Shown here in pieces: positions 1 to 25,189 of a DNA stretch of 25,189 bases; the stretch's first letter is position 1; each line of letters opens with the position of its first letter. The position numbers and the translations under genes are program-made. Source of the stretch: Acutalibacteraceae bacterium (GTDB taxonomy: Bacteria; Bacillota; Clostridia; Oscillospirales; Acutalibacteraceae); assembly GCA_045533135.1 (NCBI GenBank), contig JAZSHG010000255.1, positions 1 to 25,189 on the forward strand. The letters run 5' to 3'. The notes under the pieces are model-generated. The model ran no database searches. It worked only from the letters and a program-made list of their open reading frames with translations, and was not told where the DNA came from.

Positions 1-27
1 TGCCGGCTGATTTCAGCCGGCATTTTT
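1..27. terminator. Intrinsic terminator-like hairpin at the 3' end of ruvX (probably bidirectional)
   Basis: TGCCGGCTGA (1-10), TT loop, TCAGCCGGCA (13-22), then TTTTT. It abuts the ruvX stop codon. The minus-strand U-tract would lie outside the window. Confidence 0.75.
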
Positions 28-463
28 AATTGGATTCATCTTTTTCGCGTTGCATACGCCGATGGTCAAGATAGTCCTGCAAAATAATGGTAGCCGCCAC
101 AGTGTCAACTACTGCCTTGCGTTTTTTACCGCGCACATCAGCTTCGTTCAGGTAACCAATAGCCGTAACAGTCGTCATACGCTCGTCCCACAAAACCGTT
201 TTCACATTTGTAGCAGTTTCCAATTGCTTGGCAAATTCCTCAGCGCGTTTAGCGCTCTCGCCACAGCTTCCATCCATATTGCGTGGGTGCCCAACAACGA
301 TCAGCTCGGGTTTTTGCGCCGTAACAATATTAACCACCCGTTGCAACAGCTTTTCGGAGTAGTATTGATTGATCGTTTCCAGTGGCGAGGCTAACAATTC
401 GGTAGCGTCACAAATGGCCAAGCCCGTGCGTGCTAGCCCTAAGTCAATTGCCATAATACGCAT
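26..463 (-). CDS. ruvX: Holliday junction resolvase-like / pre-16S rRNA nuclease (YqgF/RuvX family)
   Basis: MRIMAIDLG..RTGLAICD start, VVGHPRNMDGS, and WDERMTT and VDTVAATIILQDYLD motifs typical of YqgF. RBS AGGGAG upstream. Confidence 0.95.
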   Translation of the reverse strand: MRIMAIDLGLARTGLAICDATELLASPLETINQYYSEKLLQRVVNIVTAQKPELIVVGHPRNMDGSCGESAKRAEEFAKQLETATNVKTVLWDERMTTVTAIGYLNEADVRGKKRKAVVDTVAATIILQDYLDHRRMQREKDESN

Positions 464-475
464 AATGTAGCTCCC

Positions 476-1876
476 TTAAGTGAATTCATCAGTAAGCGCT
501 TTTTTCTTTTCCAATTTATAAACAATAGCAAAGCAAATAAAATGTACCGCAGTGGTGATGGCCCAGGAAATGGGATATGATACAAAAATAACCCAAAATT
601 TCTTGTGAATCTCAAAAACTGTATATATCCAAATAATTCGAAAAACACAGGATCCAAGAAGCGATACGATCATCGGCATAACCGAACGGCCAAGTCCACG
701 TAGCACGCCGACAACAGTTTCCATCATTCCACACAGGAAATATGGAATAAGCACCCAGGTGAGTCGTACAATACCTGCGTTAATAACCTCCGTGTCGGTA
801 TCATAAAGCGACAGAAGCGGGTATCTTAATAAGAAAATAGCCGCTGAAAGCACAATACCCAGCACGGTTACAGACCCTGCACAAGACAGCAACACGCGTG
901 GCACACGCGTAAGTTTTTTAGCGCCAAAATTTTGACCGGTAAAGGTGATAGCGGCTTGCGAAAAGGCATTTAGTGCCACATAAGCAAAGCCGTCAATATT
1001 GGAAGCCGCAGTGTTTCCTGCCATCATTTCGGTACCAAAAAAATTAATAGAAGACTGAATAAGCATATTGGATACCGAGAACAAAGCACCCTGTATGCCA
1101 GCCGGCATACCAATGCGCGTTATAGTCTTGAGAACCCTTGGATGTAGTCGCAGCTCGCGTATATACAGGCGGAAACAGCCATCTGTATGCATTAGACAGC
1201 GCACAGTCAAAAACGCCGCCAAACATTGAGATAGTACAGTGGCGACAGCAACACCGGTAACACCCCACCACCATGGCAACGATTCCATAGAAAGAAGATG
1301 AGGCAATGCAAGAACAAAAAAGAGGTTGAGTGCTAAATTTAGTAGGCCCGACAGTATCAAGAAAATCATAGGCCGGCGTGTATCGCCAACTGCACGCAAA
1401 ATGGAAGCGCCAAAGTTATAAATACCGATAGCAGGCAAACCGCAAAAATAAATAAAAACGTAGAGATGTGCCATATCCAGCACTTCCCCCTCGGGGGTTT
1501 GCATCAATACAAGAAGTGGGCGTGAAACAAATAGGCCAATGATACCGACAACGATTCCACCGATAACGCTGAAAAGCATCGAGGTGTGCACCGTATCACT
1601 GACACCACGTGTATCTGAAGCACCAAACCGTTGTGCCACAACAACGCCGGCTCCAACAGAAAGTCCCATAAACAGGTTGACAATCAGGTTGACCATTGAG
1701 CCGGTCGAGCCAACCGCCGCAAGTGCGGCGCTGTTAACAAATCGGCCAACAACGACCATATCGACCATATTAAAAAGCAGTTGCAAAATGCCGGAAAGCA
1801 TCAGCGGTATAGAAAACGCCCACACCTTTTTAAGAAGCGGGCCATTACACATATCCATTTCTAAGCGTTTCCTCAC
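476..1876 (-). CDS. MATE family efflux transporter
   Basis: DMCNGPLLKKVWAFSIPLMLSGILQLLFNMVDMVVVGRF N-terminus, two MATE repeats and about 12 hydrophobic segments. Start moved to GTG at 1876 (RBS AGGAG upstream). ATGs at 1858 and 1852 are alternatives. Confidence 0.93.
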   Translation of the reverse strand: MRKRLEMDMCNGPLLKKVWAFSIPLMLSGILQLLFNMVDMVVVGRFVNSAALAAVGSTGSMVNLIVNLFMGLSVGAGVVVAQRFGASDTRGVSDTVHTSMLFSVIGGIVVGIIGLFVSRPLLVLMQTPEGEVLDMAHLYVFIYFCGLPAIGIYNFGASILRAVGDTRRPMIFLILSGLLNLALNLFFVLALPHLLSMESLPWWWGVTGVAVATVLSQCLAAFLTVRCLMHTDGCFRLYIRELRLHPRVLKTITRIGMPAGIQGALFSVSNMLIQSSINFFGTEMMAGNTAASNIDGFAYVALNAFSQAAITFTGQNFGAKKLTRVPRVLLSCAGSVTVLGIVLSAAIFLLRYPLLSLYDTDTEVINAGIVRLTWVLIPYFLCGMMETVVGVLRGLGRSVMPMIVSLLGSCVFRIIWIYTVFEIHKKFWVIFVSYPISWAITTAVHFICFAIVYKLEKKKALTDEFT

Positions 1877-1899
1877 AGGACCATCTCCTAACGCCTTCA

Positions 1900-1927
1900 A
1901 TTATAGCATGTTGTAAATAATTTGCAA
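1900..1927 (-). promoter_or_regulatory. Putative sigma-A promoter for the MATE gene
   Basis: Minus strand: TTGCAA, 16 bp, TATAAT, with TGn extended -10. Confidence 0.6.
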
Positions 1928-1943
1928 CAATTTATTACACGGT

Positions 1944-1972
1944 TTGACTTTTTGATTGTCGGATGATATGAT
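1944..1972 (+). promoter_or_regulatory. Putative sigma-A promoter for queG
   Basis: TTGACT (1944-1949), 17 bp, TATGAT (1967-1972), with TGn extended -10. Confidence 0.6.
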
Positions 1973-1999
1973 ATGTGTGTCAGAAGATGAGGTGAGAAA

Positions 2000-2809
2000 A
2001 TGAAGGCAACAATCGAAGGCGCTCTCAGGCGTAAAGGCATTTCGCTTTACAGTTTCTGTACCTATGATGCCATAAAAGAGCATTTAATAGAATGCCGCGC
2101 GGCGGCACGCTTGCCCCAGAATCCCAAATCAGTCATTGTTTGCCTGTTTCCTTACCAATTTTCTGATGTTTCAGCGCGCAATCTTTCTCGGTATGCTTGT
2201 GTTTCTGACTACCACCATGTAGTCGGTGATTGTCTAAATGACATCTGCGTGCATCTTTCATCTGTAATGGGATATAACTTTACAGCATTTGTCGATAACT
2301 CACCTATTCCTGAAGTGCGCTCAGCCGCCCTTGCAGGGCTCGGTGTCATTGGAGATAACGGTTTACTGATCCACGAAACCTTCGGATCTTATGTTTTTAT
2401 CGGTACAATCGTAACCGATGCGCCGGTAAATATTACAAATACCCCCATAAGGGAGTGTTTGCACTGTGGAGCTTGTAAGAAGGCCTGTCCTACCGGTGCT
2501 TTATCTGCTAAAAAGCAATCGCCTGACCGACTTTTATGCTTGTCTGACATAACACAGCGAAAAGGCGAGCTTACTTCTGACGAGGAAAAACACCTGAAAG
2601 AGAATGGACTTCTGTGGGGTTGTGACCGTTGTCAGGAGGTCTGTCCCCTTAACAAAGGCGCCATCTGCGAGCCATTTTGCGGGTTTGACAGCTTTTCTCC
2701 TTGGCTTGATGGCATTCCTTCCGGTGACGACCTCAAAAATAAGCCATACGGCTGGCGCGGCGAAAAGGTTTTACAGCGAAACTGGCGCATTCTTTACCCA
2801 AAGGAATAA
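2000..2809 (+). CDS. queG: Epoxyqueuosine reductase QueG-like Fe-S protein (compact form)
   Basis: SRYA..SDYH, FVDNSPIPE..AALAGLG.IGDNGLLI..TFGSYVFIG, CLHCGACKKACP ferredoxin motif, CLSDITQRKG and GCDRCQEVCP. Confidence 0.85.
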   Translation: MKATIEGALRRKGISLYSFCTYDAIKEHLIECRAAARLPQNPKSVIVCLFPYQFSDVSARNLSRYACVSDYHHVVGDCLNDICVHLSSVMGYNFTAFVDNSPIPEVRSAALAGLGVIGDNGLLIHETFGSYVFIGTIVTDAPVNITNTPIRECLHCGACKKACPTGALSAKKQSPDRLLCLSDITQRKGELTSDEEKHLKENGLLWGCDRCQEVCPLNKGAICEPFCGFDSFSPWLDGIPSGDDLKNKPYGWRGEKVLQRNWRILYPKE

Positions 2810-2837
2810 CATTTCACTTTGCGTATATTATTTTTGT

Positions 2838-2864
2838 AAAACGCCTTGAAAATCAAGGCGTTTT
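2838..2864. terminator. Inverted repeat after queG (terminator or operator), overlapping the darA promoter
   Basis: AAAACGCCTTGA (2838-2849), AAA, TCAAGGCGTTTT (2853-2864). Confidence 0.6.
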
Positions 2865-2874
2865 GCGATATAAT
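2846..2874 (+). promoter_or_regulatory. Putative sigma-A promoter for darA-holB-ricT
   Basis: TTGAAA (2846-2851), 17 bp, TATAAT (2869-2874). Confidence 0.7.
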
Positions 2875-2914
2875 GGTTCGTGTATATATGGCGAATTGAT
2901 TGGAGGAATCTGTT

Positions 2915-3235
2915 ATGAAACTGATTATGGCTATTGTTAATAAGGATGACAGCAATGCCGTCTCCTCGGCGTTGACCAAAAAAGGCTTTTCTGTTACGAA
3001 GCTGGCCACTACCGGCGGTTTTTTGATGTCCGGCAACACCACCTTTTTGCTCGGTGTTGACGAATCGCGCATCGACGAGGCCATGTCTATTATTGAGAAG
3101 CACTCCAAAAAGCGTTCGCAGATGGTTCCCAGCACCACTTATGGTACTTCTTCCTACTCTTCGTTCCCGATGGAAGTTACCGTTGGCGGCGCTACTGTTT
3201 TTGTGCTGAACGTCGAACGTTACGAGAAATTGTAA
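2915..3235 (+). CDS. darA: Cyclic-di-AMP receptor, PII-like (DarA/PstA, DUF970)
   Basis: MKLIMAIVNKDD..V..AL.KKGFSVTKLATTGGFLMSGNTTFLLGV..EVTVGGATVFVLNVE. ATG at 2915 follows RBS GGAGG. Confidence 0.95.
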   Translation: MKLIMAIVNKDDSNAVSSALTKKGFSVTKLATTGGFLMSGNTTFLLGVDESRIDEAMSIIEKHSKKRSQMVPSTTYGTSSYSSFPMEVTVGGATVFVLNVERYEKL

Positions 3236-3236
3236 T

Positions 3237-4226
3237 ATGCGCTGGAATGATTTTGCTGGCAATGCCGCTATTAAACGACAAATCTCCTCTTTTGTGGATT
3301 CTCGCCACTTTCCACATGCACTGTTATTAGAAGGTGCAAAAGGTAGCGGTAAAAAGACACTCGCCCGTATTATCGCCGCAGCCGCCGTATGTGAAAGTGT
3401 TGCCGAGCGCCCTTGCGGAGAATGTGCCCACTGCCGCAAAGCTTTTTTGGATGTGCATCCTGACATTTCCTTTTATTGCGGTGATGGTACAGCGCGTTCT
3501 TTGCATTTGGAAACGATCCTACGCATTCGCGATGAGGCATATATTCTGCCTAATGAGGCGCAAAAGCGTGTTTTTGTATTGGCAGATGCACAGTGTATGA
3601 CCGAGCGTGCACAAAACACCCTGTTAAAAGTGTTAGAAGAGCCGCCTGCACACGTCCTGTTCATCCTTACTTGTGAAAGTCGATTGCAACTTTTACAGAC
3701 GATACAGTCACGCGCCCTTGCATTGCCCTTGGAGGCAGTTTCGCTGGACGAAGCACTGCCCGTTCTGCAAAGGCAATTACCCGATCAGCCGGTCGAAGAA
3801 ATCAAAAAGGCTTTCTCTGTTTTTGGTGGATATATCGGTCAAACGCTGGATGGTTTGCAAGGCGATGATTATCGCGAGGTGCTTGATATTTTGCCATCGT
3901 TAGTTGATGGATTAACTGCTCCTAATGAGCTGGCACTGCTCAAATGCACAGCTCCGCTTTTGCAAAACAAAGCCCTACTGGATGGGGTGCTTTCGGCTTT
4001 AATGCTTGTTTTTCGCGATTCTTTAGCGCAAAGGAGCAATCATTCTACACGCCTGTCCCCTGTTCCGGCTGTGGCCGAAGAATTGTCAGCGCGTGTTACC
4101 ATGTTACAGCTGACGAAGTTGATGGAAGTTATCGAAGAAACACAACAGTATCGCTTTAAAAATATGAATACCGCGTTATTGATCACGCGTTTTTGTGCGC
4201 AACTGCGTGCGGCAGTTGGGCGATAA
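3237..4226 (+). CDS. holB: DNA polymerase III delta-prime subunit
   Basis: HALLLEGAKGSGK P-loop, PCGECAHC zinc motif, VHPD, AQNTLLKVLEEPP and LLQTIQSR (SRC-like) motifs. Conserved position between darA and ricT. Confidence 0.9.
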   Translation: MRWNDFAGNAAIKRQISSFVDSRHFPHALLLEGAKGSGKKTLARIIAAAAVCESVAERPCGECAHCRKAFLDVHPDISFYCGDGTARSLHLETILRIRDEAYILPNEAQKRVFVLADAQCMTERAQNTLLKVLEEPPAHVLFILTCESRLQLLQTIQSRALALPLEAVSLDEALPVLQRQLPDQPVEEIKKAFSVFGGYIGQTLDGLQGDDYREVLDILPSLVDGLTAPNELALLKCTAPLLQNKALLDGVLSALMLVFRDSLAQRSNHSTRLSPVPAVAEELSARVTMLQLTKLMEVIEETQQYRFKNMNTALLITRFCAQLRAAVGR

Positions 4227-4240
4227 ATAAGGAGGTCTAT

Positions 4241-5119
4241 ATGGCAAATATTGTTGGTATTCGCTTTAAGAATACCGGAAAAGTATATTATTTTGATCCG
4301 TGCGATTTCATATTAGAAAAAGGTAGCTTAGCGGTTGTAGAAACTTCGCGCGGTGAAGAATGCGGTGAGGTCGTGCTTCCCAATCAAGAAGCGTCAGACA
4401 GCACCATCGTTAAACCGCTTAAACCTGTTCTGCGTCCTGCGACGCCAAATGACGTTGCACGCATGAAAGAAAATGCCGCCAAGGAAGAAAAAGCACTTCA
4501 TATATGCCAGGAGAAGATCCTACAGCACAAGCTGGATATGAAACTGGTAGATGTGGAATATGCTTTCGACGGCTCAAAAATCTTGTTTTATTTCACAGCG
4601 GATGGGCGTGTGGATTTCCGCGGCCTTGTAAAAGATCTTGCCTCCGTGTTCCATACCCGTATTGAATTGCGTCAAATCGGTGTGCGTGATGAGGCCAAAA
4701 TGCTCGGCGGTCTTGGCATCTGCGGGCGCCCCTTCTGCTGTACGCAATTTCTTCCCGATTTCCAGCCTGTTTCTATTAAGATGGCAAAGGAGCAGGGGCT
4801 TTCTCTCAACCCCACCAAGATTTCCGGCACCTGCGGTCGTTTGATGTGCTGTCTGAAATATGAGCAAGACACCTATGAGGCACTCATCAAGGCCTCACCT
4901 CGTGTTGGTGCTTTGGTGAACACCGACGAAGGCCGCGGCATCGTACAAGAACTCAACTTACTGGCAGGCACTGTGCGTGTGAGATTGGATAAGTCACCTG
5001 ACTCACCCCCTGTTTTGATGCCCGTCAATCATGTCAAGGTTATTCGTGACAATAAAGGCGGCACACCACGCGCCGAATCCGATAATTCCGAGGAACTTTC
5101 GGAAGAAGGCGGTAACTAA
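4241..5119 (+). CDS. ricT: PSP1-domain protein RicT/YaaT (stage 0 sporulation family)
   Basis: GIRFKNTGKVYYFDP, ADGRVDFR.LVKDLA..F.TRIELRQIGVRDEAK..GG.G.CGR..CC and KISG.CGRLMCCLKYE. ATG at 4241 follows RBS AAGGAGG. Confidence 0.95.
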   Translation: MANIVGIRFKNTGKVYYFDPCDFILEKGSLAVVETSRGEECGEVVLPNQEASDSTIVKPLKPVLRPATPNDVARMKENAAKEEKALHICQEKILQHKLDMKLVDVEYAFDGSKILFYFTADGRVDFRGLVKDLASVFHTRIELRQIGVRDEAKMLGGLGICGRPFCCTQFLPDFQPVSIKMAKEQGLSLNPTKISGTCGRLMCCLKYEQDTYEALIKASPRVGALVNTDEGRGIVQELNLLAGTVRVRLDKSPDSPPVLMPVNHVKVIRDNKGGTPRAESDNSEELSEEGGN

Positions 5120-5152
5120 GGACAACATTTTTTTCTTTCACCTTTTTGGTAC

Positions 5153-5180
5153 TTGCATTTTTTGCGAAGTGTGCTATTAT
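5153..5180 (+). promoter_or_regulatory. Putative promoter of the ferredoxin gene
   Basis: TTGCAT (5153-5158), 16 bp, TATTAT (5175-5180), with TGn extended -10. Confidence 0.55.
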
Positions 5181-5213
5181 ATTAGTTGTTAATCGTAAAG
5201 GAGGTGCTTCAAA

Positions 5214-5384
5214 ATGGCGTACAAAATTTCCGATGATTGCATCATGTGCGGTGCTTGCGTTGACGCTTGCCCCGTTTCTGCGATCTCCGAAGGCGATGGC
5301 AAATATGTTATCGATGCAGACACCTGCATTGATTGCGGCAGCTGTGCCGACGCTTGTCCCGTGAGCGCTCCTCAGGCGGACTAA
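5214..5384 (+). CDS. fdx: Clostridial-type 2[4Fe-4S] ferredoxin, 56 aa (not in the ORF track)
   Basis: Hand translation: MAYKISDDCIMCGACVDACPVSAISEGDGKYVIDADTCIDCGSCADACPVSAPQAD*. Two CxxCxxCxxxCP motifs and RBS AAGGAGG at 5198-5204. Confidence 0.97.
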   Translation: MAYKISDDCIMCGACVDACPVSAISEGDGKYVIDADTCIDCGSCADACPVSAPQAD

Positions 5385-5421
5385 TTGGCAAACGACGGTT
5401 TTCCGTCCTGTACATGCCCCT

Positions 5422-5463
5422 TTACCGGACGGCACTTCTTTGCCGTCCGGTAATTTGTTTTTG
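5422..5463 (+). terminator. Intrinsic terminator after the ferredoxin
   Basis: TTACCGGACGGCA (5422-5434), CTTCTT, TGCCGTCCGGTAA (5441-5453), then TTTGTTTTTT. Confidence 0.75.
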
Positions 5464-5475
5464 AGGTGAAAACGC

Positions 5476-6198
5476 ATGCCCGTCCGTTGGCTACCACTTG
5501 GAAATGACATTTCCATTGCCACATCAAAAGAGCATACTTTTGGCACTGACGCTGTGCTTTTGGCATATTTCGCAAGTCCTAAAAGCGGCGAGCATGGCTG
5601 CGATTTAGGTACAGGATGCGGTATTATCCCCTTTTTGTGGGCACGTGACAGACTTGACATCAACGTAACAGGAGTTGACTGTCAAGCAGACGCCATAGCT
5701 TTGGCGACGGAAAGCTTGCAAGCACTCAACACCCCGACAAAGTTGCAATTTATCACGGCCGATTTTCGTAAATGGATACCCCAAAAACCGTTTTCACTGG
5801 TCGTCAGTAATCCGCCGTTTTTCTCTGAAGTAAGCCAAAAACATACTATGAGCTATGCGCGCCGTTTGGCACGTCAAGAGGGTGTTGGTTGCACTTTTGA
5901 GGAACTGTGTCAAACTGTTACACGAATTCTTGATAAAAACGGACGATTTTGCTTTTGTCACCGTCCCGAAAATATTGAGCACCTAAAAACGCAACTCGCA
6001 GCACAAGGTCTGTTTATACGCAAGTCGATAACTGTTTTTCACAGCATCCAAAATGAACCGTTTTTGTGGCTTTGCGAGGCTACAAAAGCACCAACGGATA
6101 CTGTTTTTGCCACAAAGTGGATACTGCAAGAAAATGGCGTCCCAACGCCTTTATATAAGCAAATTTATGCACCATTCTTCAAGGAGAGTTCGCTATGA
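5476..6198 (+). CDS. trmN6: SAM-dependent methyltransferase, tRNA1(Val) A37 N6-methyltransferase (YabB/TrmN6) family
   Basis: FGTDAVLLAYF, DLGTGCGIIP (motif I) and VVSNPPFF (motif IV). Lies directly upstream of rsmI, as in the Bacillota holB block. Confidence 0.8.
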   Translation: MPVRWLPLGNDISIATSKEHTFGTDAVLLAYFASPKSGEHGCDLGTGCGIIPFLWARDRLDINVTGVDCQADAIALATESLQALNTPTKLQFITADFRKWIPQKPFSLVVSNPPFFSEVSQKHTMSYARRLARQEGVGCTFEELCQTVTRILDKNGRFCFCHRPENIEHLKTQLAAQGLFIRKSITVFHSIQNEPFLWLCEATKAPTDTVFATKWILQENGVPTPLYKQIYAPFFKESSL

Positions 6199-7031
6199 GC
6201 GGTCAACTCATTTTAATAGGAACCCCCATCGGCAATCTTGCTGATTTTTCACCACGTGCACGTGAAGCTTTGGAACAATGCGACTTTATCGCCGCCGAGG
6301 ATACGCGTGTGAGCAGTCATCTGCTTAATCACTTTGGCATCAAAAAGCCGCTTGTGAGCTATTTTGAACACAACAAAGCGGAGCGCGGCCCTCAAATTTG
6401 CGCCCGTATTCAAAATGGAGAGACGGCGGTACTTGTCACAGATGCAGGAATGCCTGCTATTTCTGACCCCGGCGAAGATTTGGTGGCATTGTGCCGCCGT
6501 GAAGGCATCACTGTCACCTGTTGCCCCGGTCCTACAGCAGTGACAACAGCATTGGCACTTTCCGGTCTGTCAACGCGACGCTTCACTTTTGAAGGGTTCT
6601 TGTCAACCGATAAAAAAGAGCGGCGCGAGCATTTAAAAAGTTTGCAAGACGAACAGCGCACCATGGTGTTTTATGAAGCACCGCACAAGTTGGAAAACAC
6701 ACTGCACGATTTTGAGGAATTCTTTGGTGACCGCGCAATTGTTTTGGCGCGTGAATTGACTAAAATCCACGAAGAAGTGGTAAGTACAACTGTTTCAAAA
6801 GCACTTGCGCTTTTGGCTGAGAAGCCTCCAAGAGGCGAATATGTACTGGTGTTGTCGGGTGCTACACCTACCGAAAAAGCCGCCTCCCCTATTGAACAAG
6901 CTGTGACGCTTGCCAAAATGTATATGCAGGAAGGTGCTTCTGTTTCCGAAGCGGCCAAGCGTGCGGCGTCAGATTGTCAACTCAAGAAAAGTGAAGTTTA
7001 CCGCTTGCTGGTAACTGAAAAAGGAGAATAA
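6195..7031 (+). CDS. rsmI: 16S rRNA (cytidine1402-2'-O)-methyltransferase
   Basis: LILIGTPIGNLADFSPRA, IAAEDTR, LVTDAGMPAISDPG, FTFEGFL, FYEAPH and ARELTKIHEE. Confidence 0.96.
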   Translation: MSGQLILIGTPIGNLADFSPRAREALEQCDFIAAEDTRVSSHLLNHFGIKKPLVSYFEHNKAERGPQICARIQNGETAVLVTDAGMPAISDPGEDLVALCRREGITVTCCPGPTAVTTALALSGLSTRRFTFEGFLSTDKKERREHLKSLQDEQRTMVFYEAPHKLENTLHDFEEFFGDRAIVLARELTKIHEEVVSTTVSKALALLAEKPPRGEYVLVLSGATPTEKAASPIEQAVTLAKMYMQEGASVSEAAKRAASDCQLKKSEVYRLLVTEKGE

Positions 7032-7034
7032 ATA

Positions 7035-7613
7035 ATGCCAATGTTATTATCTTTGTCCGCCTCTTCGGAGCGTGTACGCCTGATCGTTTTAATTTTGCTC
7101 GCTGTGCTGGTTGGCGGCTACCTTTGGTACCTCAATCGCAAAAAGCCCGAAACGAAGCATAAAACGCCTTATGAACATCTAACCGAAGAACAGCTTAACG
7201 CCATCCCCGATGAGGAGCTTCTTTCGGCTGTAATACAAAACTTGCTCAGCAAGACGGACAAGCGTAATCCACAGCCATATCTGACGATTCCTGCATTGGG
7301 CGAAGCGCGATGCAGTGTATATTGCGTGTGGCTATTCACACATTCTGTGCGTCAAAACGGTTTTGCTGTTTTGCTGAAAACTCCTGACCGGGCTTTTGGC
7401 GAAATGGCCGTAGATGCTTTTACCGCTGTCGGTGCACACGGGTGCGCCGCTGCCGTGTCTACAGCTATTTCTGCAGATAATGCCGATACTATCAAACAGG
7501 CTGATGATGCATTTTTGCAGGCTGTTGAATCCGAGAACCCCCTTGCCGCCTGTGTTCCCTATATTCGTGATAATCTATCGCTGTTTTGCGACGATACCAC
7601 AACGGAAGGGTGA
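7035..7613 (+). CDS. Hypothetical protein with an N-terminal membrane anchor; possible divergent DMP19/DUF4375 domain
   Basis: RBS AAGGAG. Hydrophobic segment LIVLILLAVLVGGYLWYL. The segment VYCVWLFTHSVRQNGF..AVDAFTAVGA..CAAAV loosely resembles the DUF4375 pattern (recognition only). Confidence 0.7.
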   Translation: MPMLLSLSASSERVRLIVLILLAVLVGGYLWYLNRKKPETKHKTPYEHLTEEQLNAIPDEELLSAVIQNLLSKTDKRNPQPYLTIPALGEARCSVYCVWLFTHSVRQNGFAVLLKTPDRAFGEMAVDAFTAVGAHGCAAAVSTAISADNADTIKQADDAFLQAVESENPLAACVPYIRDNLSLFCDDTTTEG

Positions 7614-8599
7614 CCGCTTTGGATGCCAAATTGCTTGCCTTTCTTTCTCAAATTTCCCCTGAAGAACAATCCATTCTATCGGGGAAATTATTGGATAAGG
7701 ACACTTATGTCAGCGGCAATACCTTTGTAATTGACAGCGAAAAGATGCTGGCAGGTCGTCTTTTACAAGTGCGCACACACACACGATTTGTGGAGTTCCC
7801 TGATCACTCGCACAACTATGTGGAAATGGTATATATGTGCAAGGGAACTACCACCCACATCATTGATCACACCTCCACTATAAAACTGGAGCAAGGTGAA
7901 CTCCTGCTTTTGGGGCCGCGCATTTCGCATCGCATTTTATCTGCAGGTGAACAGGATGTGGCGGTCAATATTATGGTGCGGCCGGAGTTTTTTAACCGCA
8001 CAATGGGCTGGATGCAGACCGAAAACGTTTTGCGCAGTTTTCTCATTGACGTATTGCGACAAAAGGGAGATCACTCGCAGGTGCTCCACTTTCGTGTTGC
8101 CGATGTGCCTCCTGTACAGAATTTGGTGGAAAATCTGCTATGGAACACCCTTTCAGGTGAACACAACGCTGACGATTCTCTGCTCTCGATGACAATGGGG
8201 TTGCTGTTTACACAGCTGATCAAATATGTAGACCGTCTGCAGACCGATGAGCTCGAACGCCCCGACAGTGCTCTTACGCTTTCCGTTCTTCACTATATTG
8301 AAGAACACTATCGCGCCGCTAACTTGTCAGAGCTTGCCGAACAACTACATCAACCGCTATATCGACTGAGCCGCATTATTAAAAAAGAAACCGGCTTAAC
8401 TTTCAAAGAACTCTTGCAACAAAAGCGGTTCCAATGTGCCGTACAGCTTTTAACAGAAACCGATCTGCCCGTCAATGCGATTATTGAAACAGTCGGTTAT
8501 GAAAATACCAGTTATTTTCATCGTAAGTTTCGTAAACAATTTGCACTTTCACCCAAAGAATTCCGCAGGCGAAAGATAAACGCAGAAAATGGAAGATAA
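7610..8599 (+). CDS. AraC family transcriptional regulator (cupin sensor plus HTH), probable rhamnose regulator
   Basis: HTRFVEFPDHSHNYVEMVYMCKG cupin motif and C-terminal AraC HTH (VGYENTSYFHRKFRKQF..SPKEFR). Start is GTG 7610 (overlapping the upstream TGA) or TTG 7619. Sits directly upstream of rhaB-rhaA. Confidence 0.92.
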   Translation: MTALDAKLLAFLSQISPEEQSILSGKLLDKDTYVSGNTFVIDSEKMLAGRLLQVRTHTRFVEFPDHSHNYVEMVYMCKGTTTHIIDHTSTIKLEQGELLLLGPRISHRILSAGEQDVAVNIMVRPEFFNRTMGWMQTENVLRSFLIDVLRQKGDHSQVLHFRVADVPPVQNLVENLLWNTLSGEHNADDSLLSMTMGLLFTQLIKYVDRLQTDELERPDSALTLSVLHYIEEHYRAANLSELAEQLHQPLYRLSRIIKKETGLTFKELLQQKRFQCAVQLLTETDLPVNAIIETVGYENTSYFHRKFRKQFALSPKEFRRRKINAENGR

Positions 8600-8607
8600 T
8601 TGCAAAT

Positions 8608-8646
8608 AAGGACGCTGTTTTAGTCAAACAGCGTCCTTGCTTTTTT
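8608..8646 (+). terminator. Inverted repeat after the AraC gene (terminator and/or regulator site)
   Basis: AAGGACGCTGTTT (8608-8620), TAGTC, AAACAGCGTCCTT (8626-8638), then GCTTTTTT. Confidence 0.65.
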
Positions 8647-8665
8647 AAAAGATCTCGATTATAAT
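8637..8665 (+). promoter_or_regulatory. Putative sigma-A promoter for rhaB-rhaA
   Basis: TTGCTT (8637-8642), 17 bp, TATAAT (8660-8665). Confidence 0.65.
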
Positions 8666-8708
8666 GTATTTGTGTTTCTATGCATTTTTCATGAAAGGAC
8701 TGATAATC

Positions 8709-10106
8709 ATGTCAAATTTGTATTTAGCAGTTGATATTGGTGCTTCGAGCGGCCGCCATATGCTGGCTTGGATCGAAGACGGCAAAATCAAATTGGAAGA
8801 AGTTTGGCGTTTTGAGAACAAGCTCGTCAACAAAAACGGACATCTTTGCTGGGATGCCGAGTATCTCTTCGGCGAGATTCTCGCCGGTCTCAAACACTGC
8901 AAAGAAATCGGTCGTGTCCCCAGCTATATGGGTATCGACACGTGGGGCGTGGACTTTGCCCTGCTGGATAAAGACGGCAACCGCATTGGTGATACTGTTG
9001 CCTATCGCGATAGCCGCACAAACGGTATGGATGCCGAGCTGTACAAAGATATCGAAGAGGCGGAACTGTATGCACGCACCGGCATCCAAAAGCAGCTGTT
9101 CAATACGGTATATCAGCTTAAAGCTTTGTTGCTCACGCAACCTGAATTGTTGGATAAAGCAGAGCGTCTCTTGATGCTTCCCGACTATTTCCACTATCTG
9201 CTCACCGGTGTGATGATCAACGAATATACGAACGCCACCACCGGTCAGCTGGTCAACGCTACCACCAATGATTGGGATTATGAACTGATGGAGCGTGTTG
9301 GCATTCCCACGCGTCTGTTTGGCGAATTGAAACTGCCCGGTACCACTGTGGGCAACTTCTCTGAGAAAATTGCGAACGAGGTCGGTTTTGATTGCACCGT
9401 CATCCTCCCTGCCACACACGATACCGGTTCTGCCGTTGCCGCTGTGCCGGCTACTGATGATGACTTCTTGTACATAAGCTCCGGCACCTGGTCTTTGATC
9501 GGCGCCGAGCGCAAGGAAGCCAACTGCTCCGAAGAAAGCCGCCTTTGCAACTTCACCAACGAAGGTGGTGTGGAATATCGTTATCGCTACCTCAAAAACA
9601 TCATGGGCTTGTGGATGATTCAGTCCATTCGCCGCGAGTATAACAAGGTGTATAGCTTTAGCGATATCGCCCGTCTGGCCGAAGAAGCCACGATTGCTTC
9701 TGTCATTGACGTGAACGATCCTCGTTTCACCATGCCTGACAGCATGATCGAAGCTGTGCGTAGCCTGTGCGCTGAAACCAATCAGCAAGTGCCCGAAACT
9801 GTGGGCGAGGTCGCTCGCGTGATCTATATCGGTTTGGCCAAATGCTACGGCGAAGCTGTGCGCGGTGTTGAAAAGATCACCAACCGTACCTACTCTCGTC
9901 TGCATATTGTTGGCGGCGGTTGCCAAGATGATTTCCTGAACCGCTTGACCGCCAAGTCTACCGGCTTGGATGTATACGCCGGTCCTATTGAAGCCACCGC
10001 GCTTGGCAACCTGGCCGTACAGATGATGGCCACCGGTGTGTTTGCCACTTTGGAAGATGCGCGTGATACCATTGCGCGTTCCTTTGATGTTCGCAAGGTA
10101 AATTAA
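8709..10106 (+). CDS. rhaB: Rhamnulokinase (FGGY family)
   Basis: YLAVDIGASSGRH, GIDTWGVDF, YRDSRT, PATHDTGSAV, ISSGTWSL, RYLKNIMGLW and GPIEATALGN. ATG at 8709 follows RBS GAAAGGA. Adjacent to rhaA. Confidence 0.92.
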   Translation: MSNLYLAVDIGASSGRHMLAWIEDGKIKLEEVWRFENKLVNKNGHLCWDAEYLFGEILAGLKHCKEIGRVPSYMGIDTWGVDFALLDKDGNRIGDTVAYRDSRTNGMDAELYKDIEEAELYARTGIQKQLFNTVYQLKALLLTQPELLDKAERLLMLPDYFHYLLTGVMINEYTNATTGQLVNATTNDWDYELMERVGIPTRLFGELKLPGTTVGNFSEKIANEVGFDCTVILPATHDTGSAVAAVPATDDDFLYISSGTWSLIGAERKEANCSEESRLCNFTNEGGVEYRYRYLKNIMGLWMIQSIRREYNKVYSFSDIARLAEEATIASVIDVNDPRFTMPDSMIEAVRSLCAETNQQVPETVGEVARVIYIGLAKCYGEAVRGVEKITNRTYSRLHIVGGGCQDDFLNRLTAKSTGLDVYAGPIEATALGNLAVQMMATGVFATLEDARDTIARSFDVRKVN

Positions 10107-10132
10107 AAATTATTATACAGGAGGTTTTTACT

Positions 10133-11383
10133 ATGTCTCGCTACGAATCTGCTCGCGCCAGTTATGCGGCTTTCGGTGTGGATACCGATGCGGCTATCGC
10201 GAAACTGGCAACTCTCCCTGTCTCTCTGCACTGCTGGCAGGGTGATGATGTTATCGGTTTTGACCACGACGGTCCTCTGACCGGCGGTATTCAGACCACC
10301 GGTAACTATCCCGGCAAAGCACGTACTCCCGATGAGCTGATGGCGGATATGGAGAAGGTCTTCTCCCTCTGCCCCGGCAAGAAAAAGCTCAACGTGCATG
10401 CCTGCTATGCTATTTTTGAAAATGGCGAGTTTGCTGATCGCGACAAGCTGGAGCCCAAGCACTTCCAAAAGTGGGTTGACCTTGCTAAAAAATATAACAT
10501 TGGTATCGACTTCAACCCCACCTTCTTCTCTCACCCCATGGTGAAAGACGGTCTGACCCTTTCCAGCCCCGATGAGGCTACTCGCAAATTCTGGATCGAG
10601 CACGGTAAGGCTTGCGTGCGCATATCCCAGTATTTTGCTGAACAGACCGGCGTTCCCTGCGTGATGAACATTTGGACCGGCGACGGCTTCAAAGATATTC
10701 CTGCCGACCGTATGGGTCCCCGTATGCGTTATAAGGAGTCCATCGAGGCTATTTTGGCCGAGCCGTTTGATCGCAACCTCGTGAAGCCCTGCGTGGAATC
10801 TAAGGTGTTCGGCATCGGCGTGGAATCCTTCACCGCCGGCTCTGCCGAGTTCACCCTGTCCTTTGCGGCTTCGCATGAAGGCTGCCTTCCTTTGATGGAC
10901 AACGGCCACTACCATCCCACCGAGGTGGTTTCCGACAAGATCCCCGCGCTCCTTTGCTTCTTCCCCGAGATTGCTCTGCACATCACGCGCGGCGTGCGTT
11001 GGGACTCCGACCACGTGTTGCTGTTTGATGATGAGACCAAAGAGATGGCAAAAGAGATCGTGCGTTGCAACGCGCTGGATCGCGTCTATATGGCTCTTGA
11101 CTATTTTGATGCCAGCATCAACCGTATCGCCGCCTGGACCGTTGGTTTCCGCAGCTGGCAGAAAGCTCTGCTTTCCGCTCTTTGCACTCCCAACGAGAAG
11201 CTTGCCGCTCTGCAAGATAGCGGCAAGCTCACCGAGCTGATGGTCATGCAGGAAGAGGTCAAAACACTGCCCTTTGGTGACATTTGGGAGGAGTATTGCC
11301 GTCGTGAAAACGTGCCTGCTACTTCTGCTTGGTTTGACGAGATCGTCAAATATGAGAACGAGGTTCTCGCAAAGCGTGTGTAA
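10133..11383 (+). CDS. rhaA: L-rhamnose isomerase
   Basis: SLHCWQGDDV.GF, GGIQTTGNYPGKART, DFNPTFFSHP, VESKVFGIGVES, DNGHYHPTE.VSDKI, RGVRWDSDHV and LDYFDASINRIAAW. Confidence 0.97.
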   Translation: MSRYESARASYAAFGVDTDAAIAKLATLPVSLHCWQGDDVIGFDHDGPLTGGIQTTGNYPGKARTPDELMADMEKVFSLCPGKKKLNVHACYAIFENGEFADRDKLEPKHFQKWVDLAKKYNIGIDFNPTFFSHPMVKDGLTLSSPDEATRKFWIEHGKACVRISQYFAEQTGVPCVMNIWTGDGFKDIPADRMGPRMRYKESIEAILAEPFDRNLVKPCVESKVFGIGVESFTAGSAEFTLSFAASHEGCLPLMDNGHYHPTEVVSDKIPALLCFFPEIALHITRGVRWDSDHVLLFDDETKEMAKEIVRCNALDRVYMALDYFDASINRIAAWTVGFRSWQKALLSALCTPNEKLAALQDSGKLTELMVMQEEVKTLPFGDIWEEYCRRENVPATSAWFDEIVKYENEVLAKRV

Positions 11384-11391
11384 TTAACAGC

Positions 11392-11429
11392 AAAAAAGCC
11401 TATGAGGATAAAACCTCATAGGCTTTTTT
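11392..11429. terminator. Intrinsic terminator after rhaA
   Basis: AAAAAAGCCTATGAGG (11392-11407), ATAAAA, CCTCATAGGCTTTTTT (11414-11429). Confidence 0.9.
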
Positions 11430-11430
11430 A

Positions 11431-11459
11431 TTGCAATCTTTTATTTGGGGTGCTATAAT
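11431..11459 (+). promoter_or_regulatory. Putative sigma-A promoter for the GH129-like gene
   Basis: TTGCAA (11431-11436), 17 bp, TATAAT (11454-11459), with TGn extended -10. Confidence 0.75.
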
Positions 11460-11480
11460 ATAGTTTGGCGAGGTGATAAT

Positions 11481-13325
11481 ATGTACACCATTAAAAATAA
11501 TATGATATCGGTACAAATCGATCGGTTTGGTGAGCAATTCACAGTAAAAACAGCGCACTCATCTTTCGCGAGTAACACAGATGCCCATTGTTATTATACT
11601 GACAAAGATGGGGCATTGCATTATTTTACCGAAGGTATGCCACCCAGAGTGATTGTTAGCAACGATACGCCATCGATAACCTTCGTCTATGAGCACTTTT
11701 CTCTTATTTACACTTTAAACGCTTGCCTTTCCCTTACACTGCAACCAAATGATAGCGACAATAGTATCCAAGACATATGTTGGCCTGCACCAATTAAACA
11801 GGCCTTCTCCCCTGATGCCTATGCCGTTTTACCGATTATGCAAGGTATGTTGATCTTGGACCGCGAAGGTGAGGCACACAACGTGTTTGATGGCTCCTAT
11901 GCAGGGCGCGATTTCACTATGCCTTGGTGGGGACAGGTCAGCAAGAGCGGTAGCTATATGGCGTTTACAGATACGCCGTATGATGCTTGTTGCTTATATG
12001 ATCACTATATGAATGAGAGCACTACCGTAAGAATTAAATGGCGCGCTTCACTGGGGAAAATTGGCTACACACGCCAATTGTATCTTCGTTTTTTTGATGA
12101 TGAGGTCAGTTATTTGGATTTTTGCCACCTGTACCGCGAGCAGCTTGAAAACGATGATGCGATCGTATCACTCACTCAAAAAGCCAAAGCTAACCCAAAT
12201 CTCAACACTATGCCCGGTCGACCTGTATTAACCCCTCCCATGATCCACTATAAAATTGAACCGGAAAGCAGCTACTATAACCACCAAAACCCCGATAAAA
12301 ACACAGGTACCACCACCTTTAACGATGTAGCACTCGCGCTCAAAAGCAGCAAACAGCGCGGCATTGACAAGGCATACGTTCATATTGATGGGTGGAGCTT
12401 GGGTGGATATGATAACCTTTTTCCTCGCGTTTTGCCCGTCAACCAGCAAGCAGGTGGCACGCAGGGGCTTGCAAAAGTGATAAAAATATGTCATGAACTG
12501 GACTATCTGCTTGTTTACCACGATCAGTATCGCGATTTTTATTTTAAGTCGCCCGATTTTAACGAATCACAATCGGTTATGCACGGAGACGGCTCTACCC
12601 ATTCTATGGAAGAAACCATCTGGTATGGTGGATATGAAACGCAACTTTGTGCAACTCAAGCACTTTCGTTCGTCAAGAGAAATTACGAAGGCTTAACTGC
12701 ACTTGGGCTCAAACCGGATGGTGCATATTTAGATGTGTTTTCCGCCTGTATTTTGGACGAATGCTTCCATCCTGATCACTCCATGACACGCAAGCAATGT
12801 GTTAAAAAACGCAAGGAATGCTTTGATTATATTCGCCAAAACGATATGATCATCAGTTCAGAGGAGTTGGTCGGTGAGTTTGCAGACTCATTAGATATCG
12901 TTCATCACGCACCGTATATATATAATTTCTTCTATGATTTGCACATTCAGCCCTTTGGCATCTGTGTGCCGCTGATCAATTTGGTATTTCACGACAGCGT
13001 GATCATTCCGTGGGGACTCGGAAACAACGTATGGGGACTTCCAAAAGGAGAGTCCGGTCTTCTGCATTGCCTGCTCAATGGAGGAACGCCATATATCGAT
13101 ACCGATGATAACGAAAGCCTGCTGGAAGACTGCAAAGTCGCCTGTCAGTTGCACGAAAGTGTCGCTTTTGAAAAAATGGTATCTCATAGCTTCATCGGTG
13201 ATTTCACAAAGCAAAAAAGCATATTCTCGAATGGTATAGAGGTCACTGTTGATTTTTCCGAAGGGTCGTATAACATCCTTTGGCCAAACAAAATATGTCA
13301 AAGTGGAAAAACGAATATAAGTTAA
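11481..13325 (+). CDS. Glycoside hydrolase family 129-like (DUF5696; alpha-N-acetylgalactosaminidase-like), no signal peptide
   Basis: MPWWGQ, HIDGWSLGGYDNLFP, HDQYRDFY, DGAYLDVFSAC..DECFHPDH.MTR..C, SSEE and PLINLVFHD motifs, as I recall them for GH129 enzymes. ATG at 11481 follows RBS GAGGTG. Confidence 0.75.
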   Translation: MYTIKNNMISVQIDRFGEQFTVKTAHSSFASNTDAHCYYTDKDGALHYFTEGMPPRVIVSNDTPSITFVYEHFSLIYTLNACLSLTLQPNDSDNSIQDICWPAPIKQAFSPDAYAVLPIMQGMLILDREGEAHNVFDGSYAGRDFTMPWWGQVSKSGSYMAFTDTPYDACCLYDHYMNESTTVRIKWRASLGKIGYTRQLYLRFFDDEVSYLDFCHLYREQLENDDAIVSLTQKAKANPNLNTMPGRPVLTPPMIHYKIEPESSYYNHQNPDKNTGTTTFNDVALALKSSKQRGIDKAYVHIDGWSLGGYDNLFPRVLPVNQQAGGTQGLAKVIKICHELDYLLVYHDQYRDFYFKSPDFNESQSVMHGDGSTHSMEETIWYGGYETQLCATQALSFVKRNYEGLTALGLKPDGAYLDVFSACILDECFHPDHSMTRKQCVKKRKECFDYIRQNDMIISSEELVGEFADSLDIVHHAPYIYNFFYDLHIQPFGICVPLINLVFHDSVIIPWGLGNNVWGLPKGESGLLHCLLNGGTPYIDTDDNESLLEDCKVACQLHESVAFEKMVSHSFIGDFTKQKSIFSNGIEVTVDFSEGSYNILWPNKICQSGKTNIS

Positions 13326-13326
13326 C

Positions 13327-13358
13327 AAAAAGCGGATAGCATTTGCTATCCGCTTTTT
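13327..13358. terminator. Bidirectional terminator between the convergent GH129-like and mscS genes
   Basis: AAAAAGCGGATAGCA (13327-13341), TT, TGCTATCCGCTTTTT (13344-13358). Confidence 0.9.
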
Positions 13359-13359
13359 C

Positions 13360-14172
13360 TCATTTATTATTTTCGCCATCGTGAATGTGTACATCGAGCT
13401 GCTTAAACGGTATTTCAATACCATTTTCTTGAAAAACAAGGCGTATACTTTCCAACAGATCAAAATAGGCAGTAAAATAATTTTGGCTCTCGCACCAGGC
13501 ACGTATAGTAATGCGCACAGCACCTTCCTCATAGCCACCTACACGCACAAACGGTTTGTCCGGCTCTTCTTTTTCAACAAGAGGATGCTTTGTTACCGTT
13601 TGCAAGGCCAAATCTTTGGCTTTCTCTACGTCTGCTTTATAAGGAATCGAAAAATTCAGCTCAAAACGACGATATTTTTCGCGAGAATAATTGACGATAT
13701 GGCTATTGATCAACACACCGTTAGGGATACTAACCTGACGACCATCAGGTGTGCGTACGGTTGTGTGCAACAAATCCACATTCAAAACAGTGCCGCCATC
13801 ACCTTCACTCTCGATGTAGTCACCGGTCACAAAACGCGGAGACACCAAGAGTAAAATACCGCCTGCAATGTTGCTTAATGAATCTTTTAAAGCAACGCCA
13901 ACGCCAACAGCAACAGCAGACAGCGCCGTTAAAAGACCGGTAGTTGAAATGCCCAGGGAGCTGAGTACCATCAGCAACAGAATAATATGCAAAATAATTT
14001 TTGCCGATTTACGAATAAACTTGATCAGCGAAGCATCCAGCGGCGAACGCGAAAGTATCTTTTTTAGAAGATACACAATGTAAACAATAACCAAATGGCC
14101 AATAACCAATATAAGCAAGGAGCTTATATACGGTTTAATAACAATCCACGCTTTTGAAAAGAACTCTTCCAA
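13360..14172 (-). CDS. mscS: Small-conductance mechanosensitive channel
   Basis: GVGVALKDSLSNIAGGILLL..PRFVTGDYIE, RTPDGRQVSIPN and VNYSR. TTG start follows RBS AGGAGG. Confidence 0.92.
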   Translation of the reverse strand: MEEFFSKAWIVIKPYISSLLILVIGHLVIVYIVYLLKKILSRSPLDASLIKFIRKSAKIILHIILLLMVLSSLGISTTGLLTALSAVAVGVGVALKDSLSNIAGGILLLVSPRFVTGDYIESEGDGGTVLNVDLLHTTVRTPDGRQVSIPNGVLINSHIVNYSREKYRRFELNFSIPYKADVEKAKDLALQTVTKHPLVEKEEPDKPFVRVGGYEEGAVRITIRAWCESQNYFTAYFDLLESIRLVFQENGIEIPFKQLDVHIHDGENNK

Positions 14173-14203
14173 GATAAAACCTCCTAAGATATCTGCACAC
14201 GCG

Positions 14204-14231
14204 AAAAAGGCTTACGGTGTCCGTAAGCCTT
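14204..14231 (-). terminator. Intrinsic terminator of the zinc-ribbon gene
   Basis: AAGGCTTACGG (14207-14217), TGT, CCGTAAGCCTT (14221-14231). On the minus strand the stem is followed by TTTTT. Confidence 0.8.
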
Positions 14232-14266
14232 AATTCACGCATCTTCTGTGAGAATGTTCCCCAGAA

Positions 14267-14545
14267 TTAGCCTTCCTGCTTCATAGCAGCAAAGCACTCG
14301 CTGCAGTACACAGGACGATCCTCACGGGGCTTGAAGGGAACTTTGCACTCTTTGCCGCAGTTAGCGCAAACGGCAGAATGCATCTCGCGCTCGGGCTTCG
14401 CAGCGTTCTTGCGCGCGTCACGACAAGCTTTGCAGCGCTGAGGCTCATTCACAAAGCCTTTCTCAGCATAGAACTCTTGCTCACCGGCGGTGAACACAAA
14501 TTCATTGCCACATTCTTTGCAAGTGAGAGTCTTGTCTTCGTACAT
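14267..14545 (-). CDS. Double zinc-ribbon protein (probable zinc-ribbon domain plus CxxC-x17-CxxC domain), 92 aa
   Basis: DKTLTCKECGNEFVFTAGEQEFYAEKGF.NEPQRCKACR and AVCANCGKECKVPFKP..DRPVYCSECF. RBS GAGG upstream. Confidence 0.92.
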   Translation of the reverse strand: MYEDKTLTCKECGNEFVFTAGEQEFYAEKGFVNEPQRCKACRDARKNAAKPEREMHSAVCANCGKECKVPFKPREDRPVYCSECFAAMKQEG

Positions 14546-14577
14546 GATGTTAACCTCGCTTTAGAAAAATAGTTTTT

Positions 14578-14640
14578 TGCCCATAGACGGACTCGCACCG
14601 ACATCTTTGAAATCAACGCTCTGCTTTAAGCTACCCGGGC
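14578..14640 (-). ncRNA. tRNA-like element with a truncated anticodon arm, in the 5' leader of the zinc-ribbon gene
   Basis: Minus strand GCCCGGG-TA-GCTT-AAAGCA-GAGC-G-TTG-ATTT-CAA-AGAT-GTCGG-TGCGAGT-CCGTC-TATGGGC-A. Hand fold gives an acceptor-like stem, D arm, 3-bp stub arm and T arm. No anticodon loop and no CCA. Confidence 0.65.
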
Positions 14641-14672
14641 ATATATAGCAAACGGAAACCCGTTATGCACAA

Positions 14673-15242
14673 TTATAAAAAGTCCTTACCAATTTTTTTG
14701 CGAATGCGTTGAAGCGCATTATCAACAGCCTTTTCGGTCACCGACAGTGTTTCGGCAATCTGCTCATACGACTGACCGTTCAAAAACAAATACAGAACAG
14801 GATACTCCAGCTCTGAAAGTCGACTTTGCAGCCAAGAGCGCAAATGCTCCGTATCCTCTTGCTTTTGCAGACGAAGCGCAGGATCCGCCTCCAACTCATC
14901 AGGAAAAGCGGCAAGATCTTCATCCGACATCGGTTCAATGTTCGTATGACGGCTACGCACCAAGGAAAGCATACGGTTGCGACTGCACACCAACGCAAAC
15001 GAGCGAAATGCTTTATTCCGTTGTGGATCAAAAGCATCAACGGCGGCTAAAAGTCCAACGAGACCCTCTTGTTCCAGATCCTCATATTCCGAAGGAGAAA
15101 CGGAGAAAAAGCGGCTTTGTGCGCGAAGCAACGGCGCATACCGTTGAACCAGCAGTGCAAATGCCAATTCATCACCGGAAGTGTAAGCGCCAACCAGTTC
15201 TTCATCTGACAAAGACTCCGTAGAATTTGCAGAGGAATACAC
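14673..15242 (-). CDS. SigH-like sigma-70 family RNA polymerase sigma factor
   Basis: Region 2 DLEQEGLVGLL.AV..FD...NKAFRSFA..C and region 4 LSELEY.VL.LFLNGQSYEQIA..L....KAVDNALQRIRKK, both characteristic of SigH. GTG at 15242 follows RBS GAGGTGG. Orthology to sporulation SigH is not established. Confidence 0.85.
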   Translation of the reverse strand: MYSSANSTESLSDEELVGAYTSGDELAFALLVQRYAPLLRAQSRFFSVSPSEYEDLEQEGLVGLLAAVDAFDPQRNKAFRSFALVCSRNRMLSLVRSRHTNIEPMSDEDLAAFPDELEADPALRLQKQEDTEHLRSWLQSRLSELEYPVLYLFLNGQSYEQIAETLSVTEKAVDNALQRIRKKIGKDFL

Positions 15243-15277
15243 GTTGCCACCTCGCACTTAGGATATGATACATAACA

Positions 15278-15306
15278 AGTTTACCTCAATTTGCGCACAT
15301 TGTCAA
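15278..15306 (-). promoter_or_regulatory. Putative sigma-A promoter for the SigH-like gene
   Basis: Minus strand: TTGACA, 17 bp, TAAACT. Confidence 0.65.
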
Positions 15307-15393
15307 GCAAAATTTACACTTTCTATAAAATATATAAAATTCGTTTAATAAATATGTGCGTTTTTCCACATATTGAGGCGAAAATAGTAGAAA

Positions 15394-17154
15394 TTATTTT
15401 TCTTTTAGCCTCTCAACCAACTCGGTCGAAGGCGTAACATACGCTGTTTGATTGTGGTCATAGATAACCATACCGGGGCGCGCGCCGTTTGGTTTGTGAA
15501 CATAGCGTGCCTTCGTATACTCCACAGGAACCTGCGTAGATTGGGCGGCTTTTGAATGATAAGCGGCTAAAATGGCCGCCTGCTCCACGCTCCGTTCGGG
15601 AGGCTCTTCCCCATTTGTAACAATGATCACATGTGAACCGGGAATATTTTTGGTGTGTAACCAAATATCGTTACCCTTGGCGGTCTTTAAAGTAAGCTGA
15701 TCATTTTGGACGTTGTTGCGCCCAACCAACACAAGGAACCCATCATCCGTAACAAAGCGTAGCGGTGACGTTGATGCGGTACGCTTCTGCTTGGAATTTG
15801 TGCGGATATAGCCACCAAGTTGCAATTCATAGCGCAATTCATCCACATCGTGTGCCGTTTTTGCGCGAGAAAGGGCGTCAAAAACTGAGTCTAAATAGCG
15901 TATTTCCTCCTCGCCGGCTGCGATCTGCTCGGTCAAAATGCGTTCTGCCGTCTGCGCTTTGCGATATTCCTTGTAAAATCGCTGAGCATTTTGCGACGGT
16001 GTCAAAAGCGGATCTAAGGAGATGGTCACCGTCGGACAATCGGGCTCATAGTAGTTTTCAACTTGAACAGTAGTATCGCCTTTTTTTACCCTATATATAT
16101 TTGCGTTGAGCAAATCCCCCATCAGGCGCTTTTCTTCACGTTTGGCGGAAGCGGCAAGCTCTTCGCGCTGATGCGCAAGCTTGCGGTTAACACGCTCAGT
16201 TGTCGTTACTAACACACGCAAAATATCCTGTGAGCGCTGTTTCATTCGTTCTGCGGCATCACGTTGCTCATAAAATGCATCTAATAGTGCCGAAAATCCG
16301 CCCTCTTCCCTACCTAGTGCCTCTAAACCATATTGCGTGATCGGCATAAAACTAAAATCCATCGGCGTACGATCACGACGCAACAACATATACGGCACAC
16401 GGTTTTTGCCGGTAAGCACGGCTGTTTTTACACGTCGCAATGCAAAAACAAGTCTGTCAAATCTATCGCCGATGCATTCATTTGGTGATAAATCGACACC
16501 ACGCCCGACATAATGTGCCAACTCACGGCAAATTAGCGGAGATGTGCCGTGCGAAACTGCAAGCAACGCCTTGGCAAGAGTAGGTTCTTGTGTGTGGCAC
16601 ACAGCTTGTGCCAATTCTTCCGGCTCAACGGCCGACAAATCCAAACTTCCCGGACGTACAGAAGGCAGTTCATAACGTATGCCTGGCAAAATCGGGCGCA
16701 CAGAAGACATTTCCCAGTCGACGCGCTTGATAGCGTCTACAACAATTCCTTCTTTATTGAGCAGCATAACGTTGCTGTAACGTCCCATAATCTCGATAGC
16801 AAGAGTCAGGCAAACAGCATCACCAAGCTCATTTATACAGTCGAAATCGAAGTATAATGCCCGTTCCCAGCCGTTTTGACGAATGGAAGTCAGACGGCCA
16901 CCGACTAAGTGCTTACGCAACAACATACAAAACATAGGCGGTGCAGGGGGATTTTCGGGTACACGTGTGGTGATATTGACGCGTGCAGAATTAGCCCGTG
17001 TGCAAAACAGCAGCTTGAAACTGCCATTTCGTCCGCGAAGCGATAAAATCAACTCCTCACGCGAGGGTTGATGCACTTTATCAACTTTTGTGCCTAGAAG
17101 AACTTGCTCTAATTCTTCTCGCAAGCACGCCAAATATGCACCGTCTAATGCCAT
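15394..17154 (-). CDS. rqcH: Ribosome quality-control protein RqcH (Rqc2/NEMF homolog, FbpA/NFACT family)
   Basis: MALDG..L, PPMFCMLLRKHL.GGR, EIMGRYSNV.L, D.KRL.GDLL.AN, NAQRFYKEYRK, VGRNNVQNDQLT, DIWLHTKNIPGSHV and KPNGARPGMVIY. Confidence 0.95.
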   Translation of the reverse strand: MALDGAYLACLREELEQVLLGTKVDKVHQPSREELILSLRGRNGSFKLLFCTRANSARVNITTRVPENPPAPPMFCMLLRKHLVGGRLTSIRQNGWERALYFDFDCINELGDAVCLTLAIEIMGRYSNVMLLNKEGIVVDAIKRVDWEMSSVRPILPGIRYELPSVRPGSLDLSAVEPEELAQAVCHTQEPTLAKALLAVSHGTSPLICRELAHYVGRGVDLSPNECIGDRFDRLVFALRRVKTAVLTGKNRVPYMLLRRDRTPMDFSFMPITQYGLEALGREEGGFSALLDAFYEQRDAAERMKQRSQDILRVLVTTTERVNRKLAHQREELAASAKREEKRLMGDLLNANIYRVKKGDTTVQVENYYEPDCPTVTISLDPLLTPSQNAQRFYKEYRKAQTAERILTEQIAAGEEEIRYLDSVFDALSRAKTAHDVDELRYELQLGGYIRTNSKQKRTASTSPLRFVTDDGFLVLVGRNNVQNDQLTLKTAKGNDIWLHTKNIPGSHVIIVTNGEEPPERSVEQAAILAAYHSKAAQSTQVPVEYTKARYVHKPNGARPGMVIYDHNQTAYVTPSTELVERLKEK

Positions 17155-17159
17155 TGTTA

Positions 17160-17924
17160 TTACTCCTTAGCGGTATATGCGTAAGGCTCCTCACCTTTAC
17201 AAGATAGGGTCGTTATCGAATTAAACTCGGCTTTCAAAAACGCGGCTATAGCATCCACAACGCAAACCTCGGTGGCGTGGTGACCGGCCTCAACCGCAAC
17301 CACACCGGCTTTGTTGAACGCTAACCATTCGTGGTGGCGAATTTCTCCGGAAATAACCGCATCCACCTCATTTATGAAAGCCTGCAACAAATCGCCGCCA
17401 CTACCGCCGCAAACGGCAACGCGGCTTATATCTTGGTTAGGTAGGTTAGAAACACGCACAGTAGTGTTTAAAAGTAGGGCTGTGCGATCAGCCAGCGCCT
17501 GCGTTGTATGCGGTGTCGGCAAAATTCCTATTCGGCAACATCCGTCATCGGCTGTAACGACATTTTCAAGGCCAAGCAAACCAGCTAAAACGTCATTTAC
17601 GCCACCTGCTGTTTTGTCCAAATTAGTATGCATAGAGATGACGGAAATACCGTTCTTAATTAGAATAAAAGCCCAATCTTGCTCACAAAGACTACTTATT
17701 GGTTGAAAAATCAGTGGATGATGCGTAACAATCAGCTGGACATGTTCAGAAATGGCTTTATTGATTATCTCCTGAGTGATATCTAAGCATACCAAGATTT
17801 TTTCGACACAGGCAGTTCTATCGCCAACCATCAAACCAACGTTATCCCATTCCTCTGACAGCTCAGCAGGGGCCCATTGAAACAAACGTGTTTCAATATC
17901 CTTTACAGTAGTCATCAACCTCAC
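17160..17924 (-). CDS. Nif3-like dinuclear metal center protein (YbgI/YqfO family)
   Basis: AELSEEWDNVGLMVG, LIVTHHPLIF, SMHTNLD, VAVCGGSG, GEIRHH and EAGHHATE. GTG start overlaps the trmK stop. Confidence 0.93.
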   Translation of the reverse strand: MRLMTTVKDIETRLFQWAPAELSEEWDNVGLMVGDRTACVEKILVCLDITQEIINKAISEHVQLIVTHHPLIFQPISSLCEQDWAFILIKNGISVISMHTNLDKTAGGVNDVLAGLLGLENVVTADDGCCRIGILPTPHTTQALADRTALLLNTTVRVSNLPNQDISRVAVCGGSGGDLLQAFINEVDAVISGEIRHHEWLAFNKAGVVAVEAGHHATEVCVVDAIAAFLKAEFNSITTLSCKGEEPYAYTAKE

Positions 17925-18589
17925 GACCTTTCTCGGCGCTTTTCAACAGCTTCCAACACGCTTTTTAAGTTGCGTTGCTCCACCACATTTCCGCGCAGTA
18001 TCGCGCCTTGCAAGCATTGTCTTATATGCTTACAGACACGATCCCAATAGATTGGCGGTGTATCATCGGGCAACGCACCGAAATAAAACTCTATCGCGTC
18101 ACTTACCGCAGGTGCATTCGTGTAAGCAACTTGCATGATATTGTAAAGCTTATCACCTTGACAGATGATTTCCTCATTTTCAATTATAAAACCATTGGTA
18201 AGTAAAAACTCTCGCAGTTTTTCAGAGCGCGACATAGGCTGCAATATCAAGCGATATTGTGAAGAGCGGATAAAAGAGGCATCGGAAAGTATAGAAACGA
18301 TCAACTCGCCACCCATGCCGGCAATAACGATATCGTCGACTTCGTTTGGTTTCACCACGGACAAGCCGCTTCCCAACCTCAACGTGATTTTATCTTGTAG
18401 GCCGGCTTTGACTATGTTTTGCTGTGCCACTGCCAAAGGGCTTTCATTAATATCCGCGGCTATTATGCTCTCGCAAATACCGCTTTGCATCAAATATATG
18501 GGCAAATACGCATGATCCGTGCCGATATCTGCCAAGCGGCAACCGTGACGCACACGAGAAGCAATAGCCTCCAATCGCTTATCAAGCAA
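17921..18589 (-). CDS. trmK: tRNA (adenine22-N1)-methyltransferase
   Basis: LDKRLEAIA, LADIGTDHAYLPIYL, RLGSGL, IVIAGMGGELI and LILQPM. TTG start. Sits next to the nif3-like gene, as is usual in Bacillota. Confidence 0.93.
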   Translation of the reverse strand: MLDKRLEAIASRVRHGCRLADIGTDHAYLPIYLMQSGICESIIAADINESPLAVAQQNIVKAGLQDKITLRLGSGLSVVKPNEVDDIVIAGMGGELIVSILSDASFIRSSQYRLILQPMSRSEKLREFLLTNGFIIENEEIICQGDKLYNIMQVAYTNAPAVSDAIEFYFGALPDDTPPIYWDRVCKHIRQCLQGAILRGNVVEQRNLKSVLEAVEKRRERS

Positions 18590-18608
18590 ACCAACTCATC
18601 CTCTCAAC

Positions 18609-18636
18609 AAAAAAGGCAGGCAAATGCCCGCCTTTT
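18609..18636 (-). terminator. Intrinsic terminator of the DUF1858 gene
   Basis: Minus strand AAAAGGCGGGCA-TT-TGCCTGCCTTTTTT (one G-U pair) with a U-tract. Confidence 0.7.
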
Positions 18637-18649
18637 CAGATTGACACAA

Positions 18650-18847
18650 TCAGCCACCAATGTGTGCATTGAGCTTTGCGACCAATTCATCGCAATCTAC
18701 GCCATGAACGGCACAAGCCTGTGCAATGGTCTCCCCACGGGCGGCAGGGCAACCAAGACAATGCATACCCATTTCCAGGAAAAATTTTGCGGTCGTGTTA
18801 TCGGCTTCCAACACATCACCAATCAAAGAATCTTTTGTTATCGTCAT
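18650..18847 (-). CDS. DUF1858-domain small protein (hybrid-cluster/disulfide-oxidoreductase-associated), 65 aa
   Basis: MTITKDSLIGDVLE....AKFFLEMGMHCLGCPAARGETIAQACAVHGVD.DELVAKLN. ATG at 18847 follows RBS AGGAATG. Confidence 0.9.
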   Translation of the reverse strand: MTITKDSLIGDVLEADNTTAKFFLEMGMHCLGCPAARGETIAQACAVHGVDCDELVAKLNAHIGG

Positions 18848-18880
18848 TTTTATCATTCCTTTTCAATAGATTGTACCCAT

Positions 18881-18909
18881 ATTATATCCGACAACAATCA
18901 AAATTGCAA
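18881..18909 (-). promoter_or_regulatory. Putative sigma-A promoter for the DUF1858 gene
   Basis: Minus strand: TTGCAA, 17 bp, TATAAT. Confidence 0.7.
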
Positions 18910-19053
18910 CTGTTTTATTTCTACACTTTGTGTTTTTGAAAACTTGGATACAAACACACTTTTTTCTGCATATCTCTTCCTTTTTGAAAACTTTTCTGCT
19001 ATAATGATTTTATATTTGACAAGTGTATTTCACAATAAAAAGGAGGCCGTGTT

Positions 19054-19695
19054 ATGGCACTTAAGTTTGAACAATTCCCTTACAAAAAACTGCTGTTCGC
19101 AGGTGCTGTTTTGCAGCTGATTCTGGGGTTTGTCTTATATATGACGCAAGGAATGATCTCCTTTATCATTCCCGTTGCGTTGTGCGTCATTGCACTTTTC
19201 TGCCTGCTCATAGGCTTGAAATGGCATCACAAGGCCTCGCGCGTTATCGTGCGCGTCTTAACGTGGTCGGTTTCTGCTTTAATAATTCTGTGCTCTGCGC
19301 TTTTGGCTTCCTTTTTAGATATAAGTAACATTGTGGCCATTTTCGGGTTTTATATCGATCCATTTGCGGCACGTCTGTTTATTTTCTTTGTATATGCGCA
19401 AACACCGCTTCTGTTCTTTATTCCGGCAATATCGACGCTGGCGCATGCGCAACAAATGCGTATAGATATTTTTATGACGAGGATATATTCCTTGATCCAA
19501 CTGCTCTTTTCTATCGGTTTTGTTATTATAATTGAGACCAATGATTACCAACAGATTGGTATAAAAAACATCTATTACAACCTATTTTTCATTGCCATCT
19601 GCTTATTAACCGCACTTTGTTCACTTGCCGCCTTCCCCATCAAAACCGCTTGGCTCAACCGTCTTTTGAATCAACATGTCTCCACTAAAAAATAA
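19054..19695 (+). CDS. Hypothetical integral membrane protein (about 6 TM segments)
   Basis: RBS AAGGAGG, upstream extended -10 TGCTATAAT (18997-19005), and several long hydrophobic segments. No family recognised. Confidence 0.75.
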   Translation: MALKFEQFPYKKLLFAGAVLQLILGFVLYMTQGMISFIIPVALCVIALFCLLIGLKWHHKASRVIVRVLTWSVSALIILCSALLASFLDISNIVAIFGFYIDPFAARLFIFFVYAQTPLLFFIPAISTLAHAQQMRIDIFMTRIYSLIQLLFSIGFVIIIETNDYQQIGIKNIYYNLFFIAICLLTALCSLAAFPIKTAWLNRLLNQHVSTKK

Positions 19696-19698
19696 AGC

Positions 19699-19745
19699 AA
19701 AAAAAGCGGCGTATCGTCCGCGGACGATACGCCGTTTCATTTTTA
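19699..19745. terminator. Bidirectional terminator built on a perfect 28-bp palindrome
   Basis: CGGCGTATCGTCCG/CGGACGATACGCCG (19707-19734), flanked by an A-run and a T-rich run, between convergent genes. Confidence 0.85.
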
Positions 19746-20432
19746 CTTACCCATATATTCTTCCGCATTGTGCAACACGTTCATCAGAGATGAGGCGAAA
19801 AGCGGAAAACGCTCAGAAAGTTTATCGGGCGAGAGTGTAGGAGCAGATTCATGTGCAAGACCGCTCTCACCCTCCACCGCCTCACCGGAAACCAGTGCCT
19901 GAATCTTGGCAGAGGAAACAGCCATTCGGCCATTAACGGTAGGCATAAACAAATACTCAGGCAAAGAGAAAAGTGCACGCGGATTGCGGTTGTTGGCAAC
20001 ATACAGTTGACGAAACACGGTGTAGATCGCCATCGTCAAATAAGCGGACACCTCATTTGTCAGCGCGCGGTTGTCGCATTGCTGCAACAAGTCATAGACA
20101 ACAGAGAGCGAATTGGTCAGCAGTTTTTTGTTAAGCGCAGGCAAAAGGCTGCCACGGAATGCATTTTCACGCGCGGAAGGATCGCCTTCACTGATATCCT
20201 CATATGCAATGACCGCGCCGGATTTTTCTGCTGTTCGTCCTAATAGAAAGTCGCAGGAAACATGATAGTAGTCCGCAACACGTACAACAAAGTCCAAGCC
20301 GCATTCCCGTATTCCTTTTTCATAGTGAGAGAGAAGCGCTTGCGAGATCTGCAAATCCGCAGAAACCTGCTTCTGACTCAGTCCCCGCTCTTTGCGCAGG
20401 AGGCACAATATTCTGGGGAACGCGGTGTTCAT
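19743..20432 (-). CDS. XRE/HTH_3 family transcriptional regulator with an uncharacterised C-terminal domain
   Basis: FPRIL.LLRKERGLSQKQVSADLQISQALLSHYEKGIRECGLDFVVRVADYYHVSCDFLLGR. Confidence 0.9.
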   Translation of the reverse strand: MNTAFPRILCLLRKERGLSQKQVSADLQISQALLSHYEKGIRECGLDFVVRVADYYHVSCDFLLGRTAEKSGAVIAYEDISEGDPSARENAFRGSLLPALNKKLLTNSLSVVYDLLQQCDNRALTNEVSAYLTMAIYTVFRQLYVANNRNPRALFSLPEYLFMPTVNGRMAVSSAKIQALVSGEAVEGESGLAHESAPTLSPDKLSERFPLFASSLMNVLHNAEEYMGK

Positions 20433-20493
20433 GAAATCTCCACCTAACTTGTTTTCATTCGTAAATCAGCCGTTTTTATACGGCGCGTATATC

Positions 20494-20522
20494 ATTATAA
20501 CCTATTCTTTTCACTTTGTAAA
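20494..20522 (-). promoter_or_regulatory. Putative sigma-A promoter for the XRE gene
   Basis: Minus strand: TTTACA, 17 bp, TATAAT. Confidence 0.6.
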
Positions 20523-20555
20523 TTGTCAAAAATGGGAGTTTTGGGAGGTTTTTTT

Positions 20556-21176
20556 ATGAAAACTTACAAATTTCATCTAATTCGGCATGGTTTAACCGAG
20601 GCAAACGACACCGGCACCTATATTGGACGGACGGATTTGCCTCTTTCCGGCCGCGGTCTTACGCATCTTTTGGATATGTCCAAAGAGTATACTTACCCCG
20701 GTGCTACACGCTTTTTCACCAGCCCACTTTTGCGTTGTCGGCAGACATTAGAGGTCTTGTACCCGCACTGCCAAGCAGAAATTGCAGAGGGACTGGCAGA
20801 ATGTGATTTTGGAGATTGGGAAGGCCGCACGGTGGCGCAGCTCAAACACGATGAAGCTTTTTTAGAGTGGATATCCGGTACAAGAACAGATATCCCCAAC
20901 GGCGAGGACACAAAAGCATTTCAGCAACGCGCTATGAAAGCATTTGAAGATATTGTACAGGAGTGCATGCGTTCCGGTGATACCGAGGTTGTCATTTGTA
21001 CACATGGTGGCATTATCATGTTGTTGATGGCCGCCTACGGTCTTCCGCAGTGTGATCCAAAAGAATGGGTCTGCAGTGACGGCGCAGGGTTTACCTTGCG
21101 TGTCACCCCCTCTGTTTGGATGCGCGAGCCAAAAGCTGAAGCATTGTGCGCTATCCCTTGGAAAGAAGAAGCATAA
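20556..21176 (+). CDS. Histidine phosphatase family protein (phosphoglycerate mutase/CobC-like)
   Basis: HLIRHGLT, TSPLLRCRQT, LAECDFGDWEG and THGGII. ATG at 20556 follows RBS GGAGG. Substrate cannot be determined from the sequence. Confidence 0.9.
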   Translation: MKTYKFHLIRHGLTEANDTGTYIGRTDLPLSGRGLTHLLDMSKEYTYPGATRFFTSPLLRCRQTLEVLYPHCQAEIAEGLAECDFGDWEGRTVAQLKHDEAFLEWISGTRTDIPNGEDTKAFQQRAMKAFEDIVQECMRSGDTEVVICTHGGIIMLLMAAYGLPQCDPKEWVCSDGAGFTLRVTPSVWMREPKAEALCAIPWKEEA

Positions 21177-21209
21177 CAAAAAGCCCGACAGATTGTCGGG
21201 CTTTTTGTT
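21175..21209. terminator. Bidirectional terminator
   Basis: AACAAAAAGCCCGACA (21175-21190), GAT, TGTCGGGCTTTTTGTT (21194-21209). Confidence 0.9.
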
Positions 21210-21218
21210 TATTACATT

Positions 21219-23102
21219 TTACGAGTCATTTCGGTTAAATAGGTCACCCAAAGAAATGCTCTCTTCAATTTCATCCTCAGGAATATCATCCCCAAGCTCA
21301 TCCGTTTCAAGCATATCCTCAAAAGACGTTTCATCGTCTAAAACCATCTCGTCAGCAACGTCAACAATGGCGTTATCCTCTGCTTCGCTATCGAGATCAA
21401 CATTAGCTTGCTCAACAGGGCCGGCTGTCGCTTTGGGACGATAGATGAAAAACAAATAGATCATCGCCGCGCCTAACAGCAAAAGCAAACTGCCGAGTAT
21501 GATAAACACATAAACGAGCGGATGAACGTGCCAACTGGACTGCGCAAACGGCACCTCACAAGCCACCAACGCAATGGCGTTCACATTGGTAAGTGTAACC
21601 TGTACATATTCAGGCTCTGCGATTGCCTCTACATATTCGCCGACCGCATCTCCCGACATATCGAGTACATAAAAGCGATTATGCTCCTCTGCTTTTTGGG
21701 GTCTTGGCAAGCGAACCACATAGCTATCATACGGCAAATCCTTTATCGGGATCGCGGTCTGATTTTCTGCATCCCAAAAAACCAAACCAAGCTCAATAAC
21801 ATACGAAAGGATCGTGGAGCTATCATATTTTTCTTGCTGTTGGCTCAAAACATTGAGAATATCCGCATTTTCCAGTACGCGGTTATCCAAAAAAATTGAC
21901 AGCATGATGGGCAATCCGTTTCCGCGCGTCATCAGCGAATCATAAATTTCACGCGAAACCAAAAGACGCGCACCGGTATCAAATTCAGATCCGGTCAAGC
22001 CAAATGTCTCCATCACGCCTTCGCCGAGTATGGCATTTAACACCACCATGTTTTCTTCTACGCCTGTTGTTCCTGCGCCTGCATAATAGGTTTGTGTGGT
22101 TGTCGGTTGCGTTGCAGACGCCGAAGTACTCGGCGCAGGCTTGGTGGTTTTGGGCGGCTTAGACGTTGGTGCCTTTGTGGTAGGCGGAGCAGTTGTAGCA
22201 GTTGTCTGCTCAACCTCAACTGTTTGGCCTTTGAACAGAGCAAACTCTGTTTGCAAATCCTCGGAATATACTCGCTTAACGTCTTTATACTCACCATCAA
22301 AAACAACCTTGCCGCTTTCGTCAGTTGCAAGAACCTGTTCGCCTGTTTTTGTGATCAGATGAACCATAACGCCGGAAATCGGCGTGCTCTTCGCATCGTA
22401 GACCTGCACCAGAGGTGCCCCGTTTTCGTCAGAACTGACGTATAGCTTTGTGCTAATTTCTCCACCGTAAACGACAAAGCTATGCTCCTCATCGGTGTAA
22501 GAAAATGTATCCTCACCATCGGTGCAATTATAGGTTACAAAGAAGCGACCATACGGCAAATCTTTTAAGGTTACCTTTCGAATACTGCCGCTGCTGTCCA
22601 ACAGAAAAACTTTCTGACCATTCACCTCAATGCTATCGATCATCAAGTCTTTACGCGGAACCCAAGTGATACTCAAGTGCTGGTACGCATCATCCCACAC
22701 AATATCTACAATTTCAATAGGCACGGTAGGTTCTTGCGGTTCAGTTGGTTCTGTCGGCTCGGTTGCTGTTGTAATCGTCAACGTAAACGGTATATACAAG
22801 CTTTCACCAAGCTCCATAGAAAATATGGCATCAAATGAATAATCCCCATCCCCCGTAAACGGGACCGCAAAGGATGCTGTGTCGTCCGCAGAAGCAGTTG
22901 GGGTGTAAAAATTCAAGTCAGCGTCACGCACTCCGGAAAGAGCGTAACCTTCCGGAATAGAAAGCGGATCCCAACCGATAACAAGCTCACCGGAAACCTC
23001 ATCAACAGCCGAAGATATCACGATTTCTTCCGCCACTGATGCAAAAGGGAACGCTGTCAATAACAGCAGTAACGTGAGAAAAGTCAAACATAGGCGTTTC
23101 AT
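21219..23102 (-). CDS. Hypothetical multidomain cell-surface protein (signal peptide, Pro/Thr linkers, C-terminal TM helix, acidic tail)
   Basis: MKRLCLTFLTLLLLLTAFPFASVA signal peptide. TEPTEPTEPQEPT and TTATTAPPTTKAPTSKPPKTT linkers. LVYVFIILGSLLLLLGAAMIYLFFIY followed by RPK, then a D/E-rich C-terminus. Confidence 0.85.
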   Translation of the reverse strand: MKRLCLTFLTLLLLLTAFPFASVAEEIVISSAVDEVSGELVIGWDPLSIPEGYALSGVRDADLNFYTPTASADDTASFAVPFTGDGDYSFDAIFSMELGESLYIPFTLTITTATEPTEPTEPQEPTVPIEIVDIVWDDAYQHLSITWVPRKDLMIDSIEVNGQKVFLLDSSGSIRKVTLKDLPYGRFFVTYNCTDGEDTFSYTDEEHSFVVYGGEISTKLYVSSDENGAPLVQVYDAKSTPISGVMVHLITKTGEQVLATDESGKVVFDGEYKDVKRVYSEDLQTEFALFKGQTVEVEQTTATTAPPTTKAPTSKPPKTTKPAPSTSASATQPTTTQTYYAGAGTTGVEENMVVLNAILGEGVMETFGLTGSEFDTGARLLVSREIYDSLMTRGNGLPIMLSIFLDNRVLENADILNVLSQQQEKYDSSTILSYVIELGLVFWDAENQTAIPIKDLPYDSYVVRLPRPQKAEEHNRFYVLDMSGDAVGEYVEAIAEPEYVQVTLTNVNAIALVACEVPFAQSSWHVHPLVYVFIILGSLLLLLGAAMIYLFFIYRPKATAGPVEQANVDLDSEAEDNAIVDVADEMVLDDETSFEDMLETDELGDDIPEDEIEESISLGDLFNRNDS

Positions 23103-23152
23103 ACTATACCTCGTTTCTGATTTTCACAAAAAATTGCAATTTGCTGTTTACT

Positions 23153-23181
23153 ATTATACCACACATTAACAAGAATGTAAA
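23153..23181 (-). promoter_or_regulatory. Putative sigma-A promoter for the surface-protein gene
   Basis: Minus strand: TTTACA, 17 bp, TATAAT, with TGn extended -10. Confidence 0.65.
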
Positions 23182-23197
23182 TCTTTGATCATAACTA

Positions 23198-23225
23198 TTG
23201 CAATTTTTTTCATTTATGATATACT
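23198..23225 (+). promoter_or_regulatory. Putative sigma-A promoter for the Crp-ABC operon
   Basis: TTGCAA (23198-23203), 16 bp, TATACT (23220-23225), with TGn extended -10. Confidence 0.6.
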
Positions 23226-23230
23226 AAAAG

Positions 23231-23246
23231 TGTCCCAAATGGGACA
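23231..23246. promoter_or_regulatory. Candidate operator palindrome TGTCCCA-AA-TGGGACA
   Basis: Perfect inverted repeat between the -10 box and the RBS of the Crp/Fnr gene. It has no U-tract and is too short for a terminator. Confidence 0.6.
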
Positions 23247-23258
23247 AAGGAGGTGTCT

Positions 23259-23897
23259 ATGGACGATTATATTACAAAATGCCGCAGCACCGCTCTATTT
23301 TCAGCCCTCACCGATGAAGAATGGTCTCGCCTGTCTGTTTTGTTGCCAAAACCTACCACTTTTGCCGCAAACGAAGAACTTTTGCGACGCTCTTCTTCAC
23401 TGGTGCTACTACTTTCGGGCAGAGCTTCTGTTTTTACCAACAGCCACGGAAGACACGCTGTCACACGTACGCTTCATGCAGGCGATATTTTTGGTGTTAC
23501 CACCATCTTTGGTGACGATCAACCCGTTAGCGTTGTTAAAGCAGATGTCATTTGCCGCGGACTGGTTATTCCTCGCGATACGGTTTTGCTCTTTATGAAG
23601 GAAAGCTTTTCCTTTACCGAAGCTTATCTCCGTTTTTTAACTGACCGTATTCGCTTTCTCAACCGCCGTATCGGAAACTACACCGAGGATTCAGCTGAAG
23701 AACGTCTCCTATATTATTTTAAAGAGGGCGCTGACGAATACGGCGTATTTACACTTACCGGTTCTATGTCTGTGCTTGCGCAGACATTACACATAGGCCG
23801 CTCCAGCTTGTACCGGGCGTTAGAAACTCTGCTAAACCAAGGTAAGTTGGAACAGATCAATCATAAACAATGGAAAATCAAGGAGGTCCCACTATGA
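23259..23897 (+). CDS. Crp/Fnr family transcriptional regulator
   Basis: cNMP-binding-like fold (LLLSGRASV..TLHAGDIFGV) and C-terminal HTH (SAEERLLYY..SMSVLAQTLHIGRSSLYRAL..L). ATG at 23259 follows RBS AAGGAGG. Confidence 0.9.
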   Translation: MDDYITKCRSTALFSALTDEEWSRLSVLLPKPTTFAANEELLRRSSSLVLLLSGRASVFTNSHGRHAVTRTLHAGDIFGVTTIFGDDQPVSVVKADVICRGLVIPRDTVLLFMKESFSFTEAYLRFLTDRIRFLNRRIGNYTEDSAEERLLYYFKEGADEYGVFTLTGSMSVLAQTLHIGRSSLYRALETLLNQGKLEQINHKQWKIKEVPL

Positions 23898-24904
23898 AAA
23901 AACTACTTGCTATTATTTTGGTCATTGCTCTTTTGAGCATGCTTACAGCCTGCCAGACCGCACCCGAAAGCACTGACCAAGGCAACGACAAAACGCCGGA
24001 AAATCCGCCCACGCTTTCCATTGCCGCCATCCAAGGTCCCACAGGCGTTGGTCTTGTTAACCTGATGGCCGCAAAAGATAACGGCACAGCGAAGCTTGAT
24101 TATGATTTTGTTGTCTGCTCCTCGCCCGAAGAGGTGATCGGCAAAATCGTCAACCCCAGCGGTGAGGTATTGTTGGCTTCTGTTCCTACCAACGTCGCTG
24201 CATCGCTATATAACAAAACCAATGGCAATATTCGCATTCTCGCCATCAACACCGGTTGCGTACTAAACATTTTGGAAAATGGTAACACCATCAACTCCGT
24301 TGAGGACTTGAGAGGCAAAACCATTTATACCACCGGTCAAGGCGCTAACCCCGAATATGTACTGCGTTATTTGCTCACCAACAACGGTTTAGATCCCGAT
24401 AAGGATGTCAACATCCAGTTCCTTTCCGAAAACACAGAGCTGTCCACCTATCTGGTCAACGGTACTGCCACCGTCGCCCTGGTTCCCCAACCGATTGCAA
24501 CTGTGGTCATGACCAAAAATCAAAACCTGCGTGTCGCTTTGGATGTCGGCGCCCAGTGGCAAGCCATCACCAACGAAAGCCAGCCCTTGATGGGGTGCCT
24601 GATCGCAAAGAAAGACTTTGTTGAAAAGTATCCCGAAACCATCGCTACCTTCTTAAGCGAGTATAAAGCATCCATTGAAGCGGCAACGGCAGACGTGGCT
24701 ACCACTGCCGGCTACTGCGAAACCTACGGCATTATCGAAAAAGCCGCCATTGCACAAAAGGCTATTCCCAACTGCAAACTGCAATTTACCAGTGGCAGTG
24801 CCATGCAGGAGGCTTTGCAAGGCTATTATGAGATGTTGTATGCCGCCAATCCCAAGGCGGTAGGCAATGCTGTCCCCAAGGATGATTTCTACTATGTCCC
24901 CTAA
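23894..24904 (+). CDS. ABC transporter substrate-binding lipoprotein, SsuA/TauA/THI5-like
   Basis: Lipobox MKKLL..LSMLTAC, IQGPTGVGL, VPTNVAASLYNK, INTGCVL, DLRGKTIY..GQGANPEY and ALVPQP. ATG at 23894 overlaps the Crp gene stop. Substrate unknown. Confidence 0.9.
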   Translation: MKKLLAIILVIALLSMLTACQTAPESTDQGNDKTPENPPTLSIAAIQGPTGVGLVNLMAAKDNGTAKLDYDFVVCSSPEEVIGKIVNPSGEVLLASVPTNVAASLYNKTNGNIRILAINTGCVLNILENGNTINSVEDLRGKTIYTTGQGANPEYVLRYLLTNNGLDPDKDVNIQFLSENTELSTYLVNGTATVALVPQPIATVVMTKNQNLRVALDVGAQWQAITNESQPLMGCLIAKKDFVEKYPETIATFLSEYKASIEAATADVATTAGYCETYGIIEKAAIAQKAIPNCKLQFTSGSAMQEALQGYYEMLYAANPKAVGNAVPKDDFYYVP

Positions 24905-25006
24905 GCAAAAACGTATTCTGCGCGGATTTTTGGTAGCTGTTTTTTGGGTTTCGATTTGGGAATTGCTGGCACTATACGTCAATCAAGTGTTGTTGGTTCC
25001 TGCTCC
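24894..25006 (+). CDS. 5' fragment of a NitT/TauT-type ABC permease, cut off by the adapter artefact
   Basis: Hand translation MSPKQKRILRGFLVAVFWVSIWELLALYVNQVLLVPAP matches the W..lWel....v...lllP.P start of SsuC/TauC permeases. It overlaps the end of the substrate-binding gene. Confidence 0.75.
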
Positions 25007-25090
25007 AAGTCGGAGGCCAAGCGGTCTTAGGAAGACAAATTATTGTGCCAACTCCTTGGCTCACAGAACGACATGGCTACGATCCGACTT
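25007..25090. other. MGI/BGI DNBSEQ sequencing adapter with a 10-nt barcode (artefact)
   Basis: AAGTCGGAGGCCAAGCGGTCTTAGGAAGACAA (25007-25038), ATTATTGTGC (25039-25048), CAACTCCTTGGCTCACAGAACGACATGGCTACGATCCGACTT (25049-25090). The outer parts are the standard MGI adapter sequences. Confidence 0.97.
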
Positions 25091-25189
25091 AAAACGTATT
25101 CTGCGCGGATTTTTGGTAGCTGTTTTTTGGGTTTCGATTTGGGAATTGCTGGCACTATACGTCAATCAAGTGTTGTTGGTTCCTGCTCC
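25091..25189 (+). repeat. Exact 99-bp copy of 24908-25006 (library insert re-read; artefact)
   Basis: Base-for-base identical to 24908-25006 and separated from it only by the adapter. Confidence 0.95.

Follow-up and report, generated by a model that had tools for sequence, protein, structure and literature searches.

The window analysed here is a stretch of 25,189 nucleotides from a genome of the family Acutalibacteraceae. On its minus strand, a gene for a diverged SigH-type sigma factor (194 aa) is followed by a gene for a 92-residue double zinc-ribbon protein, and between the two lies a 63-nt sequence that has the form of a tRNA and cannot decode. What does such an element do in front of a protein-coding gene, and why has it been kept there? 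We describe its fold, conservation, origin and exclusive position; our preferred reading, to which we give a probability of roughly 55%, is that the element is a cutting signal for RNase P that gives the zinc-ribbon mRNA a folded 5' end. The features of the locus are collected in Table 1. All of those listed in the first-pass annotation (TATAAT box, hairpin, tRNA-like element, ribosome-binding site, 92-aa gene and terminator) were found again at the same positions by direct reading, the terminator by eye.

Table 1. Features of the sigma factor/zinc-ribbon locus, in the order of transcription (window coordinates).
Feature	Coordinates	Strand	Basis or remark
Candidate sigma-70-type promoter of the sigH-like gene (TTGACA, 17 nt, TAAACT)	15278..15306	minus	consensus scan 10/12, pattern match only
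Gene for a diverged SigH-type sigma factor, 194 aa, upstream gene of the unit	14673..15257	minus	Pfam Sigma70_r2 + r4_2
TATAAT box	14677-14672	minus	overlaps TAA stop (14675-14673) of the sigma ORF
Small hairpin between sigH stop and element (AACGG/GTTT/CCGTT, 5 bp + 4-nt loop)	14651..14664	minus	read directly
ATAT 5' leader immediately before G+1	14641..14644	minus	pre-tRNA leader signature of window genome
Pseudo-tRNA, relic of tRNA-Thr(GGU)	14578..14640	minus	Rfam tRNA 33.9 bits; model R1 78.4 bits; synteny with true tRNA-Thr
Acceptor strands of element	14640-14634 and 14585-14579	minus	
D arm of element	14631-14618	minus	
3-bp stub in place of anticodon arm	14616-14607	minus	
T arm of element	14602-14586	minus	
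Discriminator A of element	14578	minus	
A/U-rich linker, variable, with conserved extended SD motif AAAG(C/U)GAGGT at its end (14562-14553)	14553..14577	minus	alignment A1
Shine-Dalgarno GAGG	14557-14554	minus	
92-aa double zinc-ribbon protein gene (zf_Tbcl + zf_Tbcl_2)	14267..14545	minus	ORF + Pfam/NCBIfam scores; ATG at 14545
Intrinsic terminator of zinc-ribbon gene (about 11-bp stem, 3-nt loop, T-run)	14204..14231	minus	read by eye

Fold, distribution and origin of the element

The match of the element to the Rfam tRNA model (RF00005; gathering score, 29 bits) spans model positions 1–71, with 2 nt in the anticodon-arm region where the model has a 9-nt stretch, and cmscan keeps tRNA as the best member of Rfam clan CL00001 for it; ARAGORN calls no tRNA in the window. 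The element is an unannotated RNA, missed by tRNA finders and labelled simply as tRNA by Rfam. Between positions 14200 and 14750, no other Rfam family was matched at E-values up to 10 except TPP, and that match (17.4 bits vs 54.3, inside coding sequence) was discarded as chance. In place of a 7-nt anticodon loop the element has the 3-bp stub with a 4-nt loop, a loop that varies from 4 to about 25 nt in relatives. The element does not encode CCA (AAA follows the discriminator); CCA is encoded in 25/25 real tRNAs of the window genome. Because the anticodon loop and CCA are gone, the element cannot decode. Most bases of the tRNA tertiary core are nevertheless retained, that is, U8, A14, A21, G26/A44, G45, G46, T54 and A58; also conserved are a purine as discriminator and, after it, an A-rich tail. 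Acutalibacteraceae elements lack the elbow bases (G18 G19 and U55 C56): there is no GG in their D loop, and positions 55 and 56 of the T loop vary. In elements from other families of the order the elbow is canonical, with GG in the D loop and a T loop of the TTCAAAT type.

Folded as a single sequence, the region 14546–14680 is not unusually stable (z = +1.4), so the case for the element is comparative rather than thermodynamic. In an alignment of 91 elements (A5), covariation supports all four helices: 90.2% of the cells are paired, and 11 of the 19 pairs show changes on both sides, a result reached by 0/500 shuffles. The acceptor helix of one locus (L183, read by eye) is wholly re-coded. Mismatches are conserved at acceptor pairs 5:68 and 6:67 and at 50:64 in the T stem. 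On this comparative evidence, the element lies far above chance and is a real, conserved RNA.

The element is found just 5' of the two-domain zinc-ribbon gene in at least 78 of 121 sampled Acutalibacteraceae genomes, in about 20 of the 30 families of the order Oscillospirales (14/14 loci from its other families) and, in full or reduced form, in other orders of Clostridia. A covariance model built from it (R1) gives one match per genome, each located 20–35 nt upstream of the zinc-ribbon gene; none of the matches lies away from that gene, and two that seemed to do so (G040) are at contig ends, cut right after the start of the same gene. The window genome contains this single locus, with no repeats or further copies. 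The first-pass annotation had taken the RNA and the gene for one module, and that view holds: the element never occurs away from the gene, and some version of it stands at 19 of 24 loci of two-domain orthologues sampled in Clostridia, so these do not generally lack the leader. The element and the zinc-ribbon gene stay paired while the partner upstream of them varies (sigH, tRNA-Gly or a promoter of their own).

In several lineages the element has been truncated or lost (L004, L018, L031, L034, L063 and L074), and the zinc-ribbon gene works without it. A functionless, slowly decaying pseudogene would account for both observations; however, conservation of the 63 nt far exceeds that of the flanking leader, both among about 120 genera and between orders, and the helices are upheld by compensatory changes, which makes this explanation very improbable.

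The neighborhood of the element points to its origin. The window sigma protein has as its best match the SigH equivalogs of NCBIfam (TIGR02859/NF006147), at 105.7 bits and below the cut-off of 212, and is 31% identical to the bona fide SigH of a syntenic locus, L143. The same slot is occupied by a SigH above cut-off in L151 (399.7 bits), L143 (284.5) and L142 (254.8), and there sigH is followed by tRNA-Gly and then by either tRNA-Thr or the element. The gene order is rlmB, sigH, tRNA-Gly(CCC), tRNA-Thr(GGU), tuf in L143; sigH, tRNA-Gly, tRNA-Thr, terminator in L142; and sigH, 6 nt, tRNA-Gly(CCC), 6 nt, element, zinc-ribbon gene in L151. For the most tRNA-like elements, tRNA-Thr(GGU) is the nearest of 43 tRNAs compared; the assignment combines synteny with this 43-tRNA comparison, which is narrower than a full isotype test. 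With a true tRNA-Thr(GGU) in the same slot elsewhere and with the order in L151, the element is, as judged from gene order and sequence, a degenerate tRNA-Thr(GGU) gene kept in the sigH, tRNA-Gly, tRNA-Thr locus of Clostridia. The link to rqcH and trmK that the first-pass annotation had entertained is not supported; the conserved neighbor is sigH instead.

The genomes thus provide a readable series from a true tRNA-Thr beside tuf, to a pseudo-tRNA without the anticodon loop, to a three-armed form and to a bare minihelix; in the last stage the element is lost, and a promoter and a plain hairpin are found instead. Whole lineages have no D arm or only the minihelix, with a zinc-ribbon protein that is still about 70% identical; the reduced lineages keep only the acceptor helix and a T-arm-like hairpin. 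What remains under selection in a tRNA after decoding has been lost can be read from the series, which is also a natural test bed for the substrate rules of RNase P in Clostridia.

Transcription and proposed processing of the leader

The first-pass annotation had placed the element and the zinc-ribbon gene in a short transcription unit of their own, behind the TATAAT box. The comparison speaks against this: the box is unique to the window genome and conserved in no other locus, the gap between the sigma stop and G+1 (median, 25 nt) does not exceed 10 nt at 22 of 66 loci, and in one family (L151) a genuine tRNA-Gly stands 6 nt from the sigH stop on one side and 6 nt from the element on the other. 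We count the short gaps as evidence for co-transcription of sigH and the zinc-ribbon gene, and the candidate promoter upstream of the sigH-like gene is likely the start of that co-transcript.

An own promoter would make RNase P unnecessary: transcription would start at or just before the element, and the relic would do no more than stabilize the 5' end or insulate the unit from a leaky sigH terminator before it. Besides the TATAAT box in the window, this explanation can draw on the T-rich stretches that follow hairpins ahead of the element in many loci and on the paralogues, which have exactly a promoter and a 5' hairpin. We nonetheless regard it as distinctly unlikely: the loci have no -35 or -10 box in common at any constant distance from the element, and the short gaps argue against it, as does the ATAT leader discussed below. 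A hairpin of unrelated sequence ends 3–10 nt before G+1 in 25–31 of 64 related loci; the one in the window is probably a weak terminator or a protector of the 3' end of the sigH mRNA after cleavage.

The four nucleotides before G+1 are those that precede tRNAs in this genome. Of 63 distinct elements, 44 have the exact ATAT leader; among the 25 real tRNAs of the window genome 9 have it, and the per-position counts there are T(-1) 23, A(-2) 19, T(-3) 17 and A(-4) 20. In the genome as a whole, ATAT occurs at a frequency of 0.0055. The leader junction is also that of the true tRNA-Thr genes in L142 and L143. We considered ATAT as a -10 box and rejected it. The ATAT|G junction also occurs before real tRNAs in the 3-nt spacers inside tRNA clusters, so ATAT is not a promoter; as a -10 box, it would also place initiation within the acceptor strand, the pairing of which covaries.

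The element has kept the parts that RNase P would use, that is, the ATAT leader, an acceptor helix that begins with G+1, the T arm and most of the core bases. From these we infer co-transcription, RNase P cleavage and stabilization in the following sequence. Transcription from the sigH promoter (in some lineages, the tRNA-Gly promoter) would proceed through the element into the zinc-ribbon gene; RNase P would then cut between T(-1) at 14641 and G(+1) at 14640, parting the sigH mRNA, which often ends in a small hairpin, from the zinc-ribbon mRNA. The relic would probably stay on the latter as a fully base-paired 5' cap and shield the monophosphorylated 5' end against 5'-to-3' decay, with a strong, conserved Shine-Dalgarno sequence about 20 nt downstream.

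Both the shape and the context of an RNase P substrate are found. The element has a single-stranded 5' leader, an acceptor helix of seven positions and a T stem of 5 bp; covariation supports the pairing in both helices, which carry the mismatches noted above (5:68, 6:67 and 50:64). The element and the tRNAs of the window genome share the ATAT|G junction. An acceptor helix joined to a T-arm-like hairpin is reportedly the classical minimal substrate of RNase P, from the work of McClain, Guerrier-Takada and Altman in 1987. The form that persists in the reduced lineages corresponds to this minimal substrate, and we count it for RNase P.

What happens at the 3' side of the element would depend on RNase Z. 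The RNase Z equivalog (TIGR02651) is found above cut-off in 1 of 40 Acutalibacteraceae genomes that are at least 95% complete and was not found above cut-off in the window's own genome (75% complete); the search used this single equivalog model, and other nucleases of the metallo-beta-lactamase (MBL) fold are present. Because RNase Z was not found, the relic is probably retained on the mRNA; the encoded CCA of all 25 real tRNAs, the scarcity of RNase Z matches and the 5' hairpins of the second gene copies (see below) are counted for retention. The scarcity also bears on the proposal that the element is a stand-alone tRNA-like small RNA, cut at both ends, perhaps CCA-tailed and acting in trans in the manner of mascRNA, for instance on a tRNA-binding enzyme, to which it would be a decoy or a cofactor. 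The retained core bases, the canonical D and T loops in other families of the order and the conserved discriminator and A-rich tail would fit such an RNA. However, the enzyme needed to free a 3' end without CCA was not found in 39 of the 40 genomes, a 3'-side cut would leave the 5' end of the zinc-ribbon mRNA unprotected, and the minihelix forms speak against a function of the whole fold; we consider a small RNA improbable.

Several observations count against the RNase P reading. The acceptor and T-stem mismatches are among them. The G18 G19/U55 C56 elbow and CCA each help RNase P, and because both are missing from the Acutalibacteraceae elements, the enzyme could cut poorly. Conservation of the D arm, the stub, G26/A44 and G45 G46 goes further than a minimal substrate requires, and in the case of the first three this would allow for a second ligand. 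Finally, a promoter inside the 3' end of sigH is possible at loci with longer gaps.

The zinc-ribbon gene and its protein

The 92-aa protein is covered end to end by two domains, zf_Tbcl (PF13451; 88.2 bits vs 24) and zf_Tbcl_2 (PF23477; 73.0 vs 27), and it matches the CxxC-x17-CxxC model TIGR04272 (72.8 bits vs 36); its four CxxC pairs have cysteines that are invariant or nearly so (alignment A4). The gene is present in 113 of 121 Acutalibacteraceae genomes, at 63–96% identity save a few weak or partial matches, and the family comprises 10,522 representative clusters at E ≤ 1e-3. As the first-pass annotation had it, the family is widespread, and database and literature searches found no assigned function for zf_Tbcl/zf_Tbcl_2 proteins; no tie of zf_Tbcl to a tRNA-like leader or to sigH was found in the literature. 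The AlphaFold2 model has a pLDDT of 87. Searches for relatives gave a best E of 0.02 or worse in the PDB by sequence, nothing at E ≤ 0.001 with Foldseek against the PDB, a best Z of 3.6 over residues 1–52 only in a wide VIA-align search and nothing usable in the ESM Atlas; no relative with an RNA-binding function was found by structure or sequence. Proteins of Methanosarcina mazei with the CxxC-x17-CxxC domain bind zinc (PMC12704099), so zinc binding by the 92-aa protein is predicted by homology. The protein is abundant and strongly conserved, and its tie with the sigH locus extends over a major class of gut bacteria.

The linker between the element and the Shine-Dalgarno sequence comprises 15–30 variable nt, and the extended Shine-Dalgarno motif is retained also at loci without the element. 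Pairing of a D-stem strand with the AAGC of this region was considered and dropped; the two sites show no co-variation by eye. Second copies of the zinc-ribbon gene have their own TTGACA/TATAAT promoters and no tRNA-like leader; at the head of their transcripts stands a simple hairpin, and the arrangement of A/U-rich linker and Shine-Dalgarno sequence after it is unchanged. Orthologues with their own promoters likewise have no tRNA-like leader. The terminator of the gene was not listed by a consensus terminator scan; its longer stem uses up part of the T-run.

The first-pass annotation had named the protein a candidate reader of the element or of tRNA elbows. In its regulatory form, the element would be an operator, that is, a tRNA mimic in the neighborhood of sigH, tRNA and EF-Tu to which excess zinc-ribbon protein would bind, lowering the translation or the stability of its own mRNA. 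ThrRS and many ribosomal proteins regulate themselves through mimics of their RNA ligands. The constancy of the element-gene pairing while the upstream partner changes, the failure to find the element elsewhere and the conservation of the D arm, G26/A44, G45 G46 and the stub past a minimal RNase P substrate are all consistent with an operator, as is the character of the protein (small, basic, aromatic, predicted to bind zinc and with no known function). However, the elbow bases are not conserved in Acutalibacteraceae, some lineages have lost the D arm or retain only a hairpin with the protein still about 70% identical, paralogues and own-promoter orthologues have no tRNA-like leader, no covarying contact spans the variable linker, and an RNA-binding relative was not found. 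Sequence comparison thus disfavors an elbow reader, and feedback through the leader is, in our judgment, unlikely, though less so than either the small RNA or the own promoter. If it were true, the zf_Tbcl family (>10,000 representative clusters) would be an unrecognized class of proteins that bind tRNA or tRNA-shaped RNA.

Comparison with known systems

The proposed RNase P processing has close relatives. The thrU-tyrU-glyT-thrT-tufB operon of Escherichia coli is a tRNA-mRNA co-transcript resolved by RNase P. The same holds for secG-leuU of E. coli (PMC2241853). As in the tufB operon, tRNA-Gly and tRNA-Thr(GGU) are found directly before a protein gene, L143 even having the order tRNA-Gly, tRNA-Thr, tuf; and, as in the E. 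coli transcripts, RNase P is proposed here to separate the parts at tRNA 5' ends. Unlike in the tufB operon, the tRNA next to the mRNA is non-decoding, without anticodon loop and CCA, yet conserved, the downstream gene encodes a zinc-ribbon protein and not EF-Tu, and the upstream partner is sigH.

Non-decoding tRNA-like processing signals are textbook knowledge in mitochondria and for mammalian MALAT1 and NEAT1; we found no description of a conserved bacterial one. The t-elements of plant mitochondria are non-decoding tRNA-like structures next to mRNAs that act as cleavage signals defining the mRNA ends (PMC1920247). As with these t-elements and with tRNA punctuation in animal mitochondria, a non-decoding tRNA-like structure is kept beside an mRNA; however, the organellar systems use a protein-only RNase P together with RNase Z, whereas the failure to find RNase Z in Acutalibacteraceae leads us to expect a cut at the 5' side only, after which the structure would remain attached to the mRNA. 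Our literature searches found no bacterial counterpart of the t-elements and no paper on the element motif.

The element also resembles mascRNA and the 3' modules of MALAT1 and NEAT1 (Rfam clan CL00001): in each, about 60 nt form a cloverleaf whose anticodon arm is shrunken, and RNase P recognizes it (for the element, by proposal). Unlike the element, mascRNA is eukaryotic, defines a 3' end, is released and has CCA added.

Finally, ermC, the aprE leader and the STAB-SD of cryIIIA are 5'-terminal stabilizer structures of Firmicute mRNAs. The zinc-ribbon leader shares with them a base-paired 5' end with a strong Shine-Dalgarno sequence close by, and the paralogous zinc-ribbon genes show a plain 5' hairpin in the same layout. 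It would differ from these stabilizers in that its 5' end is proposed to arise from an RNase P cut and not from initiation, and in that the structure at the 5' end is a whole tRNA fold.

The locus and its recurrence

In the window, a contig of a metagenome-assembled genome, the element lies between a sigma-70-family gene and the gene for a 92-aa double zinc-ribbon protein. It scores 33.9 bits against the Rfam tRNA model (gathering score 29) with all four arms aligned, and its anticodon-arm stretch has two bases where the model expects 9 nt; an ARAGORN tRNA search of the whole window makes no call. Together with the domain matches of the ORF, these results therefore confirm as written the observation of the first-pass annotation, that is, a TATAAT box, a tRNA-like element, and a gene with two zinc-ribbon domains.

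Features of the locus, in minus-strand order of the window
Feature	Position	Strand	Model match
trmK, NIF3, rqcH genes (first in order, upstream of sigma gene)		-	
Sigma-70-family gene, 194 aa	15257-14673	-	
TATAAT box, overlapping sigma stop codon	14677-14672	-	
Hairpin, 5 bp	14664-14651	-	
ATAT leader, four bases	14644-14641	-	
tRNA-like element, 63 nt	14640-14578	-	Rfam tRNA model
Linker, A/U-rich, 3' end AAAGCGAGGT	14562-14553 (AAAGCGAGGT)	-	
Zinc-ribbon ORF, 92 aa	14545-14267	-	Pfam zf_Tbcl, zf_Tbcl_2; NCBIfam TIGR04272
Terminator	14231-14204	-	
MscS-type channel gene (after terminator)			

The zinc-ribbon gene is present in 113 of 121 genomes (one per genus) of the family Acutalibacteraceae, order Oscillospirales; identity is 63–96%, except in a few matches that are weak or partial. 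A covariance model (R1) built from 25 upstream regions matches at ~45–89 bits in at least 78 genomes of this sample; by comparison of coordinates, every match lies on the contig and strand of the gene, 20–35 nt upstream (once ~95 nt). Genuine tRNAs reach 33–41 bits under R1 in the family sample and up to ~50 bits order-wide, in matches of 80–81 nt. Two matches in one genome (G040) that seemed to lie apart from the gene were rejected as exceptions because their contigs end just past the start of the same gene. Of 80 named loci taken from public genomes, 62 have an R1 match at the same place; in an order-wide sample the element occurs in 75 of 151 genomes (~20 of 30 families), and each of 14 loci retrieved from the order's other families has sigma gene, element, and zinc-ribbon gene in this order. 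The previously proposed module of RNA element and zinc-ribbon gene is real: it recurs across family and order, with the element upstream of the gene. In one genome the whole module occurs in tandem (G107:C12:16038-16928), with a separate zinc-ribbon gene behind each of the two elements (65.9 and 66.1 bits).

The zinc-ribbon protein and its translation signals

The protein family is very large (at E <= 1e-3, 10,522 representative clusters, multi-repeat forms included), and its cysteines are invariant or nearly so (alignment A4). A confident AlphaFold2 model (pLDDT 87) has two small beta-hairpin-plus-helix zinc modules; a search for solved relatives or fold matches gave none of weight (best Z 3.6, residues 1–52 only), and an ESM Atlas search gave nothing usable. 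The sole report found on the C-terminal domain type describes Methanosarcina mazei small proteins that bind zinc, for which a role in transcription was speculated (PMC12704099).

The ribosome-binding sequence AAAG(C/U)GAGG (window 14553-14562) is conserved across orders in nearly all related loci, including loci without the element; it approximates the full anti-Shine-Dalgarno (SD) complement AAAGGAGG plus a single additional pyrimidine and so resembles an SD that carries a bulge. Single-domain paralogues of 75–83 aa with the N-terminal zf_Tbcl only (L154-L163, from the family of genome G392; e.g., L159:1300-1495) have a conserved but different leader, in which AAAGGAGGT comes after an anti-SD box (CTCCTT) and a helix (CTTGGAG...CCAAG); the arrangement resembles a distinct regulatory RNA that sequesters the SD.

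Fold and ancestry of the element

The fold is supported by covariation. In an alignment of 91 elements to the covariance model (A5), standard pairs fill 90.2% of cells and 11 of 19 pairs vary at both partners; the observed values were reached in 0 of 500 column shuffles, and pairing falls to 22–56% when the 3' partner is slid. Fitting to the model biases A5 toward structure; the margin is nevertheless large. At pair 2:71, C-G, G-U, A-U, G-C, and U-A all occur; in another order, C-G replaces U-A at the stub pair 27:43, together with A26/G44 for G26/A44; and, by eye, the entire acceptor helix is re-coded in one lineage (L183). Positions 5:68, 6:67, and 50:64 are mostly unpaired, and the stub loop is free in both length and sequence. 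In one genome (G331) a long stub loop leads ARAGORN to call the element (L146:1794-1869) a tRNA, of unknown type and with an anticodon of four bases; the annotation of some genomes may list such relics as odd tRNAs by mistake.

Many tertiary-core tRNA bases are retained (U8, A9, A14, A21, G26/A44, G45, G46, T54, A58). In other families of the order the D loop has GG and the T loop is TTCAAAT, so the elbow is canonical there; in Acutalibacteraceae the elbow bases have drifted. The zinc-ribbon protein had been proposed as a reader of its leader, which it may be; however, recognition of the elbow fits poorly with this drift and with the loss of the D arm in some lineages. The suggested link with the tRNA-related neighbors rqcH and trmK is not supported.

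Outside the order, R1 finds two kinds of locus. In other Clostridia families the element follows a genuine tRNA-Gly(CCC), as in locus L151: SigH (399.7 bits), 6 nt, tRNA-Gly(CCC), 6 nt, element, zinc-ribbon gene. In two further families a true tRNA-Thr(GGU) occupies the element's slot and shares the ATAT|GCCC junction; the gene orders are rlmB, SigH (284.5 bits, above cut-off), tRNA-Gly(CCC), tRNA-Thr(GGU), and EF-Tu (tuf) in L143 (L143:228-3076) and SigH, tRNA-Gly, tRNA-Thr, and terminator in L142. Among 43 tRNAs compared, tRNA-Thr(GGU) is the nearest to those elements that most resemble tRNAs. Given this closeness and the synteny, the best reading of the element is a relic of the tRNA-Thr gene from a sigH, tRNA-Gly, tRNA-Thr locus. 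The sigma gene of the window scores 105.7 bits against the SigH model (cut-off 212) and its protein is 31% identical to the SigH of L143; by position, it is a diverged SigH. The Clostridia locus recalls the glyT-thrT-tufB arrangement of E. coli; in L143, a single Clostridia genome links a Bacillus-type sigH locus with an E. coli-type tRNA-tufB arrangement.

Transcription and processing

In all 10 genomes of L151's family the element precedes the zinc-ribbon gene; upstream of it is sigH alone, sigH and tRNA-Gly, or tRNA-Gly after an AT-rich stretch that probably bears a promoter. The tRNA-Gly of L151, 6 nt past the sigH stop, would be hard to express except with sigH or from within it; because of this placement, co-transcription of sigH, element, and zinc-ribbon gene is likely. 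From the sigma stop to the first element base (G+1) the median gap is 25 nt, with 22 of 66 loci at 10 nt or below, and the TATAAT of the window has no counterpart in the other loci compared; the separate promoter proposed in the first-pass annotation is thus not supported. In longer-gap loci a hairpin of unrelated sequence ends 3–10 nt before G+1 (25–31 of 64 loci), which fits either leaky termination or a structure that protects the 3' end of the sigH mRNA after a cut.

In a class-wide sample, 96 of 150 genomes have the zinc-ribbon gene; with filters off, R1 matches the leaders of 19 of 24 zinc-ribbon loci from some 15 families. Across loci the element forms a series from the full four-armed form, through forms without a D arm (L165, L179-L182) and others reduced to the acceptor helix plus a T-arm-like hairpin (L172, L175), to loci with a terminator-like hairpin alone. 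Every form has the ATAT leader, a 5' end that is paired, a hairpin like a T arm, and a purine discriminator with an A-rich tail. The classical minimal RNase P substrate is the acceptor/T-arm minihelix, which these shared parts match.

All 25 real tRNAs found in the window's genome encode CCA, and their leaders have T(-1) in 23, A(-2) in 19, T(-3) in 17, and A(-4) in 20. The exact ATAT leader precedes 9 of the 25 and 44 of 63 distinct elements (genome-wide ATAT frequency, 0.0055). ATAT was rejected as a promoter: in the tRNA clusters of this genome the motif is made by the A of CCA and a 3-nt spacer, so it is processing context.

An RNase Z equivalog scores above cut-off in one of 40 family genomes (each at least 95% complete) and does not in the window's own 75%-complete metagenome-assembled genome, which suggests that the family largely lacks RNase Z; this scarcity agrees with the CCA encoded by all tRNAs found. 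Without RNase Z there is no obvious cut after the discriminator, and the relic probably stays attached to the zinc-ribbon mRNA. RNase P would cut at the 5' side of the element, and the mRNA would then start at G+1, paired in the acceptor helix. In Firmicutes, 5' ends paired in this way resist 5'-to-3' exonucleolytic decay.

Second gene copies in the family (L188-L197), and the orthologue in a genome that retains the true tRNA-Thr (G312), have no tRNA-like element; their promoters are near-consensus (TTGACA, 17 nt, TATAAT-type). Their transcripts have a conserved 5'-terminal hairpin (often GTGCCTGA...TCAGGCA), then TATATTTT and the SD, that is, the same A/U-rich linker and SD layout as the sigH-locus copy. 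A folded 5' end followed by a linker and a strong SD is thus the shared design, and these copies support it for the sigH-locus copy, which would gain its folded end by processing rather than initiation.

We therefore somewhat favor, with a probability of about 0.55, the reading that the element is a tRNA-Thr relic, retained within a sigH co-transcript to signal RNase P processing and to cap the 5' end of the zinc-ribbon mRNA; its origin and fold are much firmer than this mechanism. A literature search for the element found no description of it; the closest known systems are tRNA-mRNA operons, e.g., tufB and secG-leuU (PMC2241853), and the organellar t-elements (PMC1920247).

What the first reader, a model, noticed from the sequence alone, without database searches (positions are those of the whole stretch)
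14578..14640. 63-nt tRNA mimic without an anticodon arm in the leader of a zinc-ribbon gene
Seen (hand fold, minus strand): the acceptor-like stem GCCCGGG/TATGGGC has 4 G-C pairs, 2 G-U pairs and 1 mismatch, followed by unpaired TA at tRNA positions 8-9. The D arm is GCTT/GAGC with loop AAAGCA. A 3-bp stub TTG-ATTT-CAA replaces the anticodon arm, then a 4-nt linker. The T arm is GTCGG/CCGTC (one mismatch) with the 7-nt loop TGCGAGT, and a discriminator-like A follows with no CCA. Bases for the tRNA tertiary contacts U8-A14, R15-Y48, U54-A58 and a D-loop G to C56 are present, while the D-loop GG and U55 are altered. It ends 32 nt before the ATG, on the same strand. Inference: keeping the elbow while losing the decoding arm suggests a functional tRNA-like structure rather than random decay. 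It could be (a) an RNase P/RNase Z processing signal that matures the mRNA and releases a small RNA, conceptually like mascRNA (established: Bacillus RNase Z cuts CCA-less tRNA precursors), (b) a binding site for autoregulation, or (c) a decoy for tRNA-binding proteins. I do not recognise it as a named family, but I cannot search Rfam.
Basis: partly seen in the sequence, partly recalled or inferred. Interest (0 to 1): 0.85.

Follow-up and report, generated by a model that had tools for sequence, protein, structure and literature searches.

The report
Conserved decoding-dead tRNA mimic before zinc-ribbon gene
A 63-base RNA that keeps the folded body of a tRNA but has lost its decoding arm and CCA tail sits just before a small zinc-binding protein gene in many gut Clostridia, and most likely serves as a cutting signal for the tRNA-trimming enzyme RNase P.

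Summary
Window 14578-14640 (minus strand) is the window's only Rfam hit: tRNA, 33.9 bits against a threshold of 29, with the anticodon loop collapsed. ARAGORN rejects it.

It is not decay. One copy per genome lies between a SigH-like sigma gene and a zf_Tbcl zinc-ribbon gene, across many families of the window's order (contig names suggest Oscillospirales) and in one family of another Clostridia order. All four helices covary: 14 of 20 pairs show double changes, and 0 of 500 shuffles reach the observed score.

tRNA core geometry is fixed. The anticodon stub, D loop and T-loop positions 55-57 vary freely.

The four bases before G1 read AUAU (86-94% each). That is also the commonest leader of this genome's 25 genuine tRNA genes. 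All 25 encode CCA; the element has AAA instead.

The genomes checked have type A RNase P and RNase J. None has an RNase Z above cut-off.

Best reading (about 0.55): RNase P cuts at U(-1)/G(+1). This separates the zinc-ribbon mRNA from upstream RNA and leaves it a base-paired 5' end. No cleavage data exist.

The RNase Z / released small RNA idea is weakened. I found no description of the element. First readers of this scan noted what appears to be the same element in two other genomes.

The parts
14673..15257 (-). SigH-like sigma-70 family gene (194 aa), the conserved upstream neighbour
   Evidence: Pfam Sigma70_r2 and r4_2. The best NCBIfam models are SigH, but below their cut-offs. Found upstream on the same strand in 30/30, then 31 of 35 (4 without a tblastn match), and 96/110 loci.
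14651..14664 (-). Small hairpin AACGG-GTTT-CCGTT between the sigma stop codon and the element
   Evidence: Read directly from the sequence. Similar ACGGC...GCCGT hairpins lie just upstream in many relatives. Its role is unknown; a 3' stabiliser or weak terminator of the sigma mRNA is possible.
14641..14644 (-). Leader AUAU at -4..-1, the proposed RNase P leader signature
   Evidence: A(-4) 86%, U(-3) 86-89%, A(-2) 91%, U(-1) 90-94%, G(+1) 97-99% across 64 and 140 elements; conservation stops at -5. In the genome's own 25 tRNA genes the commonest leader bases are the same: A 20, T 17, A 19, T 23.
14578..14640 (-). 63-nt tRNA-derived element. Acceptor 14634-14640 / 14579-14585; D arm 14618-14631; 3-4 bp anticodon stub 14607-14616; variable region 14603-14606; T arm 14586-14602; A73 at 14578.
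   Evidence: Rfam RF00005 at 33.9 bits. Covariation in all four helices. Geometry statistics.
14546..14577 (-). A/U-rich 32-nt linker starting AAAAA in place of CCA, with the Shine-Dalgarno GAGG at 14554-14557
   Evidence: A74 and A75 are 94-95% conserved. Linker length is 27-39 nt in 63 loci, 70% A+U, with GAGG 7-10 nt before the ATG.
14267..14545 (-). 92-aa double zinc-ribbon gene (zf_Tbcl + zf_Tbcl_2), the invariable downstream neighbour
   Evidence: Pfam PF13451 (3e-25) and PF23477 (1.5e-20); TIGR04272. A homologue lies downstream in all 175 loci examined, the window's own included.
14204..14231 (-). Terminator-like hairpin (10-bp stem AAGGCTTACG/CGTAAGCCTT) followed by a T run, ending the unit
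   Evidence: Read directly from the sequence. The simple scan did not list it.

Best explanation
The element is a tRNA-derived, non-decoding RNA kept as a substrate for RNase P.

Proposed mechanism:
1. It is transcribed together with the upstream SigH-like sigma gene. In some lineages the upstream partner is a genuine tRNA-Gly(CCC); a promoter inside the end of the sigma gene is also possible.
2. It folds into a tRNA-like L shape.
3. RNase P (type A here) cuts between U(-1) and G(+1). This uncouples the zinc-ribbon mRNA from the upstream RNA.
4. These genomes show no RNase Z, and the element has AAA where CCA would be. The tRNA-like body therefore probably stays on the zinc-ribbon mRNA as its 5' end.
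5. The new 5' phosphate is buried in the acceptor helix about 20 nt before the ribosome-binding site. In bacteria with RNase J this would be expected to protect the mRNA from 5'-to-3' decay.

Shown here: the fold, its conservation and covariation, the module, the leader signature shared with real tRNA genes, and which enzymes are present or not found.

Inferred: cleavage by RNase P, co-transcription, and the stabilising effect.
For: 1. Fold. tRNA covariance-model hit. Fourteen of 20 pairs have compensatory changes; 0 of 500 shuffles reach the score. Acceptor variants GACC/GGTC, GGGCU/AGUCC and GAT-GAG/CTC-A-ATC keep the pairing.

2. What is conserved is what RNase P uses.
- Acceptor strands are 7+7 nt in 57 of 64 elements.
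- The T loop is 7 nt in 64 of 64 elements. The five-position T stem is modelled in all, although position 50-64 is usually unpaired.
- U8, A9, A14, A21, G45, U54 and A58 are invariant.
- The anticodon stub loop (0-12 nt), the D loop (5-10 nt) and T-loop positions 55-57 vary.

3. Leader. AUAU|G is 86-99% conserved and conservation ends at -5. The 25 real tRNA genes of this genome mostly show the same leader bases. For type A RNase P, U(-3) and A(-2) are preferred and U(-1) pairs with A248 (PMC5602109).

4. Enzymes. Type A RNase P RNA is present in the own genome (280 bits) and in 4 relatives.

5. Co-transcription. The gap from the upstream ORF stop to G1 has a median of 21 nt, is 9 nt or less in 20 of 59 loci, and is negative in two. 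That leaves no room for a separate promoter.

6. Link to real tRNAs. In other Clostridia families a genuine tRNA-Gly(CCC) sits directly upstream of the element or of the zinc-ribbon gene (L183, L189, L193, L205, L207).

7. Reduced forms. In some families the element appears reduced to AUAU|G plus an acceptor helix plus a T arm (by eye). A crude scan finds this motif in 10 of 26 loci against 3.0 in shuffles (maximum 7), though some of its first hits look spurious. That architecture is the classical minimal RNase P substrate (from my own knowledge).

8. Fate of the 3' side. No RNase Z above cut-off. RNase J is present in 5 of 5 genomes and RNase Y in 4 of 5.

9. The linker to the start codon is short and constrained, 27-39 nt.
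Against: - There are no experimental 5' ends. The metatranscriptome contigs cover only the conserved coding parts and say nothing about ends at the element.
- Type A RNase P normally also pairs with the 3' CCA, which is missing here.
- Acceptor pairs 5-68 and 6-67 and T-stem pair 50-64 are usually unpaired. The elbow bases G18 G19, U55 and C56 are not conserved. This could weaken recognition.
- The strict link to the zinc-ribbon gene (175 of 175 loci), and the replacement of the element by raiA RNA in front of orthologues, would fit an RNA-protein partnership equally well.
- The stabiliser role is pure inference.
Confidence: 0.55

Rival explanations
1. The element is a stable small RNA in its own right, like mascRNA. 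It would be cut on both sides, possibly given a CCA tail, and act in trans. The zinc-ribbon gene would merely ride on its transcript.
For: - In five loci of other families the same position in front of the zinc-ribbon orthologue is held by raiA RNA. That RNA is abundant and trans-acting (PMC12968392).
- tRNA core geometry is kept very strictly.
- A73-A75 are conserved.
Against: - No RNase Z above cut-off in 5 genomes.
- No terminator or conserved structure lies in the 27-39 nt linker. A cut there would remove most of the 5' UTR of a highly conserved gene.
- The elbow and loops, the usual contact surfaces for trans partners, are the variable parts.
Confidence: 0.15
2. The element is a cis-acting protein-binding site. 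The zinc-ribbon protein (autoregulation) or a tRNA-binding protein would bind the mimic and control translation or stability. Any RNase P cleavage would be incidental.
For: - Linkage to the zinc-ribbon gene is absolute (175 of 175 loci). Linkage to the sigma gene is less so.
- The distance to the Shine-Dalgarno sequence is constant.
- Archaeal relatives of the protein bind zinc and their function is unknown (PMC12704099).
Against: - No conserved loop or bulge exists beyond the generic tRNA core nucleotides.
- In other families the element appears to shrink to an acceptor-T-arm minihelix, or is replaced by a real tRNA or by raiA RNA. That is hard to reconcile with one specific binding surface.
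- The conserved AUAU leader lies outside any such fold.
- The complex prediction could not be run.
Confidence: 0.15
3. It is a decaying tRNA pseudogene with no function.
For: It scores lowest of the 26 tRNA-model hits in the genome and lacks an anticodon loop and CCA.
Against: - About 60 of 151 sampled genomes of the order carry a strong hit, in 20 or more families, and 4 of 5 genomes of a family in another order do.
- DNA identity is about 80%, while the neighbouring sigma protein is only 30-55% identical.
- Compensatory changes occur in all helices.
- No close match to any tRNA of the genome; the best is 48 of 63 generic positions.
Confidence: 0.02

Closest known systems
t-elements of plant mitochondria and the tRNA punctuation of mitochondrial transcripts
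   Same: Non-decoding tRNA-like folds inside polycistronic RNA whose proposed role is to direct RNase P (and RNase Z) cuts that define mRNA ends.
   Different: Here it is bacterial and chromosomal, one copy per genome. It is tied to one gene pair (SigH-like sigma / zf_Tbcl). No RNase Z is evident, so probably only the 5' cut is made. Cleavage has not been shown.
mascRNA / MALAT1 and MEN-beta tRNA-like structures (Rfam RF01684)
   Same: A tRNA mimic embedded in a longer transcript that is recognised by tRNA-processing enzymes and lacks decoding function.
   Different: mascRNA is released by RNase P plus RNase Z and receives CCA, and it defines the 3' end of a long non-coding RNA. Here the mimic lies 5' of an mRNA and has a truncated anticodon arm. 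The Rfam scan returned only RF00005.
Bacterial tRNA-mRNA co-transcripts (for example the E. coli tRNA genes before tufB) and RNase P cuts in operon spacers
   Same: RNase P processing separates an upstream RNA from a downstream mRNA. Relatives of this locus carry a real tRNA-Gly(CCC) at the same place.
   Different: Those examples use functional tRNAs or poorly conserved structures. This is a dedicated, conserved, decoding-dead derivative. The comparison rests on my own knowledge of the literature.
tRNA-like domain of tmRNA
   Same: An acceptor and T arm without an anticodon arm, processed by RNase P.
   Different: tmRNA has no D stem, carries G3-U70 and CCA, is charged with alanine and contains a tag reading frame. 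ARAGORN finds no tmRNA here, and the D arm is intact and covaries.
5'-terminal stem-loop mRNA stabilisers of Firmicutes (for example the aprE and ermC leaders)
   Same: A base-paired 5' end close to the ribosome-binding site that blocks 5'-dependent decay by RNase J. RNase J is present here.
   Different: Those are simple hairpins at primary transcript starts. Here the protected end would be made by RNase P and the structure is a whole tRNA body. The stabiliser role is an inference.

Membership tests
Canonical tRNA (Rfam RF00005) | Covariance-model score at or above the gathering threshold with a full-length cloverleaf match | tested here: met
   33.9 bits against 29, model positions 1-71. It is the lowest of the 26 hits in the genome; real tRNAs score 45-73 bits.
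Canonical tRNA (Rfam RF00005) | Anticodon arm with a 5-bp stem and a 7-nt loop carrying an anticodon | tested here: not met
   A 3-4 bp stub with a loop of 0-12 nt, most often 2-3. ARAGORN calls nothing in the window.
Canonical tRNA (Rfam RF00005) | 3' CCA end, which is encoded in every tRNA gene of this genome | tested here: not met
   All 25 real tRNA genes end in CCA. The element has A73 followed by AAA, and A74 and A75 are 94-95% conserved.
Canonical tRNA (Rfam RF00005) | Elbow nucleotides G18 G19 in the D loop and U55 C56 in the T loop | tested here: not met
   The D loop is variable (5-10 nt). U55 occurs in only 18 of 64 elements and C56 in 46 of 64.
tRNA pseudogene | Close identity to a functional tRNA gene plus neutral decay, with no conservation or compensatory change | tested here: not met
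   The best own tRNA shares 48 of 63 generic positions. The element is conserved across an order and beyond, with covariation.
RNase P substrate / tRNA-like processing signal (t-element type) | An acceptor helix stacked on a T arm with tRNA-standard lengths, and G(+1) paired to position 72 | tested here: met
   Strands are 7+7 nt in 57 of 64 elements. The T loop is 7 nt in 64 of 64. The T stem has five modelled positions, of which 50-64 is usually unpaired. G+1 is 97-99% conserved and pair 1-72 is standard in 57 of 63.
RNase P substrate / tRNA-like processing signal (t-element type) | A 5' leader matching the enzyme's preference and the organism's own pre-tRNAs | tested here: met
   AUAU at -4..-1. 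The own tRNA genes mostly show the same bases. Type A RNase P preference is U(-3), A(-2) and U(-1) (PMC5602109).
RNase P substrate / tRNA-like processing signal (t-element type) | The enzyme is present in the organism | tested here: met
   RF00010 at 280 bits in the own genome and 256-297 bits in 4 relatives.
RNase P substrate / tRNA-like processing signal (t-element type) | Demonstrated cleavage at -1/+1 | not testable with these tools
   The only RNA data reachable were assembled metatranscriptome contigs, which do not cover the element.
mascRNA-type released tRNA-like small RNA | 3' cleavage by RNase Z after the discriminator base | tested here: not met
   No TIGR02651 match above 293 bits in 5 genomes, four of them 98-100% complete; the best is 68 bits. 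The own genome is only 75% complete.
tmRNA tRNA-like domain | No D stem, a G3-U70 pair, a CCA end and a tag reading frame | tested here: not met
   The D stem is 100% paired and covaries. Position 3-70 is C-G in 63 of 63. There is no CCA, and ARAGORN reports no tmRNA.
Riboswitch or T-box leader | A match to a known aptamer family, or an expression platform (terminator/antiterminator or a sequestered Shine-Dalgarno sequence) | tested here: not met
   No other Rfam hit even at E up to 10. There is no conserved helix in the linker and the Shine-Dalgarno sequence is unpaired.

The most novel reading that the evidence does not exclude
The zinc-ribbon protein and the structured RNA encoded just upstream of it form a ribonucleoprotein. 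The RNA would be the tRNA mimic in the window's order (Oscillospirales by contig names), reduced mimics or tRNA-Gly in other families, and raiA RNA in others. Under this reading the mimic is a trans-acting stable RNA partner made by tRNA-processing enzymes under a SigH-like sigma factor. It would tie tRNA-like RNA and raiA RNA to one pathway of growth-phase or sporulation control.
Probability: 0.12. Interest if true: 0.9.

Novelty: new variant of a known kind. Interest (0 to 1): 0.72.

Why it matters
tRNA-like folds used as RNA-processing signals are textbook for mitochondria and for the MALAT1 transcript. I know of no conserved, dedicated, decoding-dead tRNA derivative serving one bacterial mRNA, and five full-text literature searches found none.

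This one is widespread in abundant gut and rumen Clostridia. It has probably been missed because it scores just above Rfam's tRNA threshold. At least one large gut-microbiome screen for structured RNAs discards anything overlapping an Rfam hit (PMC8040213), while tRNA finders such as ARAGORN reject it.

It also offers a natural series. Across families the element ranges from a full tRNA, through a cloverleaf without an anticodon arm, to what looks like an acceptor-T-arm minihelix. That series shows which parts of a tRNA are needed for processing in vivo.

It gives a first handle on the uncharacterised but highly conserved zf_Tbcl proteins and on their link to a SigH-like sigma factor and to raiA RNA.

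Tried and rejected
- Single-sequence folding. The minimum-energy fold is not the cloverleaf and is no better than shuffles. It is uninformative, as is often the case for tRNAs.
- A recent pseudogene of an own tRNA. Rejected: no close donor.
- A promoter reading of the conserved ATAT. Rejected: no hexamer register places both the A at position 2 and the T at position 6 of a -10 box. A start 7 nt downstream would delete the 5' acceptor strand, which covaries with its partner. The same ATAT also precedes many of the genome's real tRNA genes.
- RNase Z processing. No enzyme found.
- RNA-seq ends. Two run searches and one read-laying run gave only contigs over conserved coding parts from many relatives. 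Three contigs of one run extend about 255 nt beyond the aligned part, on the upstream side of the ribosome-binding site. That is compatible with co-transcription but is not proof, because DNA carry-over and assembly joins cannot be excluded.
- Protein-RNA complex prediction. The job was not folded by the tool, so it is no evidence either way.
- PDB sequence search and the ESM Atlas for the zinc-ribbon protein. These gave only family names and no function.
- RNAalifold on a MAFFT alignment of element plus linker. It gave almost no structure because the alignment was poor. The covariance-model alignment was used instead.
- Literature. Five full-text searches found no description of the element.
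- Origin from tRNA-Gly(CCC). Suggested by the neighbourhood but not tested by phylogeny.

Full report
**What is in the window.** On the minus strand, a SigH-like sigma-70 family gene (14673-15257) is followed after 32 nt by the 63-nt element (14640-14578). Next come a 32-nt A/U-rich linker carrying GAGG, a 92-aa gene (14545-14267) and a terminator-like hairpin (14231-14204). The 92-aa protein has the two Pfam zinc-ribbon domains zf_Tbcl and zf_Tbcl_2 and matches TIGR04272. The sigma protein matches SigH models best, but below their cut-offs. Further upstream on the same strand lie genes for an NFACT/RqcH-type protein, NIF3 and TrmK.

**Check of the observation.** Rfam's tRNA model matches exactly 14578-14640 on the minus strand. 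The score is 33.9 bits against a gathering score of 29. It spans model positions 1-71, and only 2 nt remain where 9 loop positions of the anticodon arm should be. ARAGORN calls nothing. In the whole assembly the tRNA model finds 26 places: the 25 tRNAs that ARAGORN also finds (45-73 bits) and this element, which scores lowest. So there is one copy per genome. The minimum-energy fold of the single sequence is not significant.

**Conservation.**
- A BLAST-level search with element plus linker found matches in 77 of 201 genomes of the same family, in 73 of 185 genera, at about 75-89% identity.
- In all 30 loci fetched, the order is sigma gene, element, zinc-ribbon gene on one strand. The sigma protein is only 30-55% identical and the zinc-ribbon protein 72-96%.
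Nearly all are named Oscillospiraceae, Acutalibacteraceae, Ruminococcaceae, Ruminococcus, Caproicibacter, Anaeromassilibacillus, Faecalispora and the like.
- A covariance model built from 140 distinct elements finds strong, short hits (above 51 bits, 82-95 nt) in about 60 of 151 sampled genomes of the order, in 20 or more families.
- Outside the order but within the class, one further family has it (4 of 5 genomes).
- None of 150 genomes sampled from the rest of the phylum has it at E of 1e-11 or better.
- A zinc-ribbon homologue follows the element in all 175 loci examined, the window's own included. The sigma gene precedes it in 30 of 30, in 31 of 35 (4 without a tblastn match), and in 96 of 110 loci; at least five of those 14 exceptions are cut by contig ends.

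**Structure.** I used 64 elements found by BLAST or by the model, not by the pattern, which would have fixed some stems. The cloverleaf pairs in 85.9% of cells. Fourteen of 20 pairs have changes on both sides, and all four helices have such pairs. The covariation score is 0.200, against 0.102 ± 0.006 in shuffles (0 of 500 reach it) and at most 0.065 when partners are slid by 1-3 columns.

Three positions are usually not standard pairs: 5-68 (49 of 63), 6-67 (27 of 63) and 50-64 (37 of 63). The strand lengths are nevertheless those of a tRNA:
- 7+7 nt in the acceptor in 57 of 64 elements;
- a 4-nt variable region and a 7-nt T loop in 64 of 64;
- U8, A9, A14, A21, G45, U54 and A58 invariant.

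The free parts are the anticodon stub (3-4 bp, loop 0-12 nt), the D loop (5-10 nt, usually without GG) and T-loop positions 55-57 (U55 in only 18 of 64). Selection therefore keeps the tRNA core, the acceptor/T-arm stack and the T-loop motif. It does not keep decoding, the CCA end or the canonical elbow bases.

**The flanks carry the functional clue.** The four bases before G1 are A, U, A, U at 86-94% each. G1 is 97-99% conserved, and conservation stops abruptly at -5. The 25 genuine tRNA genes of this genome have the same preferred leader: A in 20, T in 17, A in 19 and T in 23 of 25. All 25 end in an encoded CCA. High-throughput kinetics on type A RNase P show a strong preference for U(-3) and A(-2), and U(-1) pairs with A248 of the RNase P RNA (PMC5602109). 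The own genome and four relatives carry type A RNase P RNA at 256-297 bits; the type B model stays below threshold.

After the acceptor, the element has A73, A74 and A75 at 89-95% instead of CCA. No RNase Z reaches the family cut-off in the five genomes, the best match being 68 bits against 293. RNase J is present in all five and RNase Y in the four near-complete ones.

**Co-transcription.** The distance from the stop codon of the upstream ORF to G1 has a median of 21 nt. It is 9 nt or less in 20 of 59 loci and negative in two. That leaves no room for a separate intergenic promoter. Either a read-through transcript or a promoter inside the sigma gene would give RNase P a leader to remove.

**The wider family of the zinc-ribbon gene.** Full-length orthologues occur in 58 of 91 sampled genomes of the class. 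I examined 26 loci from other families and found the following.
- The model finds weaker, divergent elements directly upstream of the gene in about a dozen.
- ARAGORN finds a genuine tRNA-Gly(CCC) just upstream of the element or of the gene in L189, L193, L205 and L207. The same is true of L183, where the tRNA ends 7 nt before the element.
- In several loci the element looks reduced to AUAU|G, a 4-6 bp acceptor helix and a T arm with a 7-nt loop, with or without one central hairpin. A crude scan for this minimal architecture hits 10 of 26 loci, against 3.0 (maximum 7) in 200 shuffles; some of its first hits look spurious.
- An acceptor-T-arm minihelix is the classical minimal RNase P substrate (my own knowledge).

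Across this series the constant parts are the leader, G1, the acceptor helix, the T arm and the A-rich linker. In five further loci the place in front of the zinc-ribbon gene is taken by raiA RNA (RF03072, 171-183 bits), ending 37-117 nt before the start codon.

**Interpretation.** I consider the RNase P reading best supported. The element is a tRNA derivative that kept what RNase P needs and lost what translation needs. The cut at U(-1)/G(+1) would separate the zinc-ribbon mRNA from the sigma mRNA or from tRNA-Gly. Without RNase Z and without CCA, the tRNA body probably stays as the base-paired 5' end of the mRNA. The linker is constrained to 27-39 nt, which puts the structure about 20 nt before the Shine-Dalgarno sequence. 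In an organism with RNase J this is the classical arrangement of a 5' stabiliser. I put cleavage by RNase P at about 0.7 and the whole scenario, including the stabiliser role, at about 0.55.

Three rivals remain:
- a released trans-acting small RNA (0.15);
- a protein-binding regulatory site, possibly for the zinc-ribbon protein itself (0.15);
- a neutral relic (0.02).

The raiA RNA substitution keeps the first two alive.

**RNA data.** Animal gut metatranscriptome contigs laid on the locus cover conserved parts of the zinc-ribbon coding region from many relatives, at high word depth. They barely touch the element, whose flanks diverge between species. No ends can be read from them.

**Novelty.** Rfam holds no family for it other than generic tRNA. 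Five full-text literature searches found no description. A large gut-microbiome screen for structured RNAs discards any candidate overlapping an Rfam hit at the gathering score (PMC8040213). That filter would have removed this element as a 'tRNA'. First readers of this scan noted what appears to be the same element in two other genomes (e1-2347641, e1-2320062), without follow-up.

Noticed in passing
L204, L209, L212, L213, L214 (zinc-ribbon orthologue loci of other Clostridia families): A raiA motif RNA (RF03072, 171-183 bits) lies directly upstream of the zf_Tbcl orthologue on the same strand, ending 37-117 nt before its start codon. This abundant RNA of unknown function therefore takes the place held by the tRNA mimic in this window. 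It may be a lead to a raiA RNA - zf_Tbcl link.
   Followed up: partly
L183:1596-1669(-); L189:1887-1960(-); L193:1851-1924(-); L205:888-961(+); L207:1882-1955(-): A genuine tRNA-Gly(CCC) gene sits between the sigma gene and the tRNA-like element or zinc-ribbon gene in five loci from several families. This suggests an ancestral tRNA-mRNA co-transcript and a possible origin of the mimic.
   Followed up: partly
window 14267-15257 (-) and all related loci: The SigH-like sigma gene and the zf_Tbcl gene are neighbours across two orders of Clostridia. The small protein is far better conserved (67-96%) than the sigma factor (29-55%). A functional partnership (regulon member, or a partner of RNA polymerase or the sigma factor) is possible.
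   Followed up: no
L051, L055, L058, L066 (Ruminococcus and Oscillospiraceae MAGs): A subgroup of elements has the acceptor GGGCU.../...AGUCC followed by A. That gives G1-C72, G2-C71, G3-U70 and A73, the identity set of tRNA-Ala acceptor stems. It may be coincidence.
   Followed up: no
window 14651-14664 (-) and the same position in many loci (L003, L004, L005, L017, L024, L026, L031 and others): A short G+C-rich hairpin of the form ACGGC-loop-GCCGT recurs 5-15 nt upstream of the AUAU leader. It could protect the 3' end of the sigma mRNA after cleavage, or act as a weak terminator.
   Followed up: partly
window 14262-14558, runs X1, X2, X3, X5: Conserved parts of zf_Tbcl coding sequence from many related species reach very high word depth in animal gut metatranscriptome contigs. 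This hints that the family is strongly expressed, although depth of contigs is a poor measure.
   Followed up: no
L147 (contig CAKXAF010000022.1): A contig labelled 'uncultured thaumarchaeote' MAG carries this element and the zinc-ribbon gene, as found otherwise in Clostridia. It is probably a mis-binned bacterial contig.
   Followed up: no
window 15394-18589 (-): Genes for TrmK (tRNA m1A22 methyltransferase), NIF3 and an NFACT/RqcH-type protein precede the sigma gene on the same strand. These are tRNA- and ribosome-rescue-related neighbours. NFACT was also found beside the module in L003 and L023; the other related loci gave no match within the roughly 1.5 kb of flank fetched.
   Followed up: no
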